DNA of 64,000 nucleotides, from NCBI GenBank assembly GCA_950097015.1, contig CATNEN010000002.1, positions 2,976,001 through 3,040,000 of the forward strand. The letters are read 5' to 3'. Both the position numbers and the translations under genes were made by a program. Below, piece by piece: positions 1 to 64,000 of this stretch (position 1 is its first letter; each line of letters starts with the position of its first letter). Source of the DNA: Macrostomum hystrix. Taxonomy: Eukaryota > Animalia > Platyhelminthes. Below the pieces are notes generated by a model that saw only the letters and a program-made list of their open reading frames with translations, was not told where the DNA came from and did not search any database.

Positions 1-1890
1 TTGACTAACCTGATGACCTGGCGATTGGCTAACCCGATGACCTGGCGATTGGCTAACCTGATGACCCGAAGTCTCACCGAATACCGCTGAAGCCGACACC
101 GTGGCCTACACTGACACGCTGTCATTCATCCAGCTATCGACTCCATCCCATACTGTCTTAGCGTTTACACAAACAGCGGCACTAGCGTCTCTCCCATCAA
201 TCAAGTCTCTCTGCCCGACTCCTGCAATTGCGATCTCTCGTGTCCGACACGAAGCAGAACCAGAAGCCTCATTTCAACGTGGTGGCCCTGAGAAGGGCCG
301 TTTTAACGTTCACAATGGGCTAACATCATACTGTGCAGTCAACAGATCGACCCCGCAGCGAAATCGGCACCGTCTAGAGCAACTGCCGGACTAGCCGACC
401 GCTGCTCTGGATGATGGGTATTCCGCCGTGGATATCGACATCTGCAGCCACAGCAGATGCACACCCACACGACCAGACTGACTAAGATGAAGGCGCCTAA
501 CAGCGCCCACAGGCTAATCAGCTGCCACTCGACGATCTGCAGTCGCTTGTCGAGACGCTCGACCTGAACACCGAGGTCTGTTAAAAGCCAGCGCAGATTT
601 GAAATTTGGTCTTGCATTGCAAGTTGAGAAACAGTTTAACTTTTAGAAACTCGCTAGAAGTCAAATGTTGCACGCATAGAGCCCCACGTTTTTCTGTCCC
701 TTTATATCACTTTTCGTCGCTTTAATCCAAACCTCTCCTTTCCTTTACTTTCTAACTCAATAAACTTAACTGGACATGTACATTACTCGCGCACATAGTC
801 TATGGCACTTCTCTGCGCTACCCCACTCCCTTTGTGCACCCTCCTTGACCCTGTCTAAGGTCTTGTATATGCCACTTGTTTTGACACTCCTAATCGATCG
901 CGTTTTTCTATCATATTATTATACCAACTATGCATATAATCTTTTGATGTCACCTTACATTTAATGCTCCTTACAAATACTGCAATGCTATGCTACGTTT
1001 TAAATTTTACGGAACGACCTTTATCTATAAGCGTTTTGTCATTTTCCTATCTTTTGAAACCTGTTTCGAATGCATGCTATATCATTTTTTCTCCTACCCT
1101 ACACTATTTTACCCAATGATTATCAACATTTTGTTTCTTCGAGCTCGGAGGACCTTCGCTTCTGTAAAAAAGGGCCAATGAAATGTTACAATTTAACCCA
1201 TGCGATTCACACCTATATGCGCTGATAAAAAACCAAAAATATCCTGTTTTCCCATTATGCGAAAATGCGTATGCAAGAGCTCCAGGATTCGCTCAAAGTC
1301 TCCTGTCGAATGACCGCCTTTGGTCAAGCACTATAAAAGTTCTTGCACTGAGAGAAAAGTGTTTCCCCAACCCTTAACCCTTACCCTTTTCCTCCCTGAA
1401 ATCATCTTACTCAAGCCAGCCGCAGTTAATATAATCCACTCACTTACTTAGCTAGCCATTGCTATCCCTGGCCAGCTACAAAGCTTAGACTACACCTTAG
1501 ACAAAGCTAAACTTATTTCATTAAGTTAGAATTCCTTGAATTCCTACCTGACCTTTAATTTGAAACCATACCCCCTCCGATTGTGATCTAACAAGAGGAT
1601 CCGTGAGTAACCACTAACAACTCGTGTTTGGGAAACACCTCTCAGTTAATTTTATAGAAAGTTTCATCATTGTGATTGCTTATTCTAAGACCATTTAAAT
1701 ATAATCCGATCGAGAGTATAATATCTAAAGTGTGTGCAACATCAGGAAAAGATAGTCGATTTCCCACGCCTCCTTATTTCTTAGAAATAGCCTTTCGTAA
1801 TGGGCTATTGTCGGAAACAACAATCGAATATAACAAGAATATTTATTAAGCTAGACATAGATAGATTAGAGACGAAACTAAAATATTTCA
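1..1890 (+). repeat. 5' LTR (truncated by window start)
   Basis: Matches 6501-8390; the only difference I saw is AA vs GT at 1876-1877. Ends in CA directly before the PBS. Confidence 0.88.
339..617 (-). CDS. 92-aa single-pass membrane protein ORF inside the LTR (heptad-like N-terminus, TM, Cys cluster, basic tail)
   Basis: True ATG at 617 (gcaATG). Hydrophobic stretch LISLWALLGAFILVSLVVWV followed by CICCGCRC and RYPRR. Confidence 0.55.
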   Translation of the reverse strand: MQDQISNLRWLLTDLGVQVERLDKRLQIVEWQLISLWALLGAFILVSLVVWVCICCGCRCRYPRRNTHHPEQRSASPAVALDGADFAAGSIC

Positions 1891-1891
1891 C

Positions 1892-1905
1892 TGGTTCCCT
1901 GACCG
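1892..1905 (+). other. Primer-binding site complementary to the tRNA-Glu(CTC) 3' end
   Basis: TGGTTCCCTGACCG, 1 nt after the LTR-terminal CA, is the reverse complement of ...CGGTCAGGGAA-CCA of eukaryotic tRNA-Glu(CTC). Confidence 0.8.
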
Positions 1906-4430
1906 TCTTTTCCTCCATGCACTCACTTTATTTCTACACCATGACTAAATTCATTATTGCTTAAGGCATGGCTGAGGGGCGTGGGGGGAGTAATCTGGCA
2001 ATTCCTTTCTGCAATTAATATTAAATTTTGTCGAGTTCGAAAAAATCTTGTGTTCTCCCGTGTTTCACTGCGTCCTCAATGAAATTCGAGGGCCCTCTTA
2101 AACCACAGTCAGTCAGTCAGTTAGTTAATTAGTCAGTCAGTCAGCTAGTTAGTTAGTCAGCTAGTAAGTCGATTATCGATAAATCAGTTTAAATGAAGAT
2201 AATGAAGCTTGAGGTGTTGGCGCGCAGATATAAATTAAAATCCTCCTAAGACTTTTAATAAGTCATAGTCGGCAAAACCTCTTTCTTCAACACCTTTCCG
2301 AGTCGTCAAGTTAGGTTTAGATTTCGTTGAATAAATTCAACACTCTCTAAATAACTTCTCAACTCAAAATCATTTCCCTCCAACTCTGCAAGTGTATAGC
2401 CTCCCTATCGTTGAAATTGGTTGGAAATTCCTCAAGTAAATTGTTAAATCAGACGGCAAGTCTTCTAAACGAAGATGTCTCTACTCCTCCAACGTAGAGA
2501 ACCATGCAAATTGTCTTCTAAAAAGACGATTCTGCCTAATATTTTATCTTAGACGCTTTCACTTGTAGAACTTTTAGCAACAAAAAACTTTTAAATTTAA
2601 CATAAAATCCTATAGTTACGCATTATCGCTTCTCTGCTGGGTCAACGCGAAAAAGTTTTTCTTTAACCAAACACTGTTGTCCTAAAGCAGCTTTCCGTTG
2701 TGTGGTCCATGCAAACAACCACGCGCTTCTCCCCAATTCTCCGCTGCGTCAACACAACAAAATTTTTCGTTTTTAACCAAACATCATTCTCCCAACGCAG
2801 CTTTAGGTTATACAAATATATGCAGAGCCTTTGGCCTTCCCAAGGCCCTCATTCATCAGCCCTCTAGATTTTTTTTGGGAAATTTTCTGCCTGAATCATT
2901 GATCAGGTTCGAAGCTGCATTCTGCTAAAACTTTTCTCGTTTACTTTACTCAGCCTCACTTGCATGTGAACCCAATATCCCATTTCTTTACGCAAACAAC
3001 AGCCCTATTCCATCATCCTGGCAAATTGGGTCAATAACGGCTCCCTCGGGATCGCTGGTTAAACTTTTCGCCGACAATGTTTCTCATTTCCCCTCCTAGG
3101 TCTTGTTTGTTCTTTCTCCTGAAACAGCATTGCAAATTCAGCACCATCTACGTCTCAATTTCATCAATTTTTGACTTGCCTCACGGGCAAGCTGGCAAAC
3201 AATGGAGGTCACGGCCCCAAACATCTATAAAACCTCCTCCCTCTATTCACATTCATCACTCTCAAAACTCAACTAAACTCAGTCATTCTGCATCTCCTCT
3301 GCGATCCGACCTACCTGCCGCATCCTTCGCCGTGTCTGCTGAAGCACTGCTAGTGCCATCCTGATCGTTCTTTCCTGAATTCCATCCTGAATTTCTCATT
3401 CTTCGTCTGCTTCTTCAACCACTTGTAACCAGACACATCTAACGCTGTAAATATACTTGATATGCTTACAAAATTCTATAAAAAAGCACATAAATATATA
3501 CCTTTTTATATCATATATAACATTACCTACTTAAGCTGTATATAAATATTTAACTACCTCTCTCTATGCTTACACACGTCAACGTTTCTGTATATATTTC
3601 CTCGTTCACAAACGAACATTTATCTAATAGGATGTATAATGAAGTTCCGCACTACACAAATAATATCTATTGCTTTCCTTTGAACATATCCTCTTGTAAA
3701 TACATCTTTTCATATGTAACGACATGCGTATACCTGTCTTAATACTTATACTTTCAATAAAAGTGGTAAAATGAATAAATAAAAAATAAAAAACTCAAAA
3801 AATAACTAAAATATATTACCATCTAACTTGTCTTTGTTTATAACGTGAATATATATATAACCAAAAAACAAAAAATCACAAAATCAAAAAAGCAAATAAA
3901 AATAACAATATTAGAAAACAAAATAAAAGCAGTAATCTAAAAAGCGTCTAATGATTTAAATATTCCTACAACTTTTAAAATCCCTCCTCGCTATTACACT
4001 TTGCATTCTTTGCCTGACTCCAAAACCACGTGGTACCTATTCATTAATTAATTATTCGCCGTACTGATTCAATCTGAACGGAGAACACATTTCTCAATCA
4101 GACGCAGATGAACACGTTTAAATAAAAGCCGCATTACTTATTCTGAATCCCCAAAATTGCCAGAACTCCGGACCACGTGCCCGAAAGCCGTTGCCTGTTG
4201 CAACAAACCCTCTTCTTACTACTCGCAGTAACCAATACTTGCTTCACCATCAAGTTCTTACTCCGCCTTATCCGAATCTTGTTTTGCATTCAACTCCACA
4301 AGAGAGTTTAAAAGTACATGAATTTATTGCCTAGTTATACTCGCTCTGGAAAAAAATAATCAATCATTGAAATTGGAGGACCCACAGCAATCTCAGATAC
4401 CGAATCAGTCCATAGACCCTGATTCTCTAG

Positions 4431-5980
4431 TTGAGGACAATCCAAACGGCACAAACCCCTCCGTCTTGTCCACACCTCACAATAGAACTGTTACAGGCGC
4501 ATCAACTTCCGTCACTTTTGGAGACTTACCGTCATACAGAGATAGTACATTACAAGATCAGCAACAAGAGTCTGTCGGTGGTGACGACGACATATCTGAA
4601 GAATCAGAGACTTCAGACCAGACGACAGTTAAAATACTTTTCTGTACAAAACAACACGCTCTATTACGATGATGACAATGGAAACATGCGACTCGTTATA
4701 CCACACTGTTATCGAGATGCCTTGTTATCCTCGTGTCATACTTCGGCTTTTGGCGGCCATTTAGGTCTTCAAAAGACTCTGCAGAGACTGACACGCTTCT
4801 ACTACTGGCCCACTCTCTACAAAGACGTACAAACTTTCGTTAATGGGTGTACAATATGTCACCGCGCCAAATCTGGCCCACGACTGCACCCAGAAAGAAA
4901 AGCCGTCAAGTTCAATGAAGTCTTCTCACACCTGGCTATCGACATAGTTGGACCTGTACCTCCTGCAAGCCGTGATAGAGACATTTTCAAGTACATCCTG
5001 ACCGCTCAGTGTGGCGTCAGCAAGTTTCTCTTCACGATCCCACTATGCGATACTACGACAGCTACAATCTGCTCCAATCTATTTCGATATGTGTTTTCCG
5101 TTGCCGGACTACCAGCCCATATCATCTCAGACAATGGTCCGCAGTTCATATCACAAGATTATCGCGACTTCATGAACACGCTAGGCATACAACTCATCTA
5201 CACCTCATACTATCAGCCATCTAGCAACTTGTTGAAAGAGCACACAAAACGCTCAAACAAACACTGACAGCATTTGTGCACGACAAACCCGAACTCTGGC
5301 TTGAATACCTTCCATCAGTTACGTTGGCATTAAATACGGCCGTACATGCTCATATGGGTGAATCTCCCTTCTATCTATTCTATGCTCGCGATTTCCTGCC
5401 ACCTAATGCTAGAATCATAGAGCATCAAACTACGGCCTACATAGATGTGATCAAGCCCGTCAACATTACGAGTTCTGCCATTTTACTCGCACGTGATATC
5501 GCCATTCAACATCTACACTCAGCAGCTGATGCTCGTACTACACGACATAATGAGCAAATGTCTCAATCCACTCCGTTAAAAGTCGGCGCTCGCTGCTATC
5601 TAGATGTTTCCGCCACTAAGGCAACTAAATTCTCTAATCCCTACCGTGGTCCTATGAGAATACTCAAATGGCTATCACCGCAGAATGTGCTCATCAATGA
5701 TGTGAACAAGCCTCATGAACAACCTATCGTGGTACATGCTTCAAAACTCAAACCTTCGCCGAACGATACGCCTCCTGAAGCCATGATACCTGAGTTCACA
5801 CATTCAACGGCTCAAACACACACTAATCATCGAGCGAATCTTACTCGCTCAATTGCGTTGCAAACATCTCAGACGGACATCAAGCAGTCGGAGAAGGGTG
5901 CAGACCGTAATGCAACACCTACAAACAACTTGAAAGAAGAGCCTAGATACCAACTACGCTCAAGAGCCGTACCACGATGA
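4431..5980 (+). pseudogene. Retroviral-type integrase, frameshifted at about 5230
   Basis: H2C2 zinc finger (CHTSAFGGHLG...CTIC), core AIDIVGP, IISDNGPQF and, after a 1-nt shift, VERAHKTLK. C-terminal PYRGPMRI and terminal PRYQLRSR. Confidence 0.9.
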
Positions 5981-6475
5981 GCAATAATTCGCGCTATGAA
6001 CTCGATAAGATCGACATTCTTTAAATTCGTGCATGTTACCTTCTACGTTACCCATATTTTTATTTTGTTATAATTTCTTTCCCTTCTTCACCCTTGATGT
6101 TTGATATAGAATACCATCATTCCTCCACACATCTAATATCTATCTTCCATAGTGCACATTATATGCCTTGATATCACTTTTGTCAATCCAAAACACAAAA
6201 AACTACAAAAAATACCACTTTTCAATACACATTATTTAGTTTCTCGCTTACCCTATTTCTTTTCATAATTATAGATAATTTTATATATTACCTAAACTCG
6301 ACATACGGCTTCACCTATATTTATTCGCTACCTTTATTACCTCCTCATACACATTTTACTCAGCTACGACTATTTCGAAGACAGACCTCTTCTCCTTACA
6401 CTTGTTCTAAACAATCTTTCCAACATCTTTTCTTTCTGTCCTTTATTCCACATTCGCCTCGTTGAGGCTCGACCG

Positions 6476-6566
6476 TGTGACTAATCTGATGACCTGGCGA
6501 TTGACTAACCTGATGACCTGGCGATTGGCTAACCCGATGACCTGGCGATTGGCTAACCTGATGACC
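6476..6566 (+). repeat. 24-bp tandem repeat x~4 (CTAACCTGATGACCTGGCGATTGG) in LTR, also at 1-65
   Basis: Visible period of 24; some units carry an inverted CCAAT box (ATTGG). Confidence 0.85.
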
Positions 6567-8390
6567 CGAAGTCTCACCGAATACCGCTGAAGCCGACACC
6601 GTGGCCTACACTGACACGCTGTCATTCATCCAGCTATCGACTCCATCCCATACTGTCTTAGCGTTTACACAAACAGCGGCACTAGCGTCTCTCCCATCAA
6701 TCAAGTCTCTCTGCCCGACTCCTGCAATTGCGATCTCTCGTGTCCGACACGAAGCAGAACCAGAAGCCTCATTTCAACGTGGTGGCCCTGAGAAGGGCCG
6801 TTTTAACGTTCACAATGGGCTAACATCATACTGTGCAGTCAACAGATCGACCCCGCAGCGAAATCGGCACCGTCTAGAGCAACTGCCGGACTAGCCGACC
6901 GCTGCTCTGGATGATGGGTATTCCGCCGTGGATATCGACATCTGCAGCCACAGCAGATGCACACCCACACGACCAGACTGACTAAGATGAAGGCGCCTAA
7001 CAGCGCCCACAGGCTAATCAGCTGCCACTCGACGATCTGCAGTCGCTTGTCGAGACGCTCGACCTGAACACCGAGGTCTGTTAAAAGCCAGCGCAGATTT
7101 GAAATTTGGTCTTGCATTGCAAGTTGAGAAACAGTTTAACTTTTAGAAACTCGCTAGAAGTCAAATGTTGCACGCATAGAGCCCCACGTTTTTCTGTCCC
7201 TTTATATCACTTTTCGTCGCTTTAATCCAAACCTCTCCTTTCCTTTACTTTCTAACTCAATAAACTTAACTGGACATGTACATTACTCGCGCACATAGTC
7301 TATGGCACTTCTCTGCGCTACCCCACTCCCTTTGTGCACCCTCCTTGACCCTGTCTAAGGTCTTGTATATGCCACTTGTTTTGACACTCCTAATCGATCG
7401 CGTTTTTCTATCATATTATTATACCAACTATGCATATAATCTTTTGATGTCACCTTACATTTAATGCTCCTTACAAATACTGCAATGCTATGCTACGTTT
7501 TAAATTTTACGGAACGACCTTTATCTATAAGCGTTTTGTCATTTTCCTATCTTTTGAAACCTGTTTCGAATGCATGCTATATCATTTTTTCTCCTACCCT
7601 ACACTATTTTACCCAATGATTATCAACATTTTGTTTCTTCGAGCTCGGAGGACCTTCGCTTCTGTAAAAAAGGGCCAATGAAATGTTACAATTTAACCCA
7701 TGCGATTCACACCTATATGCGCTGATAAAAAACCAAAAATATCCTGTTTTCCCATTATGCGAAAATGCGTATGCAAGAGCTCCAGGATTCGCTCAAAGTC
7801 TCCTGTCGAATGACCGCCTTTGGTCAAGCACTATAAAAGTTCTTGCACTGAGAGAAAAGTGTTTCCCCAACCCTTAACCCTTACCCTTTTCCTCCCTGAA
7901 ATCATCTTACTCAAGCCAGCCGCAGTTAATATAATCCACTCACTTACTTAGCTAGCCATTGCTATCCCTGGCCAGCTACAAAGCTTAGACTACACCTTAG
8001 ACAAAGCTAAACTTATTTCATTAAGTTAGAATTCCTTGAATTCCTACCTGACCTTTAATTTGAAACCATACCCCCTCCGATTGTGATCTAACAAGAGGAT
8101 CCGTGAGTAACCACTAACAACTCGTGTTTGGGAAACACCTCTCAGTTAATTTTATAGAAAGTTTCATCATTGTGATTGCTTATTCTAAGACCATTTAAAT
8201 ATAATCCGATCGAGAGTATAATATCTAAAGTGTGTGCAACATCAGGAAAAGATAGTCGATTTCCCACGCCTCCTTATTTCTTAGAAATAGCCTTTCGTAA
8301 TGGGCTATTGTCGGAAACAACAATCGAATATAACAAGAATATTTATTAAGCTAGACATAGATAGATTAGAGACGAGTCTAAAATATTTCA
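6501..8390 (+). repeat. 3' LTR (true start lies somewhere in 5981-6500)
   Basis: Copy of 1-1890; identity stops exactly where the PBS starts in copy 1. Confidence 0.88.
6839..7117 (-). CDS. Second identical copy of the LTR-embedded 92-aa membrane ORF
   Basis: Translation identical to 339-617. Confidence 0.55.
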   Translation of the reverse strand: MQDQISNLRWLLTDLGVQVERLDKRLQIVEWQLISLWALLGAFILVSLVVWVCICCGCRCRYPRRNTHHPEQRSASPAVALDGADFAAGSIC

Positions 8391-8649
8391 CTTGTGCTCT
8401 TATGGAGAAATCGAAAATTAATAAAGGACGACGAATAAATCCAGTCAATCCAATTAAATTCGATTGTTCAAATTCATTATATACGAGCTCGTAAATAGTT
8501 CCCTTTGATTCTGTTCAATATATTGAACACCAATTAAGAAATAATTAGATCAAAAATACATCAGCCAAATATTCCGTTTTGCGACACGGTATTTAAGTAC
8601 GCAACAGGAAAGAGGCGTGAAGAAAGAACGGCACGCTTTGAGAACAGGT

Positions 8650-8745
8650 AGCATCTGTTAAGAATATCTGTTTAGAATATCTGTTAAGAATATCTGTTTA
8701 TAATATCTGTTTAGAATATCTGTTAAGAATATCTGTTAAGAATGC
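8650..8745. repeat. 13-14-bp tandem repeat AGAATATCTGTT(T)A x~7
   Basis: Directly visible. Confidence 0.8.
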
Positions 8746-9353
8746 TGACCGTTCCCGAAGAACTAATTTGTCCAATGCTTAGTCACGTCCCCCCTAGAAT
8801 AGAATACAGGTCTTTCAGATATTTAGAAACTTTCGCCTGATGTCTGATTTCTGATTTTAAATCAGGACGATTCCAGTTTGTAATTAAATTACACGCGCTG
8901 GAAACATTGTACTTCTACAGCATTCCGAGACGGATAGGTACGCGTTACATACTTCAGCGAATAATTTCACTTACTTGACAAATCTGTTAGTTGAACACAT
9001 GCACTACAGGAGCAACTCCACGAGCATTAGAAGCGACCGCACCACACGAGAAGCTATCGAGCCAGCACCTGAATTGGGACCCGCGTCAGCACATGGAATA
9101 ATGGGAAAACTAGGTAGCACTTGATCCTCTTGCCTTCTGTGAGCAGAGTTGTCAATTGTGGTAGGATTGCCTGAACAGACATTATGCTCCTTAAGCTGTT
9201 TTCTGGTGTACAGCATCACCTTCATCAGCTGTAGTCAGATCATCAAGGGCGTCTTGAACTGCCTTGTTGCAACGCCGGCGAGCCACAATCTCGCCATCTG
9301 TCCTCGAAAAGATTCTGCATGAATGCAACTCCCATCATGTTTCTTCTACAGCA

Positions 9354-10075
9354 TTAATCCAGAGTAAAGTAAAAGTTATCGTTATTCTGTGGCCTTCCAA
9401 AACTTAATCTCACACAAAGAACGTGGCTTTTTAGAAAACTCAGTTTGGAATAAAGGTTCAAGAGCAACAAGTCGATTAGAAATTGCTGAAGCTGTTCTAC
9501 TTGAAGTCTATAAATAAAGCAGCCACATTTATCACATGAAGAATAGCCACTATGACTTTTCATACCTTTAATAAATGCCCGAGCAGGTGCATCGCAAACA
9601 AGCTCGATACGAACTGTATTTTTAATCATTTTGAGCTCAGAAGTCAGTTGAGCTAAGAACTCTGCCAATGGTGGCTTGCCTTCGCCAAAAATATTCCAAT
9701 GACAGAAGGACTGCTATCATTGATAGCCCCAAGGATAGGACGAGATTTTTTTTGCTAATAAATTTTAACTTTTTTAATTTTAGTTTAATTTTTTAAGATT
9801 TTAATCTAAGATTTATATCTAAGATCTAACTTTTATAAATTGGTAAACCATCTATATTCATTTGTAATTCAGGCTTAACATTCAAATCTTAAGTCTCAAT
9901 TAAAAGTCTAGCTTTTCCTAGACCAAAGAAGGCAAATTTTTTTTTCCCATTGGAATAACAGCATTAGACCTTGGAGTTTCCATAAATCTTCGAGCAGACA
10001 TTGGAAGCTTAGGAACTCCAGGTAAAGTAGCTAGAATTTCTAAAAATCAATCAAGAGCAAAATGGGAAATTCCAA
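9354..10075 (-). pseudogene. Decayed CMC/CACTA-EnSpm-type transposase
   Basis: Broken frames read ...LPMSARRFMETPR..., QMNIDGLPIYKS, PILGAINDSSPSVIGIFFGEGKP, and LVCDAPARAFIKGMKSHSGYSSCDKC. Confidence 0.8.
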
Positions 10076-10634
10076 ATTCATTGACGCTGGAAAAAAGGAG
10101 CGTCACAGTGCATGCTTCAGAGCCCGGGCGCGAACAAAGGCCGCACCGCCGGCAGTGTCCGGGGCGCCTGGAATTGACACCTTAGGATAGGACGGCCGTG
10201 CCTATGCTTCAGAAAAAGGCCGGCCGCCCTCCTATCTCGGCAGTGTCGGCAGGGTTCTGCTAACCCATACTACTACTACGGGGTTTCAAGTTCGGCAGCA
10301 GCCTCTTTAGTTCCTCAAATAGGCGGTCATATGTTCGACGGTTTTTATTTGGCAGCAAGGCAAAAACAAGTGGAAGCACTTTTCCTAGAACCTTTCCATG
10401 AATTGAGTACACCTGAGTAAAAGGTTCAGGTAAAACATTCTATTGAAATCTAAGAATATAATCCGCAGAATTCCCCGGCAAAGAAAACGGAGTGACTTAC
10501 TCAAAGCTTCCTTTATCGGAATCCTCCCCATTCTGCTGAAACTTGTGAAAAAGAAAAAGAGGTTGAATAGGGGAAGAAAAAGTATTTAAGAAAGGCAGCA
10601 CAGTCGAATTCTGCTGGTTTTAAGGCACTCGCGC

Positions 10635-11477
10635 TTGAGCGTGAACTACATAGACATTCAAGGCTTCCCGTGTGATGGAGAGAATGATGACTTCATCGTG
10701 AAGGAGCTGGCAGTCCTCGAAGTAAAAAAGGGAAGCCACCACATTTCCCACCATGTGTACGCCCCACCGCATCCGTGGGAGAGAGTGTCACCCGACATGC
10801 GAATGTACTACAGTCAGCTCACGAAGAATCAGCATAAATTCAAGTGGAGCGATGGAAGCCGGCCGTATTTTCAATTGACCCATGCCATTGTGAGCATTGG
10901 AGGCGGAGTCACTTGGACAAGCGGAGAGGAAAAATCTATTTTTCTGACTGAGCTGCTAGGCAGACAGGTATTCAACCTAGACGATCTGGGCTCACCTTCC
11001 GCGAAGGAGTCAGCTAGCGGCTGTGCTGTGAGAAATGCATTGCTGTACTACAGTTGGCTAAAGCCAAAGTTCTGCATCAGCTTAAGAAGCGAGCAGTGTC
11101 CATGGCACAAGAGTTTCAGCGACATCAGCAGTCAAAGCATTCAAAATGAGTGCAGGAGCCACAACACTGAGTGTCACCAACCTGGTTGGCGGAGTGGATC
11201 TGAAACTGGTTGGAGGCAGGGGCGCCCAGCTGCCTCTAAGAGAACTGGCTCTCAGCATGGCGCATGTGATCTACCGACCCGTTTGGCCCCGGGTGCTCAT
11301 CAAGCAGATGCGAAATTCCAGGGTAACTCTGCTGCTCTACCCCACTGGGCAACTGAGCATCTGTGGCGCCAAGAGCTACGCAGACGCGGCCAGGGCTGCC
11401 CGTCGCTTCGTGGCTATGCTGCATCGCAGAGTGCCGGTTCAACTGCTGCCTCCTCAATCCATTTGTGTTCGAATTAA
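10635..11477 (+). CDS. DEDD-exonuclease-like protein of the type seen in Polinton/Maverick and viral elements (conserved part about 10635-11070; starts at TTG)
   Basis: Motifs YIDIQGF...FIVKELAV, YAPPHPW, HKFKWSDG, GEEK, VFNLDDLGSP, CAVRNA..YSW. Family assignment is from memory of such motifs, not a search. Confidence 0.6.
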   Translation: MSVNYIDIQGFPCDGENDDFIVKELAVLEVKKGSHHISHHVYAPPHPWERVSPDMRMYYSQLTKNQHKFKWSDGSRPYFQLTHAIVSIGGGVTWTSGEEKSIFLTELLGRQVFNLDDLGSPSAKESASGCAVRNALLYYSWLKPKFCISLRSEQCPWHKSFSDISSQSIQNECRSHNTECHQPGWRSGSETGWRQGRPAASKRTGSQHGACDLPTRLAPGAHQADAKFQGNSAALPHWATEHLWRQELRRRGQGCPSLRGYAASQSAGSTAASSIHLCSN

Positions 11478-11709
11478 AACTATTAGTGCAAAGGGCAACC
11501 TGGACTTATACGGTGCTTTATCGCTGTCTGATTTGCGCAAAATTCTATCCAGCGCAACTTATGAACCTGAATCGTTTTCTGCTTTAATCTGTAAACTTCC
11601 CTTTTGCAAATTTTTGCTTTTCCATAACGGCTCATTTGTTCTGAGCGGAGCTCGCTCTCTGCGACAATTGCGTTCTGATGCTGAGCATCTAGCAGCTCTC
11701 ATCAAGTGA
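11146..11709 (+). CDS. Divergent intronless TATA-binding-protein-like gene (187 aa, core fold only)
   Basis: Two TBP half-repeats: VTNLVG...YRP...TLLLYPTGQLSICGAKS..DAARAARRF and ATYEPESFSALI...FLLFHNGSFVLSGARS. aaaATG start; AATAAA at 11721-11726. Confidence 0.85.
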   Translation: MSAGATTLSVTNLVGGVDLKLVGGRGAQLPLRELALSMAHVIYRPVWPRVLIKQMRNSRVTLLLYPTGQLSICGAKSYADAARAARRFVAMLHRRVPVQLLPPQSICVRIKTISAKGNLDLYGALSLSDLRKILSSATYEPESFSALICKLPFCKFLLFHNGSFVLSGARSLRQLRSDAEHLAALIK

Positions 11710-13364
11710 CTTGAATAATCAATAAATGTATGTGAAAGGCTGAGCACTGGATCCGCTTTGAATTCAATGTAATTTTTGGAAGAATAGAAGCCAAATAAAA
11801 ATTTCGCAAAGGCTTCTTCTTTTAATGCAAGCAAAGAGTTCGGTAAGTTCATGCATATGTAGCAGACCTCTCAGCTCTCTCTATTTGTTGGATTTGGGAT
11901 TGGTGAGCTGAGTATTTTGGGGGGATGGTAGCGTAAGTTATGAGGGTGAGAATAGGTATTTTCCACGCTTTTCGGGTTACACCTAAGGTAGCGCTAATGC
12001 CCGAGCGGCAAGACACTAGCTACTAACAATGGGAGAGGAATCGACTGTTGCTGGCACGATGGCTTAGGTCACTAATCTGGGGCACACAGTCCGTGGGGCG
12101 TATCAGGATGGATTGAAGTTGCCTGGTGAACGTCCTTCGCACTCTCACTTACTTTCCTCTATGGGGTCCGGGATTAGTACAGTCTCATGAGGGATAAAGG
12201 CGGAGTTTTGGGACTTCAGGGGGGTATTTAGATAACTTTAGGTGGACTTCAGATAGACTTCAGGTGGACTTTTAGACGGGATTTTAGGACGATATTTTGG
12301 GATTTCAAAGGGATCATATAATAGGGTGGATTTGGGTAAAGAAGGCCGACGAGAGATCTTTGGGAGAGGATTGGAAAGGCAAAGGTATCTTAACTGTTTT
12401 CCTCTTATTAGGAAAATAACTAAGGAACTCGATCTATTTAATAGCGAAACAGGGAAAGAGTTAGGAAGTGTAATCACTTATATTTTCGTAGAGCAAAACG
12501 TCAAGAACGTATAGCAGGTTAAACAGGGGTAACAGGGTAAACAGAGTTAACCATTGTTAACGGTGTGGTTGGGGATCGAGGTGAAGATCGCATTATATTT
12601 TTCTCTGTGTATATATATACCAAAATTGGGGTGGGTGCATGTTCCGCTTGAGTGCGCATACAACGAACAAAGAGCACCGCGTTAGGTTACGACAAATAGC
12701 TAGCGCGTGAGAAAAAGTGGCGTGAGTTCAAAATGGAAGTGTCCTAATTACTCACTGCCTCACATATGTTGTAGTGCTTCTTCTATTTGTACTTCATTAG
12801 TAATTCAAATCCTCCTCTTTAGTAATACATAATGTAAATGGTTAGCCTAACCTCCTTATTTATTGTCTTTAGTCACTTATAGTGACCTATACAGTCATTA
12901 TACCGCACTCCTTGTTGGTTGGATTGATTCAAACTACTGATAGCTTGGGTAGCGTGGCTTTCAACACGATAGATCTGGCCTTCTGCCAGTAATGTTCTAG
13001 ATACTAAATCTAGGTAATTCTGGAGACACTGCTCTCAGGTGTTTCAGGCAATTCAGTCAGATATTTCGGGCTCTCTGGCCAGTCTGTACTCGGGCTTTCC
13101 CCGGATCGGATTGTTCACGGCTTCCACTTACTTTAGAAATAAGTAAGGCGTGTAAGATTGCTCACGAGGAGATTTGAACTGTCTCTTATAAAAGGCTTGA
13201 AACGGTTAACTGTTCCTAGTGAATTCGGTCTATATTTATAGTAGCATTTCCTACTACGCTGGGTATATACTCAGTATATTTACGCAAGTTAAACAAATCT
13301 AAATAGGTCAAATATTATTGATATAAGCGTAGCATATTTTTAGCGCGGATTTAAACTAGCCTGT

Positions 13365-14902
13365 TGTAATGAAAGGTGAAATGGCAGGCCGCGATTTGAA
13401 CGATAATCAACTAGAGTGCTGAATCAGCGCACGAACCCTTACGACTCACTGATCGATTTATTATATATTAAAGTATTCTTCATTATAACAAACAGTATTA
13501 ATAAAGGTACACATATTGGTAAACAATAAATAATAAGTGCATAGTGAATGCACAGTAATATGCATATAGTCTGAATACATGTAATAGCCAAAAACAAATA
13601 CAACTGAAATACAAAAGTGCGCCTATATTTGAAATAGATAGGCAAATACATTATATTGCCCTCCTCATAGAAAAGACAATGTCCACATTGTTAATAATAG
13701 TACAAAAGAATGTCTAAAAAATACCTATGATATATACAGTACATTAAATTATAAGAATAAATATTACATTCCCAACTTGACATTAACATGTAGGGTTACA
13801 AGAACACAAAAATTGTCTGGTCCCTAATGAAAAGCAAGTTACAAGCACAGTGCATGAGAGACAATGCAGAAAGTATTGCTCAGATACTCAGATACAACCA
13901 GAACCAACAGGGCTAAACAGAGCCCTCAGTTCTCCCCACCACAACCAGCACAGAGCACAAAGCATAGCATGAAGCAAGCAAAAACACTTTATATAGAAAG
14001 TAATTGCCTGAAGATACTGCCGTGATACACTGCCATTGGGTGATACTTTACAATCAACACGAAATACAGTACAAAATTGACAAAGTTATATTGAAAAGTA
14101 AGTGAGCGTGGAGATTTCCACATTAATACAGTATAAAATACCTAAGAAAGATTACTGTATTAAAAATACTAAGTGAGATGCAAGACATTAAAACCAAAAC
14201 AAATTATAAATGAATAGGACGCAGTTTCAATATATTTGAAGACATTTGACAGACATTTTAAAAACAGCAAAAATAATAGTGAAATCAAATCTCATTGTGG
14301 CTTGACACATTAGATTTTGAATGCAAAGGGCTTACCCGAAACTAAAATAAATATATATTATTACAATGCAACATAAATAAAATCACTAAAGATGGACAAA
14401 AAAACAACAATAAGCAGTAATATTACTCTGCCTTTAAAACTTCCTGTGCAATTCCGACACTGCCCGTGGCGTCCCTGCCGCGATTGGCTGGCTTCATGGC
14501 ATTAGCCAGATACCTGCAGGCTCGCGCTGATTGGCTGGCTGCATGCTGAAGGAGTCAGAAGGATCCAGCGGAGTCCACTCATGGAATCCAGGTCCTGGCG
14601 TGGTCGCCAATTGTAATGAAAGGTGAAATGGCAGGCCGCGATTTGAACGATAATCAACTAGAGTGCTGAATCAGCGCACGAACCCTTACGACTCACTGAT
14701 CGATTAATTATATATTAAAGTATTCTTCATTATAACAAACAGTATTAATAAAGGTACACATATTGGTAAACAATAAATAATAAGTGCATAGTGAATGCAC
14801 AGTAATATGCATATAGTCTGAATACATGTAATAGCCAAAAACAAATACAACTGAAATACAAAAGTGCGCCTATATTTGAAATAGATAGGCAAATACATTA
14901 TA
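13365..14902 (-). mobile_element. Small non-coding LTR element (TRIM-like), 291-bp LTRs
   Basis: LTRs 14612-14902 and 13365-13655 (1 mismatch seen), ending ATTACA on -. 18-nt PBS TGGCGACCACGCCAGGAC at 14592-14609 (tRNA-Arg(TCG)-like). PPT GAGGAGGGCAA at 13656-13666. No TSD found. Confidence 0.85.
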
Positions 14903-17900
14903 CTACTACACATACATTCCACTAACACACAGAAAATACGAGCGTACTCCATCCATCGCTCGTCGCATAAAAGACAAAAAAAATATCGTGAAAACTATGA
15001 AAAATAGAAAAATCAATTCCCGTCACCTCATCAATTGACTTTGAAAAATTTTAATTGCAGCGGAATTCTTACATAAATAAAAAGGACAAAATACAAGAAG
15101 ACCAAATACAATACTTAGAACGAACTTAAATGAACACCCAAATTCAGACATCAGATCCAATTTCCAATGGACTGCTTAGAGTTTTGCACATGAAAGGAAA
15201 AAGAATAATCATTCATGCAGTCTGAGGTAACTTGGCTGAGGTGCCGAGAGGAGACTACTCGACTTCGGCTACTGCTGCTTCTGTTGCTGGCTTTTCTTCT
15301 TCACCTCAAGCTGCTCTCTTTGCAACTGCCTTTTAGCAGCCCGAATAATCCTCCACCTGTTGGCCTCCTGCTTCTTTTTATCGGAGCTCACGATGGTGTG
15401 GCCGCGGTGGTAGCTTGGAACTCTACCACTTGCAATTCTCTCCACGTTGCTGCACTCGTCTCGTGCTAGCCAGCAGGAAGCGCGGCACAGGGTTCTCATG
15501 GTGCCGAGGTGGAATGCCTCCGAGCTGGCAGACTTCGCAGGTCAAACAAATTTCAAAGAGCCCATTATCGCAGCTCGAAAATAATTTTTTTGTTGTCATG
15601 GTAGCGAGTTAAAATGTAAATGCTGAACTATGCTTAGTTGTCTTAAGCAAGAAACGGATTGTGTGGATAGAATGTATGCAAATATTTTTATTTCGACTCC
15701 TTAATATACTCGATTCAAACTCCCCGCGGCCGCCATTTATGGCTACTTTAATGAATTATTGCTGCAGTGCAGGCATTGCTTGCATACCTATTGCGAGCCA
15801 ACTTAACAACAACAACAGTGCCTGCGCACCAGTGCGCCAGCACAGCTATCAACCCCACAACAATCCAGAGCCCTACTCGATCTCGAACCCCAAATTATCA
15901 GACTGGCCTCAATAAAGCGATTGGGAGGGTCACCTGCTAATTAGCCAGGGCTGGCGGACCAATCGCAAACAGGTAAACAGGTAGACACTAGAGAGACCTC
16001 CTCCCCAAGGCCATTTTTAAACCCTCCAGTGGCTACCGTCATGGATACCGCCATGGTTGACTTCATCCCATCCCATCAGTAAGTTCCCATGCCTCCTATC
16101 TCCCCAGTGTCGGCAGAATTCTGTTAGGCAGGCATCCCATCACAGAATCCCTTCAGTCGCCAGCAACAGGCAGCAACCCCACCCCATGCCTCCCCACCCT
16201 CCACACTCTGGATTGGCCGCCACACTCCACCCCAATGCTTTCCTCCTTTCTCCTTCCTCCACTGCACTGGGATAGGCGGCACCTCTACACTCCAAAATAC
16301 ACTGCCGGGATAGCCTCCTATCTCGACGATATAATAATGTCTTGTATCAAATCGTTGAGAGACGATTGCTCAGATTATAAGTAAGGTGACCGTGTGAGCA
16401 CGAAAGTCGAACAATCACTGACCTCGATTTTCCGTCCCGCTTTATATACCCACATTTTCAGTGGTTGTAATATAATATATCGTTTACTACCATATTTTAT
16501 TTTCTCCGTCCCGCAACACCATAATAGATAAAAATGCATCATGCCGATGGTTGTAAACAAGTAAACCTTGCACCCAACTGACCCGTTAGTTTCCAAAACA
16601 AGCCATAGATCAAAGCTTATCCGCCGCTCCAGCATAAGCATAAAGTTACTTGAGCTGTGTTTATAAACAACTTTTATCATTTCACTTTAATGCGCTTTTT
16701 TTTATTTTTTTTGTACAATATTTTAGTTGCTATCTACAGATTTTATTAGCTATCTTGTTTTTATAGATAGCGTCCTTTTCAGTAGCCGTGCGGCGAACTC
16801 GACGCGGAGTGGGGTGCTCTCAAGTAGACAAAGAGATTGGCCAGCATCTCCTCTCATCTCTGCTGCGCTAGCTGTACCCAGTGTAAAGTGCCAGTGACCC
16901 ATAAGTTTGGTATCTTAGCCCAGGAGCCAGCAAAGAAACTATACTAAACTGGGTGATATCTCAACTATAGAAGTCACAACGTATACAAGTTGCTTTGCGC
17001 GTATGAAGCGATTGTGGATGATGGGGCTCGAGGGCTCAGTCCTCAGGGGCACCCCACGGACCCGGGCTTGCGTACTGACCCTGGCTACGGTCGTTCCTAC
17101 CGACCCGCTTACGACACAGAGTCGGCTGGACTAGGCAGATCGAGCGTGCGACGCACGACAGCCTCCAGCGAGCGTACGACGCACACTGGTGGAGGTGGGG
17201 ATCAGCGTACGACGCTCCACTTCCTCTAGGGTGCCTAAAGCTAGCCCGCAAAGGACAAACACGGAGTCGAAGGCTTACCTGTACACAATATATACTGCAA
17301 CCAGCAGTTCACAACAGTCGCGCGGCGCAGGCAGGGCCGGATGACCAGAGGTCAAACCCGTGTATTGTTAATCAGTCGAGTATCGTAAATCGGACAGAGC
17401 AGCGTTCCCGTAGAGGGGGGCCCAGGCAGTCGTTGTTTTTAGGCGGCGTATGTAGTTGTCTTGAGGGGGGCCGGCGGTGGCAGAGGCCGAGGTCCAGCGC
17501 TCCACAATAAATAGCACCCCTGGGAAAGACCAGGGCTAAAGCCCCACCCCCTAGGGGCCAGGGCAGACCCAAGACCCCAAAACACGGCCCCGCCAATCAG
17601 CGCAGCGCACGCATAAATCACTAGGGGTACAGCAACCGGTGTAAGCCGGCTGAGTGACAAATAACAGGGGGGAGAGGTGCAGGGTCAAAATGGCCCAGCC
17701 AATCAGCGCGGCGCAGGCCGAGATAAAATACAACCGCTGGGGGGGGTTCACTCACGCACTATAGGTGCATTGGGCACCTTAATTAAGCCCAGTCACCTCA
17801 CGATAAAAAAAATTTAACACACTCACTGTACATGTCATCATGCAATTTGTGTCTGCACAGTTTATTGGACAGCATTAGTGCTCTACAAATCGAATAATTG

Positions 17901-17984
17901 CCCGAGCGCCAAGACACTACACAAGTTTACACGTGCGCATTTTGTACAAGTTTACACTATTTGATAAGATTATCAAGTTCACGA

Positions 17985-18211
17985 CCAGTCAGCGGGCCGG
18001 TTTAGAACGGGCCAGTGAGCGGGCCAACCAGCGGGCCGATCTGCGGGTCGGTTTCAAGCGGGCCATTAGCGGGCTAATTAGTGGGCTTCTGAGCGGGCCG
18101 GGTTTCAGCGGGCCAATTTGTTGTAAAAGGCCTGTAATACGGGCCGATTTGCTTCGGCCCGCAAATGGCCCGCTCAAAAGCCCGCTGAGGCCCGCTCAGT
18201 TTTCAACCGGG
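17985..18211. mobile_element. Terminus of a DNA transposon (CMC/EnSpm-like): GCGGGCC subterminal repeats ending TTTTCAACCGGG
   Basis: About 15 GCGGGCC/GGCCCGC motifs in both orientations ending in a CCC-type terminal sequence; same layout as the end at 50485. Confidence 0.5.
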
Positions 18212-18612
18212 TATCCTACATGTTCTGTAGCTGTATTCTATCCTACATGTTCTGTAGCTGTATTCTATCCTACATGTTCTGTAGCTGTATTCTATCCTAC
18301 ATGTTCTGTAGCTCTGTATTCTATCCTACATGTTCTGTAGCTCTGTATTCTATCCTACATGTTCTGTAGCTCTGTATTCTATCCTACATGTTCTGTAGCT
18401 GTATTCTATCCTACATGTTCTGTAGCTGTATTCTATCCTACATGTTCTGTAGCTGTATTCTATCCTACATGTTCTGTAGCTCTGTATTCTATCCTACATG
18501 TTCTGTAGCTCTGTATTCTATCCTACATGTTCTGTAGCTCTGTATTCTATCCTACATGTTCTGTAGCTGTATTCTATCCTACATGTTCTGTAGCTGTATT
18601 CTATCCTACATT
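18212..18612. repeat. 27/29-bp minisatellite TATCCTACATGTTCTGTAGC(TC)TGTATTC x~14
   Basis: Directly visible. Confidence 0.95.
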
Positions 18613-19566
18613 CTGACTGAGGGATGTTGTACAGGTGACTGCGGAAGGCCTCGACAGCCAGCTCCGGCGACTCAAACTGAACTCCTCAGAGCAGGCGCTT
18701 GACCCGAGGGAACACAAAGAAGTCGCACGGAGCCAGGTCTGGACTGTAGAGTGGATGTTGAAGCTGCTGGATGCGGTTCTGCTCCATAAACTCCATCGTT
18801 GGCCGCGCAGTGTGGGCTGGGGCATTGTCCTGGTAGAGCAACAGGCCGCGAGTTCAAGTCTTTGAACATCTCTCGTCGATGGCGTGTAGCACCTTCGGCA
18901 TACATTCAGTAACATACCATCCGGCAGTCACTGTCCGCTGTGTTACCAGCGGGATCAGGGCCTCAGGACTGCTACTAGCCACAAAAGCAGCCACCATCTG
19001 TTCGGCGTCGCTTCAGGACCGCACCAGCTTTGAGGGCGGCCGGCTGCCAACTGGGGTCCACTGAGTCGACTGCTGCTTGCTTTCGGGGTCGAAACTGAAC
19101 ACCCCAGGTTTCATCACCAGTGACGATCTCCCAGGTGCTCGTTGACCTCCCACTGTCAAATCTGTTTAGCATGGCTTGGCACCAATCGACCCGGGCCTGC
19201 TTCTGCTCCTTGGTCAGGTGGTGGGGTACCCAACGGGCGGATACCTTGCTCAGCCTGAGCTTTTCGTGCAAAATGGTGGAGCTGCTTTCTGATGAAATGC
19301 CGATAGCTGTGGCCAGTTGCTAAACCGTCATTCGCGGATCTTCTTCAATCAGTGCTCGCACTGCAGCAACGTTTTCATCGGTCGCCGAGCTTGGAGGTCG
19401 TCCATCTCGAGCTTCGTCTTCAAGCGACAGCCAAACCCAACGAAATTCGGCTGTTGTTCTGGAAGGCGCAGTGTCGCGGAATGCCTGGTGAAGCCGTTCC
19501 AAGCGTCTGACCTCTTTTGTAGTTGTAGTAAATCATCGCTCTCCAGTGATTGCGCGACAGTTGCAT
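18613..19566 (-). pseudogene. Mariner transposase (D,D34D), frameshifted, 3' end lost at the minisatellite
   Basis: Start MQLSRNHWRAMIYYNYKRG, WVPHHL, IVTGDETW, QDNAPAH and YSPDLAPCDF, with 34 residues counted between D2 and D3. Confidence 0.92.
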
Positions 19567-19855
19567 TGTTGTGTAGCTGTATTCAATCGTTCAAATCTGT
19601 TTTTTAATTACTGTATTTTTTTTATTAGCGCCCGATTCCTTCATAAAAAACAAGGAATATTTTACAAACAAACTCTTATTTATATAGAAAAAACGGTTAA
19701 ATATTGAGCGGTTAGAAATATTAACCTTGACAAGTCAGAGTTTCTAGTTTTTTGACGGGCACTTTTGGGAACTGCACTTTTAACAATCAGAGTAACTGTG
19801 CCAGTTAAAGTTAAGGATTTCAATGATCTCCAATAGAAAATGGCACATGCCAAAG

Positions 19856-22800
19856 CTACATCAGGTTGTCATTTTTCTCCTCCTTAGTTCCGATCCTGGC
19901 AATCTCAGTGGTGCAGCGAATCACAATAACCCTGCTTCCGGTGGCTGCGTCAACCGCGTACAAATGCGTGGCTCGCTTAGCGCTGCGACTGCTGGCGCAG
20001 GCCATTGGGCCGGGCACGAAAAGCCCCTGATTGGTCGCGGAGCTGGAGTTTTCGCTGTAGATTTCGCCCACATTCATCTGCGTGTCCTCCAGCCAGTTTT
20101 GCGCCCAGCCGGTGTTGGTGAGATCCGGCTCAAAGTCTGGGTGCCACACCGCGTAGATTGTCGGCCCGCCTGTAGCCGCGAACACCATCTGATGAGCCGA
20201 GTCGCATGCCATGCCGAGCAGACTCACCGGAGTCTCGGAGTCCAACAGCTGCGAGTAGCTGTGACTGCTGCGGTTCAGAGAGATGAGTCTTGAGTCATCT
20301 GTGCTGGTACATTATGCACAGTGCTGGTAGGTTGTGTGCAGTGCTTGTAGATTGTGTGCAGTGCTAGTAGATTGTGTGCAGTGCTAGTAGAGTGTGTTTG
20401 CAGTGCTGGTAGATTGTGTGCAGTGCTGGTAGAGTGTGTTTGCAGTGCTGGTAGATTGTGTGCAGTGCTGGTAGAGTGTGTTTGCTGTGCTGGTAGAGTG
20501 TGTTTGCTGTGCTGGTAGAGTGTGTTTGCTGTGCTGGTAGATTTTGTGCAGTGCTGGTAGAGTGTGTTTGCAGTGCTGGTAGATTGTGTACAGTGCTGGT
20601 AGAGTGTGTTTGCTGTGCTGGTAGAGTGTGTTTGCTGTGCTGGTAGAGTGTGTTTGCAGTGCTTGTAGATTTTGTGCAGTGCTGGTAGAGTGTGTTTGCA
20701 GTGCTGGTAGATTGTGTGCAGTGCTGGTAGATTGTCTGCAGTGCTGGTAGATTGTGTGCAGTGCTGGTAGATTGTGTGCAGTGCTGATAGAGTGTGTTTG
20801 CAGTGCTGGTAGAGTGTGTTTGCAGTGCTGGTAGATTGTGTACAGTGCTGGTAGAGTGTGTTTGCAGTGCTGGTAGATTGTGTGCAGTGCTGGTAGATTG
20901 TGTGCAGTGCTGGTAGATTGTGTGCAGTGCTTGTAGATTGTGTTCAGTGCTTGTAGATTTTGTGCAGTGCTGGTAGAGTGTGTTTGCAGTGCTGGTAAAG
21001 TGTGTTTGCAGTGCTGGTAGATTGTGTGCAGTGCTGGTAGATTGTATGCAGTGCTTGTAGATTGTGTTCAGTGCTTGTAGATTTTGTGCTGGTAGATTGT
21101 GTGCAGTGCTTGTAGATTGTGTACAGTGCTTGTAGATTTTGTGCAGTGCTGGTAGAGTGTGTTTGCAGTGCTGGTAGATTGTGTGCAGTGCTGGTAGATT
21201 GTGTGCAGTGCTGATAGAGTGTGTTTGCAGTGCTGGTAGAGTGTGTTTGCAGTGCTGGTAGATTGTGTACAGTGCTGGTAGAGTGTGTTTGCAGTGCTGG
21301 TAGATTGTGTACAGTGCTGGTAGAGTGTGTTTGCAGTGCTGGTAGATTGTGTACAGTGCTTGTAGATTTTGTAACACTGGCACTGATAGGATAGGTCACG
21401 TTCTGATTTGGTAAATCACCTGAGGCAGATCTGCCTATTAATAGCGGCCTGCTGTTGCGCAACGTCTGGCGAGACGAACGTCCTCGCTCCGATGGTGCGC
21501 CACACGAGCTGGTCCCTTTTCTCGAAGCACTTCGAGCGGTAGCGGAGCTTTCGGGCGGTTGATTAATTAGCAGCATCACAGGTGTGCATTGAGTACACAC
21601 TGCCTGACCCATTCAGTACACACTGCCTGACCCATTCGGTACACACTGCCTGACCCATTCAGTACACACTGCCTGACCCATTCAGTACGCACTGCCTGAC
21701 CCATTCAGTACACACTGCCTGACCCATTCAGTACACACTGCCTGACCCATTCGGTACTCAATCCCTACCATAATGTCACCAGCTGAGTTCATCAGGTAGA
21801 TAAACTGCCTACTCAGGCAAACGTTGAGCAGTTCCTCAGTGAGTGAGTAGCAGCGGTCCACCACACTCGTGTCGCTCAGGTCGGACAGGTAGGCTTTATG
21901 GAGTCTGTCGGGATACAGAAGCACGGCGGAGTTATTTTGCTCATCAGCGGCCATGCAGCGAACATCGCCAGCGCGCACGGCCTGGTGCAAATATTCCACT
22001 TGACCCATTGATGGTGGGCGGCTGTAGGCTGTGAGGAGGCTGCTGTTGGCGCGATGCTGCCAATGCTTTTGTCTGCTGTTCAGTGTTCAAGTTTTAACGA
22101 TGTTCTTAACAATGTCCTGCCAGGGAGCTTGTTGGCCAGTGGTTAAAGCATGCGGCTTGCGACCGAGAGGCAAGGCAGGGATTCGAGTCTCAGCTAAAGA
22201 TAGCATCGTATCCTTACAATAATTAAAACACTAGATTCGGGATTGCTTCAGTTCATATAGCTGTTAAATAGGCAGCCTTATCAGCTGGAGTATTACAATA
22301 CAACTATTCTTAAGTATCAAGTATTATATTACGTACGTTTAAATAATATATATTTTTTATTTCTTATTTTTTATTTACATATAGGGTTGCAGAAGGGGGT
22401 CAGTGGCAGAGCGGTCTAACGCGTTTGCCTCTCGCACCAAGGTCCTAAGTTCGATTCCACGGCGAGGCCACATTTATTTGGGGCGCGGCCGCGGAGAGAA
22501 GGCTTTGGGGGCTTGTCGTGCAATTTACGCCATTGAGGGCCAACCTCCAAGGCACAGTGACAGTGTGCAATGCCTGGCGATGAAAAAGTCAGGGCAGATG
22601 TACACACCTGTGTGAGTTTTCTATATCTGCTATCTTCAGTAAAACGACTTCCCTGAAGGTCAGAAACTTCAAGGGTGTTAGGTCGCTAATGATTCTTTGT
22701 ATTAATCATGTTAAAGTGTGTCACACTCACATTTGCTTCGGCTGTTTCTTTTGCTGGTGCATCAGCAATGACCGAGATGCGTTAGCATGCTGCCTAAACA

Positions 22801-23205
22801 GCTGGCTGGACAAGCGGAAGTAGCGCAACTGTCTGTGACTCAGCAGCAGGTAGGAGCCGTCGCTGCAGCAGGTGATCAGGCGGCAGTTTTGACCATCTGA
22901 GGCGATAATAAGGAGAGAGTTCAATGCATGCGCTCTTTCTAGCTGTGTAACAGTTAGCTGTACCAAACACAATCGTGTCTTCATGGTCTCACAGTTTACT
23001 CACAGTTGGTAACCCTGTAAGGTTGCTCCGTAGCCTGCACTAAGCCGCTAAGCGCATCCCACTTATAATGCAGGAGTCCTTTGCTCCTGCAGGCGAACAT
23101 GACCTCGCCCAGAACTTCATTGACGTCCAGGGAGCAGCAGGCGTGATCGGGCGGCAGCGGGAACTGCTGGACGACCTCCCAGCTGAGTCGGTAAGTTTGT
23201 TTCAT
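19856..23205 (-). CDS. Unknown 4-exon gene (~436 aa, possibly beta-propeller), disrupted by an 11-nt insertion in exon 1
   Basis: Model 23205-22731, 22075-21769, 21547-21420, 20267-19856. All junctions are GT-AG with matching phases and total 437 codons once the 11-nt insert near 22997 is removed. Confidence 0.6.
20300..21375. repeat. Intronic 20/22-bp minisatellite (GTGCTGGTAGATTGTGTGCA / GTGCTGGTAGAGTGTGTTTGCA)
   Basis: Directly visible; source of spurious ORF 20364-21383. Confidence 0.95.
21590..21756. repeat. Intronic 23-bp minisatellite CCCATTCAGTACACACTGCCTGA x~7
   Basis: Directly visible. Confidence 0.95.
22123..22195 (+). mobile_element. Degenerate tRNA-derived (SINE-head-like) sequence
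   Basis: A-box-like TGGCCAGTGGTTAAAGC and B-box-like GGATTCGAGTC; no proper acceptor stem. Confidence 0.45.
22395..22470 (+). mobile_element. tRNA-derived SINE head
   Basis: A box TGGCAGAGCGGTCTAACGC and B box AGTTCGATTCC; resembles the head at 58891-58950. Confidence 0.6.
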
Positions 23206-25939
23206 GTTGATTCACTAGCTTCAAATTAATGAAAACTGCCGGTGCACGTTTAGTTCTGCAGTTAAAGTATATTATTCTGCTTGATGCCGGCTCGGTTGAA
23301 TAATATCTCAGCCATAGAAGCAGGTCGGTGTCGGTTGTATCCGTCTATTTTTAGAACATTTAACTAAAGGTGAGAGATTCACGCCTAGCCGGTCCGGGCC
23401 TAGCGGGAAGACGCCAACCAGCGCTACCCCCGGGCTACGGTCCCGGTCAATCAGCGTGCGACCCGACCTCATATCTGTCTAACCTCGGCGAGAAGTCGCG
23501 GGCTCATGCAGGACAGCGGCCGCGTGTCTTCTGTGATTTGTCACCTCGGCTCAGGCTACAGTTATGCAGGAAACATAATGCCCAGATCGTTTGTTCCGCC
23601 ACGCCTGACCACACTCCGCTTGTTCAGTTAGGTAGCTTTCAGCGCTACGCATCTTGAGAGTGAGTCGCTGGCAAGGGTGATCTAGATAGGCGCCTGTTGT
23701 CAAAGTCAGTACGTGGTGCTCTCTTCGGAGACTCCACCGTCAGGCAGAAGGACTTCCAACCGATAGAATCTGTCGGGGCAGCGCTGACTCTCTCGGGAAG
23801 AGTAGGGCGTGGTTTAGGCTAGCTAAGTAAAATTATAACTTTTCCCCTCTTTGTCGATACTTATTAAACTCCGTGCAAATCTTTCAATCATTCTGTGAGT
23901 GTATTTATCAGTTTCAATCTTTTTTACAGTGCTAATCTGTCAAGTAAATCTATAATCTTTAGTAAACGTGGATTTAAATCTGGATTTGAGCCTTCGAAAG
24001 TCCAATCGGCGAGTCTAGAAAATATATCGAATCATACTCACCAATTAAACCAAACTCGAGTTTTGTGTTCAACACAAGTGTTGTTGTTTTTTTCATTGGT
24101 AGTTTGGCCGGGCCAGAGATGGCGGTTTTTCACGGCTTATCTATCCTGTTCCCGCTCCATAATCTGTTTAATTTCAGGTTCCTGCCCTGCTAAAAGATTG
24201 GTAGGAAACCGACCCCGGTGAAGTGAGAAGTCGCTAGCTTTAAATTCTATACGGTACGCTCCAGCTAGGATATTCAAAAAGTCATTTATTACACGGTGAC
24301 TGAGCAAAGTTTGCGATCTGCGATCTGCGATCAGAAAAATATTTAGAGAAAATCGCATTTTTACTTCTTGTTAAAAAAAACTAAGAGACTTCCTTGATAT
24401 TGCATGTTGCATATTGCATCATATTCAAGTTGACAGCACCCATTGACCAACAGTCCGGAAAAGAGTGAAGTCCGATCTATAAAGAGTAGATAGCTCTGAT
24501 GTCGGCGATTAATACAATAAAAGCAGGACAGAAATCGATCACACAGCTTAATTGAAATTTAGTCGATCAAATCGCATCAAATAAAAAATGTATTTGTTTT
24601 AGTGTGCACTAGTTCTCAGAACAGAAACTGGCTGTAATTCAAGGAGAAAGCCAGCAATTCTAGTCAGTCTTTAAATTAAAGCAGGCCTAAACTAAACCTC
24701 ACTGGTACGAATAAAGTTGTATGCTTCACATAGATCAGTAAAATTTTAGGCTTTATCTGTTATGGATTTATAAAATGGTATATATTAACTATGATATTTG
24801 AAAAAATATTAATTGTTTTCTTGTTATAATTACTTAATACAGCTAAGTTATTACTGTGATGTGATTGTGATGTTTTGTGTTGCTATGCTTTACTTTTCCA
24901 CTCTAAAAACTTTCGGAGTGACCCTTGTACCATAATAAACAATTAGCTTTGTCTTAAATTTATCCTTAATTTTTTATATTTGTAAAAGATTCTCTTAGGT
25001 AGCTAGCTAGATGTTAAATTGACAAACCTATATTGGTTTTTTTCTATATCTTGGTGTTTTTTTTCAGAAAGTTCAGTGGCATTAGTTAAGTCTATGCTAT
25101 GCCTATTGTTTGGCTTTAATATTAATACTGCATGACCCTCAGGCCTCAAATTTTGATAGCCCAATCATAACTAGGCCTACTCTTCACAAGTAAGCTAGGC
25201 CCTACTACTACTATGAATGTTTTATTTATTGAAATTGAAAGTTTGAAACAAAGCAAAATGTATCAGAATTTTTTTCAACTATATATAGGCAAATGATATA
25301 AATACTTTTTCTATCTATAGGTTAACCTACATCATGCAAGAAGTTTTAAAACTGGTACCAAGGTCTAAAAACTGTTTGTTATCTGGATAGTGTTCTAACA
25401 ATTATTTAATTATTTCCAATCACAAGCATGCATGATGTACAGAAAATAAATATAATTATTAAATTAGTGAATTTTCCAAAATATTTAAATGAACCTCAAA
25501 CTTGAAATTGGGTTGTGTAGAAAACTAAAACACAAGTGGCTTTAATAGAGAGTATGCTTTTAAAGTACTAAATTTACTATAACATTGCCATACACTTTTA
25601 TTCTGCAATATGTTGCACAAAGATCCAAAGCCAATGATTAAATATGAATCTCATAAGATCAAATTGCCAAAGTCTTGTAATTAATTTTGTAGATTATAAT
25701 TTTTTATTACATTTACCTTTACTGTGTTTACTTTGTGAACTGTCACCTTTATCTAGCAGTGAAGAACATTTTTTATTCAGAAAAAAGAAACAATACAAAT
25801 ATTTGTATCTAACATTATGAGTATTGATTTACTCTTATTTATTTTATCAGTTTTGTAATTTAAAGTGAAAAAAACATGTGAAAAAATTGACTTGATGTTT
25901 CTTTAGCATCAACCAAACAAAATTACATTTTCAGCGAAA

Positions 25940-28900
25940 ATGGCCAATTTATTGTGGCAATATGAAGATGGACCTAATGTCTGGAAGAACTACTCGTCAG
26001 AGCACATGACAGCTCTAAATGCAGCTATTGCTGCTGATAGTAGTGCAGTGAGTGTATTTGCATTGTCAGTTGCCAGCTACATGTTTTCTAACATTAGAAA
26101 GTATACAAGCAAGATTTTCATTTTTAGTATATTAGATTTAAAATGACTTTATTATCACTTCAGTGCAACCTCAAGCTGCCAAACAGTTTCGAAGTGACTG
26201 TGGACTTTGACAAGGGCATTCAAAGTCGAAAAGGTGCTTCAGCATCAGCTTCGAGGAAGATGCGAGTTGTGTTTGTTCTAAAGCCTGTAGATGCTAAAGG
26301 TTCAGGCAAGTAAACTTTTATATAAACGTGGGCACATGCATCATTTATCACTAGCTGATGAGTAATGTATTATAACTGTAATGGGGCGCCACACCCTCCC
26401 TTAATTACCGCAGCTAATGCAATGTTAAAAGGACAGCTAAAGCATGTCCAAGACAAAAGTTTCAGTTTTTTTAAACGTAAAAAAAATAATTTTTAAACAC
26501 AGTTCTTATATGCTACTAGCATGAGTAGTGTGTATTGTATAATCGCTCTTTAAAACAATTCTTGATCGTCCACCGCTCAGAGTTGGCCGCATTGTGGCAG
26601 GCCGACCTGAAGCCGTGGGCCAACATGCCGCCAGGTCCAGCCTGCAAGCTCGAGGCGGCGCACAATCGCGGCGACTCGACGATCTCCGTCAGCATCGGCG
26701 GCAACGCCTACACTGTTGATCTGCGACGCCTCACCCAGACCAACGATAAGACCGGCTTTAGGCGCAACATCCGGCGAAGAGTTCTTCCTGAACGGGACTG
26801 GAAAGCTGCTGCTGCTGCTGCTGGTACGCTTTTAGATTGCACTTTTGCCTTTTATTCACTTCCACTGAGCCAGAGCATCCTATCAGCCTGTCACCCACAT
26901 CCTATCAGCCTGTCACTCACATCCTATCAGTCTGTCACTCACATCCTATCAGTCTGTCACTCACATCCTATCAGTCTGTCACTCACATCCTATCAGCCTG
27001 TCACTCACATCCTATCAGCCTGTCACCCACATCCTATCAGTCTGTCACTCACATCCTATCAGCCTGTCACTCACATCCTATCAGCCTGTCACTCACATCC
27101 TATCAGCCTGTCACCCACATCCTATCAGCCTGTCACTCACATCCTATCAGTCTGTCACTCACATCCTATCAGTCTGTCACTCACATCCTATCAGCCTGTC
27201 ACTCACATCCTATCAGCCTGTCACTCACATCCTATCAGCCTGTCACCCACATCCTATCAGTCTGTCACTCACATCCTATCAGTCTGTCACTCACATCCTA
27301 TCAGTCTGTCACTCACATCCTATCAGTCTGTCACTCACATCCTATCAGCCTGTCACCCACATCCTATCAGCCTGTCACTCACATCCTATCAGTCTGTCAC
27401 TCACATCCTATCAGTCTGTCACTCACATCCTATCAGTCTGTCACTCACATCCTATCAGTCTGTCACTCACATCCTATCAGTCTGTCACCCACATCCTATC
27501 AGCCTGTCACTCGCATCCTATCAGCCTGTCACCCACATCCTATCAGCCTGTCACTCGCATCCTATCAGCCTGTCACTCACATCCTATCAGTCTGTCACCC
27601 ACATCCTATCAGTCTGTCACCCACATCCTATCAGTCTGTCACTCACATCCTATCAGTCTGTCACTCACATCCTATCAGTCTGTCACTCACATCCTATCAG
27701 CCTGTCACCCACATCCTATCAGCCTGTCACTCGCATCCTATCAGCCTGTCACCCACATCCTATCAGCCTGTCACTCGCATCCTATCAGCCTGTCACTCAC
27801 ATCCTATCAGTCTGTCACTCACATCCTATCAGTCTGTCACCCACATCCTATCAGTCTGTCACCCACATCCTATCAGTCTGTCACCCACATCCTATCAGCC
27901 TGTCACCCACATCCTGTCAGTCTGTCACTCACATCCTATCAGTCTGTCTCCCGCCCTGTGAATCGCAGCGGTCCCGGACCCACGGCCGGCTGTCACTCGT
28001 CGGACCAGCGGTCGCCTAGCAGCTGCTGGGCGCAAGCGGCCGGCCGCGTCGCCGTCTCCGCCGCCCTCATCGGCGAATGGCGACGAAAGCGAAGACAAAG
28101 TCGCCGACGCTGAGCAAGACAAGAAGAGCAGCGGAAACAAAAAGCAGCCAGCTAAAAAGCAGAAGAAAGGCAGCACTGAAGCCGCCACTGCCAGTGACCA
28201 AGACAATCTCGATGAAGAAAAACCTGACGAGAAGGTGGTGATTGTGCGGGGCGCTGCCGCAGTTGATACCGAACTAACTGGCTTATCTGCTGCTTCAGTT
28301 CGAGTCTACACTGACGGTGGCGCAGTCTACGATGCCATGCTAAACCAGACTAACCTGCAGTTTAATAACAACAAGTTCTACCTGCTGCAACTGCTGCAGA
28401 AGCCGCCGCATCACTATTGGGTTTGGTTCCGTTGGGGCCGAGTTGGCAAGGCTGGCCAGCGCAGTCTGGTGCCCTGCGGACACGACCTAGATAGGGCCAA
28501 GGCTCTGTTCTGCAAGAAGTTTGAAGATAAGACTAAGAATGAATGGGCCTCTGTGGCCGCTAAAACCTTCAGGAAGGTGAGCTGAATATTTTTGTCAGTG
28601 TCATCTTAGATCTCTCATCCCCCTCGTTTCTTATCTCTTCTGTGCCGACTCTCTTACGTTTGTTATCTCTCTCCTGTTTTATCACTACTTCGTGTCTCAT
28701 TGTGTCTCATCTCATGTCTCATCTCTCTCGTATCTCATGTCTCATCTCTCTCGTATCTCATGTCTCATCTCACTCGTATCTCATGTCTCATCTCTCTCGT
28801 ATCTCATGTCTCATCTCTCTCGTATCTCATGTCTCATTTCTCTCGTATCTCATGTCTCATTTCTCTCGTATCTCATGTCTCATTTCTCTCGTATCTCATG

Positions 28901-31070
28901 TCTCATCTCGCCAGTGGCTCATGTCTCATCTCGCCAGTGTCTCATGTCTCATCTCGCCAGTGTCTCCTGTCTCATCTCACTCGTATCTCATGTCTCATCT
29001 CTCTCGTATCTCATGTCTCATCTCTTTCGAATCTCATGTCTCATCTCTCTCGTATCTCATGTCTCATCTCTCCAGTGCATCTCACTGTTATCAGTTAGTC
29101 TATCAGGAGTATCTCATAGTCCAGCCAATCGTAGATCGTTTAAGTTAGATCCAGGTATTGTGTATCATGTATTGTGTATCAACAGTGCATTGTTGACTGT
29201 TTCTCATTAGGTTCCTGGAAAGTACGATTTGGTGCACCGCGATCACAAGGCAGCCGTTGCTGACAACGAGAATGCCTCTTCGACCGTTGCCACCAAGGCC
29301 AAGAAGTCGTCAACGGCAGCTGCAGCCGAGGTCGCCAGCCGTCTCCACGCGGCAGTCCAGGCGCTGATAAGCTTAGTTTGCGATGTGCAACAGATGCAGG
29401 ACACGGTGGTTGAGATGCGTTACGATGCCAAACGGCTGCCGTTGGGCAAGCTGACGCCGGCTCAGATTCGCGCCGGATTCGCAGCCTTGAAAGCCGTGGA
29501 AGCGCTGGTCAGAGGCGGCCAGACAGCCGGGCAGAAGCTCGTGCAGGCGTGCAACGATTTCTACACCCGGATTCCGCACGACTTTGGCATGCGGGTGCCG
29601 CCAGTAATTCGCAGCCTAGAAGAAGTGCAGGCCAAGGCTGACCTGTTGCAGGCTCTGGAGCAGATCCAGACAGCCCTGAAGGTCGTGTCCGATGGCAGCG
29701 ATGCTGAAAGCGCCGAGCATCCTTTGGACAGGTGCTACCGCCGGCTGGCCTGCGACATTCAACCTGTTGACGCCACCTCTGACGAGTTCGCGCTAATCGA
29801 TCGCTACCTGCAGAATACTCACGGCCCTACTCACAATCTGTACAAGCTCAGCCTACTCACTCTGTTCAAAGTGCAGCGAACCGCTGAGACTGATAGATTC
29901 CGATCCGACCTGCCAAACAGAATGCTGCTGTGGCACGGCTCCAGACTTTCCAATTGGGCCGGCATCCTGTCTCAGGTAAGACTGCTGCGGCTCATCTCAT
30001 TTGCTCATGCCTACTCTCCTGTCTCAAATATTACCTTAATTATCTTATCTAATCTCGCACCTGTCCTATCTTATCTAATCTCGCACCTGTCTTGTCTTAT
30101 CTAATCTCGCACCTGTCTTGTCTTATCTAATCTCGCATCTGTCCTATCTTATCTAATCTCGCACCTGTCCTATCTTATCAATGTCGCACCTGTCCTATCT
30201 TATCTAATCTCGCACCTGTCTTGTCTTATCTAATCTCGCACCTGTCTTGTCTTATCTAATCTCGCATCTGTCCTATCTTATCTAATCTCGCACCTGTCCT
30301 ATCTTATCAATGTCGCACCTGTCCTGTCTTATCTAATCTTGCAGATGCCCCTGTCTTATCTAATCTCGCACCTGTCCTGTCTTATCTAATCTTGCACCTG
30401 TCCTGTTTTATCTAATCTTGCACATGTCCTTGTCTTATATAATCTCGCACCTGTCCTATCTTATCTAATCTCGCACCTGTCCTGTCTTATCTAATCTCGC
30501 ACCTGTCCTATCTTATCTAATCTCGCACCTGTCCTATCTTATCTAATCTCGCACCTGTCCTGTTTTATCTAATCTCGCACCTGTCCTGTATTACCTCACA
30601 CATGTCCTGTCTCTAATCCATTACATTTCGCGGCCCACTCCACCCACCCCACTCCGCAGGGCCTTCGAGTGGCCCCACCCGAGGCTCCAGTGACAGGTTA
30701 CATGTTCGGCAAGGGCGTCTACTTTGCCGATGTGAGCAGCAAGTCGGCCAACTATCTGTACGCCACTCGCAGCAAACCGTCTGGCATCCTGGCTCTGTGC
30801 GAGGTTGCATTGGGCACAAGCCGGGAGCTTGGCAAGGCCGACTATCAGGCTGCCAAGCTGCCTGCCGACTGTCACAGTGTCAAAGGCGTCGGCGAATTGA
30901 TGCCAGACCCGGCTGCGCTGGTAGTCCTGCCAGACGGTTGCCGAGTGCCGGCTGGCAAACTGGTGCCTAGCAACCAGCAGACTGTGCTCAATTACAATGA
31001 GTTTGTTGTCTACTCGGTTGATCAGCTCAGGCTGCGGTACCTTGTGCAGGTTCGATTCAACTTCAAGTGA
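25940..31070 (+). CDS. PARP2: Poly(ADP-ribose) polymerase 2-like, WWE-WWE-WGR-regulatory-catalytic, 6 exons, 756 aa
   Basis: Exons 25940-26047, 26164-26299, 26581-26823, 27969-28576, 29211-29975, 30660-31070 (phases consistent). Motifs WFRWGRVG, DFYTRIPHDFG, LLWHGS, GYMFGKGVYFAD, YNEFVVY (H-Y-E triad intact). Confidence 0.93.
26876..27948. repeat. 21-bp minisatellite CATCCTATCAG(C/T)CTGTCAC(T/C)CA x~50, PARP intron 3
   Basis: Directly visible. Confidence 0.95.
28690..29075. repeat. 23-bp minisatellite TCTCATGTCTCATCTCTCTCGTA, PARP intron 4
   Basis: Directly visible. Confidence 0.95.
30035..30590. repeat. 26-bp minisatellite CTTATCTAATCTCGCACCTGTCCTAT, PARP intron 5
   Basis: Directly visible. 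Confidence 0.95.
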
Positions 31071-31544
31071 CTCCTAGGTCAGCCCAGCAAGACAGTTCGT
31101 ACAGAACTCTATTATTTACACATTTTCTTTGTTTTTCTTCTCCACTGTCTGTCTCACACTCACAACTGATCAGTCAGGCTGTTGTTTGAGCTTGTCTAAA
31201 TCACACTCAGCGGTGTGAAATTCTCTTTAATAACAGAATGTGCCACTTCAGTGTGTTTTGTCACACAGGCTGGCGGTGAAGTGGCATCTTTTTTGCTGTT
31301 TTTTGTCTTCTGTTTAGTGAACAAGCCAAACTCCAGAAAATCACTTAATTCTTTATTTAATCAATTCTGTTTTGGCAGCTTAGTAAGCCAAAAGAATTAC
31401 TTGTCGTGTGATTTAGTGCTTAAAAATCTATCTTGTATCGCTGTTTTTATTCTAAACTCACCTTATATTTTTTAATATTTTTTAATTGTCGCTTCATTCC
31501 GTTCAGATAGTTTCAAATTTGCTTTTATTTGTCTTTTAAGCAAT

Positions 31545-31880
31545 CAATTGATTGATTACTTAATTGATCTATTGATCAGGTAATCAATTGATTGATAAGT
31601 TAATTGATCTATTGATCAGGTAATCCATTGATTGATTAGTTAATTGATCTATCGATCAGGTAATCCATTGATTGATTAGTTAATTGATCTATTGATCAGG
31701 TAATCAATTGATTGATAAGTTAATTGATCTATCGATCAGGTAATCCATTGATTGATTAGTTAAATGATCTATTGATCAGGTAATCAATTGATTGATAAGT
31801 TAATTGATCTATCGATCAGGTAATCCATTGATTGATTAGTTAAGTGATCTATTGATCAGGTAATCCATTGATTAGTTTAA
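31545..31880. repeat. 40-bp AT-rich tandem repeat x~8 (TAATTGATCTATTGATCAGGTAATCAATTGATTGATAAGT)
   Basis: Period 40 visible. Confidence 0.92.
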
Positions 31881-32479
31881 AAGGCAATCGATTGATAGAT
31901 TGTTTGATCGAATAGTTTATTGATTGATCAACCAGTTTAGCTGTAATCCTACTTGTTGTTAACAAGTTCGCACCTGCATTGTTATATTGTTTCCTACAAT
32001 TTTGTAGTCGCGTGCGTTGTGTTTCAGTTTCTGCACTTTCTTTCTAAAGCTAGCTGTCTTTATAAAATCAAATTATTCGTCTAGAAAATAAACTCAATAG
32101 GCGTGATAGCATAAAATGCCGGTTTCAATAGCCGCTGTTAATGGTTTTGTTGATTTTTTGTCTACATAAACTGCATCGATAACTGCATGTGAAGCTTCAA
32201 TAGGCCAGGAACATAAACACAATTATCTATTCTCCAGCAGAACAGCATTTCTTCTGTGCTTGCCTGCTTCTTAACAATTGCCATCGCTTTGTTAGTCGAA
32301 CAAACAAGCTGATTTTTAAGAGCGGACCGTCAAATCAGTCTTCATTCAATAACAAAAGCAAGCAAGGCCCTTTTCTTATTATTATTGTTGCCACCAGTAC
32401 CTCCATCCAAATACTAAGCCTGCCATCGCGTTGTCTGCTTTACACTTCTTATCTTCCTCTCCACTCCTCAGTGGCCTCT

Positions 32480-33375
32480 CCTGTCTCCCTCCACCTCTCA
32501 CCCCTGTCTCCCTCCACCTCTCACCCCTGTCTCCCTCCACCTCTCACCCCTGTCTCCCTCCACCTCTCACCCCTGTCTCCCTCCACCTCTCACCCCTGTC
32601 TCCCTCCACCTCTCACCCCTGTCTCCCTCCACCTCTCACCCCTGTCTCCCTCCACCTCTCACCCCTGTCTCCCTCCACCTCTCACCCCTGTCTCCCTCCA
32701 CCTCTCACCCCTGTCTCCCTCCACCTCTCACACCTGTCTCCCTCCAGCTTTCACCCCTGTCTCCCTCCACCTCTCACCCCTGTCTCCCTCCACCGCTCAC
32801 ACCTGTCTCCCTCCAGCTTTCACCCCTGTCTCCCTCCACCTCTCACCCCTGTCTCCCTCCACCGCTCACGCCTCTCTCCCTCTACCTCTCACCCCTGTCT
32901 CCCTCCACCGCTCACCCCTGTCTCCCTCCACCTCTCACACCTGTCTCCCTCCACCGCTCACGCCTGTCTCCCTCCACCTCTCACCCCTGTCTCCTCCACC
33001 TCTCACACATGTCTCCCTCCACCTCTCACCCCTGTCTCCCTCCACCTCTCTCACCCATCTCCCTCCACCTCTCACACATGTCTCCCTCCACCTCTCACCC
33101 CTGTCTCCCTACACCTCTCACACCTGTCTCCTCCACCGCTCACGCCTGTCTCCCTCCAACTCTCACCCCTGTCTCCCTCCACCGCTCACCCCTGTCTCTC
33201 TCCACCTCTCTCACCCATCTCCCTCCACCTCTCACACATGTCTCCCTCCACCTCTCACACATGTCTCCCTCCACCTCTCACACATGTCTCCCTCCACCTC
33301 TCACCCCTGTCTCCCTCCACCTCTCACACCTGTCTCCCTCCACCGCTCACGCCTGTCTCCCTCCAGCTTTCACTC
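32480..33375. repeat. 23-bp pyrimidine-rich minisatellite CTGTCTCCCTCCACCTCTCACCC
   Basis: Directly visible; upstream of GADD45GIP1, probably in a 5'-UTR intron (acceptor TTACTTTCAG near 33465). Confidence 0.93.
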
Positions 33376-33474
33376 CTGATGATTATGCAGAGTGGCAGGT
33401 AACACGGTGATGCTGAATTTTCACTGCCTCACTGTAGCACTGTTTTCCGCTGACATTACTTTCAGCTGGCATCG

Positions 33475-34404
33475 ATGAACCGCCTTAGTCGCGCGCCAAT
33501 GTTGGCGACGGCACTCTATGGCCAGGTGGTTGCTAAGCAACCAGCCCGCTGCCTGGCCCTCAAGCACGTTGAAAGTCGCTGGCGCCGGCCGCACTCCCTT
33601 GTAGACGACTTCAATCTTCGGCGTCGCGAGCCCGACATTCACGACCAGTGGATGTCAGAGCGGCGCGCCCGACTGAAGCAGCTGGACGAGGCTGTTGAAT
33701 TCGGCGAAATCGAACCGGCTGTCGCCGCCGCTGAAAGCGCCGCCGTTGTCTCTGACATCAGCGGCCTGCCCTGGCGATTGCGACGCCGCCGCCTGATGGC
33801 TTCGTCGAGGCCGGAAGATTTTCCACCTCCGGCTAGTTCGCTGGAGGCTGGCAGGGATTATCAGCGGGCCTGCATTGGCCGATTCGGAGTGGCGTCCACC
33901 GGGCTGGATCCGTCAGCTTGCTGGCCGGAGCCTGAGCAGCTGCGCGAGGCCAGCCTTCGGGATCGCTGGCTGGAGGGCGACGCTGACGGCTCCGGCCTGG
34001 CGGGCATTCTCAAGCGTCGCGCCGACGCCGCCGCAGATCGGAGGCGCCGCTTGGCTGAGCTGGACGCCAGAATCGATGCCGGGCTGGCCCGAATGCCCGA
34101 GGAGCTGGCCAAGTATGAGGCCCGGCTGGCCAAGGCGCGTCTCGCCAAGGAGGCCGCCGAGGCGGAGCGCCTGGCCCGCCTTGAAGAGGCCAGGGACCAT
34201 TTTGGCTTCAAAGTGGACTCCAAAGACGAGAAGTTTATCAAGCTGCAGGAGGTCAAGTCGGAGGAGGCCAAGAAAGCCAAGCGGGACAGGAAGAAGGAGG
34301 AGAAGAAAGCAGAGTCGGACATCCGGCTGAGGAAGAAGCTGGAAGCCGCCAAGGCGCAGCAGGAGAAGAAAGCTGACGATGCGGCCGGTGATGATGCTGA
34401 CTGA
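33475..34404 (+). CDS. GADD45GIP1: CRIF1 / mitoribosomal protein mL64 homolog, single coding exon
   Basis: YQRACIGRFGVASTGLDPSACWPEPEQL, long charged helix and HFGFKVDSKDEKF..EEAKKAK match the CR6-interacting family; basic N-terminus fits a mitochondrial presequence. Confidence 0.85.
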   Translation: MNRLSRAPMLATALYGQVVAKQPARCLALKHVESRWRRPHSLVDDFNLRRREPDIHDQWMSERRARLKQLDEAVEFGEIEPAVAAAESAAVVSDISGLPWRLRRRRLMASSRPEDFPPPASSLEAGRDYQRACIGRFGVASTGLDPSACWPEPEQLREASLRDRWLEGDADGSGLAGILKRRADAAADRRRRLAELDARIDAGLARMPEELAKYEARLAKARLAKEAAEAERLARLEEARDHFGFKVDSKDEKFIKLQEVKSEEAKKAKRDRKKEEKKAESDIRLRKKLEAAKAQQEKKADDAAGDDAD

Positions 34405-34721
34405 GCAGTTGCTGCTAATCATATTCGCCTCACAATACAAAATTGGGATTTCATGTTGATAATCCTTTATGCAGTTAATCCTATATGTGTTTAGTTCCAT
34501 TGCAGCCTTTCACCAAACACTGAAGGAGATTCGTGAATGCCTTCGCTGCTTATTTTATTTTTGGGGAAATCGACAAAAAAAATAATTGCAGGAGGGCTGT
34601 GGACGCAATGGCACAGCGAGGAGGCACTTCTGCCAATTCCACTGACTCCTGGCGCACGAATACTGTACACAGGCACACACTCACAGGTGTACATCGTCGG
34701 CCCGTGTACACTCTCACTTAA

Positions 34722-35700
34722 CTGGAACTGAATCGCAGAGTGGAGTTGAACTGGAGTGACTGAATCGCAGAGTGGAGTTGAACTGGAGTGACTGAATCAC
34801 AGAGTGGAGTTTAACTGGAGTGACTGAATCGCAGAGTGGAGTTTAACTGGAGTGACTGAATCACAGAGTGGAGTTTAACTGGAGTGACTGAATCGCAGAG
34901 TGGAGTTGAACTGGAGTGACTGAATCGCAGAGTGGAGTTGAACTGGAGTGACTGAATCGCAGAGTGGAGTTGAACTGGAGTGACTGAATCGCAGAGTGGA
35001 GTTGAACTGGAGTGACTAAATCGCAGGGTGGAGTTGAACTGGAGTGACTGAATCGCAGAGTGGAGTTGAACTGGAGTGACTGAATCGCAGAGTGGAGTTG
35101 AACTGGAGTGACTGAATCACAGAGTGGAGTTTAACTGGAGTGACTGAATCACAGAGTGGAGTTGAACTGGAGTGACTGAATCACAGAGTGGAGTTTAACT
35201 GGAGTGACTGAATCACAGAGTGGAGTTGAACTGGAGTGACTGAATCGCAGAGTGGAGTTGAACTGGAGTGACTGAATCGCAGAGTGGAGTTGAACTGGAG
35301 TGACTGAATCGCAGAGTGGAGTTGAACTGGAGTGACTGAATCACAGAGTGGAGTTTAACTGGAGTGACTGAATCACAGAGTGGAGTTGAACTGGAGTGAC
35401 TGAATCGCAGAGTGGAGTTGAACTGGAGTGACTGAATCACAGAGTGGAGTTGAACTGGAGTGACTGAATCGCAGAGTGGAGTTGAACTGGAGTGACTGAA
35501 TCACAGAGGTGAGTTTAACTGGAGTGACTGAATCGCAGAGTGGAGTTTAACTGGAGTGACTGAATCGCAGAGTGGAGTTTAACTGGAGTGACTGAATCGC
35601 AGAGTGGAGTTGAACTGGAGTGACTGAATCACAGAGTGGAGTTGAACTGGAGTGACTGAATCACAGAGTAGAGTTGAACTGGAGTGACTGAATCACAGTG
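34722..35700. repeat. 32-bp minisatellite AACTGGAGTGACTGAATC(G/A)CAGAGTGGAGTT(G/T) x~30
   Basis: Directly visible. Confidence 0.95.
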
Positions 35701-36149
35701 ATAGAGAGCAAAGTTGACGTCAATAACGTCTTAACAAACGATTGGCCAGTTAATTTATAGAACACGTGTGTTATTGGTCTAGTCCATAGTCTTAGCGTGA
35801 TATGTGTTTGTGTGATTCTGTTTAGCTGCAAACTAAAAACTTGCCACTGCTGCCTCTGTGGTTGTAACGAAATCGGATTCGTAGACATCGTTTGCTGCGG
35901 GTTTGATTCGCGCTACCCAGCCGCTGATGAGATTTGCTACAACTGCAGCCACGGCCTCTGAGTCTATTCTCATTTCCAAAGCTGAATCCTCATCCTCTGC
36001 GGGACTCAACTCACCCTGCTTCAAAGAACTGCTTTTGCTTAACCCTTTCCTCCTAGCTGCTAAGCATCTGTTTGTTTTCTCTACCTTCTCAACTATTATG
36101 TCTCCCCTTCCTTCTCATCTCGCCTCAATTACATTTTAAGTTTCTCCCT

Positions 36150-37205
36150 TCTCGTGTCTCTACTCAATTCTCATCTCTCCCCTCTCATCTCTCCTTTCTC
36201 ATCTCTCCCCTCTCATCTCTCCCCTCTCATCTCTCCTTTCTCATCTCTCCCCTCTCATCTCTCCTTTCTCATCTCTCCCCTCTCATCTCTCCTTTCTCAT
36301 CTCTCCCCTCTCATCTCTCCTTTCTCATCTCTCCCCTCTCATCTCTCCTTTCTCATCTCTCCTTTCTCATCTCTCCCCTCTCCCTTCTCATCTCTCTCCC
36401 CTCCCTTCTCATCTCTCTCGCCTCTGCCATCTCATCTCTCCCCTATTCCTTCTCATCTCTCCCCTCTGCCTTCTCATTTCTTCCCCCTCCCTTCTCATCT
36501 TTCTCCCCTCCCTTCTCATCTCTCCCCTCCCTTCTGATCTTTCCCCTCTCCCTTCTCATCTCTCCCCTCTGCCTTCTCATCTCTCCCCCTCTCCCTTCTC
36601 ATCTCTCTCCCCTCTGCCTTCTCATCTCTCCACTATTCCTTCTCATCTCTCCCCCTCTGCCTTCTCATCTCTCCCCTATTCCTTCTCATCTCTCCCCTAT
36701 TCCTTCTCATCTCTCCCCTATTCCTTCTCATCTCTCCCCTATTCCTTCTCATCTCTCCCCTATTCCTTCTCATCTCTCCCCTATTCCTTCTCATCTCTCC
36801 CCCTCTGCCTTCTCATCTCTCCCCCTCTCCCTTCTCATCTCTCTCCCCTCTGCCTTCTCATCTCTCCACTATTCCTTCTCATCTCTCCCCCTCTGCCTTC
36901 TCATCTCTCCCCTATTCCTTCTTATCTCTCCCCTATTCCTTCTCATCTCTCCCCTATTCCTTCTCATCTCTCCCCTATTCCTTCTCATCTCTCCCCTATT
37001 CCTTCTCATCTCTCCCCTATTCCTTCTCATCTCTCCCCCTCTGCCTTCTCATCTCTCCCCTATTCCTTCTCATCTCTCCCCTATTCCTTCTCATCTCTCC
37101 CCTATTCCTTCTCATCTCTCCCCTTCTGCCTTCTCATCTCTCCCCTATTCCTTCTCATCGCTTCTCCCTCTCTCTTTTAATCTCTCTCGCTGCCTTCTCA
37201 TCTCT
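36150..37205. repeat. Degenerate ~21-bp pyrimidine minisatellite TTCTCATCTCTCCCCTATTCC
   Basis: Directly visible. Confidence 0.9.
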
Positions 37206-37764
37206 CCGCTGAATTCCATTGTGCTTTAAACTGCCATTGTTCAGCTGGCGCAATGTTTTTGTGAAACTCATCATTGCTCTAGATCTGCATCGACTGCTCT
37301 TATGACATTTGCAGGCCTTATCGCATCCACACACTGCCACCCTTAGCAATTGCCTGAGACTAAATCTGTTGATTGTTTTCCCGACACTGGTTAGGGAAAA
37401 TTTCGATCCTCAGACTTTTCAGTGCCATTGTATCCGTTTTATTTCCTGAAGCATTGAAATTTGAAACAATGAGTCCCAGTTTGCCGGCAAGCAGTCCTTC
37501 TTAACCCGCTCGTGTTCGGGCGCGATGGTTGGCAATTGAGCGATGAGTCACGCGCGATGTCCCATTGAGTTTTCTGCACTGCCGCGGCTGCGTTGCGGAA
37601 GCTATTGAATGAAAAAAAAAAATTCCCCTACACAAAGCTCCATGCATTTCTATCCTACCAGCTGGCATTGTGCTATCTGGTGTATTTTTTTATGTTAAAC
37701 AACTGAGTTTGCTGCCAGTAACTTCCATCATCGTTTGCTTAGATGCTTATCCATCTCACTAGTG

Positions 37765-38000
37765 ATGTTTTCAGCTGATTGTCCCATCTACTCGGGAGGG
37801 ATATTTTCAGCTGATTGTCCTATCTTCTCGGGAGGGATATTTTCAGCTGATTGTCCCATCTACTCGGGTGGGATATTTTCAGCTGTTTATCCCATCAACT
37901 CGGGTGGGATATTTTCAGCTGATTGTCCCATCTACTCGGGTGGGATATTTTCAGCTGTTTATCCCATCTACTTGGGTGGGATATTTTCAGCTGATTATCC
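37765..38000. repeat. 36-bp tandem repeat x~6
   Basis: TTTTCAGCTGATTGTCCCATCTACTCGGGTGGGATA units. Confidence 0.9.
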
Positions 38001-39001
38001 CATGAAAGTTACCGGAATATTAAGAGTTTGCTTTCCTATCAACATGAGTGGGATATTATGAGCAATTATCCCATATAGTCCAAACGGATGTTTTGATTAT
38101 CGGAATCTTGTCTGTGGGGTATACCAGTTTGGGATTATTTTCATCTAGAAGGATACAGAATAAAGCAGAGATTAAGACTGTTATGCAATCAGATTTGGAA
38201 GTCGTGCATTGATGCTAAGATCCCAAGTATTGCATTGGCTTAAACGCTTAATCCTGAGTGTTCTAATTTTAGCATCCCATTCAATGACTCCCCATCACTC
38301 AACAGACTGGCAGGTCACTCGAGGCGAACCTGTCAGTTAATTAAAAAAAAAAGTATTTTTCGTTCAACTCTGACAGTGGGCTCATTCCCCTGGGGGGAAG
38401 ACGGCGCCGCAACGGACAATGGGAATTGGGGCAGCAGAGTCTGATAAATTTATTATCATTAAAATTGAGAATAGCCGCCTGTGCATGGGCTGGACTACCT
38501 GCTGTCGCCTGGCGGGGCAAATCCTGCAGTTTTGAAAATTCATTTCCTCAGCTGCCCTGCTGGATTATAAATGCCTTGAATAGCGGTCCGGTCAAGTAGA
38601 AAGAATAGATTAGGAATCCTTTAAAGCCAAGTCCTTCTTGCCTCAGGGCAGACGAAATCGATTGCGAAGATTCAAACAAATCCGACAATTAAAAAAGAAC
38701 TGGCGCTTTATCAGTTTGAATCCCAGCATTTATTAACTGTTAAAGTGCAGCCTCTGAGCGCGGACTCAAGTTGTAGCCAACAGATGCTATTATTTAATCG
38801 GAACGCGGTAGTGAAGAAATGTGTTCCTCGTTTATTTTTTTTTATTATCTTCAAAAAGATCTGGAACACACCTGTTCCGTTTTGCACTCAGCCACTGATG
38901 TAACATTTTAGAACACAGTTGTTTAGTCTGAAACGCGGGGTTAGTAATTCGAGTTGCATAATAGCGGAGATGTGCCTTATTCGGGCCGTTTCATTAGTGA
39001 A

Positions 39002-39627
39002 TCAAAAATGGCCGTTTTCCACGGAAAGCCGGCAGTCCTGGTATTGAGTGACCAGCTGTCTCAGATTCGGGCCCCTGATTCGATCATTGAGAGCACGGTT
39101 GAATATGGAGTTGAACTCTGCTGCAATGTGGTTTGGCGCAGACAAGCGTCGAATTTGCGAGTTAGAAATATGCCGCCCGAAATTGGACCGTTTTATAAAC
39201 CGTGTGCTCTTAAAAGGGTCGTTTTATAAACTGTGTGCTCTTAAAAGGGACGTTGTATAAACTGTGTGCTCTTAAAATGGTCGTTTTTATAAACTGTGTG
39301 TTCTTAAAAGGGCCGTTTTATAAACTGTGCGTTCTTAAAAGGGCCGTTTTCAAGCATTAACCTTTGATGCGATCCAGTTCGGATAATATATTGAATGCAA
39401 ATTCTGTTAGTATTATTGTGATAATTTTGTGTTACACCTAAAACTGGCTCACAGGCATAGAGTTGGCGGCCCAGAATCTGCTCAGCCAGCCGTTTCATCT
39501 GGGTGAACGGGTTCCGCCCGCAGATGCGATCGACCTCGGTGTCCTGCGCCAGCGCCGCGGGGGCCGAGCAGCAAAGCAGGCAGAAGAAGCCAATGTTGGC
39601 TAGAAGCAGAAGGGTGGCTGTTGCCAT
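39002..39627 (-). CDS. Small secreted protein (~100 aa), two coding exons plus a 5'-UTR exon
   Basis: ATG 39627 just after acceptor TTTCTGCAG; signal peptide MATATLLLLANIGFFCLLCCSAPAALA. Modelled exons 39627-39438 and 39117-39002 (phase 1). Upstream donor CAG|GTGAGC near 39872. Confidence 0.55.
39190..39350. repeat. ~31-bp repeat TTTTATAAACTGTGTGCTCTTAAAAGGGTCG x~5 in the secreted-gene intron
   Basis: Directly visible. Confidence 0.85.
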
Positions 39628-40285
39628 GCTGCAGAAACCTAAGTTGAGACGTTGGGATGTTTGAGTATAGTTTTACTTGCTCAGTCGCTTTCGTTCAAGG
39701 TTTTCATAAAAATATGAGAGAAAAAATTCTTCGCTGGGGCTCTGAACTCAACAAGTATATTTAGATCCGGAATGCAAACACGACAAGTCATCCATCCCCC
39801 ACTAGCGGCTAATTTAAACTGCCAGGTTTGGCTAAGTTGAACAACACCGAAGTCCCCCAATGCCAGCTCACCTGGTTTGCTTTGGACTCCTAGCTCAGTC
39901 TGTAGTAGGATGCTTGACCTCGGCTGCTGCTGCTGCTGCTGCTGCTGCTTTCAAAATTTAGGATTCAATTCAGCCCTGCCAAGTGTTTGTCTAAGTGTGC
40001 GAGCCCTGAACGAACTAAAGTGGAGTTTAGCAGCGTCCTTGGGGCCCGCGGCCTCAGTTCCAAATAAAGCAGCTTGAAGGCGCGCTCGCCCACGGTCTGG
40101 CGTGGCAGCCTGTCCCCTGTGATTGGCTGACAGCGCTGGCCAATGAGTTCGGCGCGTTCGCGATTTCATCAAACTAATAGATCGAGATCGAGATGAGTAC
40201 AGCGAGTGAAATTCATCCATAATTGAGCTCTGGAAGTAAAGTGGCAGGATTGATCGCTCTGCATTGTTTCACTCACTGGCGCGCA

Positions 40286-40299
40286 GTTGCCATGGAGAC
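40286..40299. promoter_or_regulatory. RFX X-box motif (GTCTCCATGGCAAC on -), upstream of paired CCAAT boxes at about 40120-40145
   Basis: 14-bp match to the canonical X-box consensus, positioned upstream of the small secreted-protein gene. Confidence 0.55.
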
Positions 40300-40344
40300 T
40301 GGCACGCACGCATTTGTCTACGTAGTATACAGCTGCATGTCTGC

Positions 40345-40965
40345 ATGAATGAGCAGAGGGATAGTGACAGCAGTGAATGAGCAGAGGGGCAGTGACAGCA
40401 GTGAATGAGCAGAGGGGCAGTGACAGCAGTGAATGAGCAGAGGGGCAGTGACAGCAGTGAATGAGCAGTGGGAAAGTGACAGCAGTGAATGAGCAGTGGG
40501 AAAGTGACAGCAGTGAATGAGCAGAGGGGCAGTGACAGCAGTGAATGAGCAGTGGGAAAGTGACAGCAGTGAATGAGAGAGGGGCAGTGACAGCAGTGAA
40601 TGAGCAGTGGGAAAGTGACAGCAGTGAATGAGCAGTGGGAAAGTGACAGCAGTGAATGAGCAGTGGGAAAGTGACAGCAGTGAATGAGCAGTGGGAAAGT
40701 GACAGCAGTGAATGAGCAGTGGGAAAGTGACAGCAGTGAATGAGCAGTGGGAAAGTGACAGCAGTGAATGAGCAGTGGGAAAGTGACAGCAGTGAATGAG
40801 CAGAGGGGCAGTGACAGCAGTGAATGAGCAGAGGGGCAGTGACAGCAGTGAATGAGCTGAGGGGCAGTGACAGCAGTGAATGAGCAGAGGGGCAGTGACA
40901 GCAGTGAATGAGCAGAGGGGCAGTGACAGCAGTGAATGAGCAGAGGGGCAGTGACAGCAGTGACA
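40345..40965. repeat. 28-bp minisatellite GTGACAGCAGTGAATGAGCAG(AGGGGCA/TGGGAAA) x~22
   Basis: Directly visible. Confidence 0.95.
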
Positions 40966-41424
40966 GTTGTTTTAAATATCATCGCTGGCTGGCCAGAAGT
41001 GGCTCAGAAGCCAGAGAAATGGGCTCACTAGGCGAGTGTTGTGAAATGAAGAGCTAGCCAGCCAAACCGACCGCCACCTCCTCCGCGGCTATTTTTAGTG
41101 CGAGCTGGCAAAACGTATCAGAAAAATTGGCCTCCGAATCCAAGGCATCACAGCAGTGAATCGTTAATAAATTAACATCAGGCTGAGCTACTCAAATGAG
41201 ATTATCGATACGACCCATCCAATCCTCATTATTCATTCAATTGCGATTTTATCCTATGGCTTATTTGTCCAGAACAATGGCGGCATCCACTGTGCCTGCC
41301 TGTTTCCTTAGTACCCCCGATCTGAGATCTCGCAGTGAAAATTTGCACTAAACTATGTTTCTCCTCTGTAGGCAGGCAGAAGAGTATTGTGATAACTGTA
41401 ACTGGAGCTACACTCCATTCATGA

Positions 41425-41975
41425 CTGCACCCACCCCAGAATCAGCATCCCTCCACTGTTGCACCCACCCCAGAATCAGCGTCCATACTCTTGCACCCAC
41501 CCCAGAATCAGCCTCCCTCTGTGTTGCACCCACCCCAGAATCAGCGTCCATACTCTTGCACCCACCCCAGAATCAGCCTCCCTCTGTGTTGCACCCACCC
41601 CAGAATCAGCGTTTCTCCCCTGTTGCACCGACCCCATAATCAGCCTCCCTCCTGTGTTGCACTGACCCCAGAATCAGCCTCCCTCCTCTGTTGCACCCAC
41701 CCCAGAATCAGCCTCCCTCCTCTGTTGCACCCACCCCAGAATCAGCCTCCCTCCTGTGCTGCACACCCAACTGCGGTTGGGTGCTTGTGCTTCCCAGAAT
41801 CAGCCTCCCTCCTCTGTTGCACCCACCCCAGAATCAGCCTCCCTCCTCTGTTGCACCTACCCCAGAATCAGCTTCCCTTCTCTGTTGCACCCACCCCAGA
41901 ATCAGCTTCCCTTCTCTGTTGCACCCACCCCAGAATCAGCCTCCCTCTGTGTTGCACCCACCCCAGAATCAGCCT
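41425..41975. repeat. ~32-35-bp minisatellite TGTTGCACCCACCCCAGAATCAGCCTCCCTCCTC
   Basis: Directly visible. Confidence 0.92.
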
Positions 41976-42154
41976 GATTTTAAAGAAAAAAGGCAAGCTT
42001 GACAAAGATGTCTCGAGATTTCTTCTCACAAAAAGCAGTTTTTAGAACCGCAGTCAACTTTTTCAACAATAGTTATTATTAGCATAATTGATTTAAAAAG
42101 GTTGAACAAAAATGCACAGGCCAACCAGAGCAGTGACAGTTTGCTGAAAGCAGG

Positions 42155-44597
42155 TCAGGCAACGCGCTGTCGCTTCTGCTTTTTCTCAGCCAGCTGAGCA
42201 GCTTCGCGGGCCTGTCGCTTGCGTGAGAACACCATCTTGCTGTACAGTTGCTTGTGCTTCTTGGGCAGCATCATCTCGCGGAGTCGGCGCTCCTCGGCTG
42301 CGGTCTGGCTGACGTCCTTCGGCCGGCGTTGAACACCTTCGGCAACCACCGGCGGCTTCGGCTTTGCCTTGGTCTTCTTCTTCTGTTCCTGCTGCTGCTT
42401 CGCTTCGTCTTTCTCGTCGTCCTCCTCGTCGCCTTGCTCAGCAGCCGCCGTTGGTCGCCGCAGCTCCACTGGGTCGGCCGGTTGGGTGGCTGAGAACGGC
42501 AGCCGCTGCAGCAGCTCCCCGGAGTCCTCATCGGCAGCCGAGGTGGCAACAAACGGGCTGAGGTGGGGCGGCGGGGGCAGGCCGGGCGCGTACTCGCCTG
42601 TGGGCAGCAACTGGCCGGCATTCAGACAGTCGAACAGCCACTGCGGCTGAACGTAGGTTCGTCCGGCTAACCGTTGATCGCCAAGCGGACGATCCACCAC
42701 CTGGTGGGTGATGCGCTGGTCGGATTCCGGATAGCGAGAGCCGGGGCCGCTCAGCGGGGACCAGGACACCTGCGACACAGCAGCGACGGGATTCGGGTCT
42801 CACTCGCAGAATCAATAAGAAATTACAGAATAGATAGTCTATAGGAAAACAAAGACTAGAATTGTGAATGGGATAGCAATGACTTGGATTGTGAATGGGA
42901 TAACAAAGACTTGGAGAGTGAATGGGATAACAAAGACTTGGAGAGTGAATGGGATGGCAAAGAATTGAAATGAATTGAATTGAAAAAGTCTTTGTCTGAA
43001 TTGAAATGGAATGACAAAGACTTGGATTGTGAATGGGATAGCAAAGACTTGGGTATGACAAAGACTTCCATTGTGAATGGGATGACAAAGACTTGGAAAG
43101 TGAATGGGATGGCAGTGGATGCTCACCTCGCCGCCGCAGGAGCGAATCGCAAAGCACAGGATCTGGCGAGGAGTCTCCCTGTTGAGGAAGAATCGGCAGC
43201 CGTTGAACAGTCGCTGCTGGGCGCGCGCCTTCTTCCTGGCCGCGCTGGCCGCCTCGCCGCCGTCGGCTTCGGTCTCGGGAAAATCGTCCGGCTCCGACGG
43301 GTTGCCCTCGCCGGCTTCGTCCGACTTCTTATCAACGTCGCCGCGCCGACTGAGCAGGGGTTGGTTCAGCGAGGCCATGAATTCCTCGTGCGCTTCCACG
43401 CCTTGGCAGTAGTCTGAGGACTCCACCTGGAATACGTCGAAGATGGGAAGAAGCTGTGAGATGGCTCAATCTAGTGTCTGGATTAACGGGATTAGTGTCT
43501 GGATCACCGGGGTTAGTGTCTGGATTAACGGGATTAGTGTCTGGATTACCGGGGTTAGTGTCTGGATTACCGGGGTTAGTGTCTGGATTAACGGGACTAG
43601 TGTCTGGATTAACGGGACTAGTGTCTGGATTAACGGGACTAGTGTCTGGATTAACGGGACTAGTGTCTGGATTAACGGGACTAGTGTCTGGATTAACGGG
43701 GTTAGTGTCTGGATTAACGGGGTTAGTGTCTGGATTAACGGGGTTAGTGTCTGGATTAACGGGGTTAGTGTCTGGATTAAGGAATAAATGTCTTGACTAA
43801 GAGAAATGAGCTGGATTAACGAGCCAGCAAATCCACATCACCTCATTAGCCAGCGCAGGCGGGTAGGCCAGGCCCAGGCCATTGTACAGGCGGTAGTTAA
43901 CAAAGCCCAGCATGGTGGTGTAGAACTCGTTGAAGGTGCGCAACACCTTGAAGTCCACATCAGCCGGATCGTGCAGGCCCAGCTGATGCGGCAGCGACCA
44001 GACCACCGGGACGCCGTTGACATCGGCCTCGAAGTAGTAGCCCTTGATGCTGACGAAGGCCTTGCGCAGGGCTCTGGCAGCCATCACCCAGTGCAGGAAC
44101 TGGACGGTCAGGCGGGCTGACAGGCGGATCTGTTCAATTGGCACGCCGCGCTCCTTCGGCAGCCGGGCGAACAGAAAGCAGAGGCACAGACAGTCATCCA
44201 GATCCCTGATAGCGTCATCGAAGGTGGGATATCTCTCCCTGATGATGTGGTCAAGGGTGTAGGCGGGGAAATTGCGCTGCAACCTCTCCACCGTCTCCAT
44301 CTCGCCCCGCTCCTTGGCCCTCTTGGCCTTCTTCAGGTGCGCCTTGATGTCGCGCAGCTTCTGCATGACCTTCTCGTGACCCAGGAACTGGATGTCCTTC
44401 AGGTGATAGTACACCTTCGGCGTCGAGGAGCCTTTGCCAACACGGCGACGGTTGACCGGCTCCTGTGGGTACACGCCCTTCATGATGCACAGCCGGCGGA
44501 AGTCATTCAGGGTCAGCTGGAGCCGCTTCAGGGCTTGCTTTCGCGAAACGAAGGTGGTGGCCTCACCCCTCGTGTACTTCTTCTTCATCTTGGTCAT
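42155..44597 (-). CDS. PES1: Pescadillo homolog (PeBoW complex), 3 exons, 556 aa
   Basis: Exons 44597-43842, 43426-43127, 42769-42155 (all phase 0). N-terminus KKKYTRGEATTFVSRKQALKRLQLTLNDFRRLCIMKGVYP; BRCT with YVQPQWLFDCLN and PPHLSPF. Confidence 0.97.
42860..43110. repeat. Degenerate 27-bp repeat CAAAGACTTGGAGAGTGAATGGGATAA, PES1 intron 2
   Basis: Directly visible. Confidence 0.85.
43470..43780. repeat. 21-bp minisatellite TAGTGTCTGGATTAACGGG(AC/GT), PES1 intron 1
   Basis: Directly visible. Confidence 0.95.
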
Positions 44598-44649
44598 CTT
44601 GCAGCTGCTGTTTGGTCAGGACTCTGCGGGATTGTTGGACACGAGCCTG

Positions 44650-45025
44650 AATACCTGTGTGATACATGACCCTGAATACCTGACTGATCTGCGTGATACA
44701 TGACCCGGAATACCTGACTGACCTGCGTGATACATGACCCGGAATACCTGACTGATCTGTGTGATACATGACCCGGAATACCTGACTGATCTGTGTGATA
44801 CATGACCCTGAATACCTGGCTGACCTGTGTGATACATGACCCGGAATACCTGGCTGACCTGTGTGATACATGACCCTGAATACCTGGCTGACCTTTGTGA
44901 TACATGACCCTGAATACCTGGCTGACCTGTGTGATACATGACGCTGAATACCGGGCTGACTTGTGTGACACATGACCCTGAATACCTGGCTGACCTGCGT
45001 GACACATGACCCTGAATACCTGGCT
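44650..45025. repeat. 34-bp minisatellite CCTGAATACCTGGCTGACCTGTGTGATACATGAC upstream of the PES1 ATG
   Basis: Directly visible. Confidence 0.95.
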
Positions 45026-45684
45026 GATCAGTCTGACAAATGATTTATTCTTTTAAAATAAAACAAAAGCAGAAGTATATTTACACAGAAAGCAAGGTCA
45101 GTGTAATTGTGTAATATGAACAAAATAATATTTGTTTTAATGATTTAATGTGGTAAAGGATTCGGTGAACACAGCTAATCGATAAAAATCGTTACTTATT
45201 ACTGTCACGAGTAGGCATGAAAAGCGCATAAAACTGAAAAAGCATTAACACAGCAAAACAAAAAACTTCTCGCCAGATTAGTCATTTCTTAGAATCACAA
45301 AACACGAAAAAAATAAACGTAAACGTAGCTCGTAGGTATGCTTGATTGTTAAAACGAGCGCAGATCCGGAATAATAATATTGGGGAAAACGGCACAGCTT
45401 GCTATAGCGTCTACTTGTCAAGTAGCATGATAAGAAAATATATAAAAAAATGTATGCCACGCTGAAATTTTACAAAGCCGGAGTGCGACAACATGCACAA
45501 CTGAAGAAAACATCTACAAAAATTAGATAAAATTGTTATATAAAATATTTTTAAGGTCATTCAAGCGAATCCAAAGAATATCGAAGTGAAACAAAACGTC
45601 AATATACAAATATATAACATGAAAATATCTGACTACTGACACAACAAACGACAGACATGTCTAAAAGATGAAATAAGATGGGAA

Positions 45685-45995
45685 GATCTAGTACGAGAAA
45701 ATAGACTGAGGGGTGAGATCTACTAGGAATATAGACTGAGGGTGAGATCTACTAGGAGAATAGACTGAGGGGTGAGATCTACTAGGATAATAGACTGAGG
45801 GTGAGATCTACTAGGAGAATAGACTGAGGGGTGAGATCTACTAGGAGAATAGACTGAGAGGTGAGACCTACAAGGAGAATAGACTGAGGGGTGAGATCTA
45901 CTAGGAGAATAGACTGAGGGGTGAGATCTACTAGGAGAATAGACTGAGGGGTGAGATATACTAGGAGAATAGACTGAGGGGTGAGATCTACTAGG
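45685..45995. repeat. 29/30-bp minisatellite GATCTACTAGGAGAATAGACTGAGGGGTGA
   Basis: Directly visible. Confidence 0.95.
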
Positions 45996-46169
45996 AGGAT
46001 AGGGGTCAGATCTACTGGCATGGGATATGATCGGGATAATAACAGACGTGATTTGAGGAGACTGAGGGGTGAGACAAGTCACTAGGGTGACAAGCTCTAA
46101 TCACAAGATACTCAGGAATGTCAAGTGACTGAATCGAGTGTTTGCCGCATGATTCCAATCGAGTCGATA

Positions 46170-46559
46170 TCAAGCCTCGTTGGTAGAATTGGGATCAACA
46201 TCCACCCGCTCCTCATTGTATATAATTCTGTGCTCTCTGGAGCGACCGCGGAGGTGCCTGTGCCGGTGATAGAGGACGAGGCCGATGATGACCAGAACGA
46301 TGGCAGCGAACAGTGGCAAGATGATGGCAATGGCTCTGGTTCCTGACAGCGAATCCTCATCATTTAGACTGTACTTCGGCCGCTGAAAGATTTCGCAGCG
46401 ATTGCCGGAGAAGGGCTCGTTACAGTCGCAGCGAATGCAGGTGGCCTGGGTGATGTTGTCATTGGCTGACTTTAGCATCAGCACGCATTCGGTGCACTTG
46501 CCATCGTTGAAGCAGTGCCTAGTGCACGGCTGCCACTGCCACGAACTGTTTGTAGCGGC
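46170..46559 (-). CDS. Exon encoding a membrane-anchored EGF-like protein (single EGF domain, TM, short basic tail)
   Basis: Acceptor AATTCCAG|GCC. CTRHCFNDGKC...CDCNEPFSGNRC, TM IAIILPLFAAIVLVIIGLVLY, then HRHRHLRGR. Candidate signal-peptide exon 47721-47680 (MLSFFLISSLYVQK, phase 0) is speculative. Confidence 0.75.
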   Translation of the reverse strand, partial: AATNSSWQWQPCTRHCFNDGKCTECVLMLKSANDNITQATCIRCDCNEPFSGNRCEIFQRPKYSLNDEDSLSGTRAIAIILPLFAAIVLVIIGLVLYHRHRHLRGRSREHRIIYNEERVDVDPNSTNEA

Positions 46560-46619
46560 CTGGAATTGTGCCGGGAGTGATTCAGTGATGGGAGATGGCC
46601 CACTGAGGGTTCAGGGTTG

Positions 46620-47650
46620 CTAGAGTGTTTGTCAGGCAACTGAAGGTTCAGGGTAGCTAGGGTGTCAGGCAACTGAAGGTTCAGGGTAGCTAGGGTGTCA
46701 GGCAACTGAAGGTTCAGGGTAGCTAGGATGTCATGCAACTGAAGGTTCAGGGTAGCTAGGGTGTCAGGCAACTGAAGGTTCAGGGTAGCTAGGGTGTCAG
46801 GCAACTGAAGGTTCAGGGTAGCTAGGGTGTCAGGCAACTGAAGGTTCAGGGTAGCTAGGATGTCATGCAACTGAAGGTTCAGGGTAGCTAGGGTGTCAGG
46901 CAACTGAAGGTTCAGGGTAGCTAGGGTGTCAAGCAACTGAAGGTTCAGGGTAGCTAGGATGTCATGCAACTGAAGGTTCAGGGTAGCTAGGATGTCATGC
47001 AACTGAAGGTTCAGGGTAGCTAGGGTGTCAGGCAACTGAAGGTTCAGGGTAGCTAGGGTGTCAGGCAACTGAAGGTTCAGGGTAGCTAGGATGTCATGCA
47101 ACTGAAGGTTCAGGGTAGCTAGGGTGTCAGGCAACTGAAGGTTCAGGGTAGCTAGGGTGTCAGGCAACTGAAGGTTCAGGGTAGCTAGGGTGTCAGGCAA
47201 CTGAAGGTTCAGGGTAGCTAGGATGTCATGCAACTGAAGGTTCAGGGTAGCTAGGATGTCATGCAACTGAAGGTTCAGGGTAGCTAGGGTGTCAGGCAAC
47301 TGAAGGTTCAGGGTAGCTAGGATGTCATGCAACTGAAGGTTCAGGGTAGCTAGGATGTCATGCAACTGAAGGTTCAGGGTAGCTAGGGTGTCAGGCAACT
47401 GAAGGTTCAGGGTAGCTAGGATGTCATGCAACTGAAGGTTCAGGGTAGCTAGGGTGTCAGGCAACTGAAGGTTCAGGGTAGCTAGGATGTCATGCAACTG
47501 AAGGTTCAGGGTAGCTAGGGTGTCAGGCAACTGAAGGTTCAGGGTAGCTAGGATGTCAGGCAACTGAAGGTTCAGGGTTGCTAGGGTGTCAGGCAACTGA
47601 AGGTTCAGGGTTGCTAGGGTGTCAGGCAACTGAAGGTTCAGGGTTGCTAG
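46620..47650. repeat. 33-bp minisatellite GGCAACTGAAGGTTCAGGGTAGCTAGGGTGTCA x~31
   Basis: Directly visible; source of spurious 383-aa ORF. Confidence 0.95.
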
Positions 47651-48329
47651 CGTACTAAAAAATTGTTTTAAAAGTTCACTTTTTGAACATATAAAGAAGA
47701 AATCAGAAAGAAAGAAAGCATTGTTTAAGAGCCTGCTTCGATAATAGTTTAATTGGCGGATAAACTGGATAACAAAAAATGCAATTTTTAAACCGGGTTC
47801 ACTGGTTCAATAAGTGAAATATTTTTTTGAAAACGCGCAGAGCCTTATGATAATTTTACGCATAGCAAAATAGTTTTTTTACACCCTTTTGTATAAATGC
47901 TTCTGCAATTCAAAGGTTTGTTTAAAAATAGAGAAATGATGTTTAATATGAATAAATATAGAACAACGGCAACATTTTAGAAGTACATCATAGCAAATAG
48001 TAAGATTAGATGAGTGAAGCATCTTTTTTATGACTAAATCCTCAAAGTGAAAAACAAATTATAAAACTATTTAAATTTGTTTATTGGAATATATAATCAA
48101 CAACTATTACTATTAAATAATAGTTACAAACAGTAATCTGTCAAACAAATAATTAAGAAATGGTAGAGCATTAAATTAGGGCCATAATAGGATATGAGAA
48201 TACCTGAAATTAATAGATCTGTTAAATTTTATAAATTATAAATAGATTTTGGACCATTAGAGGATAAATTCTAAATGGCTTATAGGATACTAAAAATTTA
48301 TAAACTGATTCATAAAGGATTCGAACTGG

Positions 48330-48680
48330 ATATAAGGATTCTAAACGGATTTTGGGATCAAAGGGATTCGAACTGGATTTTAGGATCAAAGGGATTCGAA
48401 CTGGATATAAGGATTTAAGGATTCTAAACGGATTTTGGGATCAAAGGGATTCTAACTGGATTTTAGGATCAAAGGGATTCTAACTGGATTTTAGGATCAA
48501 AGGGATTCTAACTGGATTTTAGGATCAAAGGGATTCTAACTGGATTTTGGGATCAAAGGGACTCTAAATGGATTTTGGGATCAAAGGGATTCCAAATGTA
48601 TTTTGGGATCAAAGGGATTCTAAACCGATTTTGGGATCTTAGGGATTCTAAATATTGTTTTGGGACTTAGGGATTCTAAT
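48330..48680. repeat. 28-bp repeat TAACTGGATTTTAGGATCAAAGGGATTC (degenerate at edges)
   Basis: Directly visible. Confidence 0.9.
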
Positions 48681-48940
48681 TTCTAAATTACTTTTAGAAT
48701 CTTAGGGGTTTTAAAAAGACTTCTGGATTTAAGGGTTTGAAGTGAATTTCGGCACTTTATCAATGCATTCTGGGATTTAAGCGAAGGTAAAATGGGATTT
48801 TAGGTTCCGTTAAACACAAAGTACTTTAATCTGATTTTTAGTTAGCCCAACTAATTATACTGACCTACAAAGAACACAATTTCGAGTAAAAAACACAAAA
48901 AGCTTTGAGATCCCCAAGTTGCACGCAGGCATCTCATTCG

Positions 48941-50120
48941 TCACCAGTCGCAGGGCTCGCCAAAGCGACCAACCAGTGCGTCCTGGTCTGTCAGGTCCTT
49001 CTGCAGGCGCTTCCTCATGTAGAAGATCGGACAGTCGCGGCTGGTGCAAAGGACATCCTCGTGCAGCGAGCCCTGACAGCGCTGGCACTCAGTCCACAGC
49101 CGGTTGAATTTCTCTTCTAGGACACGCAGAACTCCAACCTGCAATGACAGCCGATATGTTGCGAAAAAGAGAAAAATCGAAAAGTAAAAAAAACAAAGAT
49201 CGTACGAAATCTTGAGTCTAAACAAATACTCAAGATAAAATCAACTTTTTTTCCGATATGTAGTGAAAAAGCATCAGGATGGAAACCCTACTAAAACGCG
49301 ATGCCTAACGAAAGTTTCAGAATCAGAACTGAGATTGAACTTAAATCTCCGATATCCCGATATATCCCGATATGCGTTGAAAACTGCCATTAATAAAGTC
49401 ACCTTTTAGGGCAATTAGGCCGATATGTTTCGAAAAAAATCTAATTGTTGTTCAGATATTTTCTCGATTATAAAATGCTAGCTATAAGATAGATTAGGTT
49501 TGAAATCCTTACGATATGTTTAGAAAACTTTATAAGCGAGATCATGTTTTTAACAAAAATATAATTTTCAACAATCTGATAAAGCAGAAGTCCACCCGAT
49601 ATGTATCGAAAACCAAGCCGAACTGAGCACAAACCTCTTTTTGGTAGAGCGCAGACTCGGCTGGCTCACAGTGCTTGCACACCGCCCCGTTAGCGGCGTC
49701 GGCTGGCAGGACGGCCTTGCAGCCGAGGCAGGCGGCTCGCCTGGTGGCAAAAGCTGCTAAGCCACCGACCTTAGAGTGCACGACAGCTTTAACTCGGGTG
49801 TGCTCACCGCTGAGCAGCATGGAGCGAGCTTTGCCGTCGCCCAGAATTGGTTCGAATAGGCGCAGCAGCGGATTAGCCAGCTGATTCTCCAGGTAATAAT
49901 CCGTGTCGATGGGGATATTGTTCTCTAACACGTAGATGGGATCTTCGGCCTTCTGATAGGCCGGGGTGCCTTTGGCAGCCGACACGATCACGTAGGGCAC
50001 GCGGTCGCCCAGCTGAGGAGCTGAGCCCGGGTCGCGCTTGCGAATCTTATTGGCCAGCTCCACGTGAGCCTGCTTGCCAGCGTACTCATCGTCTGTTTTA
50101 GTCAGCTCCTTGCTGATCAC
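48941..50120 (-). CDS. POLD1: DNA polymerase delta catalytic subunit, last two coding exons
   Basis: Exons 50120-49635 and 49138-48941 (phase 0). [38 protein letters not shown], CysA (CLGC..VCKHC) and CysB ([17 protein letters not shown]). Confidence 0.97.
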
Positions 50121-50267
50121 CTGAGCTCAACATTGTGGGCGATGAGAGACATAAGCGTGACTGAGTTTCTACTGTGAGTAGGCTAACTAGCATTTTTTAA
50201 ATCTGCGAATTTTTAAGCCATGCCACATTAGACCACAGAATATACAGCCATAGACTATTTAGGGATT

Positions 50268-50484
50268 TTTCTACTAATCTACCATAGACTACTAGTCAGG
50301 GCTGGTTCTACTAATCTACCATAGACTACTAGTCAGGGCTGGTTCTACTAATCTACCATAGACTACTAGTCAGGGCTGGTTCTACTAATCTACCATAGAC
50401 TACTAGTCAGGGCTGGTTCTACTAATCTACCATAGACTACTAGTCAGGGCTGGTTCTACTAATCTACCATAGACTACTAGTCAG
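50268..50484. repeat. 37-bp minisatellite ACCATAGACTACTAGTCAGGGCTGGTTCTACTAATCT x~6 in POLD1 intron
   Basis: Directly visible; cut mid-unit by the transposon end at 50485. Confidence 0.93.
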
Positions 50485-53400
50485 CCCGTCAAAAAATTCA
50501 CCCGGAAACTTGACCCGGAAATTAGTGATCCGGGTTAGGAAACACTCACATTTGCGGGTGAAGGCCCGGATCAGAAAATTTGACCCGGATCACCCTCTTT
50601 TTTCAGGGACTATGATCCGGGGAATTACATGATTTTTATTTCCCGGAAAAAGAACTCAATTCGGGCAAAAAAGTCTCGATACGTGCCAATTTCCCGGTCC
50701 AGTTCACCCGCATCAGAGATGGTTTCCATGTGAAGCCCCGGATCATCGCCCGGATCAGGTTTCCCCGGAAATAGGTGTTAATCTGGGTGAGAAAGACAAG
50801 ATCTGGGTGCATTTCCCGGAAACTGTGACCCCGGATCAGCGGTGGTTTCCGTGTGAAGCCCGGATCTCTGCCCGGATCAGGTTGGCCCGAAAATCAGAAA
50901 TGTTCCTGGATGTATCCCTGAAGCCAAATCTGATCCGGGGTCACAGTTTCCGGGAAATGCACCCAGATCTTGTCTTTCTCACCCAGATTAACACCTATTT
51001 CCGGGCAAACCTGATCCGGGCATTGATCTGGGACTTCATAAGTGTAAATGAAACGAATTCTTTGGTCAAGATGTTCGACAGTCTTTATGCTTTAATTCTC
51101 TTACCAGTTCATGATGGCATTGCTAGTTTGGTTACTACTGCTGTAGGACTAGTCTTTGTTGTTTATTAGTAGCAAGTGTAGCAGTAAGTTAAATCGAGAA
51201 GAAATTATCTTGTGGCAGCACGACGGACAGTTAAAACATTTGGGTTTGAGACGACAGAGCGAGTAGACGAGCAGATGTGCTACAGTCCGTAGTGAAACTC
51301 TAGATGGGGTACCAAGTTGGTGAGACGAAAAGTAGACACTTTACTAAACCGCTTTTAGTTTTACGCCCCAATAGTTTAGCACAAATCCATAATGGCGTAT
51401 CCAAAAAGAGTACAGATGGCAATCAGTTTGAGCAGCTCAGGCACATAGTTGAAGTTGATTGAAAATAACGATAAAGGCTATTAACGTTTCAGTCGTCAAT
51501 TTCCAAAATGTCGCATCAATTAACGTCGCAACAATTAACGATCTGCGCGATGAGCTGCGCGTTTGCGTAATCATGCCGCGCCCGCACTCGGCGAGACGTG
51601 AGACACGCCGCACTATAGCGGAGGTCAACAGCATTTGGCACGACCTGAAAGGCTGCAGCATCGCTGATTCTGTGGCAGTCGTCGGTTGCGACAGCGTCAG
51701 CAAATTCATTGAAACGCACTGCGTTGGCGTGCTGCACATTGATGGGTCCATGTTGGCTGTAGGAGATAAAGCTGTGGGGCAGACGGCGCAGACGCAGGCG
51801 TCGGCGATGCCAGCCACCACAGCTTCTGCATCAGCAGTGATCATGCCGAATGTTGAAAAGAGGCGTGACTACATGCGCGAGTACATGAGGCGCTACAGGT
51901 CCGCTAACGCCAATGAAACCGATAAAAGCATGAGTAAAAACCGTCCGTTATCTGGCGCTGAGAGGATGCAGCGACTGCGAGATCTCGCGTTTCTCGAGAA
52001 ACGTAACAATGCCGCAGGCGGCAACGAGCAGCCTCGAGAGAGTGACACAGGCGACAACGAGCAGTCTACATGGAGTGACGCAGGCGGCAGCGAGCAGCCT
52101 CGAGAGAGTGACACAGGCGACAACGAGCAGTCTACATGGAGTGACGCAGGCGGCAGCGAGCAGCCTCGAGAGAGTGCCGCAGGCGGCTGCGATTCGCAGT
52201 CCGAAGACGATCCTTCCTGCGTTCCTGCACGTCGTCCACATGTCTACATAGGACCCGCCATCATCGACTCGCCAATTTTTGATGGACCAGCTGTCTCATT
52301 GAGAGGTGCCGTCCAGATTCTGCGGACGCTTTTCCTGCAGACAAATTTAGCCACACCAAAGCGACAGACTGTTCTCACCGCACTGCAGCGACTGATGCCC
52401 GGCTGTTCACTTCCTTCTTCGGATTACGTGTTTTCGAAACTTGCGGCCGAATTAGAGGATAAATCAGTCGTCGGTTCGACAATGTGCCATTCAGTCTGTA
52501 CTCAATGTCTACGTACCTATCCGGGTCGGAATGTCTTGTGCATTCACTGTGGGACGACAGAGTGCCTTGCCCACTTCTGGCAGTTTGACATAGCTAAGCA
52601 GATTGCCAAGCACATTGAAGCCGGGCTGCTTGAGGCCGTATTTTGGCCTGAGTTGGTGTCGTCGTTGGATGAACAGAAGAATTACTACGGCACGAGCATG
52701 TTGTACCAGCGCTTCTTGCACAGCATTGCTGTAGAACGTCGTGCTGATCTATCGTACACACTTTGTAGTGACGGCTTCTCAGTTCACACGACGAGCTGCA
52801 CTGAGGTGTGTCCGGTATACATGAGTATCACCGAGATTGTGCCACGACAGCAGTGGAAGTTTGTCATTTTGTGTGGCCTTTGGGCTGGCAAGGCAAAAGT
52901 TCATCCGGCTTCGTTCTTGCCAATCGTCATTGAACAGCTGAACACACTCCGCGAATCTGGAATGGATATTTTCAATACAGCCGGTGAAACCGTCCGACTG
53001 CGACTGCATCCTCTTCTAACAATTTTCGATGCTCCCGCACGCGCCGATGCGTTAGGGCTGAAGTGCTTTAACGCCGTATACGGCTGCGATAAGTGTTATA
53101 TACAGACTCACCAACAGCCCGGCGGATACGGGCGCTTCTTTCCCGCCGCTATCACTCCTGCTATGTTGAATGCAGCCAGGGCAAAGGGTTGCGTTGAGCC
53201 AACTCTTAGAACATTAGCGGATACGGGCCGTTTGGCTTTGCAGCAGCCAGAACTGCATACTCCGACGCGGCAGATTAAGTGCATACTCGGTGTTGTTCGA
53301 CTATCTCCTCTGACCAGACTTGTTGGTTTCGACTACTTTCAGGCAAGTCCACCTTGCTATCTGCACCAAGCATGTTCAGGTTTATGCCGCGCCTTGCTCC

Positions 53401-53555
53401 ATCAGCTATTCCTCGTCCGAAGGGAGAAACCCGACCCAAATAGCACATGCCCTGACTTGCATGCTCGGATTGCCAATGTGGACCAACAAGTAGCCAAAAT
53501 AAAGATTCCTAGAAGCGCGAATCGCGTACCACGGAAGCTGCGAGAAGTGAAGTAT

Positions 53556-55705
53556 ATGTTATTCCCCACTTGTTTTATTTATTTTGGTCGTAAGCGGCTG
53601 AGGACGCGTTTATTGGCCGAGGCGAAGCCGAGGCCAAATAAACGTGGCCGAAGACGGTTACGGCCATAGATAAGTCAAACAAGTGGGGAATGATGTATTT
53701 ATTACTCAGTTCGTGTCAAGCGAGAGGAAAGTTACGATGAAATCCGGCAACGTACTTACCAGCGACTTATCCAGCCAAAAAACCACAATGAGTATTGTAC
53801 CCTTTTGTCTATGGTTTCCGGCATTCATACTTGCGGTAACAATTTAATTGTTTGTCGGCTTTTTTCGATTGTTGCCGGATTTCATCTCCAGCATGAAATC
53901 TGGACATCTGTCTATGGCTGAATCTCAGCCATAGACAAGGGAAGTCAAAAGGGTACAATAATGACATATACCGATTTTTTTCGGCAGCAATTGCTCTACT
54001 AAGCTTCAGCCGCTACGCGGCTTCAGCTTACGCAATTGCTGCCGAAAAAAATCGGTATATATCGTTACATTCCTGACGACTTACTTGACTTGACTCTGCC
54101 GGACATGGATTTTAATCTTGACCTGTTCATGGTGGCCGAAGGCGACAAACAACGTGATGGAGTGGTTTCGAGTCGGCATGCGATGATGAACGAGTTGGAG
54201 TTGAATTTGCAACTGGAGAAAGCGATACCAGAAAATACTAAAAAGAAGGCTGATTGGATCGTCGGCGTATTCAAGAATTGGCATGAGCAGAAGACTGCTT
54301 GGTCAACGGGTGGTGGTCCATCATTAATGGTCCTGAAAGATCTCTCGGAGATGACGAAGCCAGATCTGAATTTTCTTCTGAAGTACTTCGTAATGGAAGT
54401 ACGCAATCAGGATGGAGAACGGTACACTTCCACCACTCTCAAAGACTTTGTGTCCATGATTCAATGGTACTGGCAAAATGTGTTGAAACAAAACTGGTCA
54501 ATCTGGAGGGACGACGCCTTCCGGGAAACCCGTGTCGCATTGGATGCGGCTATGAAGGTGGCTACCAGAGAAGGCAAAGGTGCTCGCTTGAACAAGGCTG
54601 AAACAATTCCAAATACGATTGAGGACAAACTATGGGCTGATGGTGTGCTGGGTGTGACGACGCCGCGCAGCCTACTAAACGCCGTCGTGTGGCTGTTAGG
54701 GAAACATTTTGCCCTGCGTGGCGGTGCGGAACTACGTGACCTAGAATTTGACAGGCAGATTCAACTGGAGTCTGTTGGATGCCACGAGTGCATCGTCTAC
54801 AGAGAAAATTGAGCGACCAAAACCAATCAAGGCGGTCTGAAGGGATTGCTCCGTGACCCGAAGGTAGTTCGTGCGTTTCATACGGATAATCATGAACGCT
54901 GCCCAGTGTGTATCTACAAAGAGTACACGACAAAGCGTCCTCCTAATAGCGAAGCCGCCTTGTTCTTGGCGGTGAATCGGTCGTGGTCGCCTGGTTCAGC
55001 CTGTTCATGGTTCATGCGATCTCCTGTCGGACGGCACACTCTCGCAGAGACAGTAAAGACATGTGTCAAACTAGTTGCACCTGAGGATACCAGCAAGTAT
55101 ACCAACCAGAGTTTGCGCAAAACGGCTGCAACAAGACTTCATGAAGCCGGTGTCGAACGTGCCGACATTTGTCGCGTCACCGGCCACAGCTCCTCGGCTC
55201 TTGAAAGGTATATCGGTCAATCCGTGACTAAGCAGAAGGAGGCCTCGGCAATCATTGCCGCAAGAGAAGTGAACCAAGTGACAAACATCAACGCTGGTGG
55301 AGATTCCATGACGCACATAGTCTGCCAGAGCCAGGCCTCTGCCGTCATTACTACCACTGGAGCTACTACTGCTACCTCTTCTAATGTTGTTGCCCACCAA
55401 GGACAACAGTCAACTGTCGCCGTCAACTCCGACAGTCCTAGTCCTAAGAAGATGCGAATCGAGATCTGTGGCGAATCGAATAAGGTCACGATTACTTTCG
55501 ATTAACAATTTTTGTTTTTGAGAACTCAATGACAAAAGTGCAGTACTTCGTTCGTTCTTCGTTTCTTACACGTTATTTCGTTCAAACAGAAACTCTAAAG
55601 TACTCGGGCCAATAAATAATTTATTGTCCCGGCCAAATAAATTTCTCTCGCATCAAATAAATGCTTTCCTTAGTCTATGACCGGGCCTAACTGGGCAATA
55701 AACAG
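53556..55705 (+). mobile_element. Crypton (tyrosine-recombinase DNA transposon, DUF3504-like)
   Basis: Removing it restores the host frame exactly (AAG TAT|TTT CGC). Imperfect terminal inverted repeats, subterminal stem 53561-53575/53677-53691 and motif GCCGAGGCGAAGCCGAGG. Confidence 0.85.
54105..55505 (+). pseudogene. Crypton tyrosine recombinase with one in-frame TGA (54810-54812)
   Basis: The two track ORFs share a frame. LKYFVMEVRNQDGERY, HFALRGGAELRDL, KTNQGGL, RCPVCIYKEY, YTNQSLRKTAATRL, VTGHSSSALERY. Confidence 0.88.
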
Positions 55706-57149
55706 TTTCGCGGCCACGAATTCGAGTTCTGGATCGTCGCCTACTTACCTATGTGCCTCGAGGACTTCCTGGCTGAGTCGCATCGCGATCATTACCTATT
55801 CTTTCAAGTCGTCTCATCTGCTCTCTTCTGGTTGACCCTAGAAGGGGGACCCAAAAGTGAGCTTCTGCATGTTCGAACAACGCTTAAGTATGTCTACGTG
55901 GCACTGGAAACTCTCTTCTCTGTTCGACATCAGTCATACAATGCTCATCATGTATGCTCACATGGTTGACTATGCCTACCTGGCCGGACCGTTGCAAAGA
56001 CAGTCCTCCGGCCTGTTTGAATCAATGCATTATAGGCTAAAAATGAGACTCAAAGGGACGCGCCTGCTGGACGTCGAACTGGTGAACATCGTGGAACGTA
56101 TGGTGGCAGCGTCGCAAGGACTGGTAGGTGGAGCTACTTACCGACCTCACCACAATGACGGAGGTGCTTTATGCGACGATTTGGATGCGCTGTTGCAAAG
56201 AGGAGTCTAGGAACTCCAGCAGGATCTTGGACGTCAGTGCTTTGCGACAGTGGTCTCTTTATTGAAGTATTCAAAGCTGACATGCGCCGCCGTCGCCGCG
56301 TATCCTGCTTCGTTGGTACGTGGAGTAGTCAGGACGGCACCTTCCATTTTCACCGTGTACGGCACATCGTTGAGTCAGCCAATCAGATTGCAGACGAGAC
56401 GCCAGTTCTAGTTGCTACTCTGCTCAGATTGCCTGTGCAGAACTTAGAAATAGAACCTCTGCACGACATGTCAGGCGTTCTCTTTGAGTCGGACATACGT
56501 GGGTGTCGCTTTTCTCATGTACGGCGGCTCCTTTGTGACCCATTTGACGATACTGATGACCGGCCAGTTAGCCTAGTGCCTGTGGACGAAATCGTCGGAT
56601 GTTGTGCCGTGTCCGAGACGCATATTGCGCTGCTGCCGCACCCTCAACTGGGTATGAGCTGATGCACACGCTTAATTGGTAACTTTCCCGATCGAATTAC
56701 GTAAATTCTTTTTTTATGGCGAACTGAATTCATTGCTGATGTATTACATTTACTCTGGGCTCGTACTGTAAGGCTGTCGTAATTTATAACAAGTTTATAA
56801 GTTTGATCTTAGCAAGTTTTTGACATGTTCGCAGTCGCCACATTGACGCCGCTTCGCCGGATGCCAGCCTGTCCGCAGTCGGCCACTGCCTGTTGCCGTG
56901 TATTGATGCATGTATTTTACTTTCTATGTCGCGCTGTATAACATGTCTTTAATACAAATTATTTCATTTCTCTATGTAATTGGTCATGACAAACCTTTCT
57001 ATCTGTACCTGTCTTCAGTAATTCTATTGATTATTTCCGTCGGGTTTTGGAAAATAGTGTAGCCTGTGTAGCCTAGTTGTTAACAAGCCGGCCTAAAGCA
57101 GCACTTTAGATTCACGCTCATTCCAGTCAACGCAAGCACGCTCGCTATA

Positions 57150-57806
57150 ATGTCCCATGAACTGACCGGTACTGTTCGTAAAATTAATGCGATTTTGCGA
57201 GACAATACTGGGCTGCGGCGTTTGCAACGCCAACGCCAGTCGAACGGTGATAAGCAATTACAAGTTTCCTGGCCACTACCCAATGACACTGGCCGGGACC
57301 CGGCGCCGTACGCAGTCATGGACGATTCCTTCAAGGATCAATTGGAGTGGGCCACACGCTACCTGAAGGTGCTGCTGGCGGAAAATGCCCGACTTCGTGG
57401 GGACATCGGTGCGGCACTGCCGCTAAACCAGACGTTTACGTCCAATCCGGCGACGCTCACTACCGAGGTATCAGAAATGAGGACCTCTGGGTATCCTAAA
57501 CGGCAGTACGTGTAGGTTGTTCGGCGCCCGTGGTGCAAAGTTGGTGATCCCGGCTTCCGCGTGCGGAAGGCAGAACCTTTAAGCCGCGCTATGCGAGCCG
57601 AAGGCTGGCTCTCTGCAGGCGACCCTTACTTTGACGAAGACTGCACATGGGCTACCCAGGGACTACAACTAACGCCAAAAAAACGAGTGGACGCGGATGA
57701 AGCATGCAATCCGTTGCTGCCGTTGGCGCCTAGCAGCCAGGTGACTGCTGATTGGCCACGCGAAAAATCACCCACTTTTCCGCCTACTAAATACCGCCGT
57801 GTGTGA
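57150..57806 (+). pseudogene. Orphan ORF inside the CACTA element, with one in-frame TAG (57513-57515)
   Basis: ORFs 57150-57515 and 57561-57806 are in one frame with open sequence between them; true ATG at 57150. Confidence 0.45.
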
Positions 57807-58383
57807 CTCGCTGTTCAGCAGCTGTTCTTGTCTTATCTAGACATACCCTGGTATATACCAGGATCCCTCAGAAAATCCCTAACCTGAACAAGAAAACAAC
57901 AACATATATACAATATATAACATATATGGTATAAATGTTATATAACATATATAAAATACCATTACAACTGCTCAAAATTGAAAGTTGTAACTTTCCCCTA
58001 GCACTGATATAGGCTTGCGATGACCCTCCATCGTATAACCAATTATTTCTCTGCATCACCTGTAACCTATATATTGTAATCATGTTCTAATCCAATTCTG
58101 TAATAATCATAATACCATGCATGACTTGACCTGTTATCGACGTGAATTACACTAAGCAAATGAATATATATTTCAAAGTGAAGCCGCACGCGTACGTCAG
58201 GATGAAGTTATTTGCACGGCCTATATTGCCTATACTTAGACCTAGAATTCTAGCCATATCGTCGGCATTCGTTTCCTATGCAATAAATGCACATATGTAT
58301 AAAATGCATGCACATATTTATTACGCACACGAGCATGCTACGTATGTACAGAGAAATGTCGATTTACACACTCTTTTTCCAGA

Positions 58384-60465
58384 CCCGACGTCCAACTGTA
58401 TGGCTGCAAAGTCCACGAAGCCAAAGAAAGGCGGTAAAAATAAGCAGGTGACAGAGGCACTGCCTCCTGACTACAAGGCCATCGACTCCAACGAGCATGC
58501 TAACCAGTTCTGGTGCATCCAATATCAGCCCAATGCAGAAGGCACCGTTCTATACGGAGCCATATCTGGTAGCGACATCGTCGCGCTCCATGTTCGCGAT
58601 TCTGATGTAAAGCGGAACTCGCAAGTTTTGGTCGTCACCGCCAAAAATAAGGCAGGTGGTGCGCGGTACACCGCCATCATTTGGAAAGGCCCATACGAAA
58701 GTAGAGCAGAAGCCAAATCGGGGGCTGCTTTGGCGCAGTTACCACCGGAGACTCCACAGGCGTTGAGGTGCCCGTCCTGCGACAACATGTTGCAACAAAT
58801 TCGGGCGCAAACGGAGACTCACGACGCACTTCGTAGGTTGCAAATTTGCCTGTTCGTTGACTATACTAGTGTATAGTAGCCCATAGAGTGAGGGGCGAGT
58901 GGGTCAGCGGCTAACGTCGCTGCCTCGCACTCCAAAGGACGCTAGTTCGATTCACCCTTCAAGTCACGATTAATTTCGGGACATGTTGGGGGGTTTGGAC
59001 AGTAGCGACCGGCGGAGGTGCACCATATTTCGTGCAATCAAAGCTTGAAATAATAGCTTCGCTCCTGCCTTCTGCATGCCTGCTTGTTTGTGTTTGTGTT
59101 TGTGCGTTGGGCCGGGTGTGAGGCGTTGTATGGGGGGTGGGGCGGGTGTGCACCAGCCATGCGTGCTCTGAGCGGCGAGGTTTCACCAGCCGTCTGCGCG
59201 CGTGGCTTGGTCCTCTCGTCCCTACCCTTCAGGCATGTAAGTCCTCCCCTGGTTTGGTCAGCTCTGTGCGTGTGCGGGCATGGGGTGAGAGGCACTCCGG
59301 CTGCCGCCCCCTTCCCCGCTTGGCTTGCGGCTGTGTATGAGGTGCCTGTGTTCAGGGTCTAGATGGCGCGATGGGCGACTCCCGCCTAGTTCGCCGGCCT
59401 GGGGGCATGCCGTTCCTGCGCTTGTGCGTCAAGTGCCCCAGGCCCCCCTGCAATTAAGTAAGTAAGCCCATAGAGTAGCTAGCGATGTACAGTTTTTAAG
59501 TGGTTTGCGATGTCAATTTCTTTATCACCATACATTCTGTTCTCATTAAAATATATCTCGTAGATAGCATTATCTTCCTTGCTTATGAACTTTGCACTGC
59601 AATCACACTTTATTCTGCAAGCATATTCTGCATTGCACTGCAAGCATACTACATTCGCCAACCTCTAAGCTCAAGGCAGTCGGAGGAGCTTCAAGACAGA
59701 GTGGAGGCTGTCCTCGTGTCTCAGGACACCACTTTGCATGAGAGCCGGAATTCCGGCCTGGAAAACAGGCAACGATCGGGTGTACCTCTTACTGACGGCA
59801 TTGCGTCTCTCAAGAATTTGCTTGTTTCTGTTGAGGACCGTCTGGCCGTAGAAAGAGCACTAAAGAGAGCTCTAGAAATGAAGGACGACCTTTCTAATTC
59901 AAATAACGCAGAGGCTAAGAAAGCAGCGGAGGCGGCCAAAAGTTGCTTAATCCGAACTGTATTGCGCGCCGTATTTACGGCAGATGAATTTTGGACGTCC
60001 ACCGCAAGCGGTCGCCGGGCATCCAACGAAACAACCGCAGTTGTTCGCGCGGCTAACAGCGCCAAACTCGGGCTCGTGCGGGTCTACTGCAACAACAGTG
60101 GCATGCCAGTCACATTACCCGAGGTTCAACACGCCTTTGGACGCTGCCGGGAAAACGCCCTTTTCCAGGACCGGCCAGCCGAAGTCCGCGAACGCAAGGT
60201 GGCTCTAGTAAAGGCTCGACGTTTCGCAATGGCTCAACAGCCGGATCAAGCGGGAAATGCCGACCGACGCGCTAGCGTAGACGCCGCCGTCGGACCTACT
60301 CGCGGAGGGAGGAGCAAGAGGATGCGCGTTGCGCAAGAAGAAATTGCCCCACCCATCCAAGGCGATGCTAGTCCCGCCTTAATCGACTCCGGCGGCAATT
60401 TCCTAGAAGAAGGCGACAATTTGCCAACTGATTTAGATGCGGCAACCGGCCCTCTGGACAATTAA
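58384..60465 (+). CDS. Probable spliced accessory gene of the CACTA element ending in a BEN-like domain
   Basis: Acceptor TTTCCAG at 58383, beta-rich N-terminal exon (FWCIQY...YTAIIWKGPY). Second exon LIRTVLRAVFTADEFWTSTASGR...KLGLVRVY...VQHAFGRCRE resembles the BEN pattern. Internal splice sites not fixed. Confidence 0.55.
58890..59464 (+). mobile_element. Full-length tRNA-derived SINE (~575 bp) with 12-bp TSD
   Basis: AGCCCATAGAGT at 58878-58889 and 59465-59476; A-box-like GTGGGTCAGCGGCTAACG, B box AGTTCGATTC; tail TAAGTAAGTA. Confidence 0.8.
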
Positions 60466-60544
60466 TAATGAATTATAAAAAAGCACAATGAACCCGTATA
60501 CGGGATTAGGAAGAATCACTCTGCTGGCCATATATATTATATAA

Positions 60545-60739
60545 AACCCACTCTTTATTCTCTCCCCACCCCATTCTCTCTCCACTCTTTATTCTCTCCC
60601 CACTCTCCATTTTCTCCCCACTCTTTATTCTCTCCCCACTCTCCATTTTCTCCCCACTCTTTATTCTCTCCCCACTCTCCATTTTCTCCCCACTCTTTAT
60701 TCTCTCCCCACTCTCCATTTTCTCCCCACTCTTTATTCT
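60545..60739. repeat. 18-bp/36-bp higher-order repeat CTCTCCATTTTCTCCCCA-CTCTTTATTCTCTCCCCA
   Basis: Two alternating 18-mers; ends at the Gypsy LTR. Confidence 0.92.
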
Positions 60740-60968
60740 TGTAGGAACTGAGAAATGCGACTGTTTGTAGTCGATAGCCGAAATGTCACAAGAGCGATTT
60801 CAATGCGATTCAGTATATTTTATAACAGCCGAGTTGAGCTGGGGTGGCGGCTAAAGCTGCACCCCGTAAATCAGTTAACGTGCGTGCCAAGGGGGTAGAA
60901 AGGTGGCAGAGAGAAAGACGCAGAACGCCGCCAACCCCACGCACGCGTGACGGCTGGCGCCGCCTACA
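60740..60968 (-). repeat. Gypsy 3' LTR (229 bp)
   Basis: TGTAGG...CCTACA termini; preceded on - by PPT GGGGGGGAGAAG (60969-60980). Confidence 0.88.
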
Positions 60969-61078
60969 CTTCTCCCCCCCAAAGGAATAAAACGAAATTG
61001 AAAAAACTAAACATTGAACATGAGATTAACAGTTCAGATGATAGAAACTTAATGGATCTTTAGAGCGCAATTCCTTAG

Positions 61079-64000
61079 TTACTTGTACCGCTTACGCTTG
61101 TCACGGGCAGCTCTAGGATGGCGTCTCAGTGCCACGGCATCATTTTCCTGACCAGTATCCTGGCCGACAGGCGGAGGCGGGCCGGCAGGCGAAGGCGGGC
61201 CGGCAGGCGGGCCGGCAGGCGGGCCGGCAGGCGGGCCGGCAGGCGGGCTGGCAGGCGGGCCGGCAGGCGGGCCGGCAGGCGGGCCGGCAGGTGGAAACAT
61301 TGGTCGGAGCTGAGTCACGTGTCACATGCAGGACTGTTGGCCTCGTCGTAGGATGCAGGTGTCGCCTCGAACCTCTTCTACCGTCCACGGCTGGGTCTCG
61401 AATGGCAGCTGAGTTTTGATGCGTGCCTGCTGCTTTCGGAGAACCATTGTGCCGGGAACTACTCTGTGCTCCTTGGCGGTGTTGCGCTTGTCAAAGGCTC
61501 GCTTCATTTCGCGCGTGTACTGCCGACTCCAGTCCCTCACGGCTTGATGGTCGAATCCAGTCACAGTTGGCTGCCGACTAGCCGGGATTCCGTCGTTGAT
61601 CGCCCTGCCCATGAGTAGCTCGGCCGGGGTGCGTCCTGTGGCTCTGTGTGGCGTGGTGCGGAATGCCAGTAGCCAGTCGTCTAGAGCCTCTCTCCAGTTC
61701 CGGCCCTCAGCAATCGCCGTCTTGATCACCTTGCCAATGCTGCGGTTGACACGTTCGGTGGCTCCGTTGGACTCCGGGTGCAGTGGACAGATAAGCCGGT
61801 GATGAACTCCATATGCGGTGAGGAAGTTACGAAATTCAGCGGAGTTGAAGGGCGGTCCGTTGTCGGTAATGACCTCCGCGGGGATTCCGTGGCGACTGAA
61901 GAGCCGTCTCAGGTGCGGTGTCACGCTGCCGGCCGTGGTTGACTGCATTACGTCGACTTCTAGGTACTTGGAGTACAAGTCGGTGGTGACGAGCAGCATG
62001 TGACCTTGCACCGGACCGTAGAAGTCCATGCCGAGCAGCTGCCAAGGCCCGTCGGGCATTTCCGTCGGCTTTAGAGGCGTCTGGTGCACGTGCGTTGCTG
62101 CTGCCTGACAGTAGATGCAGCACTTGACAAAGACTTCGCAGTCGCTGTACATTTTTGGCCACCAGACCTTGGTTTGCAGGCGCTTTAGAGTCCTGTCCGC
62201 CCCGAGGTGTCCGGTGTGAGCCAGCTGCAGGATCGGCCTCCGCAGTGCCTCGGGGATGACGATGAGATCTCCACGAAGCAGGACGCCGTCGTTCTCGGTT
62301 AGTTCGCTGCTGATGGACTTGAATGAGCGTTGCACCGGGCTGAGAGTGTTCCAGTTGCCGGTTCTGATCGCGCCGAGTGCGGCCTGCATTTCCGCATCAG
62401 TTCTTGCAGCCTCTCTGATCTGTTGGATTGTGAAGCCCTTTGGCACGGCACCAGTTGACACAGCGTTGACGTGGGCTTCATCGAGGACCTCGCCGATGTT
62501 TGGCCTCGACTCTGGCAGCGGCTGGCGGCTGAGCAGATCGGCTGGATTTGCTGGTCCCGGCCTGTACAACAGAGTAAAGCGGAGGTGCTGGATGCGGAGG
62601 GCCATTCGCTCGATCCGCGGCGGCGGGCGGGACCCCGGCTTGAACAGTGGAACTAGGGGCCGGTGGTCCGTCACAACGGTGAAGTTCGGGTCGCCTGCCA
62701 GGTAATGTTCGAATTTCAGGCAGGCGAACTTGATGGCCAGCGCCTCCCGCTCGATCTGCGCATACCGCTGCTCCACCGGCGACAGAGCTCTGCTGGCATA
62801 GGCCACGGGACGGCTGCTGCCGTCTGGCTGCTTCTGGGTGAGAATGGCGCCGAGTCCGATCGGAGATGCGTCCACCAGGAGCTCCGTGTGCCGCTTGCGA
62901 TCGAAGAATGCTAGCGTGTCGGCGTTGGCAATCGCACTTTTGATGCTGTTGAATGCCTTGGTGTGGCTGGCGGTCCAATCCCACGGCTGGCCCTTTTTAG
63001 TCAGTTGGCGCAGCGGGGCTGACACGTCAGCGTATCCAGAAATGAACTTCGCCAGAAAGTTTGCTGTGCCAAGGAATGACCGTATTTCTGAGACATTGGC
63101 GGGCTGCCGGAAGTCCTGCATTGCTTGGATCTTCTCGGCAGCTGGTTGGATGCCCTTGGCTGACAGATGCATTCCGAGGAAGTCGACTGCTGGCTTGGCG
63201 AACTTGCACTTGTCTTTGTTCAACGTGATGCCAAACTCGCGGAGGCGTTGAAGACATACATTCAGTCTTTCATGATGTTGTTTGATATCTGCGGCGTACA
63301 CGATGACATCGTCGTGGACCCACCTGACGCCGTCGATGCCGCTGAGGATGCCTAGCATAACCCGTTGAAGGATTTCTGAGGCGTTGGTAAATCCCATGCT
63401 CAGCGGCTTCAGTCGCATCAGTCCGAGCGGCGTGCTGAATGTGAACAGATATCGGCTGTCTTCGTGCACGGGGATCTGATAGAAAGCTTTCCGGATGTCA
63501 AGCTCGCTGAAAAGCTTGGCTCCAGACATCTCCTCGGTGACTTCGTCCAGTGTCGGGATCTGCTGCTTTTCCGGAACAACGAAGGCGTTCAGGTCGCGAA
63601 GGTCTTGGCAGAGCCTGACGCCGCCGTCCGCCTTGGGCACTACGACCATGCGTGCCACCCAGGCGCTGGGTCCCTTGACTGCTTCGATGATATCCTGTCG
63701 CTCCAATTCCTTCAGCTCGTCCACCACGGTTGCTCTTAGATGCGCCGCTACCCGGGAAGGCGCGTGGCAGACTGGAACGGCGTCGCCTGACAGCTGCACT
63801 TTCACCTGGACGCCCTTGATGCATCCGATGCCTTCGAAGACTTCTCTGTGACGGTGCAGGATGTCTTGCAGCTGCGGTGACAGGCTCGCTGTGCTGTTTG
63901 AGTGCACGGCTTCCGTCCCGCTCGAATCGGGGCGCTGGATTTTGAGCACTCCGAGTCTGAATGCGGGCTCGCGACCGAGAATCGTCAGGCCGTCACCATC
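61079..64000 (-). CDS. Gypsy pol (protease end, RT, RNase H, integrase) with one in-frame TGA at 61322-61324
   Basis: Open to window edge (ILGREPAFRLG). RT LDIRKAFYQI, VHDDVIVY; RH DAS..GLGA, YAQIEREAL, TDHRPL; INT HTGH..CIYC, MDFYGP, TDNGPPF, GATERVN. Tail has (PPAG)n from a 12-bp repeat. Confidence 0.95.

Follow-up and report, generated by a model that had tools for sequence, protein, structure and literature searches.

Mavericks (also called Polintons) and adintoviruses are thought to depend on host transcription, and to our knowledge promoter recognition of an element's own has been known until now mainly from giant viruses. The large DNA viruses that carry a TBP have genomes of at least 100 kb, and most of them encode transcription machinery of their own. 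TBP has four DNA-kinking phenylalanines, two in each repeat. TBP-like proteins that are divergent, core-only and virus-encoded are named in BFVD for, among others, phycodnaviruses, mimivirids, ascoviruses, asfarviruses (B263R-type) and a crustacean bacilliform virus. Maverick-type elements rarely have a divergent TBP of their own beside a protein-primed DNA polymerase B (pPolB), and this combination has hardly been described. Starrett et al. 2021 mention 'TBP' only in one figure legend, which belongs to maps of MELD viruses (PMC8502044); save for that entry, we found no paper that links animal Mavericks with TBP or Macrostomum with Mavericks or Polintons.

We analyzed a window of 64,000 nucleotides of DNA from the flatworm Macrostomum hystrix. 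It contains a gene for a divergent TBP (ORF2) that overlaps a second gene, ORF1, and the analysis supports the identification of this pair as the leftover of a Maverick/Polinton (adintovirus-like) flatworm element. The features of the window that are relevant here are as follows.

10635-11477, + strand: ORF1, 280 codons; a DnaQ/MAEL-like fold domain, a Cys/His-rich stretch and a tail in the alternative frame of TBP repeat 1
11146-11709, + strand: ORF2 (TBP), 187 aa; ATG start, frame intact; divergent and core-only, with two TBP repeats
11146-11477, + strand: overlap of ORF1 and ORF2, 332 nt; spans TBP repeat 1 and ends in the inter-repeat linker
11721-11726, + strand: AATAAA poly(A) signal, which begins 12 nt past the ORF2 stop TGA at 11707-11709
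10642-11657, + strand: block homologous to the Macrostomum lignano copies L001 and L002 (74-76% nucleotide identity)
15230-15595, - strand: ORFX fragment (5′ part of a Cys-rich gene), oriented as in the relatives, 3.5 kb downstream
10440-10514, + strand: weak match, possibly due to chance: 25 aa at 48% identity (E 0.007) to the small ORF located ahead of ORF0 in L001

The gene pair in the window and in related elements

The original prediction described two intronless, overlapping, same-strand ORFs with AATAAA 12 nt after the TBP-like stop, situated among transposon debris, and all of these observations hold. Neither ORF requires an intron, both are on the + strand, and ORF2 is read in the +1 frame relative to ORF1. 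An AATAAA-like signal is located 1-12 nt past the TBP stop in five of six lineages. The debris includes LTR-retroelement pol pieces at 4431-5980 and 61322-63949. The ORF1 frame is uninterrupted, yet it lacks a canonical codon at which the full-length protein could initiate (a single initiation defect); position 10635 is a TTG that was chosen by a bacterial-code ORF tool.

Relatives of the TBP were found only in M. lignano and in Logan sequencing runs, with 69-75% amino acid identity. This search used a word index only, and a single protein and a five-sequence profile gave the identical five proteins. In two M. lignano loci (L001 and L002), the ORF1/TBP pair adjoins a convergent gene for pPolB (PF03175, E 7.6e-14 and 2.1e-12), and an Endonuclease_7 stretch is among the genes that flank the pair. 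L001 is the one of these loci for which upstream sequence was covered, and there the pair follows genes for an adenain-like protease and a P-loop ATPase. The protease is encoded by a short ORF (932-1276, 114 aa) that matches PF00770 with E 9.7e-6 and 25.8 bits, against a cut-off of 21.3.

The arrangement of ORF1 and TBP in two frames recurs in L002, L003-5, L006-7 and L008-11. Upstream of the pair, L003 and L006 encode an ATPase with Walker A and B motifs, a small ORF and ORF0. The candidate ATPase ORFs are 217-219 aa long, contain Walker A and B motifs, adjoin the protease gene and match only generic P-loop models; assignment to the A32/FtsK type was dropped because the scores are too weak (Pox_A32 E 0.095). 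The order in the fuller relatives is protease, P-loop ATPase, small ORF, ORF0, ORF1 and TBP, with all genes on the same strand and tightly packed; the array closes with a poly(A) signal directly past the TBP gene, opposite the convergent pPolB unit. Two independent M. lignano contigs (~72% nucleotide identity) have ORF0, ORF1 and TBP in this order together with the convergent pPolB, and the upstream part of the order is seen again in unrelated Logan contigs.

The relatives resemble Mavericks and adintoviruses in their PF03175 polymerase, their adenain-like protease, the P-loop ATPase beside it and the arrays of intronless, nearly overlapping ORFs. ORF1 also has a structural relative in Drosophila-associated adintovirus 2. 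The Cys-rich gene of the relatives, upstream of the polymerase, sits where adintoviruses have 'Oncoid' genes (PMC8502044). A TBP gene that appears to be overprinted by ORF1 is a feature of the present element and is not described for animal elements in the adintovirus paper (PMC8502044).

The proposal of an endogenous viral or Polinton-like module with its own TBP is supported, as the relatives link the pair to pPolB (beside the pair in L001 and L002), a protease and a P-loop ATPase (upstream in L001). Viral homologues of ORF1, whose absence would have counted against the proposal, do exist: Foldseek matches it at E 1e-9 to 1e-11 to banchine ichnovirus ORFs and to one protein of a Drosophila-associated adintovirus. 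The further suggestion of an undescribed system is only partly right, given the figure-legend entry for TBP cited above.

No rve integrase was found among the ORFs scanned to the right of TBP in L001 and L002. The element sequences analyzed extend to the left only as far as a 232-aa ORF upstream of the L001 protease, and within them we saw neither an integrase nor a capsid gene or terminal repeats. This 232-aa ORF has no match in Pfam, PHROGs, NCBIfam or PDB-sequence scans, and the same scans gave no informative match for ORF0, the small ORF or ORFX.

The nucleotide homology between the window and L001/L002 breaks off at either end of the gene pair. PolB, the protease, the ATPase, the small ORF and ORF0 were sought in the window by tblastn, tblastx and sensitive blastn, which gave only the ORFX fragment and the weak 25-aa match. 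In the relatives, ORFX is encoded upstream of pPolB on the minus strand; the distance between the ORFX fragment and TBP is shorter in the window than in the relatives. There is no second ORF1/TBP copy within the window and no inverted repeat of at least 40 nt at 9000-17000. The rve integrase matches in the window belong to LTR retroelements, not to the Maverick-type element. The window copy retains ORF1, an intact TBP ORF and the ORFX fragment (a ~1 kb block and one gene fragment). It is an ordinary decayed remnant without replication and morphogenesis genes or a canonical ORF1 start, and at most the TBP ORF could still be expressed.

The divergent TBP

ORF2 matches PF00352 (E 4.7e-22, 78.1 bits against a cut-off of 22.9) in two stretches that correspond to the tandem repeats. 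Both repeats align to solved TBPs with E 7e-13 to 1e-8, and it is only at these values that solved TBPs are matched, in agreement with the earlier description of a core-only protein far from canonical TBP. A structure model has the order strand-helix-four-strand-helix twice, with low confidence (pLDDT 59). The best viral structural matches of this model in BFVD (E 5e-7 to 1e-3, TM 0.26-0.39) are indicative only.

The protein shares with canonical eukaryotic TBP, the TRFs and archaeal TBP the two tandem repeats, the order of secondary-structure elements and aromatic residues at the four positions that align to the kinking ones. It differs from them in the absence of an N-terminal extension and in the replacement of Phe by W and Y in repeat 1. 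In an alignment with 1ais, the Phe residues of that structure stand opposite W48 and Y65 in repeat 1 and opposite F144 and F159 in repeat 2. These four aromatic residues do not vary among the five sequences compared. The TBP-like proteins of large viruses are likewise divergent and core-only, but the carrier here is a Maverick-type element that presumably depends on host polymerases.

Against a profile built from the element TBPs, eukaryotic TBPs reach 47-52 bits; over comparisons with eukaryotic TBP cores more broadly, the range is 43-52 bits. Of five solved archaeal TBPs, four reach 72-77 bits and one reaches 54 bits. Judged by its sequence, ORF2 is not a close paralogue of a host TBP. These scores also bear on whether the TBP could belong to a host gene family (a Macrostomum-specific TBP-related factor) that lies near transposons and is linked to element genes by coincidence in repeat-rich DNA. 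Such a family would be consistent with the window, where the TBP ORF is intact with a poly(A) signal and no other element gene is intact, and one fragment is named 'TATA-box-binding protein' in UniRef. However, the order ORF0/ORF1/TBP with a convergent pPolB is found in two independent M. lignano contigs, the upstream order is repeated in unrelated Logan contigs, the genes are intronless and abut or overlap, and most solved archaeal TBPs are closer to the element TBP than the eukaryotic ones are. We consider a host gene family extremely improbable and treat the TBP as element-borne.

Both genes of the pair are under purifying selection, with pN/pS of ~0.15-0.27 for TBP and 0.40-0.52 for the N-terminal part of ORF1.

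ORF1 and its overlap with the TBP gene

ORF1 has an N-terminal domain (approximately residues 1-145) followed by a Cys/His-rich stretch and a tail of ~110 residues. It had been called DEDD-like, which stands at the level of the fold: the model (pLDDT 84.7) finds its best PDB matches among DnaQ, RNase T, PolC-exonuclease and MAEL domains, with E-values of 3.6e-4 to 1e-3 in Foldseek and TM ~0.45-0.56. It does not stand at the level of sequence, where ORF1 has no match in Pfam (considered to E 1), PHROGs, NCBIfam or PDB. ORF1 shares with the DnaQ/DEDDh exonucleases the fold and an acidic residue in the first strand (64 of 70 family members have D there). Its first motif, however, is mostly D-x-Q and not D-x-E (52 of the 70 have Q at the partner position and 15 have E), and the family-invariant residues K23, E24 and W71, plus H67 and C130, differ from the DEDDh set. 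The resemblance to the MAEL domain is in fold only (E 8e-4). Maelstrom and exonuclease Pfam models have no match in ORF1 (E up to 1) or in the 70 family members (E up to 0.01).

An exhaustive search with ORF1 gathered a widespread family whose similarity spans a core of ~125 residues. It comprises 446 representative clusters with E-values of 1e-3 or lower, of which 13 are at 1e-10 or lower, and metagenomic members such as P0010 have a similar tail. The members looked up by source name are all annotated as 'hypothetical protein' or are nameless. Viral structures in BFVD that match ORF1 (E 1.3e-11 to 1e-9, TM 0.60-0.73) are the adintovirus and banchine ichnovirus proteins.

The overlap between the two genes is conserved in six lineages with 25-30% nucleotide divergence, and the ORF1 frame closes at one common alignment column. 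In all lineages this frame is open across ~110 TBP codons (synonymous permutation P 0.0006-0.036). The other alternative frame contains 5-10 stops in the same ~110 codons, and the ORF1 frame contains 5-8 stops in the remaining ~77 TBP codons. Synonymous divergence of TBP is 0.28-0.57 within the overlap versus 0.61-0.86 outside, and is lower within in 10 of 10 pairs. GC falls from 0.56-0.58 to 0.37-0.46 where the overlap ends (in the window, 0.58 in the overlap versus 0.43 in the rest of ORF2). The ORF1 tail has a pN/pS of 1.3-2.1, 48-71% identity between copies and a content of 55-59% S/G/A/P/Q/T.

Because the ORF1 frame stays open across repeat 1 and the synonymous divergence of TBP is approximately halved there, the alignments suggest that the ORF1 tail and TBP repeat 1 are dual-coded (overprinting). 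Against dual coding, a fast, low-complexity tail is as expected for a hitch-hiking frame. The overprinted genes of compact viral genomes likewise combine one folded, constrained frame (here TBP) with one fast, disordered frame (here the ORF1 tail), and likewise have reduced synonymous change in the constrained frame; the statistical support in the present case is moderate, and the tail is predicted from sequence.

Lowered synonymous change could also stem from higher GC, RNA structure or an internal promoter.

The overlap could instead be incidental, with the function of ORF1 ending at its folded domain and the ~110-codon tail arising as a by-product of codon choice and GC-rich composition in TBP repeat 1; the element would then have just two neighbouring genes and an imprecise stop. 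The high pN/pS, low complexity and limited identity of the tail would fit this. In alternative frames, chance open runs of 86-95 codons occur in pPolB, and longer ones in the GC-rich ORFX. For L006 taken by itself, the permutation P reaches only 0.019-0.036, and the open frames of the six lineages are not independent, as the copies are related. On the other side are the open frame in six lineages at 25-30% divergence with a shared end column, the approximate halving of TBP synonymous divergence in every pair, the GC step at the end of the overlap and the stop found every 14-25 codons in alternative frames of other element genes. We regard an incidental overlap as doubtful, while giving it real weight, and favor dual coding.

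One M. lignano protein, P0006, is encoded by a single 359-codon ORF (L001 3032-4111); its first 219 residues match ORF1 and its last 138 match TBP. This would be consistent with ORF1 and TBP being one fusion gene, of which the window copy is a frameshifted pseudogene or which is expressed by programmed ribosomal frameshifting. However, the five other lineages have the two-frame arrangement and a TBP with its own start codon and a complete repeat 1. P0006 enters repeat 1 out of frame and therefore lacks a portion of the TBP fold. It is the odd one out by one frameshift-type change, and in L001 the former ORF1 frame still runs uninterrupted as far as the conserved stop. The single fused gene was rejected, the 359-aa P0006 being the exception among six lineages, and a fusion in either form is very unlikely.

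Expression and function of the pair

Leaky scanning to the TBP start was rejected: a ribosome that scans from the ORF1 start would meet 10-16 ATGs before that of TBP, and these are not depleted.

Because of the number of ATGs that precede the TBP start, a separate TBP mRNA is suggested. It may be produced by internal transcription initiation or through a splice or trans-splice acceptor. Dual coding would give ORF1 a basic, disordered C-terminal tail. The TBP is predicted to bind DNA via a saddle in which each of the four kinking positions remains aromatic (W, Y, F, F). It may seed initiation complexes at promoters of the element itself or act as a competitor of host TBP, and expression of the element would then be partly independent of host promoter recognition. 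By inference, the TBP would drive the element's own transcription, and it may run or redirect Pol II initiation, as first suggested.

The same element could also use its TBP as a decoy or antagonist, one that tilts the cell in the element's favor by sequestering TBP partners or occupying host promoters, or that blunts host silencing together with the MAEL-like ORF1. This would agree with the great divergence of the TBP, with the replacement of both Phe of repeat 1 by W and Y, and with the likeness of the ORF1 fold to the MAEL domain of the piRNA factor Maelstrom. However, the retention of all four aromatic positions would fit real DNA binding, and the Maelstrom Pfam model does not recognize the ORF1 sequence. 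A decoy role is unlikely, in our judgment.

As a whole, the locus is probably best explained as the remnant of a Maverick-type element with an element-borne TBP, putative dual coding of repeat 1 and the ORF1 tail, a putative separate mRNA for the TBP and predicted initiation on the element's promoters or competition with host TBP. A more far-reaching proposal, which we put forward only tentatively and would not yet favor, is that an animal Maverick/adintovirus-like lineage encodes its own basal transcription factor, as far from archaeal as from eukaryotic TBPs, whose repeat 1 is overprinted by the tail of a MAEL/DnaQ-fold protein, and that the pair is a dedicated expression and counter-silencing module, which would equip a mid-sized integrating DNA element with promoter recognition.

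The ORF1 family of 446 clusters, which is unannotated, gains its first genomic context here, and the conserved overlap (330 nt) between TBP and a DnaQ/MAEL-fold gene offers a candidate for overprinting in an element of animal genomes. An element-borne TBP under purifying selection would, if true, mean that some Mavericks bring their own promoter-recognition factor. A TBP of their own would tie such elements functionally to the large DNA viruses, and it bears on how they are switched on or escape silencing in animal germlines.

The overlapping gene pair and its products

The window contains two overlapping genes followed by a polyadenylation signal:

10635-11477, plus strand: ORF1 (ORF tool)
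11146-11709, plus strand: ORF2 (ORF tool)
11707-11709, plus strand: stop codon of ORF2
11721-11726, plus strand: AATAAA after the ORF2 stop

Relative to ORF1, ORF2 is read in the +1 frame; they have 332 nt in common. The coordinates, frames and signal position bear out the original prediction of two overlapping same-strand ORFs with AATAAA after the stop of a TBP-like gene. The poly(A) signal is conserved in five of six lineages, 1-12 nt past the TBP stop. The window ORF1 frame has no stops and no frameshifts. Its start at 10635 is a TTG, chosen by the ORF tool under the bacterial code; the full-length frame is without a canonical initiation codon, which we count as one initiation defect.

ORF2 encodes a core-only TATA-binding protein (TBP), with two stretches matching PF00352 in a Pfam scan (E 4.7e-22). 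It also matches NCBIfam archaeal TBP models (E 8e-16 and weaker) and solved TBPs (E 7e-13 for archaeal to about 1e-8 for eukaryotic proteins). For four archaeal TBPs a five-member family profile gives 72-77 bits, against 47-52 bits for eukaryotic TBP cores; because the eukaryotic scores are the lower, ORF2 is no recent copy of a host TBP. Based on a HMMER alignment to 1ais, the residues at the TBP Phe-pair positions are W48 and Y65 (repeat 1) and F144 and F159 (repeat 2), all invariant across the five TBP family sequences; we take these to be the DNA-kinking positions of TBP. TBP-like proteins encoded by large DNA viruses are already known, and such proteins are the best, yet weak, structural matches of a low-confidence ORF2 model. 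Word-index searches found ORF2 relatives (69-75% identity) in Macrostomum lignano and in Logan assemblies of runs SRR316283xx-4xx, and none other.

ORF1 has no matches in Pfam, PHROGs, NCBIfam or PDB sequences. A word-index search found a single relative; exhaustive searching brought in 446 representative clusters with E of 1e-3 or better, the majority 130-250 aa long. Every member whose source name was looked up is either nameless or a "hypothetical protein". An AlphaFold model built on a 70-sequence alignment (pLDDT 84.7) has DnaQ, RNase T, PolC-exonuclease and MAEL domains as its top PDB matches (E 3.6e-4 to 1e-3). Among viral proteins, the model is closest to an unnamed BFVD entry, to ORFs of banchine ichnoviruses and to a Drosophila-associated adintovirus 2 protein (E 1.3e-11 to 1e-9, TM 0.60-0.73). 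Among the 70 members K23, E24 and W71 are invariant and D7, H67 and C130 nearly so; the position two after D7 is Q in 52 and E in 15. ORF1 had been described as "DEDD-like", and this holds for the fold (the model matches DnaQ and RNase T); a DEDD set of catalytic residues is at most putative.

A scan of the family alignment found a BIR/IAP domain in one member (E 1.4e-18), in line with reports that adintoviruses carry accessory genes against apoptosis (PMC8502044). Another member, a 253-aa JGI metagenome protein (P0010), has a Gly/Ser/Arg/Trp-rich tail. Since this resembles the ORF1 tail, the ORF1/TBP overlap may occur outside Macrostomum.

Related elements and the state of the window copy

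The most complete gene order comes from M. lignano contig NIVC01002930 (L001). A second locus, on contig NIVC01004894 (L002; about 72% nucleotide identity to L001), carries ORF0, ORF1, TBP, a convergent PolB and a Cys-rich gene.

L001, first, plus strand: 232-aa ORF
L001, second, plus strand: adenain-like protease (PF00770, E 9.7e-6)
L001, third, plus strand: P-loop ATPase
L001, fourth, plus strand: 115-aa ORF
L001, fifth, plus strand: ORF0, 230 aa, followed by the ORF1/TBP region
L001, 4672-8355, minus strand: protein-primed PolB, 1227 aa, beyond ORF1/TBP (PF03175, E 7.6e-14)
L001, 9687-10907, minus strand: Cys-rich gene, 406 aa, after PolB
L002, 2401-5859, minus strand: PolB
L002, 7563-8981, minus strand: Cys-rich gene
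Window, 15230-15595, minus strand: 5' part of the Cys-rich gene, oriented as expected from the relatives

In both M. lignano PolBs the polymerase domain is closely preceded, on its N-terminal side, by an Endonuclease_7 (PF02945) stretch (E 7e-7 in L001, 1e-5 in L002). Two Logan contigs (L003 and L006) encode an ATPase with Walker A and B motifs, a small ORF, ORF0, ORF1 and TBP, and their adjacent genes abut or share a few bases. The Cys-rich gene, in L001, L002 and the window fragment, begins with a Cys-rich N-terminal part, after which come low-complexity repeats. It is upstream of PolB in L001 and L002, where adintoviruses carry "Oncoid" genes with paired Cys motifs (PMC8502044).

This gene set and its packing are shared with Maverick/Polinton or adintovirus-like elements (Starrett et al. 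2021, PMC8502044). Assignment of the relatives to the Polinton class is supported by PolB and protease; the left parts of the elements lie outside the DNA compared, and no integrase, capsid or terminal repeat was seen. The window copy taken alone falls short of that class.

Nucleotide homology of the window to L001 and L002 is limited to 10642-11657 (74-76% identity), and ORF0, ATPase, protease and PolB have no match anywhere in the window. What the window holds is thus a remnant, made up of ORF1 (one initiation defect), the TBP ORF, which is intact and still has its poly(A) signal, and one truncated gene; the rest is missing. The 3.5 kb between TBP and the Cys-rich fragment lacks a PolB match and contains a 297-nt direct repeat (13359-13655 and 14606-14902; 99% identity, spacing 1247 nt) where relatives carry pPolB. 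The two repeat units may flank a nested insertion as its ends, or may have arisen by local duplication. Just upstream of ORF1 are short minus-strand ORFs (9354-9668 and 10260-10412), which may mark an insertion that severed the left part of the element; the Cys/His-rich one looks transposase-like and has no Pfam match.

The surroundings include LTR-retroelement pol pieces at 4431-5980 (plus strand; Integrase_H2C2 and rve) and 61322-63949 (minus strand; an 875-codon ORF with RVT_1, RNase H, Integrase_H2C2 and rve). One 24-nt tandem unit occurs either side of the former, at 1-66 and 6478-6566. Further tandem arrays are at 18212-18611 (27 nt, 14 copies), 20301-21372 (20/42 nt, 25-52 copies) and 21587-21757 (23 nt, 7 copies). 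A 494-codon ORF at 26535-28019 (plus strand) has a WWE domain (E 3.4e-11) and may be an exon of a host gene or else a further repeat.

Coding in the ORF1/TBP overlap

ORF1 is intact in L006 and L007, interrupted by at least one stop in L002 and by one frameshift in L003-L005. One frameshift-type difference in L001 merges the ORF1 and TBP frames, and the result is annotated as a 359-aa protein (P0006). In the window, L002, L003, L006 and L008 the ORF1 frame stays open over the first ~110 TBP codons; in L001 it is open downstream of the frame change. In all of these it ends at one shared alignment column, within the linker between the TBP repeats. The overlap has 5-10 stops in the other alternative frame, and the ORF1 frame has 5-8 in the remaining ~77 TBP codons.

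GC is 0.56-0.58 inside the overlap and 0.37-0.46 beyond, and the tail is 55-59% S/G/A/P/Q/T, mildly basic and fast-changing (pN/pS 1.3-2.1). Other element genes have one stop per 14-25 alternative-frame codons, with open runs of 86-95 codons in the long PolB. Synonymous-codon permutation gave P values of 0.0006-0.019 for the whole gene and 0.0014-0.036 for the overlap alone. Synonymous divergence in the TBP frame (TBP pN/pS 0.15-0.27) is 0.28-0.57 in the overlap and 0.61-0.86 outside, lower in 10 of 10 pairs. We read the conserved open frame, permutation, GC, synonymous divergence and tail data together as probable dual coding; on the rival reading, the open ORF1 tail would merely follow from composition. 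At the sequence level, both genes are shown to be under purifying selection among copies.

Novelty and predicted working of the pair

A literature search returned nothing relevant pairing Macrostomum with Maverick or Polinton, nor Polintons with TBP. In Starrett et al. 2021 (PMC8502044), TBP is among the genes named in the legend to one figure of MELD virus maps. We therefore describe the element as Maverick/adintovirus-like, with ORF1 and TBP forming an accessory pair.

The pair are the last genes of a same-strand array, which may be one transcription unit or a few. There are 10-16 ATGs between the ORF1 and TBP starts, which would place the TBP start out of reach by scanning from the ORF1 start; TBP would then need its own mRNA, made from an internal promoter or through a splice or trans-splice acceptor. 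ORF1 is a putative nucleic-acid-handling protein, presumably with a disordered tail. The predicted TBP product would grip DNA via the usual saddle, and its putative role is to nucleate initiation on element promoters or to compete with the host TBP.
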